Positions 1 through 63,815 are shown, counted from the first letter of the whole stretch. The stretch is 63,815 nucleotides of DNA, filler included, from an uncultured bacterium (GCA_965372715.1; 3 parts of 3 records of this genome joined end to end with filler, not necessarily neighbours in it); one strand, 5' to 3'. Notes: generated from the letters alone by a model not told the origin. Program-made: numbers and translations.

Positions 1-50
1 CCTACGCAATAGCATTCACGATTGCAACGTAGCCTCTAAGGAGCAGTGTA

Positions 51-1799
51 TTGCCAAACAGACCTGAAAGGGCGAGGAACCTGAGAAGCCAGAAGGCACG
101 GGCGAGGGGCTACGAGGTGGATGCCCTGCGGCTGGGCTGCGGCTGGTCGCATGAGGACCTGTCGCGGCCGTTGGCGCTAGTCGAGAGCTGCTATGGGCAC
201 TCGCATCCGGGGAGTATTCATCTCGATTCGGTTACTCAGAAGGCTTACGAAGGTCTCTTGCAGGCGGGCATTAGGCCAGCCAAATACTTCTGCACCGACA
301 TCTGCGACGGCATAACGCAGGGAACCGACGCGATGAGGCTCTCGCTCGCGTCAAGAGAGGTGATTGCGCACGCCGCCGAGCTCCACGGGACGTCCGCCCA
401 CGCTGACGGGGCTCTCTTTGTGTCCAGCTGCGATAAAGCGGTCCCAGGACATCTAATCGCCGCGGCGAGGCTCAATCTGCCGACGGTCTTTGCTCTGGGA
501 GGCGTGATGTCCCACGGCGCCTCGTTCAGGACTCTTGAATCCGTTGTCGATGTCCAGCGGCGCCTCGGACAGGGGAGAATCGAAAAGGCCGCTCGCGATG
601 CGCTCTATGAGGACGCTTGCCCGACCGCGGGGGCGTGCGCGTTCATGGGCACCGCCTGCACGATGCAGATTATGGCTGAGTCGCTGGGGCTGGCCCTTCC
701 GGGCTCGGCGCTTTGCCCGGCGTGGTCGCTTGAGCTCCTGAGACTCGCAGGCAAGTCGGGCGGCATTCTGGCCGCTCAGATGCAACGGGACGTGAGATTC
801 AGCGACATCGTCTCGAAGGCGTCCATTGAAAATGCGCTGACGGTGCTCGCAGCCGTCGGCGGCTCAACGAACGCCCTATTGCACCTCGCGGCGCTCGCAA
901 CGTCGATGGGGCTCGAGTTCTCGCTGAAAGAAGCAGACGCTATCTTCGCGAGAACGCCGCTTCTGTGCGACATCAGACCAGCCGGGCGCCATCCGTCGGA
1001 TCTATTCTGGCAAGCAGGCGGCCTCCCGAAGCTCATCGCGAGCCTCGGCAAGGCGATACGCGGCGACGTTCTGACGATCACTGGCAAGACGCTCGTCGAA
1101 TCTGCGGAAGACTATCTCAAGAGCCGCCGGGCGGAGCTTATGGACGGCTATCTCAAGAGGTTCGGTCGGACACCGGAATCCATCATCAGACCCACTGATA
1201 ACCCCGTGAGAGAGTCCGCACCGATAGCTATCTTATTCGGCGATTTGGCGCCTAACGGAGCGGTGGTCAAGCGGACGGCCTCCGACGAAGGGGCAAAGGT
1301 GTTCTCAGCACGGGTCTTTGATGACGAAGAGAGTGCGCTCAAGGCGATAGTTTCGGGCAGGATCGAACCTCGCGATGCGCTGGTCATACGCTACGAAGGC
1401 CCCAGGGCGACGGGCATGCCCGAGCAGTTTTACGCGACCGAGCTCCTTGCGATCGATGAGGAGCTTGCGAATCAGGTAGCGGTGCTGACCGACGGTCGTT
1501 TCTCGGGCGCAACACGAGGCTTATGCGTCGGGCACATCTCGCCAGAGGCGGCGGCCGAGGGTCCCATCGCGCTCCTTGAGGACGGGGACAGAATCTCAGT
1601 GGACGTCGAAAGCAGAAGGCTCGACCTCGTTGGCGACAGGGCCGGTATGATGTCTGAGAACGATTCTCTCCTGCTACTTGAGCGAAGACGCGCTTCGTTC
1701 AAAAAGCCGCCCGCCAAGCGACATACCGGGCTTCTTGCGATCTACACGGCGCTCGCCTCGCCCGTTGAGAAGGGCTGCCTCATGGAGCCGCCTGAGTAG
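51..1799 (+). CDS. ilvD: IlvD/Edd-family dihydroxy-acid (or sugar-acid) dehydratase
   Basis: Motifs CDG, SSCDKAVPG, CPTAGAC, GGSTN, YEGP, TDGRFSG, GHISPEA; TTG start. Confidence 0.85.
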   Translation: MPNRPERARNLRSQKARARGYEVDALRLGCGWSHEDLSRPLALVESCYGHSHPGSIHLDSVTQKAYEGLLQAGIRPAKYFCTDICDGITQGTDAMRLSLASREVIAHAAELHGTSAHADGALFVSSCDKAVPGHLIAAARLNLPTVFALGGVMSHGASFRTLESVVDVQRRLGQGRIEKAARDALYEDACPTAGACAFMGTACTMQIMAESLGLALPGSALCPAWSLELLRLAGKSGGILAAQMQRDVRFSDIVSKASIENALTVLAAVGGSTNALLHLAALATSMGLEFSLKEADAIFARTPLLCDIRPAGRHPSDLFWQAGGLPKLIASLGKAIRGDVLTITGKTLVESAEDYLKSRRAELMDGYLKRFGRTPESIIRPTDNPVRESAPIAILFGDLAPNGAVVKRTASDEGAKVFSARVFDDEESALKAIVSGRIEPRDALVIRYEGPRATGMPEQFYATELLAIDEELANQVAVLTDGRFSGATRGLCVGHISPEAAAEGPIALLEDGDRISVDVESRRLDLVGDRAGMMSENDSLLLLERRRASFKKPPAKRHTGLLAIYTALASPVEKGCLMEPPE

Positions 1800-1802
1800 C
1801 CG

Positions 1803-2579
1803 GTGAGAGCTGACTTACCGGATGCTGTAACACAGGCAGCGAACCTACTTCGGGACGCAAAGCACCCAATTGCACTCACAGGGGCTGGAATCTCGGTCGA
1901 AAGCGGCGTCCCGGCGTTCAGAGGCAAAAGCGGGCTGTGGGACAAGTATCCCATCGAGGAGTATGCGACCATCGAGGCGTTCGTGAGGAATCCCCAAAAG
2001 GTCTGGGCCTTCTTCAAGGAGTTCTACGAGGTCCTGAACAAAGCGAAGCCGAATCCGGCCCACATCGCACTGGCAAGCCTCGAGAAAGCTGGCGTCTTGA
2101 AGAGCATTGTGACGCAGAATATCGACAACCTGCATCAGCGAGCGGGTAGCAGGAATGTCATAGAGTTCCACGGCAGCGGCTCGACCCTTGAGTGCCTTGA
2201 ATGCGGCTCCGTCGTTCACTTTGACGAGCAAATGTTGACGCCTCCGGTCCCCACTTGCGACTGTGGTGGGCTTCTGAAGCCGCAGATCGTCCTCTTTGGC
2301 GAGGCGATACCGTTTTCGGCTCTCGAAGCGGCTCAGCGTGAGGCGCTGCTCTGCGACGTGATGCTGGTAGTCGGGACCTCTGCCCAAATCGCGCCGGCTT
2401 CAATGCTGCCGATAGTCGCAAAGCGGCGAGGCGCTATGATTGTCGAGATGAACGTCGAACAGACGTATCTGACGGGGTGTGTTGCGGATTTGAGTGTGTT
2501 AGGTTCCGTGGGATTGACGTTGCCGGAGGTTGCCCATCTTGTTTCGGGCGATTATATTGGTGCGCCAACAGTCCGGTAG
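1803..2579 (+). CDS. cobB: NAD-dependent protein deacylase (Sir2/CobB)
   Basis: TGAGISVESGVPAFRG, TQNIDNLH, HG, CxxC...CxC zinc site, VVGTS. Confidence 0.93.
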   Translation: MRADLPDAVTQAANLLRDAKHPIALTGAGISVESGVPAFRGKSGLWDKYPIEEYATIEAFVRNPQKVWAFFKEFYEVLNKAKPNPAHIALASLEKAGVLKSIVTQNIDNLHQRAGSRNVIEFHGSGSTLECLECGSVVHFDEQMLTPPVPTCDCGGLLKPQIVLFGEAIPFSALEAAQREALLCDVMLVVGTSAQIAPASMLPIVAKRRGAMIVEMNVEQTYLTGCVADLSVLGSVGLTLPEVAHLVSGDYIGAPTVR

Positions 2580-2612
2580 GTGGATGATTCTGTCGTCGAG
2601 GGATTCGCGTTT

Positions 2613-4649
2613 ATGGAATGTGACGTTTCTTCAATTCGCAATCTGGGCATCATCGCGCACATCGACGCGGGCAAGACGACCTTCACAGAGCGCGCGCTTT
2701 TCTACGCCGGTCGCATCCACAGAATCGGCGAGGTCGATGAGGGCTCCGCCGCAATGGACTGGATGGATCAGGAGAAGGAGCGTGGAATAACGATAACTTC
2801 TGCCGTAACGACGCTTGGCTGGCAGGGGTGCCAGATAAACCTCATCGACACGCCTGGGCACGTCGATTTCACGGTTGAGGTTGAGCGGAGTCTCAGGATC
2901 CTCGACGGGGCGATCGTGATTTTCTGTGCCGTTGAGGGCGTCGAGCCGCAGTCCGAAGCGGTGTGGCATCGGGCGGACAGATACAACCTGCCGAGGATAG
3001 TCTTCGTCAACAAAATGGATAGGATTGGCGCGGAGTTCTTCTCGGTCCTTCAGATGATGTCGAAGCGGCTTAACGCAAAGGCAATTCCGGTGCAAATCCC
3101 GATCGGGGCGGAGGCGGAGTTCGTTGGCGTGATCGATCTGTTGGACATGCAGATGCTGCGCTGGACCCGGGCGGACAAAGGCAAGAGCTATTCCAAGGCT
3201 CCGATACCGAAGGCAAAGCGAAAGCTCGCACAAAGATATAGAAACCGCCTCGTTGAGGCAGTCGCTTGCACTGACGAGTCGCTCTTGGTGAGGGTCACTG
3301 ACGGCAATGAAGAGGTCTCATCCGCGATGCTGAAGGCCGCACTGCGGGCCGCGGTGATGCGTTCGGAGCTCGTGCCTGTCTTCTGCGGCTCTGCGCTCAG
3401 GAACACGGGGATTCAGCCCGTCTTGGACGCCGCAGTCGAGTATTTCCCAGCGCCAATTGACCGCCCGCCTATTGTCCGTGAGAACTTACTAACGAAGGAA
3501 AAGGTTGATGTCAGGCCAAACCCCGAAGACCCCTGCGCTCTTCTGGTGTTCAAAGTGATGCACCTTCAAGACAAGGTGAAGGTTTGGTATTGCCGAGTCT
3601 ATTCCGGGGCTGTTCGGGAGGGTGATATCCTCTACAACTCGACGAGAAAGATCGCGGAGAGAGTCTCTCAGGTCGTGAGAATGCATGGGCCAAGAAAGGC
3701 GAGGGTCAAAGCAGCCGGGGCGGGCGAAATAGTCGGCCTAGTGGGACTGAAGAACACTTACACCGGCGATACTTTATGCAGCAGCATAAGGCCTGTTGTG
3801 CTCGAGGCGATGGACTTCCCAGAGCCGGTTGTTTCCATGGCGATTGAGCCGAGAGCCCAGAACGATCTGAAGAAGATGTTCTTGTGTCTGGCTCAGCTTC
3901 AGTCCGAGGACCCCACGTTCCGCGCAAAGCAGAACAAGGAGACAGGGCAAACGGTAATCTCTGGGATGGGTGAGCTTCATCTTGAGGTCCTCGTCGAAAG
4001 GCTCAAGAGGGAGTTCAAGGTCGAGACAAGGACGGGTCAGCCGCAGGTTGCGTTCAAGGAGGGTATCAGACGCCAGGGAACCGGAACCGGAACGTTCTCA
4101 AAGACAAGCGGGTCTAGTGCCCAAACAGTCACGATTACGGTCAGCGTGAAGCCCGCGCCTCGTGGGCATGGCTTGATCTTGGAGTCGGAGGTTGACCTGG
4201 ACCCCAGATCAGCGGACAGATATGGCGCCCTTAAGAAGGCCCAGGAAAACACCATGAGCGCCGGGGTGCTAATGGGCTACCCGATGATAGACATTTGGGC
4301 GACCATCATTTCAATCGATGAGGAGAATCTGGACCGACGCGACCAGGCATTCTACAACGCCGCAAGCGCCGCATTCAAGAATGCGCTTCAAAATGCCCAT
4401 CCAGTGCTGCTAGAGCCGATCATGAAAGGGGAGATCATGACCCCGCGTGAGTATTCCAGCAGAGTGATTGAGGGACTTGGAATGCGAGGCGGCAAGATAA
4501 ACGAAATAGTGACGAGGGGACCCCTTCAGATAATCACGGTGAGCATCTCGCTATCGAAGACATTTGGCTTCGCGACGCAGCTTCGCTCAGAGACCCAAGG
4601 CCGCGCAAGCTATATGATGGACCTCTCGCACTACGCGGAAGTGAAGTGA
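2613..4649 (+). CDS. fusA: Elongation factor G paralog (EF-G2-like)
   Basis: AHIDAGKTT, RGITI, DTPGH, NKMD, GMGELHLE, LRSETQGRA; not in a str operon; start moved to ATG 2613 (track 2580). Confidence 0.88.
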   Translation: MECDVSSIRNLGIIAHIDAGKTTFTERALFYAGRIHRIGEVDEGSAAMDWMDQEKERGITITSAVTTLGWQGCQINLIDTPGHVDFTVEVERSLRILDGAIVIFCAVEGVEPQSEAVWHRADRYNLPRIVFVNKMDRIGAEFFSVLQMMSKRLNAKAIPVQIPIGAEAEFVGVIDLLDMQMLRWTRADKGKSYSKAPIPKAKRKLAQRYRNRLVEAVACTDESLLVRVTDGNEEVSSAMLKAALRAAVMRSELVPVFCGSALRNTGIQPVLDAAVEYFPAPIDRPPIVRENLLTKEKVDVRPNPEDPCALLVFKVMHLQDKVKVWYCRVYSGAVREGDILYNSTRKIAERVSQVVRMHGPRKARVKAAGAGEIVGLVGLKNTYTGDTLCSSIRPVVLEAMDFPEPVVSMAIEPRAQNDLKKMFLCLAQLQSEDPTFRAKQNKETGQTVISGMGELHLEVLVERLKREFKVETRTGQPQVAFKEGIRRQGTGTGTFSKTSGSSAQTVTITVSVKPAPRGHGLILESEVDLDPRSADRYGALKKAQENTMSAGVLMGYPMIDIWATIISIDEENLDRRDQAFYNAASAAFKNALQNAHPVLLEPIMKGEIMTPREYSSRVIEGLGMRGGKINEIVTRGPLQIITVSISLSKTFGFATQLRSETQGRASYMMDLSHYAEVK

Positions 4650-5170
4650 AGTCCAAACTCCAAAGTCCAAAGCCCAAAGCCCAAAGCCGGGACGTTGGTC
4701 CACCGTTCGGCGGACCGTGTGGCGAATCCAGAACCAATGATGGCTATTCAGAGGTTCGAGGATTATCCGACGCGGTTGTCCGCGCCCGATCGATTGCCTT
4801 GATTTTCTTGGCTTTGCTGGGTGTCTTTGCCTGGAAGTATCATTTTGAGTTCGGGCGGAGGGCTGACGCAATGGCTCTCGACGGTGGCCCGTTCGGACAG
4901 TTTGAGATCGCAGCTCGCTTCTCCGGTGTTCCGGAGCAGACAGCCGGCAAGGTGCGTGAGGGGGACGAGATGATAATCCGCGGCTGGCAGCTAGCCGGCG
5001 TGGTCGAGAGGTCTTTTCAGTTGAAAGACGCAGCAAAGGGGGAGCTTCGTCTTCGCTTTCGCTCCCCCAATTGGCTCAAATACTACTTGGACCCTTCGCC
5101 CGGCGCCGAGGTAGTTTTCGTTACGGACGCCTATTCGCTGAAGGGCGCCATCGAGCCGCAGCACCGATGA
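4646..5170 (+). CDS. Hypothetical membrane-anchored protein
   Basis: GTGA overlap with fusA stop; one hydrophobic helix (IALIFLALLGVFAW); true start uncertain. Confidence 0.55.
   Translation: MKSKLQSPKPKAQSRDVGPPFGGPCGESRTNDGYSEVRGLSDAVVRARSIALIFLALLGVFAWKYHFEFGRRADAMALDGGPFGQFEIAARFSGVPEQTAGKVREGDEMIIRGWQLAGVVERSFQLKDAAKGELRLRFRSPNWLKYYLDPSPGAEVVFVTDAYSLKGAIEPQHR
4651..4688 (+). repeat. Heptamer tandem repeat (S-Y-CCAAA)x5
   Basis: gtccaaa ctccaaa gtccaaa gcccaaa gcccaaa. Confidence 0.85.
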
Positions 5171-5228
5171 ATCTCCCCAGCTGTGCTGCAATGTCCAGAA
5201 TGTGGCTACAGGACGCATGATAGGTCTT

Positions 5229-5302
5229 GTAGGGGCGGCGCTTGCCCCGCCCTCCTGTAATATAACCGAACGCATAAAGGGCGGGGCAAGCACCGCCCCT
5301 AC
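5229..5302. repeat. GTAG-type REP doublet (REPIN), family A
   Basis: GTAGGGGCGGCGCTTGCCCCGCCCT ... AGGGCGGGGCAAGCACCGCCCCTAC; same arms and accgaacg spacer recur at 30390 and 57728. Confidence 0.9.
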
Positions 5303-5320
5303 GAAGCGCCACAGGCATTT

Positions 5321-6274
5321 ATGACCCAAGCTCTTCTAAGACGGCTCCAGCTGTGGGCCAAGCTCTCCAGGCCGAAATTCCAGCTGGTCGGGATTCTGCC
5401 CTATGTTTTGGGCGCTCTGCTCGCGGAGTTCTACGGTCATGCCACAAACTGGACTGTCATGCTCCTGGGCGCCTCAGGAGTGGTGTTGATAATGCTGATC
5501 ACTTACTACCTTGGTGAGTATTTCGACTACGAAACTGATAGCGTCAACCGTGGCTTCAATGCGTTTTCTGGGGGGACCAGGGTCCTCCAGACAGGCGAGG
5601 TCAAAAGGTCATCGCCCCTTGGCGCGGCGCTGTTGCTGCTGCTTCCGGTGGCCGCCGTCGCACTTGCTCTTCAATTCTATTTCGGATGCGGGGCATATAC
5701 CATCCCACTTGGGGTTGTGGGGCTTTCAGCGGGTATCTTCTACTCCGCCAAGCCCGTCCAATGGGCATATCATGGCCTGGGCGAGCTTTTCATCGGGGTC
5801 TGCTACGGATGGCTCGCGGTCAACACCGGCTATTACTTGCAGACAGGCCAGTTTCATCTCGTAGGGACTTTCGTTGCGCTGCCCATCATGACCAGTATTG
5901 TGGCCGTGATAGTCATAAACGAATTCCCCGACCGCGAGGCGGATAAGGCAACGGGCAAGCGCAACCTGGTGGTCTTACTGGGCACAAGACTCTCGTTGAC
6001 GCTCTATCAATTCCTGGTTCTTGTCACTCTCTCGTTCTCTTTTCTGCCTGCCGCGATAGCATTCTCATTTCCATACCACTTCCTGCCGCTGGTTCTTGTT
6101 CCCGTGGTCCTGAACAATCTGCTCGCGTCAAGCAAGCTCCCAACCGGCAGCTCTGAACAGCTAGAGTCGCTTTGTGCGGGCACGCTACTCCTGAACCTGC
6201 TGGTCATACTTCTTCCTCTGGTCTCCGTAATGTATGAACTCATCAAACGGATCATCTGGCTCCAGACGCTATGA
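5321..6274 (+). CDS. menA: UbiA-family prenyltransferase (MenA-like)
   Basis: Multi-TM protein; EYFDYETD, FSGGTRV, GLGEL, NEFPDREADKATGKRNL. Confidence 0.75.
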   Translation: MTQALLRRLQLWAKLSRPKFQLVGILPYVLGALLAEFYGHATNWTVMLLGASGVVLIMLITYYLGEYFDYETDSVNRGFNAFSGGTRVLQTGEVKRSSPLGAALLLLLPVAAVALALQFYFGCGAYTIPLGVVGLSAGIFYSAKPVQWAYHGLGELFIGVCYGWLAVNTGYYLQTGQFHLVGTFVALPIMTSIVAVIVINEFPDREADKATGKRNLVVLLGTRLSLTLYQFLVLVTLSFSFLPAAIAFSFPYHFLPLVLVPVVLNNLLASSKLPTGSSEQLESLCAGTLLLNLLVILLPLVSVMYELIKRIIWLQTL

Positions 6275-6966
6275 AATACAGGGCGGTCGGCTTCGACGTT
6301 GACGGGACGCTGGTCCAGAACGTCGGCTATTGCTGGGAGACTTTTCACGAGCGCTTTGGGGTCGCTGACGAGATCCGCAACACGCTCAAACGACGTTATC
6401 TCGAGGGACGCATAACGTACAAGCAATGGGGCAGCAAGGAGATCGCGATATGGCGAGAGCTCGGCGTCAGGCGGGCCGATTTCACGAAGGTGATCAACAG
6501 TTTGCGGCTCTCGGACGGCGTAGTCGAGACGCTGCACATCCTCAGGCGAACGGGACATTACCTCTTCATCCTTTCAGGGACGATAAGGATCATTCTCGAG
6601 CAACTGCTGCCAAATTACGCCTCGCTCTTCGACATGGTGGCGGTCTCGGACATCCGCTTTGACAAAGAGGGCAGGCCTGTGGATTTCGAGCCCGGCCACC
6701 CTCTCAGAAACGTTCGCGAGAGCAAGCTCTTGGAGCTTGAATCGCTGTGCGAGGCGCAAAAGATCGGACTGTCCCAGGTTGTGTTCGTTGGGGATAACGA
6801 CAACGATGCGGAGATACTCCGGGCCGTTGGGCTTGGGATAGCGTTTTGCCCCAGAAGCGACAACGTCAGGGCTGCCGCGGACGCCGTGGTCGAGGCGCCC
6901 GACCTCAGAAACGTGCTTCCGCACATCCTGGCGCCTATCGCTAAACAGGATAGTGGTTCATCCTGA
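6271..6966 (+). CDS. HAD-IB phosphatase (SerB-like)
   Basis: FDVDGTL, LSG, VGDNDND; ATGA overlap with upstream gene. Confidence 0.8.
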   Translation: MKYRAVGFDVDGTLVQNVGYCWETFHERFGVADEIRNTLKRRYLEGRITYKQWGSKEIAIWRELGVRRADFTKVINSLRLSDGVVETLHILRRTGHYLFILSGTIRIILEQLLPNYASLFDMVAVSDIRFDKEGRPVDFEPGHPLRNVRESKLLELESLCEAQKIGLSQVVFVGDNDNDAEILRAVGLGIAFCPRSDNVRAAADAVVEAPDLRNVLPHILAPIAKQDSGSS

Positions 6967-7091
6967 TTGATGGCGGCGAGCCGCCGCTCCCATACTCAGC
7001 CAGTCTACTTAATCACATCCTCCCATTCGGAAAACGTGGGGACCGAAACCCCAGCCCCCACATTAGCCCTTCTTGACCCTTCGCTAAACTA

Positions 7092-7123
7092 ACGCAAGTA
7101 GCTAAGTGGGAAAGTCAGCAAGT
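7092..7123 (-). repeat. Octamer tandem repeat (ACTTNNNN)x4 directly after the FGE gene stop
   Basis: Minus strand: acttgctg actttccc acttagct acttgcgt. Confidence 0.6.
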
Positions 7124-7125
7124 GA

Positions 7126-8379
7126 TCAATTAGATGACCTGCAAAGGCGGAACCCCACGGCGTAGTCAAGGTCACCGGGGGTGAAACAGACGTGAACCGC
7201 CGAACGGCATTCCGGGGCGCCGCTACCATAGGTGCCCCCGCGCAGGACCCGTTCAGAGCCACTACTGGCGCCCGTAGGATCGCTGTCCGGATCGGGCCGC
7301 GTCCCATAGTAGCTCGGCGAAAACCAATCCCAACACCACTCCCAGACGTTGCCCGACATATCATACAATCCGAACGCGTTAGGTATTTTCTCGCCAACCG
7401 ATTGTGTCCCCTCCTCGTCTGCGTGGGGATTTTTCCAATCACGACTGTATGCATTCCTCCTATACCAGCAATACTGCTTCATAATCGACTCTTCGCTGCT
7501 ATCGCCCCAGTAGTATCGCGTCGTCGTCCCGGCCCGACAGGCATATTCCCACTCCGCCTCTGTCGGCAATCGATAGCCATCCGCTTCCCAATCGCAGATC
7601 ACATCCGCCGATCTGATTTGAAGGCCGTAGTAGGTCATATTCGTCATCGTGTAGCACTTCGTATAACCATGGGCTTCGGACAATTCGTTGCAGAAATAGA
7701 CGCAATCAAACCAGGTAGCAAACTCGACCGGGTGATCATCGCCGCTGAACCCCGACTCGTTCCAGTCCATAACGTCTTCCCACTGCCTCTGCGTTACCTC
7801 TGTCTCTGACATCTCAAACGGCGAGATGTTCACAACCCGCTGTGGTCCCTCGTCCATATATCGCCCCTCTTCATCACTTGGCGAACCCATCAAGAACGAT
7901 CCGGCAGGGATTGAGACCATCGTGATGTCCGTCGAAGGGCCGGTTAAATTGTAGCTGAATGGAGTCAAGCTTGCGTTGCAGACCCAGCCGGAGGTCCCGG
8001 GATATGTGAGAACTGCGGCTAAGGAGTAGTATCCTACTCCAGCTATCGGCGGCTCATCACTGGGAAGGTTGAACGTCCAGAACACCGTAGGCTCCATCTC
8101 GAACCAAGCAGGGACGAAGATATCTGGGAGCCAAGGGTCGATGGAATGGCTCCAGCCAGCATATTGCATGGACCAGATGTCGCCATCCGGCAGGATGATC
8201 CCCACATATACATCGACTGACATCGCCTCGTCATCATTCTCCGCCGATAGGCTGGCCTCGATTGTATCGCCGGATTGATACGCAGCAGCGTCGGCGTAGA
8301 TGTTGATTGTTGGCTCGGCCAGAGCCATCGTCCCGACAGCCAGAACCAGTGCGAAAACTACATATATAGCTGCTCTCAT
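7126..8379 (-). CDS. Secreted FGE-sulfatase (SUMF1-like, C-lectin fold) domain protein with N-terminal shared domain
   Basis: Signal peptide MRAAIYVVFALVLAVGTMALA after AAGGAGG RBS; GSFLMGS, TEVTQ, RLPTEAEWEYACR, PNAFGLYDMSGNVWEW, RGG, GFRL; track extension to 8934 judged spurious. Confidence 0.88.
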   Translation of the reverse strand: MRAAIYVVFALVLAVGTMALAEPTINIYADAAAYQSGDTIEASLSAENDDEAMSVDVYVGIILPDGDIWSMQYAGWSHSIDPWLPDIFVPAWFEMEPTVFWTFNLPSDEPPIAGVGYYSLAAVLTYPGTSGWVCNASLTPFSYNLTGPSTDITMVSIPAGSFLMGSPSDEEGRYMDEGPQRVVNISPFEMSETEVTQRQWEDVMDWNESGFSGDDHPVEFATWFDCVYFCNELSEAHGYTKCYTMTNMTYYGLQIRSADVICDWEADGYRLPTEAEWEYACRAGTTTRYYWGDSSEESIMKQYCWYRRNAYSRDWKNPHADEEGTQSVGEKIPNAFGLYDMSGNVWEWCWDWFSPSYYGTRPDPDSDPTGASSGSERVLRGGTYGSGAPECRSAVHVCFTPGDLDYAVGFRLCRSSN

Positions 8380-8563
8380 GTCTAATCCTCCTTTGCGGGA
8401 AGTTAATGTTACATGCTCGTTACTCACGCAGACCATACAGAACAGAATACGATAATGGAATCGACATTCTACACTAGGAATAGACGAAACCGCAAGTATC
8501 CCTGCGCCTCCAATAATGGCTCCGCCCCGGCCAAATGAAGCCGCCGCATACCAATCAGTCAAA

Positions 8564-11500
8564 TCAACGCTGTACTGGTTCTTCGTCTTCAATGCATAGA
8601 CAAGTGCCTTCCCACCAGTCCTTCGAGTGCGAATCGCCAAGACCCTCTTCGCCGCACCAATATACATACATCGGGTAATAAGCACGTTCGCCGTCACAAC
8701 CCTTCTGGGCGCCCGCACAATGTCCCGACCTCCTCTCCGCGCAATACAAGCAGCATGCATAAGCCTTGCACGCCAGATGTTTTGCCCATGGGTATACGTC
8801 GTCCCAGTTCTCCGTAGTGCAGCAGACCTCGTCTTCTCCCAGCTGATAGTCGCCACCTTTGAAGCACCTGTCGGGAGGCCGACTAGTATTGCAATAGAAA
8901 TTGCAGTCATGCCACATTTCCTCGCAGTGGTCAATGCAGCTGTCCAATCCCGGTATCGGGTCGCCTTCCCTCAGAAGTACGTCAAACACCCTCGCGCGTC
9001 GGTTCACATCGTATCTAACGCTGGTGAAGAAATCCCTTACTGCCACCACGAAGCAATTGGCCCTGCAAAACGCATATTGGTCCTGACAACACCCCGTGCA
9101 ATCTTCTTGGCCAATACAGAACTCGCCCCAATCCCTGCCGCCAAGCAAAGGGGTTGGAGACACTGGATTCGGTGATCCATACGCTGATCTTGGCGCCCCC
9201 GAAACGTTCTTTTGATATGTGCGGCCGATAGCCGGCTCATAGTCGAGACCCGTGCCCGCATAGTGCTCGGACGTTGACGCGTAATACCAGCCTCTAAAGC
9301 GATAGTCCGTTGAGACGCCACCTGAGAGTTGGGTTTCGGTGGGGTCGCCCCAGGCATCGTAGCCGTAGCGCGTTTTAATGACCTCCGAGCTGTTGACGAG
9401 CTCGCGCGTGGAACCCAGGCGGTCGCGCGTCAAGTAGTAGGCAGTATCAGGGTCCGTTGTCCGGTCCAGCATTGCGTCCGCACCGAGTATATAGGACGTC
9501 ACCAGCGACCAATTCGAGTTGTACTCTCCCAAGACCTGCAAGCCAGCGTGGAAGTAGTTGGTCACGCCCAACGTCGAATCAGAGGCCGATCGGCGGGCGC
9601 CGGTGGGGTTGTAGGTGTATTCGACGAGGGTGGCGCTGTTCTCTTTGAAGGCCTCGAGGCGCCGCTCGTAGTCCCAGTCGTATGTCCAGGTGTCCGTGCC
9701 GTCGGACTTGGAGACCAAGCAGCCGTCCGAGGCATACGTGAACGTCATGGTTACCGTGCTGGTTGTCCACTGCGTCAACTCGTCCGCGTTGTCGTACGTG
9801 TAAGTCGTCGTTATCGTGGCCTGGGTCGTAAACTCAGACATCTTGGTCCGGTTGCCGACGGCGTCATACTGATACCCAAAGTCGCTCCCGGACGGGTAAT
9901 CGACCTCCGTCAGCTGGTAGATGTCGTCGTACGTATAGCTCGTCTCATTCGAGTCCTTGTCCGTTTGGCTCGTAACGTTGCCGACGTCGTCATACGCATA
10001 GTCCCATGAGCTGATAACGGTGCCGTTCGACTTCTTATTCGTGATCTTGGTGAGGCGCCTCGCATCGTCGTAGTCGTATTCGGTGTAACAGCCGTTGCCC
10101 AGCGTCAGCTTCGTCCGGAGCGAGCAGCACGTCGCGTATTCGATAGTGGCGAAAGTCGAGCCGTTCACGACATCGCTAACTCGGTTCAACGCATCATAAT
10201 AATAGTTGATGTCGTTGTTCGACGTGTCCTCGATCTCCAAAAGATTCCCGTTGTCGTCGTAGGCATACTCGATCTCGAGGCCCTGCGTATCGTCCCGAAC
10301 CTTGGTCGGCTTGTTCTCAGCGTCGTAAGTGAACTCGAAAGTGATCGTCCCGTCCGACGCCTCGGTCATGTTCCCGTTCGCGTCGAACCTATATGCAGCG
10401 TAGCTGTGGTCCTCGTATTCCTTCTTGGTGAGGCGATTTACGGCGTCATAAGTGAAGTCAGTATCGTTGCCCAACGGGTCGGTCTTACTCGTCAGGTTCC
10501 CGACAGCATCATACGTGAACTCCGAATACCTGCTCAGGGCGTCCGTCTGCTTCGTGACACGGTTCAGGCAGTTGTGCGTATAGGTGACGAAGTCCTTGTC
10601 CCGGCCGTCGATTATCTTCGTGACGTTCCCATTATCGTCATATTGATACTCGGTTTCGTTACCCTCGGCGTCCGTAACCTTCGTCTTGCGATACAGATCG
10701 TCGTAGGTGTACTCGGTCTCGTTGCCCTCGGCGTCCTTACGCTTCGTGATGGTGCCCACGCTGCTGTAGTAGGTGTAACTCGTGTGCTCCAGCGGGTCCG
10801 TCGCCTCAGTCCGGCGATTCAGAGCATCATAGACGTATGTGTATTCAGTCTCGTCCGGCATCGTCTTCGTCGTCAGGTTGCCATTGGCGTCGTAATCGAA
10901 CTCCGTTTCATTGTCAAGCGCATCAGTTATCTTGGTGCGCATGTTCCGCGAGTCGTAGGTGTACTCCGTCTCGTTGCCCAGCTTGTCGATAACCTTCGTC
11001 TGATTGCCGTTCGCGTCGTATTCTTGCTCGGTATAGTTGTCGAACGGATCGGTTACTTTCACGAGGCGATTCAGAACGTCGTATTCGTAATCCATCTCGC
11101 TGTCGCGGGCGTCGATGACCTTCGTCCGATTGCCGACGGCGTCGTATTGATATTCGACCTCGTTGTCCACAGCATCCGTTTTCTTGATCATCCGGCCCAC
11201 AACGTCGTATTCAAACTCGGTGTCGTTGCTTCTGGCGTCGGTTATCTTCGTCAGCCGTCCGTCCTTGTCGTAATACCGATACGTGCTGTTCTCGTCCGCG
11301 TCAATCGTTTCCTCAAGCCGATTCGCGTCGTCATAGACGTATTCAGTGTCGTTCCCTCGAAAATCTCTCGACTTCGTCAGGTTGCCATTTGCGTCGTACC
11401 ATTTATAGGTGGACTTGCCTAGGTCGTTCTTAATCTCCTTAACTTGGTTCAAAACAGTGTAGTAATAGTAGGTCTCGTTGTCAAAAGCGTCCTTCGTCCG

Positions 11501-13207
11501 AGTTAGGTTGCCCGCGTCGTCGTAATACCGGAACGTCGCGCAGTCGAGCGGGTCGGTCGTCTCTTCGAGGCGCCCGAGCTCGTCGTAGTCGTAGGTCCAG
11601 GAGTTGCCGCGAGCGTCGGTAAACTTCGTCTTGTTCCCAGAGTCGTCGTATTCGTATTCGATATACTCGTCATCCGGGAAAGTCACCTTGATGATCGTCC
11701 CGTAGGTCCCGTATTCGTAGTCCCACTCGTAATTGCGCCTGTCGATTATCTTCGTCATCCGCGACATCGTGTTGTAGTCACACTCGACGCAATTGCCGGT
11801 GGCGTCCGTCGCTATCGTCAGGTTGCAGAGGCCGTCGTAGCCGTATTCGGTGTCGCTGCTCCGCTGATCGGTGAACTTCGTCACGAGCGCGGGGTAGGCG
11901 AGGTGATACTCAAACCCAATCGTGTTTCCCGTCGGGTCCTCGATCTCTGTGCACTGATGCGCCAGGTTGTGGTCGAAGTCCCAGCGGTTGTCCTCTTTGT
12001 CGTCGAACCACTCGATGTTACCCGACAAATCGCGAGAAAGCTCAGTGTAGTAGCCCTCGCCGTCCGTAACTTTCGTCGTGTAGCCCTTGGGTTGGCTGTA
12101 GTCGTAGCAAAGCGTCTTGCCGTTGCGGTCGTTTACGTACGTGTGCCCCAGGGCATACATGAACGAGACCGTGCTGCCTGTTGGGTCCTCGATCTCGGTC
12201 ACCTTGCCCGACAGAGCGTCGTGAGTATATTCCCACTCGTTGTCGTTGCCGTCCTTGACCGAATTCAAGCGCCCGTTGAGGTCGTAGTCGTATTCGAGGT
12301 CCGAGCCGTCCGGCCGATCGACGTTCTTCAGCCGTCCCGCCACGTCATACCAATACGTCCAGTCGAGACCGTCGGAGCCCTCAATCCTGTGAAGCATGCC
12401 GTTGAGATACGTGATGTCGAAATATGCGCCGTTGTTGTTCTCGATTTTGGTCAATAGGTTGGAGTTGTTGTAGGTGAAGTTGACATATTGGTCTGAGTCC
12501 GGGCCTTCGACCTTCGTCGGCCGATAGACAGTGCCCTTCGTCGCAAACAACATGCGCGAGCCATCGTCATACTTCAGCGTCATGACCCCCGTTGACGTGT
12601 TCTCCTCGATGCGTGTGATGCCCGTCGCCTCATCAAGAGGCGGGATGTAAGTCATCATCCACCTACCCCCGCCCCTAGTTGCCATGAACAGGATATCGCT
12701 GCCCGTGGAGTTCGCCAGCGTAACCGTGGAGTTCGTTACGTCCTTTTGGATTGACTTGAAGTAATTAAGCGTCCAGCCCGCCGAGAAACCCAAAGCGCCG
12801 AAACTGCCTGAATCATACGTCCGGACGATCTGAAGCGGGATATCTCCCGGCAGACGCCCGTCGCGATAGCTAAGGTGCAACTTGCCTGTCGTCGTGAACA
12901 CGCCAAAATAAGGATCGCCGTGCCTCGCGGCCAGATACTGCCGGAAGTGCCTCACAAGCTCGCCAGGCAAGTTGCGGCCGTACTGCCCCTCCTTCGCAAG
13001 AACCGGCGAGACCGCCGGCGCACTTATTACTGGAATCGTCGGCGGCGATGAGCCACCGCCGGCATTCGATGCGCCTCTCCCACAGGAGCCACCGGAACAG
13101 CCGCCCCCGCCGCAGGCTAGCGCATAATTACCTCCCCCCCACGCAAGGAGCGTGGCGGTGAGGAGAAAGCAGACAAACAACAGTTTTGGAACTGTTTTGG
13201 GCCACAT
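8564..13207 (-). CDS. RHS/YD-repeat protein with Sec signal, DUF6531-like N-region and Cys-rich C-terminus
   Basis: Dozens of YxYDxxGxxT repeats; DRLGST...YDAWG core; GDP...TG...D...L.I.RTYDS region; ATG 13207 after GGGAGG RBS gives hydrophobic leader. Confidence 0.92.
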   Translation of the reverse strand: MWPKTVPKLLFVCFLLTATLLAWGGGNYALACGGGGCSGGSCGRGASNAGGGSSPPTIPVISAPAVSPVLAKEGQYGRNLPGELVRHFRQYLAARHGDPYFGVFTTTGKLHLSYRDGRLPGDIPLQIVRTYDSGSFGALGFSAGWTLNYFKSIQKDVTNSTVTLANSTGSDILFMATRGGGRWMMTYIPPLDEATGITRIEENTSTGVMTLKYDDGSRMLFATKGTVYRPTKVEGPDSDQYVNFTYNNSNLLTKIENNNGAYFDITYLNGMLHRIEGSDGLDWTYWYDVAGRLKNVDRPDGSDLEYDYDLNGRLNSVKDGNDNEWEYTHDALSGKVTEIEDPTGSTVSFMYALGHTYVNDRNGKTLCYDYSQPKGYTTKVTDGEGYYTELSRDLSGNIEWFDDKEDNRWDFDHNLAHQCTEIEDPTGNTIGFEYHLAYPALVTKFTDQRSSDTEYGYDGLCNLTIATDATGNCVECDYNTMSRMTKIIDRRNYEWDYEYGTYGTIIKVTFPDDEYIEYEYDDSGNKTKFTDARGNSWTYDYDELGRLEETTDPLDCATFRYYDDAGNLTRTKDAFDNETYYYYTVLNQVKEIKNDLGKSTYKWYDANGNLTKSRDFRGNDTEYVYDDANRLEETIDADENSTYRYYDKDGRLTKITDARSNDTEFEYDVVGRMIKKTDAVDNEVEYQYDAVGNRTKVIDARDSEMDYEYDVLNRLVKVTDPFDNYTEQEYDANGNQTKVIDKLGNETEYTYDSRNMRTKITDALDNETEFDYDANGNLTTKTMPDETEYTYVYDALNRRTEATDPLEHTSYTYYSSVGTITKRKDAEGNETEYTYDDLYRKTKVTDAEGNETEYQYDDNGNVTKIIDGRDKDFVTYTHNCLNRVTKQTDALSRYSEFTYDAVGNLTSKTDPLGNDTDFTYDAVNRLTKKEYEDHSYAAYRFDANGNMTEASDGTITFEFTYDAENKPTKVRDDTQGLEIEYAYDDNGNLLEIEDTSNNDINYYYDALNRVSDVVNGSTFATIEYATCCSLRTKLTLGNGCYTEYDYDDARRLTKITNKKSNGTVISSWDYAYDDVGNVTSQTDKDSNETSYTYDDIYQLTEVDYPSGSDFGYQYDAVGNRTKMSEFTTQATITTTYTYDNADELTQWTTSTVTMTFTYASDGCLVSKSDGTDTWTYDWDYERRLEAFKENSATLVEYTYNPTGARRSASDSTLGVTNYFHAGLQVLGEYNSNWSLVTSYILGADAMLDRTTDPDTAYYLTRDRLGSTRELVNSSEVIKTRYGYDAWGDPTETQLSGGVSTDYRFRGWYYASTSEHYAGTGLDYEPAIGRTYQKNVSGAPRSAYGSPNPVSPTPLLGGRDWGEFCIGQEDCTGCCQDQYAFCRANCFVVAVRDFFTSVRYDVNRRARVFDVLLREGDPIPGLDSCIDHCEEMWHDCNFYCNTSRPPDRCFKGGDYQLGEDEVCCTTENWDDVYPWAKHLACKAYACCLYCAERRSGHCAGAQKGCDGERAYYPMYVYWCGEEGLGDSHSKDWWEGTCLCIEDEEPVQR

Positions 13208-13521
13208 GTTTATGCCTCCCTTTTTCTTTTCGTGCGTTGTGGCCAAAAAGATTACGAATTCTCTCCGTTTGAAGTGTTTAGGAATAAGAGAAAAGCCCCG
13301 TTCCCATGACAACTACGGGTATTCTGCCGTCTCTTCAGCATGTGACCGGAACGAATACAGTGCGAGCGCGGGAATTAGGGTCTGCGAGGTCGGGCGACGA
13401 GGCGCCTCACAGACCGGACTCAAATCGTTTTATCGAACGAGCCTATCATAAGCGCCTCCAATAGAGTTTCCATCGGCCGGACGGACACTCCAAACGCAGT
13501 CTGCGCGAAAACTAGGCATTG

Positions 13522-13549
13522 ATAATACCGGTGTTTTCGGGATTGTCAA
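13522..13549 (-). promoter_or_regulatory. Putative sigma70 promoter for RHS gene
   Basis: TTGACA-N16-TATTAT with upstream A-tract. Confidence 0.55.
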
Positions 13550-13612
13550 GTTTTTTTTCAGTTGGAAGCCGAAGGTCAACATAGGAGGGTTGGTTCTGCA
13601 TTCCGCGTTGGC

Positions 13613-13728
13613 TCTTCGTGGTTCTTCGCGTCCTTCGTGGAGCGATTCATCTGCGGGCGGGCCTGAGACCGCGCCCCTACATGAATTCCCTTTTCCTTTT
13701 CTCCCATTGTCCTTTTGTCCCCCTTCCC
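13613..13728. repeat. Composite repeat: CTTCG(T/C)G 9-10-mers, a single GTAG REP (13654-13680) and pyrimidine 8-mers
   Basis: tcttcgtggt tcttcgcg tccttcgtgg; gcgggcgggcctgagaccgcgcccctac; cccttttc cttttctc ccattgtc cttttgtc. Confidence 0.7.
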
Positions 13729-13890
13729 GCTGTTATTTGCCAAACGACTTGCAGAAGCGGCGGAGTTTTGGTTGAATTGGCACTTACCTTTGGAGTTAGA
13801 ATAGGTTCAACGTAAGGAGAGGCCGGCGCCTGTAAAGGTGTAGATATTTGAAGAGGAGTCGCGGCTTTTATTCTTATTAGGAGATGCAAT

Positions 13891-16800
13891 ATGTTCCATC
13901 GGAGATTCTTTGCTTGCATAATGGTTGCTGCAATAGCGTCGTTTGCGCTTGCATCCAGCGCGTTTTGCGGTTCGATGATGTTTCGCGGCGGGCCTCAGCG
14001 GACGGGGGTCTCGGAGCTCTCTGGCCCGAAGTCAACGGTGCTCGCGATAGCGTGGTCATACGAAGTAGGCACCAACAACGATTGGCTTTGCTCCACGCCC
14101 GCGATGGACGAGGCGGCCGACCTGTTCGTTTTCGGCGCGAACGATAAGAGGATACACGCGGTGAACCTTGCCGGGGAGCTTCTGTGGTCTTACGAGACGG
14201 GCGGCCAGGTGTATTCATCACCGCTTTTGATGGGCGGAAAGGTCTATGTGGGCTCGCTGGATGGCAAGCTCTACGCATTCACGTATGGCGGCGAGCTCGA
14301 ATGGACTTATGAGACCGCGGGCGCGGTCTATTCGTCGCCCCTGGGTTACTCGCCGGGAGGGGTCGATACGGTGGCTTTCGGCTCAGACGACGGGAAGGTC
14401 TATGCGCTCGGGACGGATGGCAGCCTTCGCTGGTCGTATCAGACGGAGGGTTGGGTCAGCTCGTCGCCGGCCGCTTCTCCGGGGTGCGAGCTATACGTGT
14501 GTTCTTATGATGGACATCTCTACGCATTTGATATAAATGGCGCATTCAAGTGGCGATTTGCCGCTGCCTCGCACATCTTCGCGACGCCGGCCATCGGGCC
14601 CGACGGAGGGATACACTTCGGGACGCTTGGCGGGACGTTTTTCAAGGTCCTCGCAGATGGGACCGAGGCGTTCAGGTTCGAGGCGGACGGCTCGATTTTC
14701 GCGTCGTGTTCAGTTGACGGTGAGGGCTACTCGCGTTTTGGGACGATCGGATACACCTTTTACCGCATAACGCCGTCTGGTGAGCTGGCGTCGAGCTACG
14801 TCAGCGGGCAGACGACGACGCTTTACTATCTATCCTCCCCTCTTTTGGACCTGGGTGGGAAGAGCTATGTAGGGACCCTTGGGCGGCGCCTCTATTGCTT
14901 CAATGCTACGTGCAGTAGGACGACTTGGAGGTTCTACATGGAGTCGAGCGAGCTCGGCACGAGCGGCAGTGGCATTTACGGCTCACTCATACTCGACAGC
15001 ACGGAGCGGCTGTACGTGCCGTGCATGAACGGAAAGTTATATTGTCTTGAGGCGGACTACGAGACAGCGCCAGCGGACCAGGCGGCTGCGCTTTACAATG
15101 AGCTGGTGCTTGAGCCGCTGGCTCACGCGCACGGCGAGACGGCCGCGTCGCGCGTTCAGCAGACCGCAGTTCCGGCCAGTGGGGCGATCAGTCGGAGAGC
15201 ATCCGGAGATGCTGGTCGGCGTGGGCCGACGGGGCCGGTCACGCTCCTGGACGAGGCGCTGAAGATGACTGGGTACAGCTATGCATCTCTGGCAATCGAT
15301 CCCATGCCCGTCGATAAGGACCCCTATCGGCTGGCTCTGGTCGATTATCTGCTGACGCAGGAGCCTGTTGAGGGCCCGGCGGTAACGCGGCAGCTTTCGG
15401 ACGACCTGGAATACGAATGCTCGACGCTTCAGCAGAAGGTCCTGAAGGCTGCGTCGATGGCGGATGTCTTGGTCGAGTCAGTCTCATTCTCTCACGCATT
15501 TGGCGATAGCCCGCTCGAGGAGGCGATTCGCGCTGTCTATACTCGACACGGCGCGGCGCTCACTCCCGAGCAGGAGGAAAAGCTGGCGTCGATCAACGGG
15601 ATAATGGGCCGAAGCATTCAGGAGGCGCTTGGGCTGTTGCTGCTTGCGATGGACGAGTCTACGCGGCTTCGGGACGAGGCGATGGCTGCGCTTTCGCCAA
15701 GCGAGAGGGAGAGCATTTTCTTCGAGACGATGAATCCCAATTACATCAGCAATGAATCGCCGCTTTTCTCGATGTTTGCGGTATATGACAAGGTCGATCG
15801 AGCGAAAATAGTCGAGGGTGGTGCAGTAGTTGCCGCCGTCATCGATTCCCTCTTGCGCTCGGCGAGGTCCGGGTCGGGCTGGGAGGTAGCTTCGGGCGCT
15901 CAAGGCCGGACGAGGAGCGCCTCGGTTGACGGAGACGTTGTCTTCTCTTTCGAGACGCCGATAGGGGCATTGATACTCGGCGGCTATGGCGAGACGACTT
16001 ATCGGACAGATTTCCAGCCTTCACCCGAGGACCTGCCAACCTTGATCGTCGATCTTGGCGGCGATGATCTACATTACAACTATCTGCCGCACGATTTGAG
16101 AGACTCGATCTGCGCCTCAGTGACGATAGACGTCTCTGGGAACGACATTTACAGGACAACTCGCGACAACGCACAGGGCTCTGGTCATCTGGGCGTGGGC
16201 TTTTGTGTAGATCTTTCGGGCAATGACTACTACCAGGGCGGGCATTATTCGCAGGGCGCCGGCTGGGGCGGCGTTGGCGTGCTAAACGACCGGGGCGGCG
16301 ATGACCAGTATTATGGCGAGACGTGTTGTCAGGGGGCTGGCTTCATGGGCGTTGGCCTCTTGATCGATTCGGACGGCAGCGATTCGTATTCAGTGGACGA
16401 GCATGGCCAGGCGTTCGGCTACATCCGCGGAGCGGGCGTTTTGATGGACACAGCGGGCGACGATCTATACTTCGCTGGTGGCGAGTATGAGCACGATTAT
16501 GAGCCCCCGCGGACGACTTCTATGTCACAGGGCTACGGCTTTGGTGTCAGGCTCCGTACAGTTGGCGAACGCCATGCTTCTGGAGGCGTCGGTCTTCTGG
16601 TTGACTCGGCGGGCGACGATACGTTCATAAGCGACTTTTTCGGGACGGCCGGGGCGTATTGGTTTGGCCTGGGGATGCTGATGAACCGGAGCGGAAACGA
16701 TATGTATATGTCGAGGCAGTATTCGATTGCGTCGGGGATACACCTCGCGGTTGGTCTCTTGGTTGACGACGATGGCGACGACACGTATATGTGCCGCTCG

Positions 16801-17142
16801 CTGTCGCAGGGCTGTGCTCACGACAATTCAGTGGGCATCTTGGTCGATAACGCTGGCGACGACGTGTATCTAGCGCAGGATTTCAGCCAGGGCGCCTCCA
16901 GCCCGCGCAGCTTCTCGGCGTTGGTTGACAACGCCGGGAACGACATGTATTGGGCTATGGCAGGGCATCTGAACCAGGGCGAGGGCCGGTATAGTGACAG
17001 AGAAAAGACTAGTTTGAGCTTGCTCCTGGACACCGGCGGGCGGGACTTCTATCAGATTATAGGGGCGGACAACACGAGGTGGACGCAGACGATCTACGGC
17101 GTTGGTATCGATTCAGAGTTCGGCGATACGGGGTTGCACTAA
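13891..17142 (+). CDS. Secreted PQQ/BamB-like beta-propeller protein with C-terminal DxxGxDxY repeat domain
   Basis: Signal peptide; repeated SSP...VGSxDGKLYA...G..W.Y.T; about 12 DxxG[ND]DxY repeats. Confidence 0.85.
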   Translation: MFHRRFFACIMVAAIASFALASSAFCGSMMFRGGPQRTGVSELSGPKSTVLAIAWSYEVGTNNDWLCSTPAMDEAADLFVFGANDKRIHAVNLAGELLWSYETGGQVYSSPLLMGGKVYVGSLDGKLYAFTYGGELEWTYETAGAVYSSPLGYSPGGVDTVAFGSDDGKVYALGTDGSLRWSYQTEGWVSSSPAASPGCELYVCSYDGHLYAFDINGAFKWRFAAASHIFATPAIGPDGGIHFGTLGGTFFKVLADGTEAFRFEADGSIFASCSVDGEGYSRFGTIGYTFYRITPSGELASSYVSGQTTTLYYLSSPLLDLGGKSYVGTLGRRLYCFNATCSRTTWRFYMESSELGTSGSGIYGSLILDSTERLYVPCMNGKLYCLEADYETAPADQAAALYNELVLEPLAHAHGETAASRVQQTAVPASGAISRRASGDAGRRGPTGPVTLLDEALKMTGYSYASLAIDPMPVDKDPYRLALVDYLLTQEPVEGPAVTRQLSDDLEYECSTLQQKVLKAASMADVLVESVSFSHAFGDSPLEEAIRAVYTRHGAALTPEQEEKLASINGIMGRSIQEALGLLLLAMDESTRLRDEAMAALSPSERESIFFETMNPNYISNESPLFSMFAVYDKVDRAKIVEGGAVVAAVIDSLLRSARSGSGWEVASGAQGRTRSASVDGDVVFSFETPIGALILGGYGETTYRTDFQPSPEDLPTLIVDLGGDDLHYNYLPHDLRDSICASVTIDVSGNDIYRTTRDNAQGSGHLGVGFCVDLSGNDYYQGGHYSQGAGWGGVGVLNDRGGDDQYYGETCCQGAGFMGVGLLIDSDGSDSYSVDEHGQAFGYIRGAGVLMDTAGDDLYFAGGEYEHDYEPPRTTSMSQGYGFGVRLRTVGERHASGGVGLLVDSAGDDTFISDFFGTAGAYWFGLGMLMNRSGNDMYMSRQYSIASGIHLAVGLLVDDDGDDTYMCRSLSQGCAHDNSVGILVDNAGDDVYLAQDFSQGASSPRSFSALVDNAGNDMYWAMAGHLNQGEGRYSDREKTSLSLLLDTGGRDFYQIIGADNTRWTQTIYGVGIDSEFGDTGLH

Positions 17143-17164
17143 TGACTGATACGGAGCTCGGATT

Positions 17165-18124
17165 ATGAAGGCACTGATTACCGGCGGGGCGGGTTTCATA
17201 GGTTCGCACCTCTGCGACGCGCTTCTAGCACGCGGCGACCACGTTACCGTTATAGACAACCTCTCCACAGGCTCGATCGACAATGTGAGCCACCTTGACG
17301 GCAACAGACGTTTCAAGCTCGTCATCGATACGATCATGAATATGCCGGTCCTGGAACAGCTCACGAACAAAGCAGATGTGGTTTTCCACCTTGCGGCGTC
17401 GGTGGGCGTCAAATACGTAATCGACAATCCGTTGAGATCGATTCAGACCAACATAAGAGGCACGGAGAACGTTCTAGCGGCGGCGAATAAGCGGAAGTGC
17501 AAGCTGGTGTTGGCCTCGACGTCGGAGATTTACGGGAAGAACCAACAAAGCCCGCTGCCGGAGGATGCCGACCGGGTACTCGGTTCGACGACAATTTCAC
17601 GTTGGTCCTATTCCGCGTCGAAGGCCGTCGATGAGTTCCTTACCCTTGCGTATCATCGAGAGAAGCAGCTGCCGGTCGTGGTGGTGCGCTTGTTTAACGC
17701 TTGCGGGCCTCGGCAGACTGGTCAGTATGGGATGGTGATACCGCGTTTCATCAAACAGGCGCTTCTAGGCCACGACGTCACTGTCTATGGTGACGGCACT
17801 CAGATGCGGTGCTTTTGCTACGTTGGAGATACAGTTTCCGGGCTGCTCAGGCTGTCCGAGGAGCCGAAAGCTGATGGCGAGGTGTTCAATCTTGGCAGCG
17901 ATACCGAGATCAGCATCCAGGAACTTGCGAAGCTCATAATCTCGCTTACGAAGAGCGAGTCGAAGATAGAGTTTGTGCCGTACGAGCAGGCTTATGAGAA
18001 GGGCTTTGAGGACATAGAGCGCGGAAAGCCGTCGCTATCGAAGATAGCGGATGTGATTGGCTACGAGCCGAAGGTTGGCCTCGAGGAGGCTCTGAGAAGG
18101 ACGATCGAGTATTTCAGGGAGTGA
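17165..18124 (+). CDS. NAD-dependent nucleotide-sugar epimerase/dehydratase
   Basis: ITGGAGFIGSHL, ASTSEIYG, YSASK, RLFN, GDGTQMRCF. Confidence 0.9.
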   Translation: MKALITGGAGFIGSHLCDALLARGDHVTVIDNLSTGSIDNVSHLDGNRRFKLVIDTIMNMPVLEQLTNKADVVFHLAASVGVKYVIDNPLRSIQTNIRGTENVLAAANKRKCKLVLASTSEIYGKNQQSPLPEDADRVLGSTTISRWSYSASKAVDEFLTLAYHREKQLPVVVVRLFNACGPRQTGQYGMVIPRFIKQALLGHDVTVYGDGTQMRCFCYVGDTVSGLLRLSEEPKADGEVFNLGSDTEISIQELAKLIISLTKSESKIEFVPYEQAYEKGFEDIERGKPSLSKIADVIGYEPKVGLEEALRRTIEYFRE

Positions 18125-18204
18125 TGAAACGTAAGAAAGCGCTTGAGCTCCGTGTTCTCGTGTTGCTCTGACGTTTAGCGCTTATATTAGATGGACTTCA
18201 TTGA

Positions 18205-19293
18205 ATGTACAGTGTTGTCGGCTCCAAGGAGCTGATGTTTTTCCAGGCGGGCATCCTGGTTTTTGGGATGCTTGTTTCCATGGTCTTGACGCTGGCGTGC
18301 CGCCGGTTGGCATTTCGGTTCGGTGTGCTTGATAAGCCCGGCACGAGGAAGGTTCACAAGCAGCCAAAGCCTTTGCTTGGTGGTTTGGCGATCTTCGTTT
18401 CGTTTAATCTGGTTCTACTGGTTCTCTGGTTGCTGGGCTATATTCAGCGGGCGCAGAGGTTTCAGGTATTCTCCATAGCCGCAGGCGGGCTCGTCATAAT
18501 GGTCGTCGGACTGATAGACGACATCAAGCCGATTACGCCCAGGATAAAGCTGCTGACGCAGGTTGCAGTCAGCGCAGCTGCTGCGATGATCATTATTTTG
18601 GGAGACGTCAAGCTCTCTGTTTACGTTCTCGACGCGCACGATGTGCTTGCGCTGTTGGTTACCGTCGTCTGGGTGGTGGGCATAACCAATTCGTTTAACC
18701 TGCTAGATAACATGGACGGGCTTTCGGCCGGCGTCGGCGTCATCGCAGCGGTCTCATTTGCTGTCATCGGGGTGATGCAACGCGAGCCAGTAGTATCGAT
18801 GTTGGCGCTCGCGGTCGGCGGAAGCTGCCTGGGATTCCTTCGATACAACCTGGCCCCGTCCAAGATATTCATGGGGGATGCCGGAAGCATGTTTGTCGGA
18901 TTCACCTTGGCGTCTGTCGCGGTCTTGGGAGTTTATACGAGGATCACGGACGTTCCTCGCCTGGCCATGATAACGCCGGTCTTGGTTCTCGCAGTGCCGA
19001 TCTTCGACACAGCGTCGGTCGTCTGGATACGGTGGCGCAATCATCGGCCGATATTCATCGGCGACAAGAACCATTTCTCACACCGCCTTGTCTCGTTCGG
19101 CATGAGTCAGTCGAAGGCCGTGTTTTTTATCTATTTGGTCGCTGGCCTCATGGGCCTTCTTGCGATACTGGTCTCGACTCTGAAGCTGGAGCAGGCGGTG
19201 TTCTTGCTTCTTTATGCGGCTGCAACGTTCGTGATAATCGGCATTCTGCTTGGGGTGAAGCGCTCCGACGCAGGTGAGATTAGAAAGGACTAG
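18205..19293 (+). CDS. WecA/TagO-type undecaprenyl-phosphate GlcNAc-1-phosphate transferase (MraY family)
   Basis: RKVH..P.PLLGG, GLIDD, NSFNLLDNMDGL, IFMGDAGS, HFSHRL. Confidence 0.88.
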   Translation: MYSVVGSKELMFFQAGILVFGMLVSMVLTLACRRLAFRFGVLDKPGTRKVHKQPKPLLGGLAIFVSFNLVLLVLWLLGYIQRAQRFQVFSIAAGGLVIMVVGLIDDIKPITPRIKLLTQVAVSAAAAMIIILGDVKLSVYVLDAHDVLALLVTVVWVVGITNSFNLLDNMDGLSAGVGVIAAVSFAVIGVMQREPVVSMLALAVGGSCLGFLRYNLAPSKIFMGDAGSMFVGFTLASVAVLGVYTRITDVPRLAMITPVLVLAVPIFDTASVVWIRWRNHRPIFIGDKNHFSHRLVSFGMSQSKAVFFIYLVAGLMGLLAILVSTLKLEQAVFLLLYAAATFVIIGILLGVKRSDAGEIRKD

Positions 19294-19399
19294 CGGCAAA
19301 GACTTTGACATTGAACGATCAGGATGCCAACATTATTCTGACAATTATAGTGAGCATCGAAGAGGAAATGGAGACCGTGATAATAGGAAGGAGGCCGCA

Positions 19400-20230
19400 T
19401 TGAAGCCGCTTAGTGTGTCGAAGATTCTTAGGCTTGTTGAATCACGGCGAGGACTTGTCGCCCAGAACATGGCCCTGGTCGATTTATCCGGCAAGAATCT
19501 CTCACAATTGAATTTTGAGAGGACGCTTTTTTCTGAGGCCACGTTAACTGGTTCGAACCTATCGAATTCGACGCTGAAGGCCGTTGATTTCACGGGCGCG
19601 GACCTCAAAAGCGTCGTTTTTCGCCTCGCCAACTTGAAGGAGGCGGTATTCACTGGCGCGAATGTTCGCGATGCCGACTTCTGGGGAGCAGACCTGTCCA
19701 GAGCAGTGTTGACCGGTATCGTGAATATCCTTCAAGCGAGGTTCGACGGGGCCGATTTCGCGGAGGCGAATCTCTCGGGCCTCGACCTCAGGGAGGCCCA
19801 AAATCTGAACCAGGCGAAATTCGAGAGGGCCAATCTTAGTCAGGCGTTTATGGAGGGGATCGTTCTGGAAAATGTGCCTATGAACGAGGCGAATCTCCAG
19901 GGGGCGAACCTCACGAAGGCGCGATTGATGCACGTGAAGCTGGGGGGCGCCGATCTTCAGGAAGCGATTTTCAAGGACGCGGATATCCAGGGGGCTTACC
20001 TGAACCGTTGCGATGCCAAGAACGCCGATTTCAGCGGCTCGAACCTTACAGGCGCCGATCTTCAAGACGCAGACCTTTCGGGCGCGAAGTTCGTGCGGAC
20101 AAACCTCTCCAGCGCGAACCTGCGCAACGCGAATCTTACCAACGCGGACATGCGTGGGGTCAATCTTGGCGGCGCGGTTCTCTTTGGGGCCAAGTTTACG
20201 AACGTCCGGGGTGTAGTCATCAAAGAATAG
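19400..20230 (+). CDS. Pentapeptide repeat protein
   Basis: Continuous A[DN]LxxA repeats; TTG start at 19400 after AGGAGG. Confidence 0.9.
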   Translation: MKPLSVSKILRLVESRRGLVAQNMALVDLSGKNLSQLNFERTLFSEATLTGSNLSNSTLKAVDFTGADLKSVVFRLANLKEAVFTGANVRDADFWGADLSRAVLTGIVNILQARFDGADFAEANLSGLDLREAQNLNQAKFERANLSQAFMEGIVLENVPMNEANLQGANLTKARLMHVKLGGADLQEAIFKDADIQGAYLNRCDAKNADFSGSNLTGADLQDADLSGAKFVRTNLSSANLRNANLTNADMRGVNLGGAVLFGAKFTNVRGVVIKE

Positions 20231-20241
20231 CAGGCTTCGGG

Positions 20242-21354
20242 ATGGTCAAATGCGCAAATCCTAAGTGCAATCATCATCGGCCTTCCGGTTTTCTAGAGTC
20301 GCTCTGGGCGAGTCGAGGCTTTGTCTTCGACGGTAGGTGGTTTTGTTCGGACACCTGCTATGAGAACTTCACCCAGTTGGACGGGGACCAGGTTGCGTCA
20401 GAGACCGAGGCCGATGAGTCTCCTTCCGTCGATATGACGAACATGCGACTTGGGGAGATACTTGTTGAATACGGAATAATTGGCAGCGAGGAGCTTTCTT
20501 TATGCCTCGATGAGCATGAGCAATCGGACAAGCGGATTGGGCAGATGCTCGTCGAGGCTGGGCTTATTACTCGTGAGGCGGTCCTTGCGGCGCTGAGCAA
20601 GCAAAAGGGCACGCCCTGGGTTGACGTATTTATGCTTTCTTATGACGATGCCGCGCTTGCGCTTCTTTCTGAGGAGGACGCAAAGAAGGAACTGGCGTTG
20701 CCGTTCGGCTTCGTCGATGGTCAGGTTCTGGTGGCTATGTCTGCCGCCGGAGACAAGGAGCGACTGGTTGAATTGGAGAAAAAAATAGACCGACCGATTC
20801 GTCCCGTGTTTTCGCCAGCAGAGGAGCTGATCGTTGCAATCAAGCGGGCCTATTTACCGGACCGGCTGGTCGAGAAAGATGGCGTCCTTCATCGACTCTC
20901 GCCCGTCGATAGGCGGTTAGGTCAGATAATGCTTGTCGAAGGGACGATCACACCTTCGCAGCTCGAGCAGGCACTCGTCGCCCAACAAAAGGACGTCTCT
21001 CGCATCGGACAGATACTGTTGAGGTTGGGCTTCATCACGGGGGAGAAGCTTACCAGGGCCCTTGGGAAACAGTTCGGCTGCATGTGGCTAGACCTCTCGG
21101 CTTCGACGATACCGGCTCGGACGATAGACCTCTTCTCGAGTGAGATCGCGTATGAGTTCGGGGTGGTGCCCGTGAAGTACTCGAACGAAGTGCTCGACGT
21201 TGCGACTGACGATCCGGCGGACCGCACCAAGTTCAGGAGGTTAGAGTCGCGCATAAATCGCAAAATTGAGCTAGTAGTTTGCACAACGTCGCACCTGTCT
21301 GCGGCGCTTGAGAAGTATTACGGTAAGAAAGACGAGTCGAGCGATAATGAATAG
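20242..21354 (+). CDS. Tandem MshEN/GSPII_N domain protein lacking an ATPase, with N-terminal Cys cluster
   Basis: Two RLG...G.I...L..Q / RIG...Q motif pairs; N-terminal CxxxxC...CSxxC; ATG 20242. Confidence 0.8.
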   Translation: MVKCANPKCNHHRPSGFLESLWASRGFVFDGRWFCSDTCYENFTQLDGDQVASETEADESPSVDMTNMRLGEILVEYGIIGSEELSLCLDEHEQSDKRIGQMLVEAGLITREAVLAALSKQKGTPWVDVFMLSYDDAALALLSEEDAKKELALPFGFVDGQVLVAMSAAGDKERLVELEKKIDRPIRPVFSPAEELIVAIKRAYLPDRLVEKDGVLHRLSPVDRRLGQIMLVEGTITPSQLEQALVAQQKDVSRIGQILLRLGFITGEKLTRALGKQFGCMWLDLSASTIPARTIDLFSSEIAYEFGVVPVKYSNEVLDVATDDPADRTKFRRLESRINRKIELVVCTTSHLSAALEKYYGKKDESSDNE

Positions 21355-22150
21355 GCAACCAGCTGTAGCCGGGCAGTTCTACAGTGGAACGAGTTCTGGC
21401 CTAAGGCGGCAGGTAGCGTCTTACATTGAGGATGGGAGTGATAAGGTTGACGCGAAAGCGGTCGTTTCGCCGCATGCGGGTTTCGTCTGTTCAGGGCCCG
21501 TGGCGGGCAAAGTCTATTCGCAGATACGAAACTACGACACCTACGTTATACTAGGGCCGAATCATAGCGGTGTGGGTTCGCCGGCCGCAGTCTATGGCCA
21601 GGGCTCCTGGACCATGCCGATGGGCGACGTCCCGATTGATTCGGAGCTCGCACGTTCGATTATCGCGCGGTCAAGCATTGCCTCGCAGGACGAGAGCGCT
21701 CACCGGTTGGAGCATTCTCTCGAGGTTCAGCTTCCGTTCATCCAGTTCTTCAACAGCGACTTCTCCATAGTGCCGATATGTATCGGCCTTCGGAGTTGTC
21801 AAGAGGCGGTGCAGCTGGGCGAGGAGCTTGCAGATGTGATCTCGGGGTCTTCCAAGAGAGTGCTTATTGTCGCCAGCACCGACATGTCTCATTATGTGCC
21901 CCATGATCTGGCGGCCAAGAGGGACAGGTTGGCGATCGATAAGGTCCTTGAGCTTGACGCGTCTGGGCTTTATGACGTTGTCAAACGCAACGCCATTTCG
22001 ATGTGCGGTGTCGTGCCTACCGTGACAGCGGTGGCGGCGGCGAACGAGCTCGGGGCGAGGTCTGCCGTTCTGATTTCATACATGACATCCGGCGACACCT
22101 GTGGCGACAAGGCCCAAGTTGTTGGTTACGCCGGGATAGTAATAACGTAG
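21347..22150 (+). CDS. amrB: AmmeMemoRadiSam system protein B (MEMO1 family)
   Basis: RQPAVAGQFY, SPHAG, GPNH, EHSLEVQLPF, STDMSHY, MCG, VVGYAG. Confidence 0.9.
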   Translation: MNRQPAVAGQFYSGTSSGLRRQVASYIEDGSDKVDAKAVVSPHAGFVCSGPVAGKVYSQIRNYDTYVILGPNHSGVGSPAAVYGQGSWTMPMGDVPIDSELARSIIARSSIASQDESAHRLEHSLEVQLPFIQFFNSDFSIVPICIGLRSCQEAVQLGEELADVISGSSKRVLIVASTDMSHYVPHDLAAKRDRLAIDKVLELDASGLYDVVKRNAISMCGVVPTVTAVAAANELGARSAVLISYMTSGDTCGDKAQVVGYAGIVIT

Positions 22151-22196
22151 CGTTGCCTCTCCTGGCCTTGGCGCTGTGTTGCAGGGAGAAGGGAAG

Positions 22197-22634
22197 TTGA
22201 GGGTGCTCGGACTAGACTTGGGCGACCGACGGATAGGCGTCGCCATGAGCGATCCTTCGTGCAAGCTCGCCCTTCTGCGCGAAACGCTCTTCGTATCCGG
22301 TGAGAAAGACGCAATCAAGAGAATCGGCAGGCTTGTCAGAGAAAACGAGATTGACGCGGTAGTAATCGGATTGCCGTTGAACCTGGACGGCAGTTCCGGG
22401 CCCCGTGCTGAGAAGACGCGGGCGTTTGCGGCACTCATAAGAGATGAGCTGGCGGTCCAGGTCGAGTTCTGGGACGAGCGGCTAACGACCCGCATCGCGA
22501 AGCGGACTCTTCACGATGCGGGTCGAAAGGCAACAAAGCGAGATGGCCGGCTGGACCAGATGAGCGCAGCTCTGATACTCCAGGGCTATCTTGACCGGCT
22601 GGCAACATCGTCCAAGATGCGTGAACAGTCTTAA
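22197..22634 (+). CDS. ruvX: RuvX/YqgF pre-16S rRNA nuclease
   Basis: LGLDLGDRRIGVA, GLP, DERLTT, ILQGYL. Confidence 0.93.
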   Translation: MRVLGLDLGDRRIGVAMSDPSCKLALLRETLFVSGEKDAIKRIGRLVRENEIDAVVIGLPLNLDGSSGPRAEKTRAFAALIRDELAVQVEFWDERLTTRIAKRTLHDAGRKATKRDGRLDQMSAALILQGYLDRLATSSKMREQS

Positions 22635-23654
22635 ATGGCAAGAATATGGCGAGTTTTTGTCCTATCTCTTCTGTTGGTGCTTCTTGCGGTCTCCGGACCA
22701 GTGCTCTACTTCAAGGACTATCTGGATAATCCAACTAATATGGCGACTGAGCCGTTTGACGTCAGGATTGAGCGGGGGATGTCGGTAAGGGAGGTTGCGG
22801 AGGTCTTGAAGTCGCAAGGAGTTATCAAGAATCCCTCTAATTTTACGCTAATATGTCGGCTGATGGATGCAACGATCCCTGCCGGTGAGTATAATATCCT
22901 TGCGCGCCTCAAGCCGAAAGAGCTGGTCAGAGCCTTCGAGCCCAAAAACCTCGCGTTGCGGCGGGTGACGATACCAGAGGGCTCGACGCTCCGGGAGATC
23001 GCCGGGATAGTCGAGAGCTCGCTTGGGATTGACGCCTCAAGTTTTATCAAGGTTTGCAATGGCGGTTCATTCGCTGCAAAGTTGGGTATTCAGGCTGATA
23101 GCCTGGAGGGTTACCTGTTTCCCGAGACTTATCATTTCGAGCCGGGAACGCGCGCCTCGAAGGTCATTAAGCGTATGGTCAAGGAGTTCTCCGAGGTTTT
23201 AGGCCCGCGACAAAAGGAGCAGGTTTCGGAACTCAACATGACCTTACACGAGATCGTTACGATTGCCTCGATGGTGGAGAAGGAGACAGCGTTGGATGAG
23301 GAGAGGCCCTTGGTCGCGGCCGTCATATACAACAGGCTGAAGCGGAACATGCCGCTTCAGATAGACCCAACCGTGATATACGGCTTGAAAGAGTTTGACG
23401 GGAACCTCACGCGAGAGCATCTCAAGACCGATACAGAATACAACACTTACACACGGAAGGGCTTGCCGCCGGGGCCTATCTGTTCGCCGTCGAAGGAATC
23501 GCTTCTCGCAGCCCTATATCCTAAGGATGTGGACTACCTTTACTTTGTTTCGACGAACAACGGTTATCATAAGTTCTCATCCACGATGCAGGAACACAAT
23601 AAGGCAGTGCGGCTCTATCAGAAGAGGCGGCGCCCGAGGCGAGGCGGTCGATGA
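22635..23654 (+). CDS. mltG: Endolytic transglycosylase MltG
   Basis: TIPEG, LEGYLFPETY, ASMVEKE, LQIDPT, YNTY..GLPPGPI. Confidence 0.95.
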   Translation: MARIWRVFVLSLLLVLLAVSGPVLYFKDYLDNPTNMATEPFDVRIERGMSVREVAEVLKSQGVIKNPSNFTLICRLMDATIPAGEYNILARLKPKELVRAFEPKNLALRRVTIPEGSTLREIAGIVESSLGIDASSFIKVCNGGSFAAKLGIQADSLEGYLFPETYHFEPGTRASKVIKRMVKEFSEVLGPRQKEQVSELNMTLHEIVTIASMVEKETALDEERPLVAAVIYNRLKRNMPLQIDPTVIYGLKEFDGNLTREHLKTDTEYNTYTRKGLPPGPICSPSKESLLAALYPKDVDYLYFVSTNNGYHKFSSTMQEHNKAVRLYQKRRRPRRGGR

Positions 23655-24427
23655 AACTGTCCCATGGCATGAAGAGCGACATAGGTCGCGTCAGACTCAC
23701 GAACGAGGACTGTTGTTTCGCGAGCGACGAGATGGGCTTGTTCATCGTCGCGGATGGGATGGGTGGGCACGCCGGGGGCCGGATAGCAAGCAAGGACGCT
23801 GTCACCGCGCTGGCGGACTTCGTGGGGCACTATCTCCGGAACCCGGACATCACGCCTCCTTTCGGTCTTGCAATGGACCTTTCAGGGCCGGAGAGCGTTC
23901 TGCGAGCCGCAATGATGGTTGCGAATGCGAGAGTGCTTGAGCGTAGCAAGCGGGACGCTTCACTCAGTGGGATGGGCACGACGCTGTCGGTGTGTTGGGT
24001 TCGCGGTCGCTCAGCTCATATCGCCCACGTCGGCGACAGCCGTGTGTACCTCATTCGCGACAGCTCTTTCAGGCTTCTCACGCAGGACCACTCATGGGTG
24101 TATGAGCAGTATCGAGAGGGCATACTGAGTTTCGAGGAGACCAAGAGTCACCCGATGAAGCATCTCGTTACCCGCTCTCTCGGCGCCAAGAAAACCCTTC
24201 AGGCAGACCTGCATAGCTACGCCTTGCAGGACAACGATCTGATAATGCTATGCACCGATGGCCTGACGAGCGTCTTGGCTGATGAACTGATTCAATCGGC
24301 GGTGCTCGATCCGGCAGTCAGCGCTCTCGACCAAAAATGCCATGTTCTGGTCGAGATGGTTAACCAGGCTGGCGGCTTTGACAACACAACCGTGGTGCTC
24401 GTTCGGGTTCAGGATGCTAAGAGCTGA
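23651..24427 (+). CDS. PP2C-type Ser/Thr phosphatase (Stp1/IreP)
   Basis: NED, VADGMGGH, GTT, HVGDSR, QDHS, CTDGL, GGFDN. Confidence 0.92.
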   Translation: MKLSHGMKSDIGRVRLTNEDCCFASDEMGLFIVADGMGGHAGGRIASKDAVTALADFVGHYLRNPDITPPFGLAMDLSGPESVLRAAMMVANARVLERSKRDASLSGMGTTLSVCWVRGRSAHIAHVGDSRVYLIRDSSFRLLTQDHSWVYEQYREGILSFEETKSHPMKHLVTRSLGAKKTLQADLHSYALQDNDLIMLCTDGLTSVLADELIQSAVLDPAVSALDQKCHVLVEMVNQAGGFDNTTVVLVRVQDAKS

Positions 24428-24465
24428 TGCGCGTATTTCATGGCGGGGTATTCGGTCGGAGGTCC

Positions 24466-24571
24466 GTAGGGGCGGTGTCTCAGACCCGCCCGCTTATATC
24501 AATCCCATTGGATACGAGGCATTTTATGCGACCATCAATTAGAGCGGGCGGGTCAGAGACCACGCCCCTAC
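24466..24571. repeat. GTAG-type REP doublet (REPIN), family B
   Basis: GTAGGGGCGGTGTCTCAGACCCGCCCGCT ... AGCGGGCGGGTCAGAGACCACGCCCCTAC; spacer homologous to the copy at 59829. Confidence 0.9.
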
Positions 24572-24588
24572 ACAAGCTGCGCGCAGTT

Positions 24589-26208
24589 ATGACCCGGGCT
24601 CTCTCTGGCCGGCCGGTTGCTCTGTTATGCGCTGTTTGCTTGTGCTGTTTAGTTGGGTGTGCCAATACAATGGTGCACGTCCCTGAAAGCAGCTCAGTCC
24701 CGACGGAGGACAGCCGCGTGCAGGAACCTTCTTTGCAAGCTGCGGACAAGCCCGAGGAGGTTTTTGCGATCACGGAGGAATACTTCGAGAACGCATATCG
24801 CAAGGCCGAGGGCTTCTTGCGAAGCGCCAGCGACATTTACGACACGGGTCTCACGCGCGAGGCCATCCCCTATCTCGACACCGCCCTGTTGACGGTGCTC
24901 GACTCCCAAATCGAGCTCTCCGAATTCCCCATGATGCGTGAGCTTTTTCAAGAAATCTTCGATCTCAATGCTAGAATACTGAGATCGAATCCCGAGGCGC
25001 TGGACATTTATCTTGATAATCGCTGGAGCCACTTCAACACGAAGAACTACACGGTACCGATCATTCTCAACAACGCGGTCAGGCACTTCATCGAGGAGTA
25101 TCAGACAGCGAGCAGAGGGTTTATTGAGCGGTCGCTGAGGCGCTCGGGCGGATATATGCCGATGATCAAGGAGGAGCTGTCCAAGGCGGGCTTGCCCGGG
25201 GACTTGGCGTATCTTGTAATCATCGAAAGTGGGTTCAGTCCGAAGGCCACGTCATACGCTCGGGCGAGAGGGCTTTGGCAGTTCATGCCGAGCACCGGAA
25301 GGCGTTACGGCCTCAAGATGAACTACTGGGTTGACGAACGATGTGACCCTGAGAAATCGACAAAGGCCGCAATTCGATACATGAGCGACCTTTACGATGA
25401 GTTTAGGTCCTGGAAGCTCGTGCTTGCGTCGTATAACGGCGGGGAAGGTAGGATCCGTCGGGCGGTTCAGCACTGCGGCACGACCGACTTCTGGGATATC
25501 GCATCGTCCGACAGGATTCACCGCCAGACAAAGGAATACGTCCCTCGGTTCATGGCGGCCACGATCATCGCCAAGTATCCTGAGAAGTTCGGGTTCTACG
25601 TTGACTACAACGATCCCGTCGAATACGACGAGGTTACGATTCAGGGCTGGCTGGACCTGAAGGCGGCGGCAAAGTGCGCCGGGACGAGCTACAGCACCCT
25701 CAAGGCGCTCAATCCGGAGCTCCGCCGATGGTGCACGCCTCCGGTTTACTCCAAATACACGCTCAAGATTCCCAAAAGAACAAGCGACGCCTTCTGGGCC
25801 GGCTACGAGAAGCTCCCGAAGAGGCAGCGCTCACGGGTGGTTACACATCGCATCCGCTATGGCGAAACGCTGTCCAGCATCGCAAGTCGCTATGGGTCGA
25901 GCGTCAAGGCGATAATGTCCGCGAACGGCCTGAGAACGACGCGGATTCGGGCAGGGCGGAGGCTGATGATCCCTGTCCTTGCAAAGAGAACTCGTAAGAG
26001 CTCCACGTCAAGCGCTCCGAAACTGGAGTGGTCCGAGACGGTAACGCATCGAGTGAGGGCCGGAGACACGCTCTATGGAATCGCGCAGAAATACGGCTCG
26101 AGCATTCGTGCGATCAAGCAGGCGAATGGACTCAAAAGCAGCAGGATCAAACCGGGTCAGAAACTCATTGTCCCGATCCTGAAGTCCGGCAAGTCAAAGA
26201 AGAAGTAG
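24589..26208 (+). CDS. mltD: Membrane-bound lytic transglycosylase MltD-like (SLT + 2 LysM), lipoprotein
   Basis: IESGF, GLWQFM, ASYNGG, TKEYVP; two LysM domains; lipobox LVGC; frame also open from 24427 through the REPIN. Confidence 0.88.
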   Translation: MTRALSGRPVALLCAVCLCCLVGCANTMVHVPESSSVPTEDSRVQEPSLQAADKPEEVFAITEEYFENAYRKAEGFLRSASDIYDTGLTREAIPYLDTALLTVLDSQIELSEFPMMRELFQEIFDLNARILRSNPEALDIYLDNRWSHFNTKNYTVPIILNNAVRHFIEEYQTASRGFIERSLRRSGGYMPMIKEELSKAGLPGDLAYLVIIESGFSPKATSYARARGLWQFMPSTGRRYGLKMNYWVDERCDPEKSTKAAIRYMSDLYDEFRSWKLVLASYNGGEGRIRRAVQHCGTTDFWDIASSDRIHRQTKEYVPRFMAATIIAKYPEKFGFYVDYNDPVEYDEVTIQGWLDLKAAAKCAGTSYSTLKALNPELRRWCTPPVYSKYTLKIPKRTSDAFWAGYEKLPKRQRSRVVTHRIRYGETLSSIASRYGSSVKAIMSANGLRTTRIRAGRRLMIPVLAKRTRKSSTSSAPKLEWSETVTHRVRAGDTLYGIAQKYGSSIRAIKQANGLKSSRIKPGQKLIVPILKSGKSKKK

Positions 26209-26307
26209 CCGCGCGGAATGAGCGCGACCGGTGTGCTGTGGCTGCTTTAGGTCCGTCCCTGCCATTTCCGTGTCGTGGCAGCAATACATCGCGGTAGTCA
26301 ATCAATT

Positions 26308-26333
26308 GTAGGGGCGTGGTCTGTGACCCGCCC
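26308..26333 (+). repeat. Single GTAG REP
   Basis: gtaggggcgtggtctgtgacccgccc. Confidence 0.75.
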
Positions 26334-26350
26334 ATTTGTAAGGAGTTCCT

Positions 26351-28294
26351 ATGTTCGAGATAACCTATGACCAGAAGAAGCACATCCTTGATGAGATGAA
26401 CGACCGGTTCAGGGGCGCCGAGCGCATCGAGACCGGCGTTGACCAAGTGTTGTCTCTTTGGCAGGAGAAGGACGGTTCGCCGGACGACCTGAAAGAGTTC
26501 TGCCTCAAGTATTTCATCGATAATGACGCCGAGCTCGCCTCGTTCCGCGGCAAGCTGGAGCTGGTGTTCGAGAAGCTGCACGGGCATCTGCTGGAGGTCC
26601 ACAGCAGCTTCAGCAGATGGAAGGACCTTGAGCTCGGGCCTTTTTCGCCGCAAGACGAGCTGTTGGCGAGGTTCAATCCATTCAAGCACGTAACTGACGA
26701 CTTGTTCGATCTTAAGCTCCCGTTCGTAATACTGCTCAATTTCAAACGGGAGACGTTCCAGTCGATAATCGAGCACCATGCCGAATGGTCGAGAGAGAAA
26801 TGGACCGAGGTCAGGCTCGCTGACTACGAGAGCAGAGTCCCAGCCGAGGTGTCCCACGAGGTGTTCCTTGCTATGCACGAGGCGGACACATATATCAACG
26901 GCTACAACATCTTCGTGAATTGCCTTCTTGACGAGAGCGGCGAGCGGCTCTATGAGCAAGAGAAGAGGCTGATCTCACACTGGGGCCTGAGAGACGAGCT
27001 GAAAGCGCTCTACCCCGACCCAGACGGTGCGCCCAAGCAGGAGCTCATCCTCAAAGTGATGAGACACATCGTTCAGGGAACCATCCCCCAAGAGGTCATC
27101 AACAACAGCAGCATCCGCTGGAACTCCTACACAAATGAGTGCTTCGATGCGGACGGCAGTAGCGTTCAAGCCACGCCTGAATCTGTTCGAAGATATGCCA
27201 TCTGGCTCAATGTGTTTCAGGCGCAGCGCGCTCAGGACCCTTATTACACCGTGAACAAGACGCTGATTGACCGCCGGTTCAACGTGCACAGAGAGATACC
27301 TGAGGCGAAGGTCGAGGAGATGTTCGTCAAGTTGCTCTCGTCACCGGTCTTGGGCGACGTTGCTCGCGTTATGAAGAAGCGGCTGGGTCGCGAGCTGAGG
27401 GCTTATGACATCTGGTATCAGGGCTTCAAGCCGCTGGAAAGCCAGTCGAAGCTCGACCACCTCGTGGAAGAGAAGTTCCCCGATGTCGATGCTTTCAATC
27501 AGAAGCTGCCCCAGATACTCCTGAAGCTCGGCTTTTCGGCGGATAGGGCTCACTACATTGCGGACCACATCGTTGCCGAGCCTTCACGAAGCGCGGGGCA
27601 CGCCCGAGGCGCAGGGATGCGAGGCGAGAAGGCTCTGCTCAGGATCCGCACTGAGAAGGGGAAGATGAACTACGACGCGTTCAGTATCGCGATGCACGAG
27701 CTTGGCCACACCGTGGAGCAGACGCTGAGCATGAATCTCATAGACCACCCGGCTCTCGAGGGGGTGCCCAATGCGGCCTTTACCGAGGCGATCGCTTTTC
27801 TATTTCAGGCAAAAGACAAGGAGGTCTTGGGCCTGTCTCCCGAAAAGGAAGACCCCGAGCGCGCGATACAGACCTACTTGGCAACGTGCGAGATCGCATC
27901 GATGGCTCTCGTTGACATGCACGCCTGGCGCTACCTTTACAGGCGCCCGAATGCGACGCCGTCGGACTTGAAGCGCTGCGTCCTGGATACTGCGCAGGAG
28001 CTCTGGGCAAAATACTGGGCGCCGCAGTTCGGCGAATCCGACGATCCCATTCTGGGCGTTTACTCGCACATGATCACGTATTGCCTCTACCTTCCGGACT
28101 ACCCCATTGGGCACATCATCAGCCATCAAATCGAGAAGTTCTTCAAAGACCACGACCTTGCCTCGAACCTGGAGCGAATGTGCCTCCTGGGCAACATCTA
28201 TCCTGATCTGTGGATGGAGAAGGCCGTCGGCAGGCCCATCAGCCCCGACGAGCTCCTGTCCGACGCTACGGCGGCCGTCAAAGCGCTGGGCTGA
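26351..28294 (+). CDS. Conserved hypothetical HExxH (gluzincin-like) metallopeptidase
   Basis: AAGGAG RBS; MHELGH followed by PNAAFTEA. Confidence 0.65.
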   Translation: MFEITYDQKKHILDEMNDRFRGAERIETGVDQVLSLWQEKDGSPDDLKEFCLKYFIDNDAELASFRGKLELVFEKLHGHLLEVHSSFSRWKDLELGPFSPQDELLARFNPFKHVTDDLFDLKLPFVILLNFKRETFQSIIEHHAEWSREKWTEVRLADYESRVPAEVSHEVFLAMHEADTYINGYNIFVNCLLDESGERLYEQEKRLISHWGLRDELKALYPDPDGAPKQELILKVMRHIVQGTIPQEVINNSSIRWNSYTNECFDADGSSVQATPESVRRYAIWLNVFQAQRAQDPYYTVNKTLIDRRFNVHREIPEAKVEEMFVKLLSSPVLGDVARVMKKRLGRELRAYDIWYQGFKPLESQSKLDHLVEEKFPDVDAFNQKLPQILLKLGFSADRAHYIADHIVAEPSRSAGHARGAGMRGEKALLRIRTEKGKMNYDAFSIAMHELGHTVEQTLSMNLIDHPALEGVPNAAFTEAIAFLFQAKDKEVLGLSPEKEDPERAIQTYLATCEIASMALVDMHAWRYLYRRPNATPSDLKRCVLDTAQELWAKYWAPQFGESDDPILGVYSHMITYCLYLPDYPIGHIISHQIEKFFKDHDLASNLERMCLLGNIYPDLWMEKAVGRPISPDELLSDATAAVKALG

Positions 28295-28314
28295 GGAGTT
28301 TCCGCAAAACGGAA

Positions 28315-28360
28315 ACGGGCGAACGGGGGAATGGGCGAAGAGGCGAAAGGGCGAAAAGGC
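28315..28360 (+). repeat. Octamer tandem repeat (ANRGGCGA-like)x6
   Basis: acgggcga acggggga atgggcga agaggcga aagggcga aaaggc. Confidence 0.75.
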
Positions 28361-28519
28361 TGCGAGCGATGTTTGCTGTTGAATTGAGTCGCCCCCACCA
28401 GCCGTTGAGACTACAAAGAGAGCCTGCAAGCCAATTACCCAGCCTCCGTGTGCCGTAGGGGATCACCGCCTTGCGGGGTGAATCCCACGAGGCGTTGATG
28501 GAGACTACCCTCCGCTGAT

Positions 28520-28717
28520 ATGCTGCTCGTCATGGTGCATCAGAAATTGCCCCAACAGGCTCCTGAGAATGTGCCGCCGGACACGCTGCATCCGGTTCTG
28601 CACTGGTCGCGGCGGCTTCTCAAGTTTGTCATGGCGGTCGTTTTGATTCCCCCGGTGCTGCTGGCTGTTTTGGTCTATTTTTCCGTCTGGAAAGCGATTG
28701 CGAAATGCCGGCGCTAG
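28520..28717 (+). CDS. Possible small membrane protein
   Basis: One hydrophobic segment; overlaps the start of the next gene. Confidence 0.3.
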   Translation: MLLVMVHQKLPQQAPENVPPDTLHPVLHWSRRLLKFVMAVVLIPPVLLAVLVYFSVWKAIAKCRR

Positions 28718-30289
28718 CAGCTTATGTCGGCTTGTGCGTCTGGGTGGTCCTCGCGCAGGGATTATTCCCAATCTACAACACGCTGCTGGACCTCGCCCTG
28801 CTCGTCGCAGCGCTCACTCCGGGCCTGATCATGCTTGCCCGGCGGCACCTCGACCAGACGCTCCTGACGTTCGGCATCACGTTGTCGGGCGCGGCGCTCA
28901 TTCTTCGGTTCGCGGCCCGGCTGCTCGGCCTCCTCCGCTGGGACGGGCATCAGGCAGTTGGGCCGCTTTGCCTCGCGCATTTCACTGCCTTTGTCCTGGG
29001 GCTGCTGTTCACGTTCGCCGTATTCACTCGTCGAGGCTTCCAAGTCCGAGTGGCGTCAGCCGTGCTTTTCGGTTTTCTGCTGATTCTGGGCGCGGGGATA
29101 ACCGCGCCGGACTTCATGGTGGACGTCCAGCTCAAATACGCGATAGGGCGCGCGATTGAGGCGCGGCGAGGCATGGAGCGAATCATTCAGACGTTCGGGA
29201 ACGTCGCGGGCGGTGAGCGGCTGGATGATTCGGTCCGTAAGTGCTCGCAGTTCGACCTCTTGAGCCTGCCTCGCCTCCAACTTGAGAGCCTGTCGGAACG
29301 GTTCTTCGACAGCCAGCTCGCCGACGACGCCAGGCTTGTGGCCGATCTCCTCTTGGGGCCCAAGACCAGGGACGAGGCGCTTGTCGGACTGGAGCCGCTC
29401 TTGCTCTCTCGCCGGCTCGAGTTTGAGGTCGAGGACTGGACTGCGCTTAGGCTGAGCAAATGGCCCCTGCTCTTTAGGTCTCAGAGCCTCTGGCGTGAGA
29501 TGCTCTTTGGTGTCACCGAGCGACGGATGCGCGAGGGCAAGCTCGCTGACGCCGAGGCGGCGCTCAATGCTGTGATCACGTCAGGACATGGGGCGGACGG
29601 CGCCAAGGCCATTGGGATGCTGCTTGGTATGTACCACGGCGTCCTGGGAGATGTCGAGGGCGGCCTCGTGTGTCTGGGGCGGGTGCTTGAGGCGGTTCCA
29701 GAGTATGCCTTTCTACCCGCCGCTCGTGACGCGTTCGGTCAGTTTGATGAGAACACGCGTCGAAGGCTTAAACTGATCGCGTCCACTCAGGATGTTGCCC
29801 CTGTCACAGCTCTGGCTCACTTGAGGCTCTTCTTCTCGGCGAAGCGCTCCTCGGACGAGGCAAGCGCGTCGCGGCATCTGGACGATGTCATGCAGCTTGC
29901 GAACGGGCCGCTGGCGAGGCTGGAGCTAGGCTTGAGGCTTCACCAAAGGGCGAAAAAAGTAGATGGGGCCGCTGGCCTACAGCTCTTAAGAGCGGGCATG
30001 GAGCTCTGCGACGGACTCGAGGCTCCATTCCTGCTGCTGGCGTCGCAGCTGGACGTGCCGGATGAGCTCTCTGACCTCCCTGAGATCGCGCTCCGTCGGC
30101 TGGTCACGCTTCACGAGGAGAGCATATTCTGGCGCGATGGGCTAGAACGGCTCGTGGAGTTACTGCGGACACAGGGCAGACATCAAGAAGCGAACGAGCT
30201 GCTCGTAACGCATTCTGAACACCTTGACCTTCTCTCCGGCGACGACCTTGCGCGAGGCGCCGTAGGGGCGGCTCACGAGCCGCCCTCCT
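28705..30289 (+). CDS. Membrane protein with helical/TPR-like C-terminus, truncated at gap
   Basis: About 5 N-terminal TM helices; runs through a REP (30262-30289) into Ns. Confidence 0.6.
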
Positions 30290-30389
30290 NNNNNNNNNNN
30301 NNNNNNNNNNNNNNNNNNNNNNNNNNNNNNNNNTTAATTAATTAANNNNNNNNNNNNNNNNNNNNNNNNNNNNNNNNNNNNNNNNNNNN
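30290..30389. other. Assembly gap with artificial all-frame stop linker
   Basis: N44-TTAATTAATTAA-N44. Confidence 0.95.
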
Positions 30390-30447
30390 CCGCCCTTCCT
30401 TGATCTGACCGAACGCACATCAAGGGCGGGGCAAGCACCGCCCCTAC
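30390..30447. repeat. Family A REPIN truncated by gap
   Basis: ccgccctt...accgaacgca...aagggcggggcaagcaccgcccctac. Confidence 0.85.
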
Positions 30448-30504
30448 AAGAACATGCAAATACCCGTGACTCAAATCCATTTCGATAAGTCCAAGACCGC
30501 TCCG

Positions 30505-31338
30505 CTAAACCGGCGTGAGCTCAAGAGAACCGCTCTCTGGCTCAACGCCTAGCTCAAGCCGAAGCTTCTCGACGTCGGCCTCACCCAACAGCTTGAGCCT
30601 TATCTTGAACGAATTCCTCCGCTGGACGGCGGCCACGAGCGAGAACTTGATCAGCTCTAAGAGCGCAAGAAAGAAAGCCAACTTCTCCTCAACGTCGCGG
30701 GCGTGCGAAAAGACCTCACGCATCGACACCGACTGCTTTTCCTTCAATATCCCGACCATCTTCACGACCGTCTCCGCAATCGAATACTTCTCCCGCGAAA
30801 TATACTGAACCTGCTCCGCCTCGTCCCGCGTCAGCAATCCCACAAACGAAAGCGCCAGATCGACGACGCTCGCGCCGACTATATCGTCCTCCTCCTTCTC
30901 CGCATACTCGCAGGAATCTCCAGAAAACCACAACGCACGCCGACTCTGCTCCTTCTCCGCGAGCCCCTCAGCCATCGCCCGCGCCTCCTCATACTGAAGT
31001 ATCCGCTGAACCAGAACCGCCGACGGCTGCGCAAGCTCATCCTCGAGCTCGTCGTCCTCGTATGAACCAGGCAGCAGAAGCCGAGATTTCAGATACAGCA
31101 AGTTCGCCGTCAGAAGCATCGCCTCCCCGGCGGCATCGAGATCGTGGGCTCTCTTGGTCAGGAACTTGGCTAGATTCTTCACGATGCCCAAAACCGAGAT
31201 AGAAAGCAGGTCGAGCTCCTCCTGCTTGACCAGATACACAAAGAGGTCCAGCGGGCCAGAGTAGTTCTGGACGTGAACCCGAAACTCAGATGCAGGTTGA
31301 TGTAGGGGCGGTGCTTGCCCCGCCCTATTCCCTACCAC
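30505..31338 (-). CDS. scpA: Segregation and condensation protein A
   Basis: YSGPLDL, LYLKSRLLLP, FFLALLELIK; follows trpS. Confidence 0.9.
   Translation of the reverse strand: MVGNRAGQAPPLHQPASEFRVHVQNYSGPLDLFVYLVKQEELDLLSISVLGIVKNLAKFLTKRAHDLDAAGEAMLLTANLLYLKSRLLLPGSYEDDELEDELAQPSAVLVQRILQYEEARAMAEGLAEKEQSRRALWFSGDSCEYAEKEEDDIVGASVVDLALSFVGLLTRDEAEQVQYISREKYSIAETVVKMVGILKEKQSVSMREVFSHARDVEEKLAFFLALLELIKFSLVAAVQRRNSFKIRLKLLGEADVEKLRLELGVEPESGSLELTPV
31302..31326 (+). repeat. Family A REP inside the scpA 5' end
   Basis: gtaggggcggtgcttgccccgccct. Confidence 0.85.
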
Positions 31339-32312
31339 AGGCCCACCGCCTTCCTTACCTCGCGCATCGTCGCCTCGGCCGCCGCGCTCGCCGCCTCCCG
31401 GCCCTTGCGCAGCATCGCGTCCAGATAGCCCGGATCCCCCTCAATCCGCCTCCTTACCTCCCGCGGGCCAGAAAGCGCCTCGATCACGTTCTCCGTCAGC
31501 ATCTTCTTGCAGTCAACGCACCCGATTGAGGCGTCTGCGCACTCGGCCTTGATCCTCGCGTTGGTCTCAGCATCCGTGAAGCACTTGTGAAACTCATAAA
31601 CGTTGCACTTCTCCGCGTCCCCGGGGTCTGAACGCCTCTTCCGCTCGGGGTTGCTGAACATCGTCGCAATCTTCTTGCGCAAAACGTCCGGCCCGTCGGA
31701 CATATATATACAATTGTTGTACGAGTTGCTCATCTTCCGACCGTCAGTGCCCGGCAGGTTCGGCGTCTTGGCATGCAGCGTCTTGGGGACCGGAAACACC
31801 TCGCCATAAAGCCGATTGAAACCGCGCGCAACTTCACGTGTGAGCTCAACGTGTGAAGCCTGGTCGAGGCCGACGGGAACTGCGTGTGCCCGATACATGA
31901 GGATATCTGCCGCCTGAAGGACGGGGTATCCGAGAAAGCCGAGCGTAACCAATGAGTGCGTCTCGTCCTCGCGCAGTCGCTCCTTGTAGGTCGGAACGCG
32001 ATACAGCCGGCCGAGCTGCGAGAACATCGAGAAGAGAACGTAAAGCTCCGAGTGCGCCGGTATATGCGACTGAACGAAGAGGTGGCTTTTCTCCGGGTCC
32101 AGACCAATGCTGAGCCAGTCGATGAATATCTCACGGCTGTATTCCGCCACCATAGCGGTGTCCTGATATTCTGTGGTCAAGGCGTGAAGGTCCGCGATGA
32201 AATAGAAGCACTCGTATTCGTCCTGAAGCGAGGCCCAGAACTCGAGCAGCTTGAGGTGCCCGATGTGAAGCCTACCCGACGCCCTATTCCCGCTCGCAAT
32301 AATCCTCTTCAA
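31332..32312 (-). CDS. trpS: Tryptophan--tRNA ligase
   Basis: HIGH, ADLHALT, YPVLQAADIL, VPVGLDQ, KMSNS; TTG start 32312 after GGAGA. Confidence 0.95.
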   Translation of the reverse strand: MKRIIASGNRASGRLHIGHLKLLEFWASLQDEYECFYFIADLHALTTEYQDTAMVAEYSREIFIDWLSIGLDPEKSHLFVQSHIPAHSELYVLFSMFSQLGRLYRVPTYKERLREDETHSLVTLGFLGYPVLQAADILMYRAHAVPVGLDQASHVELTREVARGFNRLYGEVFPVPKTLHAKTPNLPGTDGRKMSNSYNNCIYMSDGPDVLRKKIATMFSNPERKRRSDPGDAEKCNVYEFHKCFTDAETNARIKAECADASIGCVDCKKMLTENVIEALSGPREVRRRIEGDPGYLDAMLRKGREAASAAAEATMREVRKAVGLW

Positions 32313-32651
32313 CGCAATTATCTCTCCAAGAAAACAGCCAGAACCCGGCCATCTTGCGGCCTTCGCCGAACACAATCCGACCTCGCCCAAACTGCCTTCC
32401 CAACTCAAAGGGCAAGAACGGGCGAGTCAGCCAACCAGAATGCTATTGTATTGATCAGCCTGGCCCAAGTAAAGACCGTTTCCGATTCCTGCCCGGTTTC
32501 ATGCGCCAACCTATGGGAAGCTGACTAGCCCGAGGCCGAGGTCGTGATTTGTCCTGTGGTTGAAATTGACAAGCTGCATGAGGTAACATTGGACACGCCG
32601 GAAGGCTTCATTCCAACTAAATGCTGCTTCATCTGGGATACGGAGCTAGAT

Positions 32652-33431
32652 TTGAACTATTGGACTCAGCTGAGCATCGAATACGCCAACCAGCGTGCGT
32701 ATTTAGATGACTTGTTCCGGGTGTACCCGACGATTCCGGAAGCTATCAGAGATATAAGCGAACAGAAATGGGCAGAGATAGAGGAAGCCTTCAAGCGCCA
32801 ACGCAATGTTGATCTTTTGGGGGCTCTCTTGGACCTCGATCTGTTTCCCATGAAGGATTCATATGTCGCATACTTGAGAAGAGACCCGTCAGCGATCGAA
32901 CGTAATCCCGCAACTGTCAATAGACTGTCCGGTAGGCTGTATGAGATGGGCCTGGAGGCGATCTATGAGAGATGCAGCGAGCCCAAGGAGACTAACAGGC
33001 GAATGGGGCAGCTGTTCCGGGAATGGCTTGGCAAGGGGGTTCTTGGCGTCAAGTTCCTGAACGCCGATTCAATGCTGTCAACGTCGGAAGATGCTATTCT
33101 CGAAGGTAGCGACCAACAGCTGAAGCAGTTTGCGAAAGAGCAAACGGGCTATTCACGCGACAAGGGCTTGGATTTTGTGGGGAGATTCAATGGCAAGTAT
33201 ATCATTGGTGAGGCGAAGTTTCTCACTGATTTCGGGGGGCACCAGCAGGCTCAGTTTCAGGATGCAGTTGCGCTGTTTGATCAGAAGGCTCTAGACGCCA
33301 TCACCGTCGCCATCCTTGATGGTGTGCTCTATATGCCGAGAAACACGAAGATGCACAGGTTCTTGCGGCAGCACAACGAATACAACGTATTGAGCGCTTT
33401 GGTTCTCAGAGATTTCCTATATCAAGTGTAA
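32652..33431 (+). CDS. Type II restriction endonuclease, probably Tsp45I family
   Basis: PD-(D/E)xK-like KGLDF...IGEAKFLTDFGGHQ; N-terminus resembles the Tsp45I family from memory; adjacent MTase; TTG start after GGAG. Confidence 0.7.
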   Translation: MNYWTQLSIEYANQRAYLDDLFRVYPTIPEAIRDISEQKWAEIEEAFKRQRNVDLLGALLDLDLFPMKDSYVAYLRRDPSAIERNPATVNRLSGRLYEMGLEAIYERCSEPKETNRRMGQLFREWLGKGVLGVKFLNADSMLSTSEDAILEGSDQQLKQFAKEQTGYSRDKGLDFVGRFNGKYIIGEAKFLTDFGGHQQAQFQDAVALFDQKALDAITVAILDGVLYMPRNTKMHRFLRQHNEYNVLSALVLRDFLYQV

Positions 33432-33440
33432 GTGATTTGC

Positions 33441-34580
33441 ATGTTCCTTGAGTATCAGAACAAGACATCAAGAGGGAACATACTGGCCAAGAGACATCAG
33501 TCCCGCATCCGGCACGAGAATGGCGGCGGAAGCTCCAAGAAAAAGCTGATTCACGGGGAGAACTCCGAAGTGCTGCGACACTTGATCGGTGATCGCAGTG
33601 TGTGTGGGGCTGTTGACTTGGTTTACATCGACCCACCATTCTCGACCAATACGGTCTTCAGAATAGGACAATCGAGGGCCAACACGGTCAGCTCGAGCCG
33701 TTCCGATCGTGCCGCCTACACGGACCTAGTGACGGGCTCGGAGTTCATCGAATTCATGCGGGAACGCCTGATATTGATAAGGGAGCTCATGTCAACAACC
33801 GCGACCATTTACTTGCACATAGACTACAAGATCGGACATTACGTGAAGGTCATGATGGACGAAGTGTTCGGCGCTGACTGTTTCAGGAGCGACATCGCGA
33901 GAATCAAGTGTAATCCCAAGAACTTCAAGCGCAGGGCTTATGGCAACGTCAAGGACTTGATTCTATTCTACACGAAATCCGCTCAATATGTCTGGAATGA
34001 ACCGAGAGCAGAATTCGCAGAGGATGATGTCATGAGGCTGTTCAAGAAAGTTGACGAGAGCGGCAGGCGCTACACGACCGTGCCTCTACATGCGCCAGGC
34101 GAAACGCAAAATGGTCCAACGGGCCGGCCCTGGAAAGGCATCCCACCTCCGAAAGGCAGGCACTGGCGCAGCGACCCGAAAGTCCTTGATGAGCTAGATA
34201 GCGAGGGGCTAATCGAGTGGTCGTCAACGGGAGTGCCCAGAAAGAAAATATATGCCGACGAGGCTAACGGGAAGCGTTTGCAGGATATCTGGGAGTTCAA
34301 GGACCCACAATACCCATCCTATCCTACGCAGAAGAACCTGGATATGCTGAAGCTCATGATCTCCACTTCGTCAAACAAGGGCGACCTTGTGCTGGATTGC
34401 TTCTGCGGGTCTGGGACAACGCTATTGGCCGCCGAGGAGCTGGGCAGGAACTGGATCGGCGTGGATCAATCAGAGGAAGCAATAGCGGTTGCGAGGCGCA
34501 GATTGGATGAAATACCGGAGACGGTATTTCAGAAAAAGCTGGATTACGATTTTCTGAGGGTCGCGCCCTCTGATGGATAG
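33441..34580 (+). CDS. Beta-class amino-DNA methyltransferase
   Basis: YIDPPF near N-terminus, YPTQK, LDCFCGSGTT near C-terminus. Confidence 0.92.
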   Translation: MFLEYQNKTSRGNILAKRHQSRIRHENGGGSSKKKLIHGENSEVLRHLIGDRSVCGAVDLVYIDPPFSTNTVFRIGQSRANTVSSSRSDRAAYTDLVTGSEFIEFMRERLILIRELMSTTATIYLHIDYKIGHYVKVMMDEVFGADCFRSDIARIKCNPKNFKRRAYGNVKDLILFYTKSAQYVWNEPRAEFAEDDVMRLFKKVDESGRRYTTVPLHAPGETQNGPTGRPWKGIPPPKGRHWRSDPKVLDELDSEGLIEWSSTGVPRKKIYADEANGKRLQDIWEFKDPQYPSYPTQKNLDMLKLMISTSSNKGDLVLDCFCGSGTTLLAAEELGRNWIGVDQSEEAIAVARRRLDEIPETVFQKKLDYDFLRVAPSDG

Positions 34581-35142
34581 GTGCGACTGGGCCACCAGCA
34601 GGATACTGATAGAGTATCACGATAAGGAATGGGGCGTTTTTACACTAGACGAGAGAACGCATTTCGAGCAGCTATGCCTCAGCGGTCTTCAAGCAGGGCT
34701 CAGCTGGGAAATAATCCTGAAGAAGCGAGACTTCCTGAGAAATGCGTTCGCTGGGTTTGTTCCGGAAGAAGTGGTGGCCTTCGGCGATGACAGAGCGGGG
34801 CGAATAATCAGAGACCCAAGAGGCATTAGAAATCGCCGGAAAGTCCAGTCCGTGATCAACAACGCCAAAAGAGTCCTTGAGATTAAGGAGAGCCACCAAT
34901 CATTTCCCGAACACGTTTTTGATGTTATCGGTGGCAGAATAAGAACCGCCAACTGGATCTGCTGGGAGGACGTTCCTTCCTGGACCAGAGAGTCCCAAAC
35001 GCTGAGCGATCTTCTAAGGAAGGCTGGATTTACGTTCTTCGGCCCAACAATTGCATACGCCTACATGCAGTCAGTAGGTTTCGTGAACGACCATATTGTC
35101 ACTTGCTTCAGGCGAGACTCCCTGACTCTCCCCCCAGGCTGA
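34573..35142 (+). CDS. tag: DNA-3-methyladenine glycosylase I family
   Basis: RCxW, YHDxEWG, QAGLSW, IRNRRK, GPTIAYAYMQSVGFVNDH...CF. Confidence 0.9.
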   Translation: MDRCDWATSRILIEYHDKEWGVFTLDERTHFEQLCLSGLQAGLSWEIILKKRDFLRNAFAGFVPEEVVAFGDDRAGRIIRDPRGIRNRRKVQSVINNAKRVLEIKESHQSFPEHVFDVIGGRIRTANWICWEDVPSWTRESQTLSDLLRKAGFTFFGPTIAYAYMQSVGFVNDHIVTCFRRDSLTLPPG

Positions 35143-35254
35143 TCATTCGCCCCAGAGGGTCCACATATTGGCCTTTGAGAAGAGGGAGAATGCCTGGCCC
35201 TTGATGCGTGATCTTCCGGCGTAGGTGGGTTCGCCGTGCTGCTCAGCGAGTCTG

Positions 35255-35277
35255 GTAACGTAGCGCTTCAGCGCGTT
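35255..35277 (+). repeat. REP-like hairpin with TTCA core
   Basis: gtaacgtagcgcttcagcgcgtt. Confidence 0.4.
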
Positions 35278-35443
35278 AAGCGCAGCGGCGCCTCCGGCTG
35301 CCTGCCGAGAGAGGGCTTGAGCGGCGATGCGTTCGTTAAGGGGACGAACTCCGTGCGGCAAGGTTATCCAGGAACCGGAGGCACCTTGCGCGAGGCCTGC
35401 CTGCTGCTTTGATTTGGGGGCAATAGGATGTAGTCTTGGGCTT

Positions 35444-36496
35444 ATGAGAGCTGCGAAGGCACTGTTGAGGACTGCGAAGTATCACGTCAGAGACCGCGTC
35501 GGAACGCTGAGGCCGCGGAAGCTGAGGCTGGCTGTTACGTCGCGGTGCAACGCGAGGTGCTCGATGTGCAACGCCTGGCAGAAGCCGCTCGGACGGGAGC
35601 TTTCGCTCGACGACTATGGGCGGATGTTTAACGAGAGCGCGAGGTTCCTCTGGAAGATCAAGCACGTCTCGTTCACGGGCGGCGAGCCGACGCTACGGGA
35701 TGACCTCGGCAACCTCGTGAAATCGGTCACGGAGCATTTCCCCGGCGCCTCGATCAACATCAACACGAATGCTCTCCTGGTGAAACGGCTCGATCAAATG
35801 ACGCGTAAGATACTGTCGTTCAGGGATCAGCTTATGATGATCGTCTCGCTGGACGGGCTGGGGGAGGTTCACGACAAGGTCCGGGGCGTCCCGGGCGCGT
35901 TTGAGAAGGCGAATGCTGCCGTGGAATCGCTGCTTTCGCTAAGCAGAGAACTCGGCCCCAAGAGGCTGAGGGTCGAGGTCAACTACACTGCCACCGACGA
36001 GAGTTGCGAGCAGTATGAGCCAATGCTTGATTATTGCGTGCAGAAGGGCATCCACCTCAACCTCGTCATCCCGATGTCGGGCGTGATCTACCGCAGGGAG
36101 GACGAGGCGCCGGCGCTTGGGTGCGAGCAGGCAGCGGAGCTCGCGACCGTTCTTAGGAGGCAGCTCGCGGCGAACTACAACCTGAAGCGAGCGATCATAC
36201 TTGACCTTCTCGAGGGCAAGGGTCGGCAATTCGACTGCTGGGCGGGGCGGCTCATCGTCTTCGTCGATGCCGACGGGACATTCTATCCGAACAGCAGCTG
36301 CCCCGCCAGGTTCAGAATGGGGAACGTTTTTGAGGACGGTTTCGATTTGGCGAGGATATTCCGCTCTGACCTCGGAAGAAAAGTGATCGATCAGGCGCGG
36401 ACGTGCCGCGACTGTCAAGTGGCCTGTGAGACGGGCACAACGCTCAGACTGCCCGAGGCATGGTATGCCCATAGGCGCCGGACCAGAGGGGTCTGA
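35444..36496 (+). CDS. Radical SAM protein with SPASM/twitch-like C-terminus
   Basis: CNARCSMC, TGGEP, SLDG, CWAG...C...CRDCQVAC. Confidence 0.9.
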   Translation: MRAAKALLRTAKYHVRDRVGTLRPRKLRLAVTSRCNARCSMCNAWQKPLGRELSLDDYGRMFNESARFLWKIKHVSFTGGEPTLRDDLGNLVKSVTEHFPGASININTNALLVKRLDQMTRKILSFRDQLMMIVSLDGLGEVHDKVRGVPGAFEKANAAVESLLSLSRELGPKRLRVEVNYTATDESCEQYEPMLDYCVQKGIHLNLVIPMSGVIYRREDEAPALGCEQAAELATVLRRQLAANYNLKRAIILDLLEGKGRQFDCWAGRLIVFVDADGTFYPNSSCPARFRMGNVFEDGFDLARIFRSDLGRKVIDQARTCRDCQVACETGTTLRLPEAWYAHRRRTRGV

Positions 36497-36506
36497 TGTC
36501 CGGAGG

Positions 36507-36588
36507 GCGGTTGGCAGTTGGCGGGCTGGCAGGTTGGCGGTTGGCAGTTGGCAGTTGGCGGTTGGCAGGCTGGAAAGCCCGCCCCACA
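36507..36588. repeat. TTGGCRG heptamer array abutting a GTGG-type REP (family C)
   Basis: (ttggcag/ttggcgg)n then ggcaggctggaaagcccgccccaca. Confidence 0.85.
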
Positions 36589-36609
36589 CCGGGTCAACGT
36601 GGACGCTGA

Positions 36610-37617
36610 ATGATGCGACTTAAAAGAGTCGTGAAGAGACTCAGAAGGCGATACAAAGCCGTTAGCCGCTCGGTCAGGTATTGGTTCGGTGCGCAGATAC
36701 TCAGAGCATTGTTGGCCGTGCTGCCATTGTTCCCACTCACATTCTTGGAGCGGGTTGCGAGATCAATGGGCAGCATCGCCTGGCGCGTTATGAGGCGGAA
36801 TCGGGAGCTCGCGCTGTGTAACTTGAGGCTCGCCTTCCCGGACAAATCTGACAGCGAACGGCTGCTCATAAGCAAGAAGGTGGCGCGTGCGCTCATTGTG
36901 AATGTGTTTCAGATTGCCTGGATGATGGGCCGTCGTGAACAGATGGAGGAGCTCATCGAGGTCGAAGGGCTTGAACACATTGAAAATGCTCTCAAAAAGG
37001 GCAATGGCGCGATACTACTGGGCGCGCATTTCGGGAACTTCATCCTGCAATGCCTCCGGCTCGGGTCTGAGAGCTTCACGTTTTCCACGATCGTCAACAT
37101 GCCGAAGGCTGACAGGTTATCTGCGATTATCACTCAGCGAGCGAACGAGATGGGCCTCAACATCATCGCGAGAAGGCACGCTTGGGCCGCGACAAGGGAG
37201 ACACTCAGGCGGCTGAAGAACAACGAGGTGGTGTGTGTGATTGCCGATGAGGAGGCGCGGAAGGACGGGGTGTTCGTCGATTTCTTCGGCTATCAAGTCC
37301 CAACCCCGAAGGGACCTGCGTTGCTGGCCGTGCGTTCCGGCGCCGCGGTTCTCCCGACGTTCATTTATCGGTTTCCCGGAGCGCGGCAGAGGATTGTCGT
37401 GGAACCGCCGGTTGAGATACCGCGAGATGATACAGCGGACGCGGTTCAAAGCGCCACGGCGATCGTGACGAAAGTCATCGAAAAAGTCGTGCGCAAGTAT
37501 CCCGAGGAATGGGCGTGGATAACGCACAGATGGCGGAAACGGCGAGGCGAGCGGGCCAGCGACGACCGGATCTCAGAGAGAACATCGGCGCAGCGGCCCG
37601 CTGAAAAAAACGGCTAA
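36610..37617 (+). CDS. LpxL/HtrB-family lipid A acyltransferase
   Basis: NLRLAFP, EGLEH, AHFGN, FVDFFG, PEEWAWITHRW. Confidence 0.85.
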   Translation: MMRLKRVVKRLRRRYKAVSRSVRYWFGAQILRALLAVLPLFPLTFLERVARSMGSIAWRVMRRNRELALCNLRLAFPDKSDSERLLISKKVARALIVNVFQIAWMMGRREQMEELIEVEGLEHIENALKKGNGAILLGAHFGNFILQCLRLGSESFTFSTIVNMPKADRLSAIITQRANEMGLNIIARRHAWAATRETLRRLKNNEVVCVIADEEARKDGVFVDFFGYQVPTPKGPALLAVRSGAAVLPTFIYRFPGARQRIVVEPPVEIPRDDTADAVQSATAIVTKVIEKVVRKYPEEWAWITHRWRKRRGERASDDRISERTSAQRPAEKNG

Positions 37618-37737
37618 CAGTCCGATTGCGGCAAGCGCGCGTGAGCCGTCCTGACCGTTAAGGAACAAGACCATTCCCGCGAATGTTCTAGTAATAGATA
37701 GAATGTTAGAAATACGTGAAGATGGGAGGCGCGCGCC

Positions 37738-38508
37738 GTGGCGAAGCTCAAACGGATATGGCACAAGTTAGTCTATAAAGGCGTCGAGGATGGGATGTTG
37801 GCTGAAAAGGCCGGACAGGCGCTGATGAACCTTGGTCTCAGCTCTCTGAATCGTCAGGAGCTCGCCGAAGTGTTCGCGGAAGACGGTGAGCTGCCGATTG
37901 AGGCGACGGTGATTGACGCTGAGCTGCTTCGAGAGAACTTCGCTCGGATCGGCTTTGACGCGGAAGTCGTTCGGGACACGGGCGCATCCGCGGAGAGTCC
38001 CTATGTTGAAGTCAAAAGGAACAGTGAGAAAGTAGTCTCCGGCGTGGGCTTGACCGGCGTTGTGAGTTTCGGAATTGTATGGACCGTCGCGCTGTTCTTG
38101 GTTTTTGTGCCGATTCCCTTTATCAGCGTGTTTGCCCTGTCGGTCAATTTCTACTCATATCTGTGGCCGCTCTCGTTATTGATGAGTGCGGTTCTCACCG
38201 TTACTGGCGGCTATTTCGTTGGCTGTCTCATGGCCGTTTACAATTACAAGTTCCTTATGGGTTTGCTTATAGGGATTGTCGTCGGAGTGATTCAGGTAGC
38301 GTGTCTCGCAGGGTCTGGCTCGATGGCAACACCGGTGTTTGGCTCAATGTTGATTGGGGCTGATCAAAGCTTGAGAGCCTTAGGCACAGACTCGCTGGCC
38401 GTGGATGCGAGGCCACAAGCAAGACGACTGCTGTCAAAACCCCTTTTATACTTCATCTGTGCTCACTTGATGGCACTTGCCGTAACACTACCTTCCAGGT
38501 TCATTTGA
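37738..38508 (+). CDS. Hypothetical membrane protein
   Basis: GGGAGG RBS; about 4 TM helices in C-terminal half. Confidence 0.6.
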
Positions 38509-39214
38509 CCAGCGCGAGCATCTCCCTGACGGCCTTGTCCAGGCCGACAAGCACGGCCCGTGCGATGATGCTGTGCCCGATGTTCAGCTCCTGGACGTCC
38601 ATGATTCTCGCAACCGGCACTACATTGTAGTATGTCAGGCCGTGACCAGCATACACGTCAAGCCCCACGTTGTCCGCGTAGGCGGACGCCTCGGCGATTA
38701 TCTCTAGCTCGTCGGCTCGTTCTTTGAAGCCTATGGCATTGGCGTATGTCCCGGTGTGTATCTCGACAGCGTCGGCGCCCACCTTCTTTGAGGCGTCGAT
38801 CTGAGCCTTGTCGGGATCGACAAACAGGCTCGTCTCTATTCCGGCGTCCTTTGCCGCGTCAAGTGTCCTTTTGACGACATCCAGGTTAGAGACGACATCA
38901 AGGCCTCCCTCCGTCGTTATCTCGTGCCGGCCTTCAGGAACAAGCGTTATCTGGTCTGGATGAACCTCGCAGGCGATCTTGGTTATCTCCTCGGTCGCGG
39001 CCATCTCCAGGTTGAGCTTTATCTGGCAGACCTCGCGGATGAGGCGCAGATCACGATCGCTGATGTGGCGTCTGTCCTCCCGCAGGTGGATCGTGATCCC
39101 ACGGGCGCCAGCAAGGTGGACTATGCTCGCGGCAAAGACCGGGTCCGGCTCAAACGTTCGCCTCGCCTGCCTTATCGTTGCAACATGGTCTATATTAACA
39201 CAAAGCTCCGCCAT
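38501..39214 (-). CDS. pdxJ: Pyridoxine 5'-phosphate synthase
   Basis: [41 protein letters not shown]. Confidence 0.96.
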
Positions 39215-39215
39215 C

Positions 39216-40238
39216 TTATTCGCCTCCGAGATCGTCGCTTTTGATGATGATTGTGACCTTATCAGGGTCCCTGCTCTTGACCGAAACGCTGTCTGGCAGT
39301 CTGAACCGAGGGGTCCGAAGATACCTACCTCTCCCGAGGTCCATCACATCGACCACGCCTATTAGCTCGTCGCTTTCGATCGCTGTTACGACCGAAACCG
39401 GTCCCCTAAGGTCCACGTTAACGCGCGGGGGGACAATCGCAACCGGCCGTTCAGGCGGAATCTGCTGGATCGGCACAGAAAGAAACTTCCTGATCTTGAT
39501 TCTCTCTCGAACGTCGATTCTAACCAGAACGCTCTTGTTATCGACAAAATTGACGAGCGGATGAATCGGGATGAGATATGCTCTGCCGGCAAAAGGCTCA
39601 GTAACCCCATCCACATTGACGGCCTCCGTCTTCACCGAAGTTACATCGGCGAGCACGGATTCTGGGCCCTGAAGCAGCACGGTCGTGGGCTCTGAGGTTT
39701 CTCCAACAACCTTGAAATTGGGCGCGGGCTTGCCCTTTATCTCGAGGCTGACTGGGACCCTAACCGTCGCCTTCTTGCCAATCTTAACGCGGATTGAGGA
39801 CGGCATGACCGAGATGACCATTGTCCCAGAAGGCACGTCGATCTGCTCCGGGAGAATGCGAACCGTCAGCTCCTTGGGCGAAGAAACGTCCGAAAGACTG
39901 TGCGTTGCGCTTATCTGGTCCGCGGTGAGCGCACTTATCACGCGCGACGCGCCTCGTATGGTCACATCCAGTCTCTCCGCCGATTGCTCAAGCACCAGAA
40001 GATCGGCTCTTAGGCCTTCGAGGTTCAGGTCCACAGGCATCCTTATGTTTTCTTTGTAGCCCGAAGCCGCGAGCATCCAGAGGAATATGGCAAGCAATCC
40101 GGCAAACACCTTCAACCGCCAATTGGCGAGCAGATTGAGGCTACTCAAGAATGAACTGACCTTCCTCAACCAGGCGGCCACTGGGGGGGACTTGCTGCTC
40201 TGGTCCTTTGCGACCCCGGTATCATTCATGACAGCCAC
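39216..40238 (-). CDS. cdaR: CdaR/YbbR-domain protein
   Basis: NWRLK...LAIFLW anchor followed by three YbbR-like repeats. Confidence 0.8.
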
Positions 40239-40280
40239 GGACGTCCCGTCTCAGCCCTTCGAGCATCAGCGACATACGCT

Positions 40281-40634
40281 TCATACCTCTATCGGGTCAT
40301 TCTTCTCGTCAAGCCTGATTATGCGCGGCTTGAAAGTCCGGACTTCCGACTCATCGATCATCCTATACACGGCAATGATAACCTTGTCGCCCGTCTCACA
40401 CAACCGAGCCGCGGCGCCGTTCACGCCGACCACGCCGCTGCCGCGCTTGCCAGCGATGAGGTACGTCGAAAACCGCGCCCCGTTGGTGATATTGTAAACC
40501 TCGACCTTCTCGCCGGGCAGCATATCAGCCCTGTCGAGCAGGTCCTGGTCCACCTCGAGGCTACCTTCGTATTCGATGTCGCAGGCCGTTACAGTGGCCC
40601 TGTGTATCTTAGCTCCCAGGACAATCCTAAGCAT
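40281..40634 (-). CDS. panD: Aspartate 1-decarboxylase
   Basis: KIHRATVT, YEGS, NGARFSTY, NGAAAR. Confidence 0.96.
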   Translation of the reverse strand: MLRIVLGAKIHRATVTACDIEYEGSLEVDQDLLDRADMLPGEKVEVYNITNGARFSTYLIAGKRGSGVVGVNGAAARLCETGDKVIIAVYRMIDESEVRTFKPRIIRLDEKNDPIEV

Positions 40635-40674
40635 TTCCTAGAACCTCATCACGTCAACTAGGCTATTGGCAAAA

Positions 40675-41541
40675 CTATCTCTCAAAGGACCCCTCCACAG
40701 GGTCCAAAATCACATTATCGATCAGTCTAGTATCGCCGACCCTCGCCGCCAGCGCGAGCAAGGTCTTATTCTCCACCTGAGACACCTCTGCCAGAGTCTC
40801 AACATCCCTCGCCTCAAGGTACTCGACTTCGATGTCCGTTTCTGAACCAAGAACACCACGCGCTGCCGCCAGAAGCCCCCCCACCTCACGCTCTCCGCTT
40901 TCAAACAACTCGCCAGCGCGAAAAAGCGCCGCGGATATCAATGCTGCGCTTATGCGCTGCCCAGCTGAAAGATATTTGTTGCGAGACGACATTGCAAGGC
41001 CGATCGGCTCGCGCACCGTCGGCACGACGTGGACCTCAACGTCGAAGTCGAGAGCATGGATCATGCGCCTCAGTATAATGGCCTGCTGCGCGTCTTTGCG
41101 GCCAAGATAGAGCGCATCTGGTCGCACCATATTCAGGAGCTTCGCAACGATGGTTGCCACTCCCCTGAAATGACCCGGCCGCGAGGCGCCGCACAGGACT
41201 TCACCGAGCTTCTCCACCTCAACGAACGTCGTGGACCCAGGCGGATAGACCTCCTCGACCGACGGGGCGAAGACGAGGTCCGCTCCGGCGCCTTCAGCGA
41301 CCCGCAGATCGCGCTCGAGGTCCCTCGGGTAGCGCACAAAATCCTCGTTTGGCCCAAACTGCGTCGGGTTAACGAAGATGCTGACGACGGTGCAGCCACA
41401 ATCTATTACTGACGCCTCGATTAGGCTCGCATGGCCAGCGTGCAGCGCCCCCATCGTGGGCACTAACCCTATCGTCTTCCCGGCGGCTCTTGCGCGAGCG
41501 ACACCTTCGCGGATTTCTCTCTTGGTTTGGCTAAACTCCAT
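40675..41541 (-). CDS. panC: Pantoate--beta-alanine ligase
   Basis: VPTMGALHAGH, SIFVNPTQF, RPGHFRGV, GLAMSSRN, RLIDN. Confidence 0.96.
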   Translation of the reverse strand: MEFSQTKREIREGVARARAAGKTIGLVPTMGALHAGHASLIEASVIDCGCTVVSIFVNPTQFGPNEDFVRYPRDLERDLRVAEGAGADLVFAPSVEEVYPPGSTTFVEVEKLGEVLCGASRPGHFRGVATIVAKLLNMVRPDALYLGRKDAQQAIILRRMIHALDFDVEVHVVPTVREPIGLAMSSRNKYLSAGQRISAALISAALFRAGELFESGEREVGGLLAAARGVLGSETDIEVEYLEARDVETLAEVSQVENKTLLALAARVGDTRLIDNVILDPVEGSFER

Positions 41542-41552
41542 CTCTCACGCTC

Positions 41553-42425
41553 TCACGCCCTCGGATTCGGCTCCCATTGCTCCAAAAAGGCCTGTCGTTC
41601 GTCAGGTTTCAGATGAAATGAGTTAGCGTCGGTCGGAAACGCCGCCGAGCGCACCTGATCGACGTAACTTCTCACAGCGGCCTCCAGCACGCCATAGCCA
41701 TTCACGTATTCCTTGACGTGCTTTGGCTTCTTGACGTCAGGCCCGTTGAGGCCGCACACATCGTGGAAAACCAGAACTTGGCCATCACAGTCCGGTCCGG
41801 CGCCTATTCCAATCACGGGAACGCCAACTTTGCTAGTGATAACTGCCGCAACCTCTCTCGGCACAACTTCCACCACAATACAGAACACGCCGGCCGCATC
41901 GAGGGCCTCCGCGGCCTCAACCACCCGGGCCGCCTCGTCCGAGGCCGAGCCCTGCACCTTCAAAGCGCCCAGCTGGTGTATCGACTGAGGCGTCAGGCCG
42001 ACGTGCCCCATGACCGAAATGCCTGCCGCGCAAAGCGCCCGGACCGTCTCACACCTGGTCGGCCCCGCGCCCTCGATCTTGACCGCCGCCGCGCCGCCTT
42101 CCTTGATGAAGGCGCCCGCGTTTCTGATCGCCTCCTCGGTCGATACCTGGAAGCTCAAAAACGGCATGTCCGCCACGAGAAGCGCTCGCCTCACGCCCCT
42201 CGCTACGGCCTTGGTATGATGCAGCATCTCAGTCATCGTAACTGGAATCGTGCTCTCATAGCCAAGCACCACGTTCGCAGCGGAATCGCCCACGAGCACG
42301 ACATCTGCCCCGGCCGACTCGGCTATCCGGGCCGTCGGATAATCATAGGCCGTGATCATCACGATCTTTGTGCCCGAACGCTTCATGCGAACCAGCGCCG
42401 GGATTGTCACTTTCTTGTCTGGCAA
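41553..42425 (-). CDS. panB: 3-methyl-2-oxobutanoate hydroxymethyltransferase
   Basis: TAYD, LVGDS, ADMPF, GHVGLTPQ, GIGAG...DGQVLV; TTG start 42425 after GGAGG. Confidence 0.96.
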   Translation of the reverse strand: MPDKKVTIPALVRMKRSGTKIVMITAYDYPTARIAESAGADVVLVGDSAANVVLGYESTIPVTMTEMLHHTKAVARGVRRALLVADMPFLSFQVSTEEAIRNAGAFIKEGGAAAVKIEGAGPTRCETVRALCAAGISVMGHVGLTPQSIHQLGALKVQGSASDEAARVVEAAEALDAAGVFCIVVEVVPREVAAVITSKVGVPVIGIGAGPDCDGQVLVFHDVCGLNGPDVKKPKHVKEYVNGYGVLEAAVRSYVDQVRSAAFPTDANSFHLKPDERQAFLEQWEPNPRA

Positions 42426-42524
42426 CTTCCTCCCTCCGTCGAAAAGCTGCACCCTAGAGCAAGAAAATGGACCTGAGGTCAAGCCTCATGCGTCAGGATG
42501 GAAGAAACATGTAGCTTCTGCGCT

Positions 42525-42559
42525 CCGTCTCGGTCCTATTTGCCCCTGGATCCAAGCGG
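42525..42559 (-). ncRNA. pan-motif-like RNA hairpin upstream of panB
   Basis: CCGCTTGGATCC-loop-GGACCGAGACGG stem with two bulged A. Confidence 0.6.
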
Positions 42560-43183
42560 TCTGTAATACCTTGTGCCATCCCCCATTCGGTCGATCTCGC
42601 CGACCAGGTCATTGAGGTCCTCCGGCTGATTCACGAAGTCAATCTCCGACGTATTGATGACCAAGAGCGGCGTCTCAACGTAATGGAAGAAAAAACAGTT
42701 ATAGGCCCGGTTCACCCGGTCAACGTATTCCTCCGTGATTGGCTTCTCATACTCAAGTCCCCGCATCCGAATCCTTGTCATCAGAACGTCTGTCGAGGCT
42801 TGTATGAATATCACGAGGTCCGGTTTCACCAGACGAGCCTCTAAAAAAGCATAGATTCTATTGTATAGCGCAATCTCGTTCTCGTCAAGGTTCAAGTTCG
42901 CAAATATCCTGTCCTTGCCAAAAATGTAGTCGGCAAACGTTGTGCTCTCAAAGAGCTCACGCTGGCTCAAATGAAGAAGCTGCTGATGCCTGTTGAACAA
43001 AAAGAACAGCTGCGTCTGGAAAGCATACAGCTCCTTGTCCTTGTAGAACTCGGAGAGAAACGGGTTCTTGCCCGGCTGCTCCAAGACCGCCTTCCCGTTG
43101 TGATGGCTGGCAAGCATCCGCGCCAGGCAGGTCGTTCCGACGCCGATCGGCCCCTCGACCGCTATGTACCTCGCGTTCGTCAT
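42536..43183 (-). CDS. Deoxynucleoside kinase family protein
   Basis: IAVEGPIGVGTT, NPFL..FY, FQTQLFFL, PDLVI. Confidence 0.88.
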   Translation of the reverse strand: MTNARYIAVEGPIGVGTTCLARMLASHHNGKAVLEQPGKNPFLSEFYKDKELYAFQTQLFFLFNRHQQLLHLSQRELFESTTFADYIFGKDRIFANLNLDENEIALYNRIYAFLEARLVKPDLVIFIQASTDVLMTRIRMRGLEYEKPITEEYVDRVNRAYNCFFFHYVETPLLVINTSEIDFVNQPEDLNDLVGEIDRMGDGTRYYRPLGSRGK

Positions 43184-43740
43184 CGGGCGAGCACCGGCGC
43201 TCGCAGGGGCGAGAGCCTCTTGCCACCAGCGGCCAATTCAACGCGGTGCAAGAGCCGGCTGAACCTCGATCCCAGCATAGGATGCTCTCCATCAGGAATA
43301 AGCTCGCAAAGCGGCCCCAGCACGAACCGCCTCAGGTGCATCATCGGGTGAGGAATGGTCAGGTCTGGCGCCGACACCAAATGGTCGCCATAAAGGAGAA
43401 TGTCGAGATCGATGAGCCTCGGCCCCCACCGCCGCCGCGAGCCAGTCCTGCCCATCTCAAGCTCTATCCGCTGCAGAGCCTCAAGCAACGAACGAGGCGG
43501 AAGCGACGTCTTGACCTCGGCCACCGCGTTTATGAAATCCGGCTGGTCCAGCGGGCCCACCGGTTCAGACTCGTGAAATGACGACACACGTAAAACGTTC
43601 AGACCCACGACAGAACCAATCTTATCGAGAGCTTTCCTCAGGTTGTCCTCACGGCCGCCGAGGTTCGATCCAAGTCCAATATAGACAAGCACCTCAGCCC
43701 CTTCGCGCAAAAGCGTCCCAGCCTCCGTCGTTTGCGACAT
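43180..43740 (-). CDS. folK: 2-amino-4-hydroxy-6-hydroxymethyldihydropteridine diphosphokinase
   Basis: IGLGSNLG, FINAV, WGPRLIDLDIL, PHP; start 43740 or 43692. Confidence 0.94.
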   Translation of the reverse strand: MSQTTEAGTLLREGAEVLVYIGLGSNLGGREDNLRKALDKIGSVVGLNVLRVSSFHESEPVGPLDQPDFINAVAEVKTSLPPRSLLEALQRIELEMGRTGSRRRWGPRLIDLDILLYGDHLVSAPDLTIPHPMMHLRRFVLGPLCELIPDGEHPMLGSRFSRLLHRVELAAGGKRLSPLRAPVLAR

Positions 43741-43891
43741 ATGCACTTGATCGTCCTCGTTCACCAGCCTCGGGAAGCGCAAAGAGTGCGCAGTCCCGAC
43801 CGCTATCAGCACCCCATATTTGGCCCGCTAAATCGCCTCCAGACGGCAAAACACCGCATATAGCGGCTTGGCCGCCAAATCCTTTGTCCGT

Positions 43892-43919
43892 AACATACCA
43901 CCCCAAAAATCCGAGTCAA
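43892..43919 (-). promoter_or_regulatory. Putative sigma70 promoter of the folK-pan operon
   Basis: TTGACT-N16-TATGTT with TGn extension. Confidence 0.45.
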
Positions 43920-43965
43920 TATCCTGAATGAGGCCTAAGAGATCGGATTGACCCAAGCGGCCTGC

Positions 43966-44184
43966 GGCCTTTTGGACTGCGGCGGCTTGACGCCGCTTTC
44001 ACTTGCCGCGGCCTGACGCGGCATCTGCCCTAATCAATGATTCCGCGTTTCGCAAATCACCCACCTGACCGCTCATAACGCAGTCCTGAGAAGGCGGCGC
44101 CGGGTCACCGCCAAGAAAAGCGGCGTCGGTCGAGTAGATCAGCCACAGCTTTCAGGACGCACGGCCGCCGCAGTCCAAAAGGCC
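43966..44184. repeat. TGGA-type REP doublet (family D)
   Basis: Perfect 21-bp inverted repeat GGCCTTTTGGACTGCGGCGGC / GCCGCCGCAGTCCAAAAGGCC with internal hairpins. Confidence 0.8.
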
Positions 44185-44311
44185 CTCATCGAGACCGACA
44201 CCCCTTCAACCTGATTATTGGGGTTTTCGTAACTTGTTGATTCGAGGCGGGTCCGCAAGGATAATGTCTGCAACCAGTGTGTTACCGGGAGGTATCTTGA
44301 GGTTGAGGACC

Positions 44312-45754
44312 ATGTTGCCTGAGGATAAGGACACGATAGCGGCGATCTCGACCGCGCCGGGCGTTGCGGCGATCGGGATGGTGCGGCTTTCTGGGCCGGA
44401 CGCCATTGCGGTGGCGGACCGCGTCTTTGTCGGGTCGAAGAGCCCGAGCGAGATGACCCACTCGACGGTTCAGTTCGGTAGGATCGCTCAGGATGGCTCT
44501 GTTCTTGACAAGGTTATGCTGACCGTGCTGCGGTCCCCGAGCTCATACACTGGCGAGGACGTGGTCGAGATCAGCTGCCACGGCAGCCCGCTGGTTCTAA
44601 AGGACGTGCTTACGGCGGTGATTGGGGCCGGGGCGAGGCTCGCGACCGGCGGCGAGTTCACGAGGCGTGCTTTCTTGCACGGCAAGATGGACCTCTGTCA
44701 GGCGGAGGCGGTCATGGAGCTGTTGTCCGCGGAGACTGAGGAGGCTAAGCGCGTCGCTCTGTCGCAAGTTCAGGGCGGAACGTCCGAGGTGGTCGAGCAA
44801 CTGCGCGCCCAGGTCCTCCGAATCAAGGCGGGGCTCGACGCCTCAATCGACTTCCCCGAGGACATCGTTGACGAGGCGCAGATGAACTACGCTGGCGCGA
44901 CGGATGGGGCTTCGTCAACCGATGCCTCGCCGCGCGGTTCACTATCGGAGACGTTGAGGCGGCTCGACGCGATGATCGGCGCGTTTGCGCAGAGCCAGCA
45001 GCTGCAGAAGTCACCAAAGGTTGCGATAATCGGGAAGACCAACGTGGGCAAATCGACCATCCTGAACTCGCTTCTTTGCGAGGAGCGGGTCATAACGAGT
45101 GAGTCGCCGGGCACAACGCGGGACAGGATCGACGCCGACCTCGCCCTCCCGTCGGGGCGGAGAGTGCGGTTCAGCGACACCGCCGGGGTGCACATTCAGA
45201 AGGACGAGAAGGACGAGCTCGACGGTAAGGCCAGGTCCAAGATGGAGCAGGCCGCTGAGGGCGCTGACGCCCGGGTTATGGTTTTCGACGCCTCGTCGCC
45301 GCTTGAAAGCGAGGACAAGGAGCTCCTAGAGAGATGGGGCGGCAGTCCAGCAGTCGTTGTGATGAACAAGATTGACCTGGGCGAATGCCTAAAGGTGCAT
45401 GACCTGCAAGCCGAGTTTGAGGCTGGGGCGGAGGCGGCGTTGGTTCGGACGTGCGCGACTTCGGGTTTGGGCATGGACGACTTGAAAGCGGCTCTGGACG
45501 AGCTCCTGGACGCTCTTTTGCCCGAGATACCGAGCGATGCCTGCGTTGTAGGAACCGTCAGGAACGATGGTCTTCTGCGGAAGGCCAGAGACGCCATTAG
45601 CCACGCAATAGGTGGTTTCGATGGGCAAGCGTGGCCGGAGTTTGCCAGCCTGGACCTCGGCGAGGCCATCGACGCCTTCGACGAGCTGCTGGGCATAGAG
45701 GTAAGAGTTGACATACTTGACGAGATATTCTCGCGATTCTGCATTGGGAAGTAG
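44312..45754 (+). CDS. mnmE: tRNA modification GTPase MnmE
   Basis: DTIAAISTA, SYTGEDVVEI..HG, GEFTRRAF, NVGKS, GTTRD, DTAG, NKID, FCIGK. Confidence 0.95.
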   Translation: MLPEDKDTIAAISTAPGVAAIGMVRLSGPDAIAVADRVFVGSKSPSEMTHSTVQFGRIAQDGSVLDKVMLTVLRSPSSYTGEDVVEISCHGSPLVLKDVLTAVIGAGARLATGGEFTRRAFLHGKMDLCQAEAVMELLSAETEEAKRVALSQVQGGTSEVVEQLRAQVLRIKAGLDASIDFPEDIVDEAQMNYAGATDGASSTDASPRGSLSETLRRLDAMIGAFAQSQQLQKSPKVAIIGKTNVGKSTILNSLLCEERVITSESPGTTRDRIDADLALPSGRRVRFSDTAGVHIQKDEKDELDGKARSKMEQAAEGADARVMVFDASSPLESEDKELLERWGGSPAVVVMNKIDLGECLKVHDLQAEFEAGAEAALVRTCATSGLGMDDLKAALDELLDALLPEIPSDACVVGTVRNDGLLRKARDAISHAIGGFDGQAWPEFASLDLGEAIDAFDELLGIEVRVDILDEIFSRFCIGK

Positions 45755-45762
45755 GTGGGACC

Positions 45763-45809
45763 GTTGGCAGTTGGCGGTTGGCAATGTGGGGCGGGCTTTC
45801 CAGCCTGCC
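45763..45809 (+). repeat. TTGGCRG heptamers plus family C REP
   Basis: gttggca gttggcg gttggca then tgtggggcgggctttccagcctgcc. Confidence 0.85.
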
Positions 45810-45847
45810 GTGATTGGTTAGCGAATTGGCGAATGATCTGAGGCAAT

Positions 45848-47680
45848 GTGCCGATGAAGTCTTATGACGTCCTTGTAGTTGGGGCGGGGCACGCGGGCTG
45901 CGAGGCGGCTCTGGCCGCGGCCAGGATGGGCTGCTCCGTCCTATTGGTAACGCTCAACGCCGACAAGGTCGCGGCGATGTCCTGCAATCCAGCGATTGGC
46001 GGCATCGGGAAGGGCCATATCGTCCGCGAGATAGACGCGCTGGGCGGCGAGATGGCGAAGGTCATCGACCAGACGGGCATCCAGTTTCGTCTGCTCAACA
46101 GACGGAAGGGCCCGGCCGTCCGTGGGCCTCGTGCGCAGGCGGACAAGGCCGATTATTCGCGGCGCTTCAAGCAGGTGATCGAGTCGCAGGAGGGTCTGGA
46201 CCTCGCGCAGGACGAGGTGCTTAGTCTAATCGTTGCGTCAGATTGCATAATGGGCGTCAGATGCCTCTTTAGGGGCGAAATCGGGGCAAAAGCGGTAATC
46301 CTGTCGGCGGGGACGTTCCTCGCAGGGATGATGCACGTCGGGACGGAGTCCTTCGCTGGTGGTCGGCTCGGGGACCCTTCCTCAAATGAGCTGGCCGACT
46401 CTCTCCGGCGACTCGGCTTTGAGTTGTTGCGACTGAAGACCGGCACCCCGCCCAGGCTGGCCGGACCGACGATCGATTTTGACAAGCTCATCGCTCAGTC
46501 GGGTGACGAGCCGCCGCCGAAGTTCTCCTTTGTCTTTCCAGGAATCAACGGCAATCAGGTCAAATGCCACCTGGCCAAAACCACACCTCTGTGCCACAAA
46601 ATAATAGCCGAGAACCTCGAGCGGTCGGCCCTTTATTCTGGCAAGATATCCGGCGTCGGCATCCGCTACTGCCCGTCGATCGAGGATAAGATCAAGAAGT
46701 TCCCCCAGCGCGAGGCGCACCACATATTCATCGAACCAGAGGGCCTCAGCACGAGCGAATATTACGCCAACGGCTTCGCGACGAGCCTGCCATTTGAGGT
46801 TCAGAAAGCGATGCTCAGGGCGGTGCCGGGCCTCGAGGAGGTCAGGATCACCCGCCCGGGCTACGCCATTGAATACGATTTCATTCAGCCAACGCATCTG
46901 CATCCGACGCTGGAGACGCGACGCATCTCGGGCCTGTTTTTGGCCGGCCAAACGAACGGCACGTCCGGATACGAGGAGGCCGCCGGGCAGGGCCTCGTCG
47001 CGGGCATCAACGCGGCCCTCAAAGTCCGCGGTGAGCCGCCCTTCGTAATCACTCGGCGCGAGGCATACATCGGCGTTATGATCGATGACCTGACAACGAC
47101 GGGATGCAAGGAACCATATCGGATGTTCACGGCGCGCTCGGAGCATCGGCTGCTGCTCGCGGCCGACACGGCGGACGTCCGGCTCATGGGTTACGGGCAC
47201 AGATTCGGCCTGATAAGCGACGAGGTGTTCGCCGACATGAGGCGGAGACAGGAGACGCGGGCGGGTGAGATGCAGTCGCTTTCCAGCGCCCGGCCGGAGG
47301 GCGAATCCGCAAGGGGATTTGCCAGCACCAGCTTTCTCGAGCTGTTGAGGCGCCCGGAAATCCATTACAAAGACTTGGTCGAGAGGTTCGGGCTTGAGAC
47401 CGAGCTCTCGCAGGCAGACCGCGACATCGTCGAGATGCTCGTCAAATACGAGGGCTACATCAAGCGTGAGGAGGCGCGGCTTGCCAACTCCGAGAGGCTC
47501 GACAAGGTCAAAGTGCCCCGTGACCTCGACTTCGGCAAGGTACCCGGGCTCCGCGCAGAGATCAAACAGCGGCTCACAGAATCACAGCCGGCCACTCTAG
47601 GCGCGGCAAGGAGAATACCTGGGGTCACCCCAGCCGCTATCTCAGTCCTGTCCATACATATCGCCGGCCGCGGACACTAG
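45848..47680 (+). CDS. mnmG: tRNA uridine-5-carboxymethylaminomethyl synthesis enzyme MnmG
   Basis: GAGHAGCEAA, MSCNPAIGG, RLKTGTPPR, RYCPSIEDK, NGTSGYEEAA. Confidence 0.97.
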   Translation: MPMKSYDVLVVGAGHAGCEAALAAARMGCSVLLVTLNADKVAAMSCNPAIGGIGKGHIVREIDALGGEMAKVIDQTGIQFRLLNRRKGPAVRGPRAQADKADYSRRFKQVIESQEGLDLAQDEVLSLIVASDCIMGVRCLFRGEIGAKAVILSAGTFLAGMMHVGTESFAGGRLGDPSSNELADSLRRLGFELLRLKTGTPPRLAGPTIDFDKLIAQSGDEPPPKFSFVFPGINGNQVKCHLAKTTPLCHKIIAENLERSALYSGKISGVGIRYCPSIEDKIKKFPQREAHHIFIEPEGLSTSEYYANGFATSLPFEVQKAMLRAVPGLEEVRITRPGYAIEYDFIQPTHLHPTLETRRISGLFLAGQTNGTSGYEEAAGQGLVAGINAALKVRGEPPFVITRREAYIGVMIDDLTTTGCKEPYRMFTARSEHRLLLAADTADVRLMGYGHRFGLISDEVFADMRRRQETRAGEMQSLSSARPEGESARGFASTSFLELLRRPEIHYKDLVERFGLETELSQADRDIVEMLVKYEGYIKREEARLANSERLDKVKVPRDLDFGKVPGLRAEIKQRLTESQPATLGAARRIPGVTPAAISVLSIHIAGRGH

Positions 47681-49348
47681 GACCGCGCACCTAAACCCGA
47701 CGAACTGGTCCCACTCGCTCGGCGGGCGCCAGTCTCTACATGACGATCTGATGTCCCACGTGGGGCTGTCGTAAGACCCGCCGCGCACCGTCTTTATCGT
47801 CCCAAACGCTGGCCCCGTGGGGTTCTCGTAGGGCGAAAACTGGTAGTAATCCGTCGTGTACCAGTCGGAGCAATACTCCCAGGTATTCCCGGCCATGTCG
47901 TAGCACCCATACCGGCTCTTGCCGTCTCCCGTGCCGGGGTTCAACCCGTTGTAGTAACCCACCGGCGAAGTGTATTCAAAACCGTCCGCGTCCGCCGCGA
48001 CGCCCATATCGTGGAGGTTAGCGAACCACACGCCGCCGTAATCCGGGAGATTGTCGCCCCAGGGGAACATCCGGTGCGTCGGGCCCTTGGCTGCCTTCTC
48101 CCACTGCGCCTCAGTCGGCAAGGCCTTGCCCGCCCACACGCAATAAGCCGAAGCCTCCCCATAAGTTATGCCAACCACAGGATGGTCCGGCTGGTTGAGA
48201 TTCTCATCGTCCCAGAACGCTGGCTCCAGATTGCCAGTGGAAAGGACAAACTCCCTGTAGTCGCTATTGCTGACCGGATAGCGGTCGATGTAGTAGGCGT
48301 CGAGCCAGACGGCGTGCACAGGCGTCTCGTCGCCCATCGTGCCGTTCTCGGTGCTGCCCATCGAGAACTCACCGGCGGGCACAAGCACCATCCCTGCCGG
48401 GGCCTGCGCCGAATCGACCGCAATCGTTATGACGTCCAGAGCGCTGGCGCCCCTTGAGTCGGTCGCCCGAACAGCGCAGTTGTAGCGCCCCTCCACAGTG
48501 TATGTGAACTCCGGGGCGCGCCTCGTGTCATCGACTCGCCCGTCGCCCTGGAAATCCCACTCGTAAGTATAAGGCTCAAAACCACCCGAAGCCGTCGCCA
48601 TGAATGAAACCTCCAGCGGAACCTCGCCCGACTCGGGACTCGCCGCCGCCTCAACCGTCAACTCAGCCGAGACATTTATCGTCACATAGTCGTCCGCCTG
48701 CGTGCCCTCGCTATCGACGACGGCGAGCACCGCCTCGAACATCCCGGGCGACCCATAGACGTATTCTACGTCCTGACCCTCGTGGTCAAAGACCCCATCC
48801 GACGTGAAGTCCCAGTAGAACCGATACGGCGGCAAACCACCGGTTGCGTCTCCGTGAAATGATACAGTAAGCGGCGCCGGCCCACGCATCGGATTTGCGG
48901 TCGCAAAAGCCGCAAGTGGTTGACTGGCGCTGACGATATCCACCGAGACCTGGCCGTAGTCCCCGATGATCCAGATGTCTCCCGCATTCGTGAGGACGCC
49001 GAACCACGAATAGGTCCCCAGCGGCGAACCCTCCGCCACCTGCATCTCAAAGAGCATCATCGGAGGCAAGTCGAAACCCGCCGGAAGTGTGGCCGCGAAA
49101 GGTTCAGGCGTCGTCGTAAAGCTCGGCCAAAACAGAAAAACACCGCTGGGCGTCTTCAAAAGGAGGTAGAAATCAACCTCTATCTCCTCGTCCGGGTTCT
49201 GCGCAGCAACCCATATCTGAAGATCATCACCCCAATAGAACTCGAGCTCGTTAGCGTAAACCTGAACAGAAGGCGCCGCCGCGGCCGACATCGCTACGCC
49301 CACCAGAAGGACAAGAATTAAGCCTATCCAAGACAACCTATCTCTCAC
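47642..49348 (-). CDS. Secreted protein: shared N-domain + 2 PKD + FGE-sulfatase domain
   Basis: Signal peptide; G.APLTV.F...WDF..DG x2; LPTEAQWEKAA, YDMAGNTWE, RGGS, GFRC; GTG start after GAGGT; 39-bp convergent overlap with mnmG. Confidence 0.85.
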   Translation of the reverse strand: MRDRLSWIGLILVLLVGVAMSAAAAPSVQVYANELEFYWGDDLQIWVAAQNPDEEIEVDFYLLLKTPSGVFLFWPSFTTTPEPFAATLPAGFDLPPMMLFEMQVAEGSPLGTYSWFGVLTNAGDIWIIGDYGQVSVDIVSASQPLAAFATANPMRGPAPLTVSFHGDATGGLPPYRFYWDFTSDGVFDHEGQDVEYVYGSPGMFEAVLAVVDSEGTQADDYVTINVSAELTVEAAASPESGEVPLEVSFMATASGGFEPYTYEWDFQGDGRVDDTRRAPEFTYTVEGRYNCAVRATDSRGASALDVITIAVDSAQAPAGMVLVPAGEFSMGSTENGTMGDETPVHAVWLDAYYIDRYPVSNSDYREFVLSTGNLEPAFWDDENLNQPDHPVVGITYGEASAYCVWAGKALPTEAQWEKAAKGPTHRMFPWGDNLPDYGGVWFANLHDMGVAADADGFEYTSPVGYYNGLNPGTGDGKSRYGCYDMAGNTWEYCSDWYTTDYYQFSPYENPTGPAFGTIKTVRGGSYDSPTWDIRSSCRDWRPPSEWDQFVGFRCAVLVSAAGDMYGQD

Positions 49349-49397
49349 GATCAACACCTCTTTAGTGCAACAAGTTAAAATCCAAACTCTCATTGTA

Positions 49398-49425
49398 ATT
49401 TTACCAACTCTTCGCCGGCTGTCAA
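49398..49425 (-). promoter_or_regulatory. Putative sigma70 promoter
   Basis: TTGACA-N16-TAAAAT with TGn extension. Confidence 0.55.
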
Positions 49426-49601
49426 ACACACCCAGACCAGGTCCTCGCGATCGGTCGTCACGGGACGACCCTCGTGCGGAGATTTTAGGCTTGGTCTCCC
49501 TCGTTCGAGGCGGACTGAGCCATCTAACCCGAAAGCGTTAGACAGATGGCCGGGATTGCTCTAGCCCTTGCACGCCACTGAGTATCGCCGCGGAGTTGGG
49601 G

Positions 49602-51536
49602 CTACCCGATCTCAAACTCCACGGCGGAGAATGAGATTGGACTGAAGGCGTCCGGCGAGGTAAGCGCCGCGGCAAAAAGATACTGCCCCGGCACGATGTT
49701 GTCAGGGATCTGGAGCTCGAAGATAACCTCCGGCCCGAAGCTGAAACCGGACGGGAGAAAAATGCCCGCGAGCCAAGGCGACACGCCCTCGACAAACCCG
49801 GAGTTGACCAATGAGAGCACTGACCCATCCGGCAGGACGAAGCCTACATATACGTCCACCACGGCATCCGGGCCTTCGCTCTGTGCGAACAAAGAACAGC
49901 GCAGCAAGCTCCCCCGGTAGAAGTATGCCGGGTCGTTGATCCAGCAGAAGATGCTCGGTTTGCCGAGCGGCTGGTGATAGCCCATATCGGCGATTCCTGA
50001 ATCAGGCACAGCGTCAGTTCTGGTGGTGTAATAGGCACTGACGCCAAGGGAATCAGCCGTGTCGCTGCCGGCGTCAATACATGGGCTATCGGCCCCTTGG
50101 CCGGCATCCAAACAGGATAGGTAGTAGTCCCCGTATGGGCCGGTCGTGAGTAACGGGTCGGCGCTGATGTTGCCCTCGCCCTCAAAGCCTCCCTCCACAC
50201 AAGAGTAGGTGATATTGATCGAGCTGTTCGGGTCGAAGCCGACGCCCGAGGAGTTTCCCCACAAGATGAGGTTAGCGACCACGGCGGAGTTCTGCGAATG
50301 GCAGAAGATGGCTCCTCCAGAACGTGCTGTGTTGCCATATATCGTGCAGTTGCGCACCGTCCCGGAGAGGTTATAACAGTAAATCCCTCCACCTTGGCCA
50401 GCTGAGTTGCCTGCGATCAGACAATTGAAAACCTCTCCGCCAAACATGCGCAGCCCGCCGCCGCCAGACGATGCATTAGAGTTCCCTGTTATCTGGCAAT
50501 CCCTGACTGTGGGCCCCGGACCATCGCCGTGGCAAACGATCCCTGGGCCATCAGTGTTGTCCTTGACCTCACACCCGACGATCAGTGGCGAAGCAAAGCT
50601 CGCCGTGATGCCGCCAGGATTATTCTTACTAATAACACACTCTGAGAGCGTGGTTGTTGACCCCTCGGTGAAGTAGACACCGGCACCAGAACTTGCATAG
50701 ACTTTGTTGCTGCTAATTGTACATCTTTCAATCAGGCCAGAGGAGTACCAAGCCACGATACCCTTACCCGAATTGCCGCTGATGGTGCAGTTTGAGATAA
50801 ATGGGGAGGAGAGACCAAACGAAATACCGCCTCCCTCGTTCTCGATGATCGCTGAATCGATTACCCTCGCATCAGAGTAACTCAATTTAATCCCGCCACC
50901 GGAGTCGTCTGCGGAGTTCCTCTTGATCAAACACATCTCGATTGTTGGGGAGCATCCGTGACAGAATATGCCGCCGCCGAAGGACTGCTGATCCGGCTCA
51001 TCCGTGTGTGCCTCGTTATACGTGATCGCGCAGTTGACAATCCTGCCACCGCACCCAAAAAAGCCCCCTCCCCACCGCGTCGCCACGTTTGCCGTCACAA
51101 TGCAGTTTGCGATGCTCGCGGCTGTATATGTATAGGGGCCATCTGGCCATTCTCCGCCGCAAATCCCGCCACCGTATTCCGCAAAGCCGTTAGTGATTGT
51201 GAAGCCGGATAGCTCGCAGGTCTCATCCTCGGTCCCGGCGAAGGTCACCACGGAGGCGAGCTGCTGACCGTCTATCACCGTCGCCTCAACCACGTAGCGG
51301 TCCCAGATGTCGGTCGAGGTCAGCACGATATTCTTGCCCTGGAAGTGGATGTTCTCATAGTACGTTCCGGGTTGGACAATGATCGTATCGCCGTCCTGCG
51401 CGACATCAATCGCGTCCTGAATCCCCGCAAAATCCCCCGTCCCAGCCTGCTTGACCTGATACTCCGCCGCGAACAGGCTCCCGCCCAGCAGCACGGCCAG
51501 AAAAACACATATCAACGTGGTATAGAATTGTTTCAT
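49602..51536 (-). CDS. Secreted right-handed beta-helix (pectin-lyase-like) protein with C-terminal shared domain
   Basis: IQDAID..GDTIIV.PGTY.EN; repeated C.I..N...GGGI; SPCIDAG; DMGYH; ATG after AAAGGAG. Confidence 0.88.
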   Translation of the reverse strand: MKQFYTTLICVFLAVLLGGSLFAAEYQVKQAGTGDFAGIQDAIDVAQDGDTIIVQPGTYYENIHFQGKNIVLTSTDIWDRYVVEATVIDGQQLASVVTFAGTEDETCELSGFTITNGFAEYGGGICGGEWPDGPYTYTAASIANCIVTANVATRWGGGFFGCGGRIVNCAITYNEAHTDEPDQQSFGGGIFCHGCSPTIEMCLIKRNSADDSGGGIKLSYSDARVIDSAIIENEGGGISFGLSSPFISNCTISGNSGKGIVAWYSSGLIERCTISSNKVYASSGAGVYFTEGSTTTLSECVISKNNPGGITASFASPLIVGCEVKDNTDGPGIVCHGDGPGPTVRDCQITGNSNASSGGGGLRMFGGEVFNCLIAGNSAGQGGGIYCYNLSGTVRNCTIYGNTARSGGAIFCHSQNSAVVANLILWGNSSGVGFDPNSSINITYSCVEGGFEGEGNISADPLLTTGPYGDYYLSCLDAGQGADSPCIDAGSDTADSLGVSAYYTTRTDAVPDSGIADMGYHQPLGKPSIFCWINDPAYFYRGSLLRCSLFAQSEGPDAVVDVYVGFVLPDGSVLSLVNSGFVEGVSPWLAGIFLPSGFSFGPEVIFELQIPDNIVPGQYLFAAALTSPDAFSPISFSAVEFEIG

Positions 51537-51596
51537 AGTTAAACTCCTTTCAATTACAATCATACCCAAAACTTCGGAACATGCCAACAAGACTAT

Positions 51597-51613
51597 AGCA
51601 GACTACGTGCCAA
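51597..51613 (-). promoter_or_regulatory. Possible sigma54 -24/-12 promoter
   Basis: TTGGCACGTAGTCTGCT, exact GG-N10-GC spacing. Confidence 0.4.
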
Positions 51614-51815
51614 CCACCGGAAGAATCTGCTTTCTTGCACATCAGTCCGGATATCTGTGGCCAATTGCGCGTCTCACCCCGTCATCCTGGACGCAGGCCA
51701 CGCGGTCAGTCTCACTGCTGTTGCCGCCGGCCCCAAGACGTGCTAAGGTGGGCGCAACTCCTCAATTTGAGGGGCAAGAGGTTTCAGATAGACCTTAGCA
51801 GCGCCGGGAGATGAA

Positions 51816-52670
51816 ATGCGGCGAGTCGTAGGCTTCTTTTTCGTTCTTATTCTGCTCGTCCAGGTCGCCTGGGCCTCCGACGGGTTATTGACGATAACCT
51901 TCTTCGACGTCGGGACCGCGGACGCGGCGCTAGTAACGACGCCAGCCGGCGAACACATCTTGATCGACGGCGGGACGAGGCAGGGCGGCGAGAAGGTCGC
52001 GATGTTCCTGAAATCACGTGGGATCAAGTCGCTCGACATTGTGATCGCGACGCACCCTCACCCTGACCACGTGGGCGGCCTTGCGCAGATAATTCGCGAG
52101 TTCGAGGTCAAGACGCTCTATGATTCGGGGATGCAATACGACTGCGAGGGCTACACGGCGTATCGGGAGGCGCTCTCGAAGTTCAAGGGAACCATAACGA
52201 CTGTCTGCGGCCGAATGATCGTCAGTCTGCCCTCGGGGGTCCACCTGGATTTCTTGAACCCAAAGCGTCAGGCGAAGCACATTCACGCGGATTGCATCGT
52301 CGTGCGGCTGCGTTACAGAGATGTCGCAGCCCTTTTCGCCGGTGACGCGAACGACATCGCCGAGGGTGTTCTTCTTTTCGACGAGGTCCCGCTGAAGAGC
52401 GATATTCTGAAGGTCGGGCACCATGGAGCGTCAGATGCGACGACGGAGGCGTTTCTCAAGGCCGTTGCGCCTCGCTATGCCGTCATCCCGGTTGAAGCGC
52501 CGAACGAGTATGGCCGGCCGCATCAGGTCGTTCTGGACAGGCTCGAGAAGCAGGGCATCGCGGTCTATCGAACCGACAAATACGGGAACGTAACGTTCGT
52601 AACCGACGGGGAGAAGGTGGGTCCTCCGAAATGCGAGCGGCAACAACAAATTGACAACCGCACGAATTAG
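51816..52670 (+). CDS. ComEC/Rec2-type MBL-fold hydrolase, secreted
   Basis: FFDVG, LIDGG, THPHPDHVGG, GDA, KVGHHG, YGRPH, RTD..G. Confidence 0.88.
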   Translation: MRRVVGFFFVLILLVQVAWASDGLLTITFFDVGTADAALVTTPAGEHILIDGGTRQGGEKVAMFLKSRGIKSLDIVIATHPHPDHVGGLAQIIREFEVKTLYDSGMQYDCEGYTAYREALSKFKGTITTVCGRMIVSLPSGVHLDFLNPKRQAKHIHADCIVVRLRYRDVAALFAGDANDIAEGVLLFDEVPLKSDILKVGHHGASDATTEAFLKAVAPRYAVIPVEAPNEYGRPHQVVLDRLEKQGIAVYRTDKYGNVTFVTDGEKVGPPKCERQQQIDNRTN

Positions 52671-52688
52671 AACGGGCGGGTCTAAGAC

Positions 52689-53094
52689 CTGACAATTGTA
52701 CGCATATTCCAAGGTTAAGAGGCCTGTTTATTGGATTCTATGAATCGCACTCTTCGAGGGGGAATAACGGCGGTAAGGACGTGCGAAACACGGCAGGTCG
52801 GATTCTGTCGGGCGGAGCACACATCCGGCGCGTCATCGCCCGGCTTCAGCCGAGGCGATGCAAACGGCTATCATTATCCTAACCCCCGAATTCATTCGGG
52901 GGCCTGATGCGGAGGCCGTCGTCCTCCTTACATAGTGTTCAGGATGGGATTCTTTGGAGGGAGGAGGAGGTTCTTCGGCGTCTAGAGGTCAGCCTCTGAA
53001 GTCGGGTGTTAGCATAATAAGAGCCATTCATATCACCGCGTTGAAACGCGGTGAGTCAGAGGAACCTACCTCCAAATATGCGTATAATTGTCAG
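52689..53094. mobile_element. 406-bp non-autonomous IS4/IS50-like MITE
   Basis: 20-bp TIRs CTGACAATTGTACGCATATT / AATATGCGTATAATTGTCAG (19/20); 9-bp flanking duplication GTCTAAGAC / GTCTGAGAC; no transposase ORF. Confidence 0.8.
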
Positions 53095-55456
53095 GTCTGA
53101 GACACCGGCCCTACATACCGCCGGGAAGAGGCGCACGGCCTCAACGCCGCTGGTCATGGCCCTGCTCGTCGCCGCGTCATTCACGCTTTACCTTCACACC
53201 GCGAACCCGCTTTTTAGGTTCAGCGACGGCGGCGAGCTCGCGGCAGCTTCTCACACGCTTGGCGTCGCGCATCCGACCGGGTATCCGCTCTTTCTTACGA
53301 GCCAGAAGCTCTGGTCCTTCCTGCTCCCAATCGGCAATCCGTGTTTCCGGGCGAACCTATTCAGCGCCGCTTGTGCCAGCGTTGCCCTTGCGCTCATCTT
53401 TCTTCTCTGCCTCAAGATTGCGGGGCCTCTCTCGGGACTCGTCGCGGCCGGGCTTCTTGGCTTTTCACAGACGTTCTGGCTGCAAGCGACGCAGTCAACG
53501 GTCTATGCGCTGAACCTGACGCTCGCGGCGCTTCTGATTGTGTTGGCTTTCCTCGCGCTTGGTCGATTGAAATCGAGAGGTCCGGACGCGCGCCTGGAAG
53601 ACCTGCGCAAACCAGTTTGGCCCAACGTTTTGAGGGCGGCCGCGCTGTTCTTCTTCGTCCTTGGGGTTGGATTGGGCAATCATGTGACGCTGGCGCTCAT
53701 TCCGGTCGCGCTGTTCTTGTCCCACCCACGCCATCTCAGTCTGCTCCTTTGGAAAAGGGGCGTTGCACTCGCCGCGCTGGTCTTCCTCCTGGCCGGCCTT
53801 TCGGTCTATCTATACCTGCCCATGAGAGCCAACGCAGACCCGGCGATAAACTGGGGCGATCCGTCGATCTGGGAGCGACTGTGGGAACACATCTCGCAGC
53901 GCGACTACAAGTTCAAACAGGCGTCGCTCACATTCGACGAACACATGACCGTTACGGTGGCCTTCTTCGGCTCAACGGCAAAGGAGTTCGGCGTTCTCGG
54001 CGCCTCACTTGCTCTGATTGGACTTGTCGGCGGCTTTGTTCAGAGACGCTGTCTGACGATATTTCTGGTTCTGCTTTCACTCGGCACGCTCCTCGTGGCG
54101 CTTCTCTACGGAGAGGGGACCTACCTCGAACCCGTCTATTGCCTGCCGGCATACCTAGCGGCGGCGGTCCTTGCGGGATTTGGCGCGAGCGACCTGATCT
54201 TGCTGATGCAAAGGATTAAGAGAGCCAACGCCGCAGGGACTCGGCGCAAGTTGACCGTCGCAGCCACGATACTGCTCGCCATCTTGCCGATCGGGCTTTT
54301 CGCCGAAAACTACCACAGATGCGACAGCTCGAGGAATTACTACGCATACTGGCATGGCCTGAACATCCTCAAGACGATGCCGCTTGGCTCTACGTTCTTC
54401 GGCGAGACCGATACCGCCTTGTTCCCGCTTTACTACCTCAAGTTCGTGGAGGGGCGCAGGCCGGATGTCAAGCTCTACGACAGAAAGTGGCGCGTCGTGG
54501 AGTATTTCGAGCAGAACGACTTGCAATCGAGCTACAACCGTGAGATGCGGATAATCGAGGGGTCTCACTACGCTCCTGTGTTCTACGCGGAGTATCCGAC
54601 CGTCCCCGCGATCAACATAAAGCTCTTCGGGATATTGCTCGAGGCGTTCCTTACTGAGCCCTGGACTGGGACGATTGACTTCGAGCGGCTCTATTCCAAC
54701 TTCGTGCGGGAGCCTGAGGAGGACCTGTTCATCGACAAGTGGACCAAGGAGACGCGAGCCAAATACTTCCTGCTCTGGGGCCACCAGTATGAGTTGCAGG
54801 ATGACCTGGCCGAGGCGCGGGCGCATTTCGCGGAGGCGAGTCGCTTGGGCTATGACAATGCGGGCCTGATGAACAACCTTTCGATTTATTACCAACGGGC
54901 GGGGATGATAGGGGATGCGGTCTCTGCGATGGAGCGGGCTGTTGAGCTTGAGCCGGCAAGCGCGAGACTGCTCACGAGGCTTGGGATTCTCTACTACAAC
55001 CTCAAGAGACTTGACGAGGCCATCGAGAGGCTGAAGAGATCGCTCGCGATTGACGGTGAAAACCCAGACGCCGCCATCTACTTGGCCAATTCATACTTGG
55101 TGAAAGGCGACCACTCGCAGGCCGAGAGGTATTTCAAAAAGACGCTTGAGATAATGCCGCACAACATCGAGGCCCACAACAACCTGGGCTTCATCTACAA
55201 GGGCCAGCGCAAGTATGACGAGGCGGCCGAGCACTTCAAGGAGGCGATCCGCATCGGCACTGAATCCTATATGCCGTTTTTTAACTTGGCCTCAGTCTAT
55301 GCCTTGAGCGGGGACGCCGAGAAGGCGTTCAAGTGGCTCAGGCGCGGACGGAGGTATATGAGCAAACGGGTTGTTGAGTCTATACGAGAGCACCCTGATT
55401 TTGATAGTATTCGTGACGACCCGAGATTCAGGGAGGCCCTCGGTAGGGATGATTAG
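53078..55456 (+). CDS. DUF2723/TMEM260-like membrane glycosyltransferase with TPR repeats
   Basis: DGGEL...LGVAHPTGYPLF, EVY-like TVY, GNH, YLYLP.RA...NWG; C-terminal TPRs; start 53078 or 53156. Confidence 0.85.
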   Translation: MRIIVRSETPALHTAGKRRTASTPLVMALLVAASFTLYLHTANPLFRFSDGGELAAASHTLGVAHPTGYPLFLTSQKLWSFLLPIGNPCFRANLFSAACASVALALIFLLCLKIAGPLSGLVAAGLLGFSQTFWLQATQSTVYALNLTLAALLIVLAFLALGRLKSRGPDARLEDLRKPVWPNVLRAAALFFFVLGVGLGNHVTLALIPVALFLSHPRHLSLLLWKRGVALAALVFLLAGLSVYLYLPMRANADPAINWGDPSIWERLWEHISQRDYKFKQASLTFDEHMTVTVAFFGSTAKEFGVLGASLALIGLVGGFVQRRCLTIFLVLLSLGTLLVALLYGEGTYLEPVYCLPAYLAAAVLAGFGASDLILLMQRIKRANAAGTRRKLTVAATILLAILPIGLFAENYHRCDSSRNYYAYWHGLNILKTMPLGSTFFGETDTALFPLYYLKFVEGRRPDVKLYDRKWRVVEYFEQNDLQSSYNREMRIIEGSHYAPVFYAEYPTVPAINIKLFGILLEAFLTEPWTGTIDFERLYSNFVREPEEDLFIDKWTKETRAKYFLLWGHQYELQDDLAEARAHFAEASRLGYDNAGLMNNLSIYYQRAGMIGDAVSAMERAVELEPASARLLTRLGILYYNLKRLDEAIERLKRSLAIDGENPDAAIYLANSYLVKGDHSQAERYFKKTLEIMPHNIEAHNNLGFIYKGQRKYDEAAEHFKEAIRIGTESYMPFFNLASVYALSGDAEKAFKWLRRGRRYMSKRVVESIREHPDFDSIRDDPRFREALGRDD

Positions 55457-55480
55457 AGGCCGCAGACTTAGGAGCGCGAT

Positions 55481-55999
55481 ATGAAGGACTGGGAAGCCGA
55501 AGCGAAGGTTGTTTCGAGCAAGGTGGCCGCGTTCGGCGTGCTGGTCTTGGCTCTGTTGGTTCCTGGGGCGGGTCACTTCTTTTTGGGGCGGAAGAAAAAA
55601 GCTGTCGTGCTGGCGACCATAATCATCCTGACGTTCTTTTTGGGCGTCTATCTTCACGGCAAGCTCTACAGCTTCGAGAAGGGCCAGAGCGGGTCAGAGA
55701 CGCTGATCAACTACATCGGCGCTTTGGCGGGGCTCGGCAACGGGATACTGTATATTCTGGCGGTTGGGTTCGGGTTCGCCAATGGCCAGATCGAAAAGCG
55801 GACCTTTGAGATTGGCGTTACGTTTCTTCTGAGCGCGGGGCTTTTCAACATCTTGGCCGCCGTTGATGCTTATCGCTGCTCAATTGGGTACGATTACGAC
55901 GCGGCCGAGGCAGCCCGGCTCGAGGCCAAGAAGGAACGGAAGGCTCGGAGGAAAGCCAAAAGAAGCAGAAGAATCACGAAGCGAAAGGCCACAAAGTGA
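55481..55999 (+). CDS. DUF6677-like membrane protein
   Basis: LVPGAGHFFLG, AGLFNILAAVDAY; AGGAG RBS. Confidence 0.7.
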   Translation: MKDWEAEAKVVSSKVAAFGVLVLALLVPGAGHFFLGRKKKAVVLATIIILTFFLGVYLHGKLYSFEKGQSGSETLINYIGALAGLGNGILYILAVGFGFANGQIEKRTFEIGVTFLLSAGLFNILAAVDAYRCSIGYDYDAAEAARLEAKKERKARRKAKRSRRITKRKATK

Positions 56000-56163
56000 C
56001 GCATTTTCTTTGCCTCATATACCTTTCGTTTGCGATCTCAGTAGTCGTTTCAGCAACGGCAACGAATGATCCATCGAAGATACGAAGACGGGCGGCCAAA
56101 TACTTCGCCGTGATGGTCATTGGTTCGATTGCTGTCGGCTGGCTAATGTTCCTATCGTCCTAA
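55996..56163 (+). CDS. 55-aa two-helix membrane protein (absent from ORF track)
   Basis: GTGA overlap with upstream stop; MTHFLCLIYLSFAISVVVSA...KYFAVMVIGSIAVGWLMFLSS. Confidence 0.65.
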   Translation: MTHFLCLIYLSFAISVVVSATATNDPSKIRRRAAKYFAVMVIGSIAVGWLMFLSS

Positions 56164-56193
56164 CAACACTCGATAAGTAGCAGGAGGTCTTGT

Positions 56194-57687
56194 ATGCCGG
56201 TTGAGTGCAAGAATTACATAAACGGTCAGTGGGCGGAGACCGCTTCGGGGCGGACATACGAGAACCGAAATCCCGCAAATCCCGACGAGCTGATTGCCAT
56301 TCATCAGAAATCGAACGCCGAGGACGTTGACCGCGCGATGACCGCGGCGCGAGCTGCCCAGAAGAAGTGGGCGCTTGTGCCGGCGCCGAAGCGCGGTGAA
56401 CTGATCTTCAGAGTCGGCCACATACTGACGAGGCGCAAAGAGGAGGTCGCTCGGGACATGACGCGTGAGATGGGCAAGGTCCTCGCGGAGACCAGGGGCG
56501 ATGTTCAGGAGGCCATCGACATGGCGTTCTACGCGGCCGGTGAGGGCCGGAGATGCTTCGGGCAGACGGTTCCCGCCGAGATGCCGGACAAGTTCGCGAT
56601 GTCCATCAGGGCGCCGGTCGGCGTCATATCTGCGATAACACCCTGGAACTTCCCGATAGCGATACCGTCCTGGAAGTCGCTGCCGGCAATTGTTGTGGGC
56701 AACGCTGTCGTCATCAAACCGGCGACGCTCACGCCGCTTTCGGTCGTCCATTTCGCCGAGGTCTTTGAGGAGGCTGGGCTGCCTCCCGGCGTGTTCAACG
56801 TCGTTACGGGTTCCGGTGCGGAGATCGGCGACGAGATGGTTACGCACAAAGAGGTGAATCTCATCTCGTTCACCGGCTCGACCAAGATAGGAACTGACAT
56901 CAGCGTCACTGCGGCTAAGCGCATGAAGCGCGTCTGCCTGGAGATGGGCGGCAAGAACGCTATCATGGTGATGGACGACGCGAAGCTCGAACTGGCCCTC
57001 GAAGGCGCCCTGTGGGGTGGCTTCGGGACGACCGGGCAGCGCTGCACCGCGACGAGTAGGGTCATTATTCACAGAGATGTCGCTCAGGAGTTCACGGACA
57101 GGTTCGTTGCGGCGGCCAGAAAGCTAAAGCTGGGCGACGGCCTCGACCCCAGCGTGCAGGTCGGTCCCGCCGTCAGTGAAGGACAGCTCGAGACTGTTCA
57201 CTCCTACGTCGAGATCGGCAAGGCCGAGGGCGCAGAGCTTTTGACCGGCGGCAGGCGATACACAGTGCCGGGCCGCGAAAAGGGCTGCTTCTACGAGCCG
57301 ACGGTCTTCTTCAACGTCAAGCGCAACATGAGAATCGCACGGGAAGAGATATTCGGCCCGGTCGTGTCCATAATCGTCGTTGATGACCTTGACGAGGCGA
57401 TCGACGTATGCAACGACACAGATTACGGCCTCTCGGGCGCCATATACACGCAGGACGTCAACAAAGCCTTCGTCGCGATGCGTGAGGTCCACACGGGCAT
57501 ATTCTACGTCAACGCGCCCACCATCGGGGCCGAGATACAGCTGCCGTTCGGGGGCACGAAGGGCACCGGAAACGGCCATCGCGAGGCAGGGACTGCCGCT
57601 CTCGACGTGTTCTGCGAGTGGAAGTCCGTCTATATCGACTTCAGCGGCAAGCTCCAGAGGGCTCAGATTGACGACTTCGAGCAATAG
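56194..57687 (+). CDS. Aldehyde dehydrogenase family protein
   Basis: ITPWNFP, FTGS, LEMGGKN, GQRCTA, EEIFGPV, PFGG. Confidence 0.93.
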   Translation: MPVECKNYINGQWAETASGRTYENRNPANPDELIAIHQKSNAEDVDRAMTAARAAQKKWALVPAPKRGELIFRVGHILTRRKEEVARDMTREMGKVLAETRGDVQEAIDMAFYAAGEGRRCFGQTVPAEMPDKFAMSIRAPVGVISAITPWNFPIAIPSWKSLPAIVVGNAVVIKPATLTPLSVVHFAEVFEEAGLPPGVFNVVTGSGAEIGDEMVTHKEVNLISFTGSTKIGTDISVTAAKRMKRVCLEMGGKNAIMVMDDAKLELALEGALWGGFGTTGQRCTATSRVIIHRDVAQEFTDRFVAAARKLKLGDGLDPSVQVGPAVSEGQLETVHSYVEIGKAEGAELLTGGRRYTVPGREKGCFYEPTVFFNVKRNMRIAREEIFGPVVSIIVVDDLDEAIDVCNDTDYGLSGAIYTQDVNKAFVAMREVHTGIFYVNAPTIGAEIQLPFGGTKGTGNGHREAGTAALDVFCEWKSVYIDFSGKLQRAQIDDFEQ

Positions 57688-57727
57688 TCCGTAATAGACA
57701 CTAAGCATCAATGTGAGCGCGAGGCCT

Positions 57728-57801
57728 GTAGGGGCGGTGCTTGCTCCGCCCTTCTTTAATGTAACCGAACGTATCAAGGGCGGAGCAAGCACCGCCCCTA
57801 C
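57728..57801. repeat. Family A REPIN
   Basis: Perfect arms GTAGGGGCGGTGCTTGCTCCGCCCTT / AAGGGCGGAGCAAGCACCGCCCCTAC. Confidence 0.92.
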
Positions 57802-57850
57802 GAGACGCGAGACTTATGACTGAGCCTTGTGAGGGGACCGCTGGGACGCG

Positions 57851-58591
57851 ATGAAAACCCTTGCCGTTGACACTTCGACAAAGGTCGGTGCCGTCGGCTT
57901 CCTAGACACGGAGTCCGGCGCGTTCGCAGAGGTCAACGTCTCGATTGGCCAGACCCACTCGCAGCGGCTCCTGGGCAGCATCGACTACCTCCTTGGCTCG
58001 GTTGAATGCCCCCTAACCAACGTCGATGTCCTGGCTGTATCGATCGGCCCTGGCTCCTTCACCGGCCTTCGCATCGGTATCAGCATTATGCAGGGACTCG
58101 CATTCGCAGAGGGCAAGAATCTCACGCCGTTTTCGTCGCTTGAGGCGCTTGCCTACAACTACGCCGGGTGCTCTCACCTCGTCTGCCCGATGATCGACGC
58201 CAGAAGGGGCGAGGTCTTCACCGGCCTCTTCAGGTTCGATGGCGTCAAGCTGTTGCGGGAAGCCCCCGAACAGGCTGTCCCGGCCTCAGAGATCGTGAAG
58301 CTCACCTCAGGCGAGAAGACGGTCTTCCTCGGAGACGGCGCCCGCGCCTACGCGGACCTCATCAAGAGCGGCATGGGCGCAGAATACGTCATCGCGCCTG
58401 AGCATCTCTCGCACCCGCGCGGCATCAGCATGGCGCGCCTCGTCGTGGAGAGAGCCGGCGACGGTCAGGCCGTGGATCCTGCTGAGATCAAACCGCGTTA
58501 CCTCAGAAGATCGAACGCCGAATTAGCAAGAGAGAGAGTTTCAAGTTCCACGTCCCAAGTTTCAAGTTCCAAGTTTCAAGTTTCAAGTTAG
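57851..58591 (+). CDS. tsaB: tRNA threonylcarbamoyladenosine biosynthesis protein TsaB
   Basis: LAVDTS, HSQRL, GPGSFTGLRIG, DARRGEV, PRYLR. Confidence 0.94.
   Translation: MKTLAVDTSTKVGAVGFLDTESGAFAEVNVSIGQTHSQRLLGSIDYLLGSVECPLTNVDVLAVSIGPGSFTGLRIGISIMQGLAFAEGKNLTPFSSLEALAYNYAGCSHLVCPMIDARRGEVFTGLFRFDGVKLLREAPEQAVPASEIVKLTSGEKTVFLGDGARAYADLIKSGMGAEYVIAPEHLSHPRGISMARLVVERAGDGQAVDPAEIKPRYLRRSNAELARERVSSSTSQVSSSKFQVSS
58540..58588 (+). repeat. Heptamer repeat (YYCAAGT)x7 inside the tsaB 3' end
   Basis: ttcaagt tccacgt cccaagt ttcaagt tccaagt ttcaagt ttcaagt then TAG. Confidence 0.85.
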
Positions 58592-58603
58592 GGGTGTTCG
58601 GGC

Positions 58604-59092
58604 GTGGTGCACGACGCATTGGACGAGTTCTCGATCCGCACGTTCCGCGATCGCGACCTGCCGGGCGTGTATCAGATCGAGCAGGCGATCTTCACTCCGC
58701 CCTGGCCTCGCTCGGCGTTTCTCTACATCGCGAAATCGAGCTGGGGAAGCCCCGGCGAGATACTCGTTGTAGAACACATTGCAGCCGATTCGAAGCGGAA
58801 ACTGGTCGGCTACGCCTGTTTGACGTGGGAAAAGGGTATAGGCCATCTTCTAAACCTCGCCATAGAGAGACTTTTCAGGGGCAGAAAACTGGCCGAGAGG
58901 CTCTTACTCGCCGCAATTAATAGATTTATCGAGAAAGAGCTCTCGACCGCAGTGCTGGAAGTCCGGGCCAGCAACAGCATCGCCATAGGACTTTACGAGA
59001 AGCACGGATTCGTCGTCCATCACGTCGAGAAGGCCTACTACCCTGACGGAGAGGACGGGCTGGTGATGGTCAAACCGCTTCAGGCACATTGA
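58604..59092 (+). CDS. rimI: Ribosomal protein S18 alanine N-acetyltransferase
   Basis: IEQAIF..PW, HLLNLAI, LEVRASN..AIGLY, YYPDGEDG; follows tsaB. Confidence 0.85.
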   Translation: MVHDALDEFSIRTFRDRDLPGVYQIEQAIFTPPWPRSAFLYIAKSSWGSPGEILVVEHIAADSKRKLVGYACLTWEKGIGHLLNLAIERLFRGRKLAERLLLAAINRFIEKELSTAVLEVRASNSIAIGLYEKHGFVVHHVEKAYYPDGEDGLVMVKPLQAH

Positions 59093-59640
59093 AGCGCTCC
59101 TCGTCAACCCTACTGGTCGTTCTTTTTGTCTCGCTTAGCGTGCTCAGCGGCTGCCTCAGACCTCAGCATGAGCTGGACGAGGCAACCGGCGAGGCTGACC
59201 CGGCGACGCTAAGAAGCAGCGGGTCGCCTTTTGCCCCTCCAGGAGATGCTGCCTACGTTGGTCCGGACGAGTGCCGGAAATGCCACACCAAGCAACATGA
59301 GAGCTGGCAGAAGAGCGCACATTTTCGCTCATACGAGATACTGGTGAAAAGGGGGAAGCACACCGCGCCCGAATGCCTCCGATGCCACAGTACGGGATTC
59401 GGCGAGGCGAGCGGTTTCGTTGACACCCAAACCACGCCCCGAATGGCGGCCGTAACCTGCGAGGCCTGCCACGGCCCTGGCCACCGTCACGTCGAGGCGC
59501 AAGAACACAACCAGAAAGACGAGCCCAAATACGGCAACGTCAACTGCCCTGACTGCCAGCACGCCCGAATCTGCATCCTGTGCCACAGAGAGCCCCACTT
59601 CGACGCAAAATCGGCGCTCAAGATTCATCGGAACCACTGA
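59089..59640 (+). CDS. Multiheme c-type cytochrome lipoprotein (c554-like)
   Basis: Lipobox LSGC; CRKCH, CLRCH, CEACH, CILCH. Confidence 0.85.
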   Translation: MKRSSSTLLVVLFVSLSVLSGCLRPQHELDEATGEADPATLRSSGSPFAPPGDAAYVGPDECRKCHTKQHESWQKSAHFRSYEILVKRGKHTAPECLRCHSTGFGEASGFVDTQTTPRMAAVTCEACHGPGHRHVEAQEHNQKDEPKYGNVNCPDCQHARICILCHREPHFDAKSALKIHRNH

Positions 59641-59828
59641 TTACCTCTGACCCGAATAATTCAAGGCCATGACGCGGCAGGTGTGGGGCAGGCTTTCCGA
59701 GACTGGGTCATAAGTCGATTGGCGAGGATCTCGCCATCCATTCACGCAACAACGATACAGGCAATACGGCCGATTGTCAAGATCAACGCGGCGGTTTTCC
59801 TATGCGACGCGATTGTCGGAATCGGCCT

Positions 59829-60023
59829 GTAGGGGCGGCGTCTCAGACCCGCCCGCCTACATGAATCCCTGCGGATACGAGGCATCTTATGCGANNNNNN
59901 NNNNNNNNNNNNNNNNNNNNNNNNNNNNNNNNNNNNNNTTAATTAATTAANNNNNNNNNNNNNNNNNNNNNNNNNNNNNNNNNNNNNNNNNNNNGGGGGG
60001 GGGGGCCTCCCCCCCGCCCCTAC
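59829..60023. repeat. Family B REPIN spanning assembly gap 59895-59994
   Basis: Left arm and spacer match the 24466 copy; ...CGCCCCTAC right arm follows the gap. Confidence 0.75.
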
Positions 60024-60048
60024 GGACAATGAATCAACTTCCTGAATC

Positions 60049-62007
60049 ATGCCTAACCGGATAACAATCCTCCCAGAGCTCGTTGCGAACAAGATAGCCG
60101 CTGGCGAGGTCGTCGAGCGGCCCGCCTCGCTGGTCAAGGAGCTCGTCGAGAACTCCCTCGACGCCGATGCCTCGGACATCGTCATCGATGTGCAGGCCGG
60201 TGGGAAGCGGCTCGTCCGGGTGCAGGACGACGGCGTTGGCATGAGTTGGGACGACGGTCTGCTCGCGTTCGAGCGCTTCGGGACGAGCAAGGTCAGGACG
60301 GCGGCGGACCTCGACAGCATAACCACGCTCGGTTTTCGAGGTGAGGCGCTCGCAAGTATCGCCTCGGTTGCTCAGGTAGCGCTCAAGACGCGCGAACGAG
60401 GCGCCGATGCGGGCACGCTGGTCGTCATACACGGCGGCGTGCTGAAGAAGGTCGAGGACGTTGGCTGCCGCGAGGGGACGTTGGTGGAGGTCGCGAACCT
60501 TTTCTACAACACTCCCGCGCGAAGGGCTTTCATGGTTAGCACGGACACTGAGTTCTTCTGGGTGACGCAGACTGTTACCCAGTATGCGCTCTGTCGGCCC
60601 GACGTGAGGTTCGTCCTGACGCACAACGAGAGAAAGGTCATCGACGCGGCCGTCTCGGACGATTTCGCGCATCGCATCGCGGCTGTTTTGGGCCAAGACC
60701 TGCTCGAAAAGCTGGTCAGCATCTCCGCCAAGTCAGATGATATGGTCTTGAAGGGCCACGTCGGCCTCCCGACGAAGGCAACTTCCTCAGGGCGGCGCCT
60801 CCAGTCGATATTCGTGAACCGCCGCGCGGTGAGCTCAAAGCCGCTGTTCGGGGCGATCTACGACGCTTATGGCCCGTATCTGATGCGGGGTCGGCATCCG
60901 GCGCTCATCCTCTTCCTCGAGGTTGACCCAAAACGCGTGAATGTGAACGTCCATCCGACGAAGCGGCAGGTCAAGTTCATCCAGCAGGCGAGGGTCTGCG
61001 AGTTTGTCCGACAGGCGATTGCCGAGACGCTGAGAAGGACGCTGAGGGCCCCGGTGGCCGAGATCACGCGGAACCTGAAGGCGCCGTCAGTGCGTCCGGC
61101 CGGGCCGATGGCGATCGACATCCACGAGACCTACGACGAGCCGGTTGACCGAACGACCCCTGAAGCGGCGGCGGAGTTTCCGCATCCAGAGTTAGACCTG
61201 CCGGAGGCCGAGCCGCAAATCCAAGCCGATGCAGCTGACGCCGCTCTTGAGCCGATGCCCAGCACGCCTGCACGGTCCGGTGTCGTCCATCCGGCTGTTG
61301 ACGCGAGACCGGGCCTGTCCAATGCCGCCAAGATGCCATCCGAGATAGCCTTAGGGCCGAGCGCAGAACCGCCGGCCGAGCGACAGATTGCCGATGCAAG
61401 GCGGGGCGGTCTCTTCGCCGAGCGCCTCGTCCCCGTCGGCCAGATCGACAACTCGTTCGTCGTTGCTCAGGGCGGAGGCGCGGTCGTCATTGTCGATCAG
61501 CATGCGGCGCACGAGCGGATATACTACGAGAAGTTCCTGCGGCAGGTTCGACTGGGAGCGATTCCGAGCCAGCGGCTCCTGATGCCGGCTCTGCTTGAGA
61601 TGGCGCCCGCGATGCGAGCCCTTCTGCTCAAAAGCAGGGGGATTCTCGAGCCGATGGGGCTTGAGTTGGAGGACTTTGGCGGCGGGTCGATTGCAGTCAA
61701 ATCGAGGCCGGCGCTCTTGTCTGACGATGACGTCGAGGGGATCGTGGCCGAGATCGGGGAGCTCTTGGCGCAGTCGAAGAAGGTCAAGGAAGCCTCGTTC
61801 AGGCCGATCGATGAGATATGTGCGCTTTACGCCTGCAAAGCCGCTGTGAAGGCCGACCACCCGCTATCGATTGCCGAGATGCAGGAGCTGCTCGACCGGC
61901 TGGCAAAGACCGACCACCCGATGACTTGCCCCCACGGCCGCCCCACAACGGTCGAACTCGACCTTTCTGACCTCCGCAAGTCGTTCCTCCGCCCTGCAAG
62001 GAAATAG
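60049..62007 (+). CDS. mutL: DNA mismatch repair endonuclease MutL
   Basis: NKIAAGEVVERP, GFRGEAL, NVHPTK, DQHAAHERIYYE, ACK, CPHGRP. Confidence 0.97.
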   Translation: MPNRITILPELVANKIAAGEVVERPASLVKELVENSLDADASDIVIDVQAGGKRLVRVQDDGVGMSWDDGLLAFERFGTSKVRTAADLDSITTLGFRGEALASIASVAQVALKTRERGADAGTLVVIHGGVLKKVEDVGCREGTLVEVANLFYNTPARRAFMVSTDTEFFWVTQTVTQYALCRPDVRFVLTHNERKVIDAAVSDDFAHRIAAVLGQDLLEKLVSISAKSDDMVLKGHVGLPTKATSSGRRLQSIFVNRRAVSSKPLFGAIYDAYGPYLMRGRHPALILFLEVDPKRVNVNVHPTKRQVKFIQQARVCEFVRQAIAETLRRTLRAPVAEITRNLKAPSVRPAGPMAIDIHETYDEPVDRTTPEAAAEFPHPELDLPEAEPQIQADAADAALEPMPSTPARSGVVHPAVDARPGLSNAAKMPSEIALGPSAEPPAERQIADARRGGLFAERLVPVGQIDNSFVVAQGGGAVVIVDQHAAHERIYYEKFLRQVRLGAIPSQRLLMPALLEMAPAMRALLLKSRGILEPMGLELEDFGGGSIAVKSRPALLSDDDVEGIVAEIGELLAQSKKVKEASFRPIDEICALYACKAAVKADHPLSIAEMQELLDRLAKTDHPMTCPHGRPTTVELDLSDLRKSFLRPARK

Positions 62008-62050
62008 ACCGGGGCCGCATTCAACTGCGAGGCGGCAAATCGGGAGACCA

Positions 62051-62080
62051 GACTGAGAATGCTAAGGCGCTTCTCAGGTC
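62051..62080. terminator. Imperfect hairpin between convergent genes
   Basis: gactgagaatgc-taaggc-gcttctcaggtc; no U-tract. Confidence 0.3.
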
Positions 62081-62100
62081 AACGGGGAAGCGTGAGGCGG

Positions 62101-63338
62101 CTACGGTCGCCTCACGAGCCGCAGCCCCAGGCTGCCGTACCACCCGCTTGGCCTCCTCCCGGCGCGGCCCGCCGACCGGCAGTTCCCGGCCTCGTTGTCC
62201 CAGCAGCCACCGCGGTACACCCGGTATGAGCCTCTGCTTGCGCCCGTCGGATCGCTATCCGGGTCCGGCCTCTTCTCATAATAATCACTGTCATACCAAT
62301 CCCAGCACCACTCCCAAACATTGCCAGACATATCATAGAGACCAAATGCGTTCGCAATCTTGTGGCCCACTGGCTGCGTCCCCTCGTGGTCTCCGTGTGG
62401 GTCCGTCCAGTGAGGGTCGTCTGCATTCTTGTCGTACCATGAATACTGCTTCATTACCGACTCTTCGCTGCTGTCGCCCCAATAGAACCGCGTCGTTGTG
62501 TTCGCGCGACAGGCATACTCCCACTCAGCCTCCGTCGGCAGACGGTACCCGTTGGCCTCGAAATCGCGCGTTACATCCGCCGAAGTGATGTGATCGCCGT
62601 CATACCACGTGTCTGTAATCGTGTAGCACTTCGCGTAACCTTCAGCATCCGACAACTCGTTGCAGAACCACACGCAATCGAACCACGACACGTCTTCAAC
62701 AGGATGGTCATCGCCGATGAAATGAGAATCATTCCAGCCCATCACGTCTTCCCACTGTGCTTGCGTTATTTCGGTCTCAGACATCTTGAATGCCGAAATG
62801 TTCACGGTTCGCTGGGGACCCTCCTCCTCCAGACGAAGCTCATCATCCTCTGGTGAACCCATCAGGAATCTGCCAGCGCGGATGGCCAGCATCCTGATGC
62901 CGGTTCCTGAGCCACCACGGATGGCAAACGGTGCATAGCTTATGTCTCTCTTGAAGTTGAGCGTTCCAGGCACAGTAAGCCCGGCGGCGAACTGATAATC
63001 GCCCTCCACCCCATCAGGAACACCGAACCATAGCACAGGCGTCCGGTCCATTTCGAACGCGGGAGGGATATACACACCGGCACGCCAGGGTTCGACGGAA
63101 CCTGTCAGCCCTCCCGAGGCGTCTATCAAGAGAAGAGAGCCATCAGGCACGAAAAGGGCGACATAAGCATCGACGGTCGTCCCCTCGCCGGAGTTCGCGA
63201 CCGCTAGGCTACCTCGATCGTGTCGCCGGATTGATACGTATCGGCGTCCGTATAGATGGTGATGGTCGGCTGGCCAGTCCCTGCAAACGGCAGTAACGCA
63301 AAGACCGCAAGGATAGTGCACACGGCTGTTGTTCTCAT
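62101..63338 (-). pseudogene. Frameshifted paralog of the FGE-sulfatase gene at 7126-8379
   Basis: ATG 63338 (GGGAGG RBS, signal peptide) reads ...YQSGDTIEVA*; the remainder is in another frame; one base missing at 63210/63211 relative to the paralog. Confidence 0.8.
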
Positions 63339-63550
63339 GTCTCCCTCCCGTCTGTTTCAATCATAGATTAACTCACAGTCGATCCAAATATATCACAATG
63401 TTTCCGGCTTCAACAGATGACCCAGGACGCTTGAACGGTACCGCCGCGTTCCACCTCATCTTCCTTGTTGCGTCCGCAACGACTTGTTATCCTCACCACG
63501 ACTTGAGCGCGACTTTCCTCTGACATTCAACAGCAAAGGCAGGGGACAAG

Positions 63551-63760
63551 ATGAAAACGCCAGTTGGTCTCATATCAGCAATCGCTTTGATGACAACGCT
63601 GGTGGCCACTGCGGCGCTCGCCGGGCCAGTGCTCACCATTTACACTGACAGGGACTCCTACACAGCGGGCGACGCCGGGCTTTCGGATAGGACAACGCAG
63701 GCCGACGGCACGCCCGACACCGGCACGGTTGATATGGGCTTCCACTTCCCACTCCCTTAA
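63551..63760 (+). pseudogene. Internally deleted remnant or mini-gene of the secreted-protein family
   Basis: Signal peptide + PVLTIYTDRDSYTAGD fused to GLSDRTTQADGTPDTGTVDMGFHFP. Confidence 0.6.
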
Positions 63761-63794
63761 TCCGTATTATTCATAAACTCGCGATGCCATGAGG

Positions 63795-63815
63795 TGTGGG
63801 GCGGGCTTTCCAGCC
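63795..63815 (+). repeat. Family C REP at window end
   Basis: tgtggggcgggctttccagcc, identical to the start of the 45785 copy. Confidence 0.85.

Follow-up and report, generated by a model that had tools for sequence, protein, structure and literature searches.

The segment described here lies between two genes of the window, by which we mean the whole stretch of DNA that was analysed (63,815 nucleotides, filler included), from the genome of an uncultured bacterium referred to below as G000. The upstream gene (51816..52670, + strand) is an ORF for a metallo-beta-lactamase-fold protein (PF00753, E 1e-16), presumably ComEC/Rec2-like. The downstream gene (53156..55456, + strand) is an ORF for a TMEM260-like membrane protein with TPR repeats (PF11028, E 2e-25), and its start codon is uncertain. 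An element of 406 bp, both ends included, starts 18 bp past the end of the upstream gene and occupies positions 52689-53094. It is bounded by 20-bp terminal inverted repeats at 52689..52708 (+) and 53075..53094 (-), recognised in the sequence and by a genome scan of ends, which are complementary at 19 of 20 positions. A GTG in the right end of the element is in frame with the downstream gene, to which it could add 35 codons (window 53051-53155). The preliminary description of the locus had placed 406 bp between the ends; this length stands, but it is that of the whole element, and the interior measures 366 bp.

The element interrupts the core of a REP that reads on the minus strand. The 3′ arm of this target REP (52674..52679, -) is the same in the empty allele of G001, a genome of the same genus, and the 9-bp left target duplication GTCTAAGAC, which is REP core (52680..52688), is likewise identical to the empty-allele core. 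Beyond the element come the right target duplication GTCTGAGAC (53095..53103) and, read from the sequence, the GTAG foot with the 5′ arm of the REP (53104..53114, -). GTCTAAGAC and GTCTGAGAC differ by one mismatch, at the centre: the 9-bp duplication first reported has the right length but is here an 8/9 match and not a perfect repeat. At the orthologous locus G001 lacks the 406 bp and holds a single core within an intact GTAG-type REP. This allele bears out that a MITE sits in a palindromic REP core, as described from the sequence, and that excision would restore a REP. Neither REP nor element was found at the orthologous locus in four more distant genomes of the family.

The right duplication and the next 11 bases are those of the junction of another copy, C16, and differ from the G001 empty allele, which suggests gene conversion. 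The left junction retains, up to the element end, the recipient's own core variant, whose centre is rare (4/180 scanned cores, compared to 81/180 for the commonest). No ORF of note was found in the element, nor a promoter or terminator consensus, and Rfam gave no match when guide or structured RNAs were sought. The lack of an ORF, the empty site and the many copies described below agree with the non-autonomous nature first attributed to the element. Moreover, the IS50 outside end, taken from record L220, matches the right end at 14/19 positions, as previously counted, and the left end at 13/19.

The left interior (52709..52832) is specific, by alignment, to a 400-408-bp subfamily. The cargo (52833..53054) is an inverted doublet of hairpins, located at 52833-52860 and 52883-52902, near 52990-53008 (a decayed one) and at 53033-53054, and its fold has a z of -6.8. 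This doublet also occurs without the inverted ends, in dozens of copies in G000; it is found at length in 4 of the 5 relatives searched and as shorter pieces in the others. The same hairpin repeat lies directly downstream of two Y1 (IS200-like) transposase genes of G000, L049 (C15:38747-39373) and L050 (C2:93865-94997), which are followed by arrays of non-GTAG hairpins; one of the two genes has an internal TAG. Two RAYT-like genes (L233:883-1689 in contig C58 and L234:1450-2052 in C18) are flanked by sister GTAG REPs and appear to contain REP copies within their reading frames. The target-REP core was not found flanking any of the 4 Y1 loci or the 2 RAYT-like loci in G000. Other subfamilies of the MITE carry different hairpin sets between the same ends, and among the sequences compared the ends are the constant part of the family. 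Derivation of the interior by deletion from the insertion sequence was rejected, since alignment, shuffle and HMM tests detected no homology to the autonomous element beyond the ends (20-22 bp).

Copies of the element and its target REP

The G000 assembly is 95.9% complete, and its repeats collapse at contig ends. A scan for the end with at most 4 mismatches gave 42 matches, of which 35 read as element ends and 7 were dropped as chance. Twelve pairs of ends, spaced by 306-408 bp, could be formed, which shows that the pattern is not due to chance; the other 11 ends are single, and 9 of these stand at the edge of a contig. Together the ends amount to 18 insertions, a count in which 3 join contig-end junctions by end type, a presumed pairing, and in which two identical junctions are counted once. 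The search for the terminal repeat advocated in the preliminary description therefore did find further copies in this genome. As for the expectation that they would share the REP core, 13 of the 18 have entered a single REP family, at its GTCTNAGAC axis, and 5 lie elsewhere.

The end pattern matched 2 of 41 genomes, both of this genus, with one match for the reversed control. G001 contains 26 ends at 2 mismatches or fewer, and 20 regions were examined. The two genomes share seven insertions, 93-99% identical. Eleven insertions are found in G001 only, 9 in the REP and 2 in other sites (for some, the orthologous G000 flank was not found), and four G001 insertion sites correspond to an empty REP in G000. 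Insertions in the REP core occur in both orientations. Some of the movement is recent, given the 99.7% identity of copies C23 and C66 and the agreement, at 53-54/54 positions, of four left ends located at contig ends.

Perfect direct duplications flank 5 of the 12 paired copies (C7, C9, C26, C38, and C84 with C37). They include direct duplications outside the REP, of 9/9 for C38 and 10/10 for C84 with C37. The length of the duplication tracks the symmetry of the target, odd cores giving 9 bp and even cores 10 bp. One G001 site corresponds to an intact REP doublet in G000; in G001 the element has taken the place of the spacer that separates the two cores, which suggests deletion to the second core. 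Near position 10100 of contig C7, G000 carries one REP family where G001 carries another family with a MITE. The features of a MITE are thus present: short length (306-408 bp), multiple copies (18) and no transposase match.

The target REP exists in 137 intact copies in G000, 3 of them inside gene calls and 74 in doublets. It has the features of GTAG-type REPs as defined in PMC6006769 and PMC8266576, namely a GTAG foot, an imperfect palindrome, an extragenic location, many copies and inverted doublets. Approximately 446 GTAG-arm REPs, with several core families, are present in G000. Within the window, such REPs lie at 5229, 5302, 13680, 24466, 24571 and 26308, and further ones at 30262, 30447, 31302, 57728, 57801 and 59829.

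A transposase clade with the same ends

The transposase of the clade described below was not found in G000, where tblastn with the partner protein was empty, or in 6 relatives; the mover is therefore matched by its ends only. Profile searches of G000 with PF14706 and PF02281 gave no matches, and the PF02281 control was also without matches. Two PF01609 matches in G000 were rejected. The first, L001 (C5:32188-33717; L001:808-2337), encodes a 509-aa DDE transposase that has its own imperfect inverted repeats and other ends, and which we take to be IS1182-like; the second, L002, is a fragment. The clade transposase was found in 0/7 genomes of the family, 0/401 mixed genomes, 0/401 and 0/3 genomes of two other phyla, and none of the viral contigs.

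When metagenomes were scanned for the end, 108 stretches matched, of which 80 were listed, many of the latter being chance matches in ordinary genes. Beside the listed stretches there were 130 candidate ORFs; 45 were scanned and four match transposase families. Three of these four, L090, L080 and L108, represent one family. L090 and L080 contain 3′ parts of the transposase gene with the right end inside the same REP type, and they come from close relatives, their flanks being 80-82% identical to G000 genes. L108 contains the 5′ part with the left end, and a DUF6788 gene comes first. The left end of the window element is 18/20 identical to the transposase-gene end in L090 and 19/21 to that of L108; its right end is 21/22 identical to the L090 end. 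The search for an autonomous IS4-family partner was thus fruitless in the G000 assembly but recovered the same ends on metagenomic transposase genes. A complete element with the exact ends of the window was not recovered, and public contigs used to extend L090 gave short internal pieces only, with no junctions. The DUF6788 gene (L108:988-1335, - strand; PF20586, E 1e-15) lies inside the element and overlaps the transposase start; a literature search for DUF6788 together with transposases found nothing. A 573-aa DDE gene in L082/L119 was set aside as unrelated to the clade.

A search with the L108 protein as the one query returned 143 clusters at 90% identity, mostly of 508-522 aa and nearly all on contigs of ~2 kb. 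The clade transposases are encoded by a single ORF of ~513 aa, and the duplications, of 9-10 bp (8 bp in L076), span about one turn of the helix, two traits of the IS4 family. Residues D96, D205, E375, Y368, R371 and K382 are invariant in 43 aligned rows and form the DDE triad and the Y-2-R-3-E-6-K signature that define the IS4 family (PMC2266710). The D-D-E spacers are 109 and 170 residues (P0004 numbering), the second being beyond the published D(60-110)D(100-150)E range. The best named and solved relatives are IS50R/Tn5, at ~25% identity, and a predicted model (pLDDT 89) gives TM values of 0.63-0.72 to Tn5 structures. The NF033590 score is at or just below cut-off, and PF14706 was detected in 2 of 5 members scanned, in 1 above cut-off. 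A quick tree of 60 rows, built with a midpoint root and no other IS4 subgroups, unites the 20 core rows (support 97). Proteins of 514-577 aa join them as a second tier, and a long branch (support 100) leads to IS50 and most background rows. Proteins P0149-P0160 form a sister group of 514-577-aa Tn5-like transposases that share the first insert. The clade-specific inserts relative to IS50R (approximately residues 150-175, 235-262 and 312-322 of P0004) fall where other relatives vary too, and hence none can be singled out as a targeting domain. The transposase gene runs into the right end, which includes its last codons and stop. Among 97 full-length proteins, 50 have the C-terminal residues CV that this end sequence would encode, which suggests that many members share these ends.

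On these sequence features we file the clade as IS50-related and not as a member of the IS50 subgroup. The Tn5/IS50-like mover proposed at the outset is upheld by the ends on transposase genes and by best matches to Tn5 in sequence and fold, but the enzymes belong to a separate clade. The window element is very probably a MITE of this Tn5-like transposase clade.

Outside this lineage, 5 of 135 genomes from one phylum contain related ends, as does a sixth, G489, at 2 mismatches. One of these lineages, G491, carries a 1647-bp clade element without the DUF6788 gene. The genome matches L004, L006-L008, L011 and L016 and the viral L231 and L232, with no partner end or duplication, were dismissed as chance. 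An 877-bp copy (L125:1992-2868) has its interior interrupted by unrelated DNA, apparently the remnant of another insertion sequence. Unrelated MITEs with nearly the same ends are found in other organisms, one of 139 bp (L076/L114:2501-2639) with an 8-bp duplication at a non-palindromic site, the other of 545 bp (L106:936-1480).

Proposed reading of the target

We propose that a transposase from a distinct IS50/Tn5-related DDE clade moves the MITE in trans. Following the established knowledge of Tn5, a transposase dimer would bind the 20-bp ends, excise the element and join it across a staggered 9-10-bp target. The dimer would read a symmetric target in duplex DNA, made of the core SNCT-N(1-2)-AGNS (GTCT-N-AGAC for the window element) and palindromic GC-rich arms. 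One REP family would then constitute a hotspot of ~150 mostly extragenic sites, with degenerate cores being used less; mismatched junctions would arise afterwards, through gene conversion and deletions involving adjacent REP cores. We give this reading, cut and paste by a Tn5-type dimer that recognises core and GC-rich arms as one extended symmetric target, a probability of about one half.

As a pattern in the sequences compared, the REP bias is real and recurs across lineages. The REP targeting suspected in the preliminary description holds for 13/18 insertions in G000 and 9/11 in G001 only; it is not exclusive, it concerns one REP family only, and its duplications are of 9 or 10 bp. All 14 junctions on 12 metagenome contigs with this end and this REP type lie in that REP; on 9 of these contigs a flank matches G000 genes. 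The copies compared are natural ones, on which selection and gene conversion act. The core matters, since 297 G000 REPs with similar GTAG arms and other cores have zero insertions (0.316^13 = 3e-7); for the same reason, explanations by any REP or any neutral hairpin fail.

It is less probable, and in our view unlikely, that the same mover prefers only a 9-10-bp palindromic core, as Tn10 does, with REPs holding most of the perfect extragenic cores and insertions there surviving selection. Palindromic 9-bp preferences are usual (Tn5 AGNTYWRANCT, Tn10 GNNGCTNAGCNNC; PMC2577343, Table 1), and 125 of the 148 intergenic exact GTCT..AGAC cores already lie within the target REP, so that a core preference which is strict and non-additive, apart from a small tail, would also fit, predicting ~85% without any reading of the arms. 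Of the 29 insertions, seven occupy sites other than the REP, and the symmetry of some of these sites is poor; a G at position 1 and a T at position 4 are common to these targets, and that of C38 fits the Tn10 consensus. However, when only the 7 non-REP sites are used to fit the motif, less than 1% is predicted in REPs. The bias was also evaluated by conditional logit with a symmetric additive 9/10-mer motif over intergenic positions, G001 sites being scored on the G000 background. The additive motif expects 42-46% in the REP, whereas 72-76% is observed (13/18 in G000; 22/29 with G001), and the fit is better once a REP term is included (likelihood-ratio p 1e-4 for G000 and 2e-9 with G001). More than an additive core therefore matters. 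Moreover, 6 of 7 distinct junctions in G491 stand next to an arm of a hairpin repeat for which there are 15 pattern matches, despite the existence of 45 exact 10-mers, although the copies there are rearranged and their junctions are thus not clean insertions. Finally, related ends are found in cores as different as GGCTTCAGCC, CCCTCAAGGG and CCCTTTGGG, each within that host's own repeat.

A second alternative we consider more doubtful still: the transposase would recognise DNA shape at the palindrome axis, where the DNA is either extruded as a cruciform or, being a GC-armed palindrome, bends easily. Its reading of sequence would be weak, and it would follow the REP family of its host. Across lineages, at least 4 unrelated repeat sequences have been entered at the axis. 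The repeats entered in G413 and G515 have 46 and 76 copies and different cores, and the junctions are again at their axis (the ends there are not tied to a transposase gene); in G413 one end type is found in two different cores, which a reading of structure fits as well. In a list of 30 outside junctions, which leaves out the duplicates L201 and L114 and the unpaired L116/L142, 19 end in a symmetric 9/10-mer, compared to a background of 11.5%. By our own reading 20 of the 30 are in hairpin arms and 10 are not or are unclear, a hairpin arm being, for metagenome loci and G489, a single-locus reading irrespective of repeat copy number. Against recognition of shape, the 297 equally palindromic GTAG REPs of G000 were never entered. 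Thirty free GGCTTCAGCC hairpins in G000 are also without insertion, a weak argument given an expected share of 17% (p ~0.09 with 13 insertions, 0.02 with 22).

A third possibility is that the IS4-type ends are relics and that the element owes its spread from REP to REP chiefly to recombination, or to REP-associated tyrosine (HUH) transposases that act on REP or internal hairpin sequences. This would account for the right junction of the window, for the interior doublet beside Y1 transposase genes and for the presence in G000 of RAYT-like and Y1 genes but no DDE enzyme, yet it is very improbable in view of the recipient's rare core variant kept at the left junction, the direct duplications of the non-REP copies, the subfamilies with only their ends in common and the other REP cores that flank the RAYT-like genes.

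The reading of an extended target by a Tn5-type dimer might be generalised to the clade. Its members would be specialised on REP palindromes, reading the extended palindrome or its shape and integrating at the axis as a site-selective counterpart of Tn5, while MITEs filled with hairpin arrays of other REP-like families would shuttle and nest repeat families. We put this forward tentatively, with somewhat less confidence than the mechanism itself. Since their elements land, in several bacterial lineages, mostly at the centre of the repeated palindromes of the host, the clade transposases are candidates for a site-selective relative of Tn5. With a natural branch of the Tn5 fold that inserts by choice at the axis of palindromes of 20-25 bp, one could test directly whether target selection depends on core sequence, arms or DNA shape; if the proposal is true, such a branch could also yield an RNA-free integrase for one installed landing palindrome. 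The IS50 branch would join the enzyme families that land in REPs, and a second mobile element would be seen to delete REP doublets and to nest them. If the preference is for 9 bp only, the result is a well-documented new MITE/IS family of modest interest.

Comparison with known systems

Among cut-and-paste transposases Tn5 has been studied best, and as a standard tool it is prized for its weak target preference. The clade has a strong bias to REP axes, for which, to our knowledge, Tn5 is not known. IS50/Tn5 and the clade have in common the fold, the DDE and YREK motifs and, at odd palindromes, the 9-bp duplication. At ~25% identity, IS50R is on a separate branch of the quick tree. Unlike IS50, the clade combines proteins of ~513 aa, a 170-residue D-E spacer and a right end lying over the last codons and stop, with, in one element (L108), a DUF6788 gene upstream. 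The ends of the window element match 6 of 7 positions of the IS50 subgroup signature CW------Y---CA-A--W-, position 14 being a G (compared with Table 1 of PMC2266710). Duplications are of 8-9 bp in the IS50 subgroup and mostly of 9 bp in the clade, with 10 bp at even palindromes. The subgroup spans 1350-1550 bp, whereas the G491 element measures 1647 bp and the gene for a 513-aa protein alone 1542 bp.

Tn10/IS10 also makes a 9-bp duplication on a symmetric CT-N-AG core (PMC2577343, Table 1), but the ends and protein described here resemble those of IS50, and the Tn10 consensus differs from the commonest core at positions 2 and 8. Other elements that land in REPs are IS1397 and ISPsy8 of the IS3 family and IS621 and ISPpu9/ISPpu10 of the IS110 family, and MITEPpu9 is linked to ISPpu9 (PMC3184786, PMC12288879). 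They belong to other enzyme families with other mechanisms, IS110 members using a bridge RNA; neither an Rfam match nor any evidence for a guide RNA was obtained for the window element. Neither the clade nor an IS50-branch element that targets REPs was found described in the open-access literature.

The closest parallel is ISRm22 of Sinorhizobium meliloti, an IS4-family element reported to have all its copies in REPs, inserted on the axis of palindromy (PMC1525189), and to have conserved target arms (PMC2266710). ISRm22 and the clade MITEs thus share REP-axis insertion. ISRm22 belongs to the IS4Sa subgroup and its ends begin with 5′-CA, whereas those described here begin with 5′-CT. Furthermore, ISRm22 is autonomous and confined to one species, with reported 6-bp repeats and 100% REP association, in contrast to the 72-76% association found here, where MITEs and, across lineages, several host repeat families are involved. 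The Tn5-like carrier appears to be undescribed, and its REP-axis behaviour has a precedent, ISRm22, in another IS4 subgroup.
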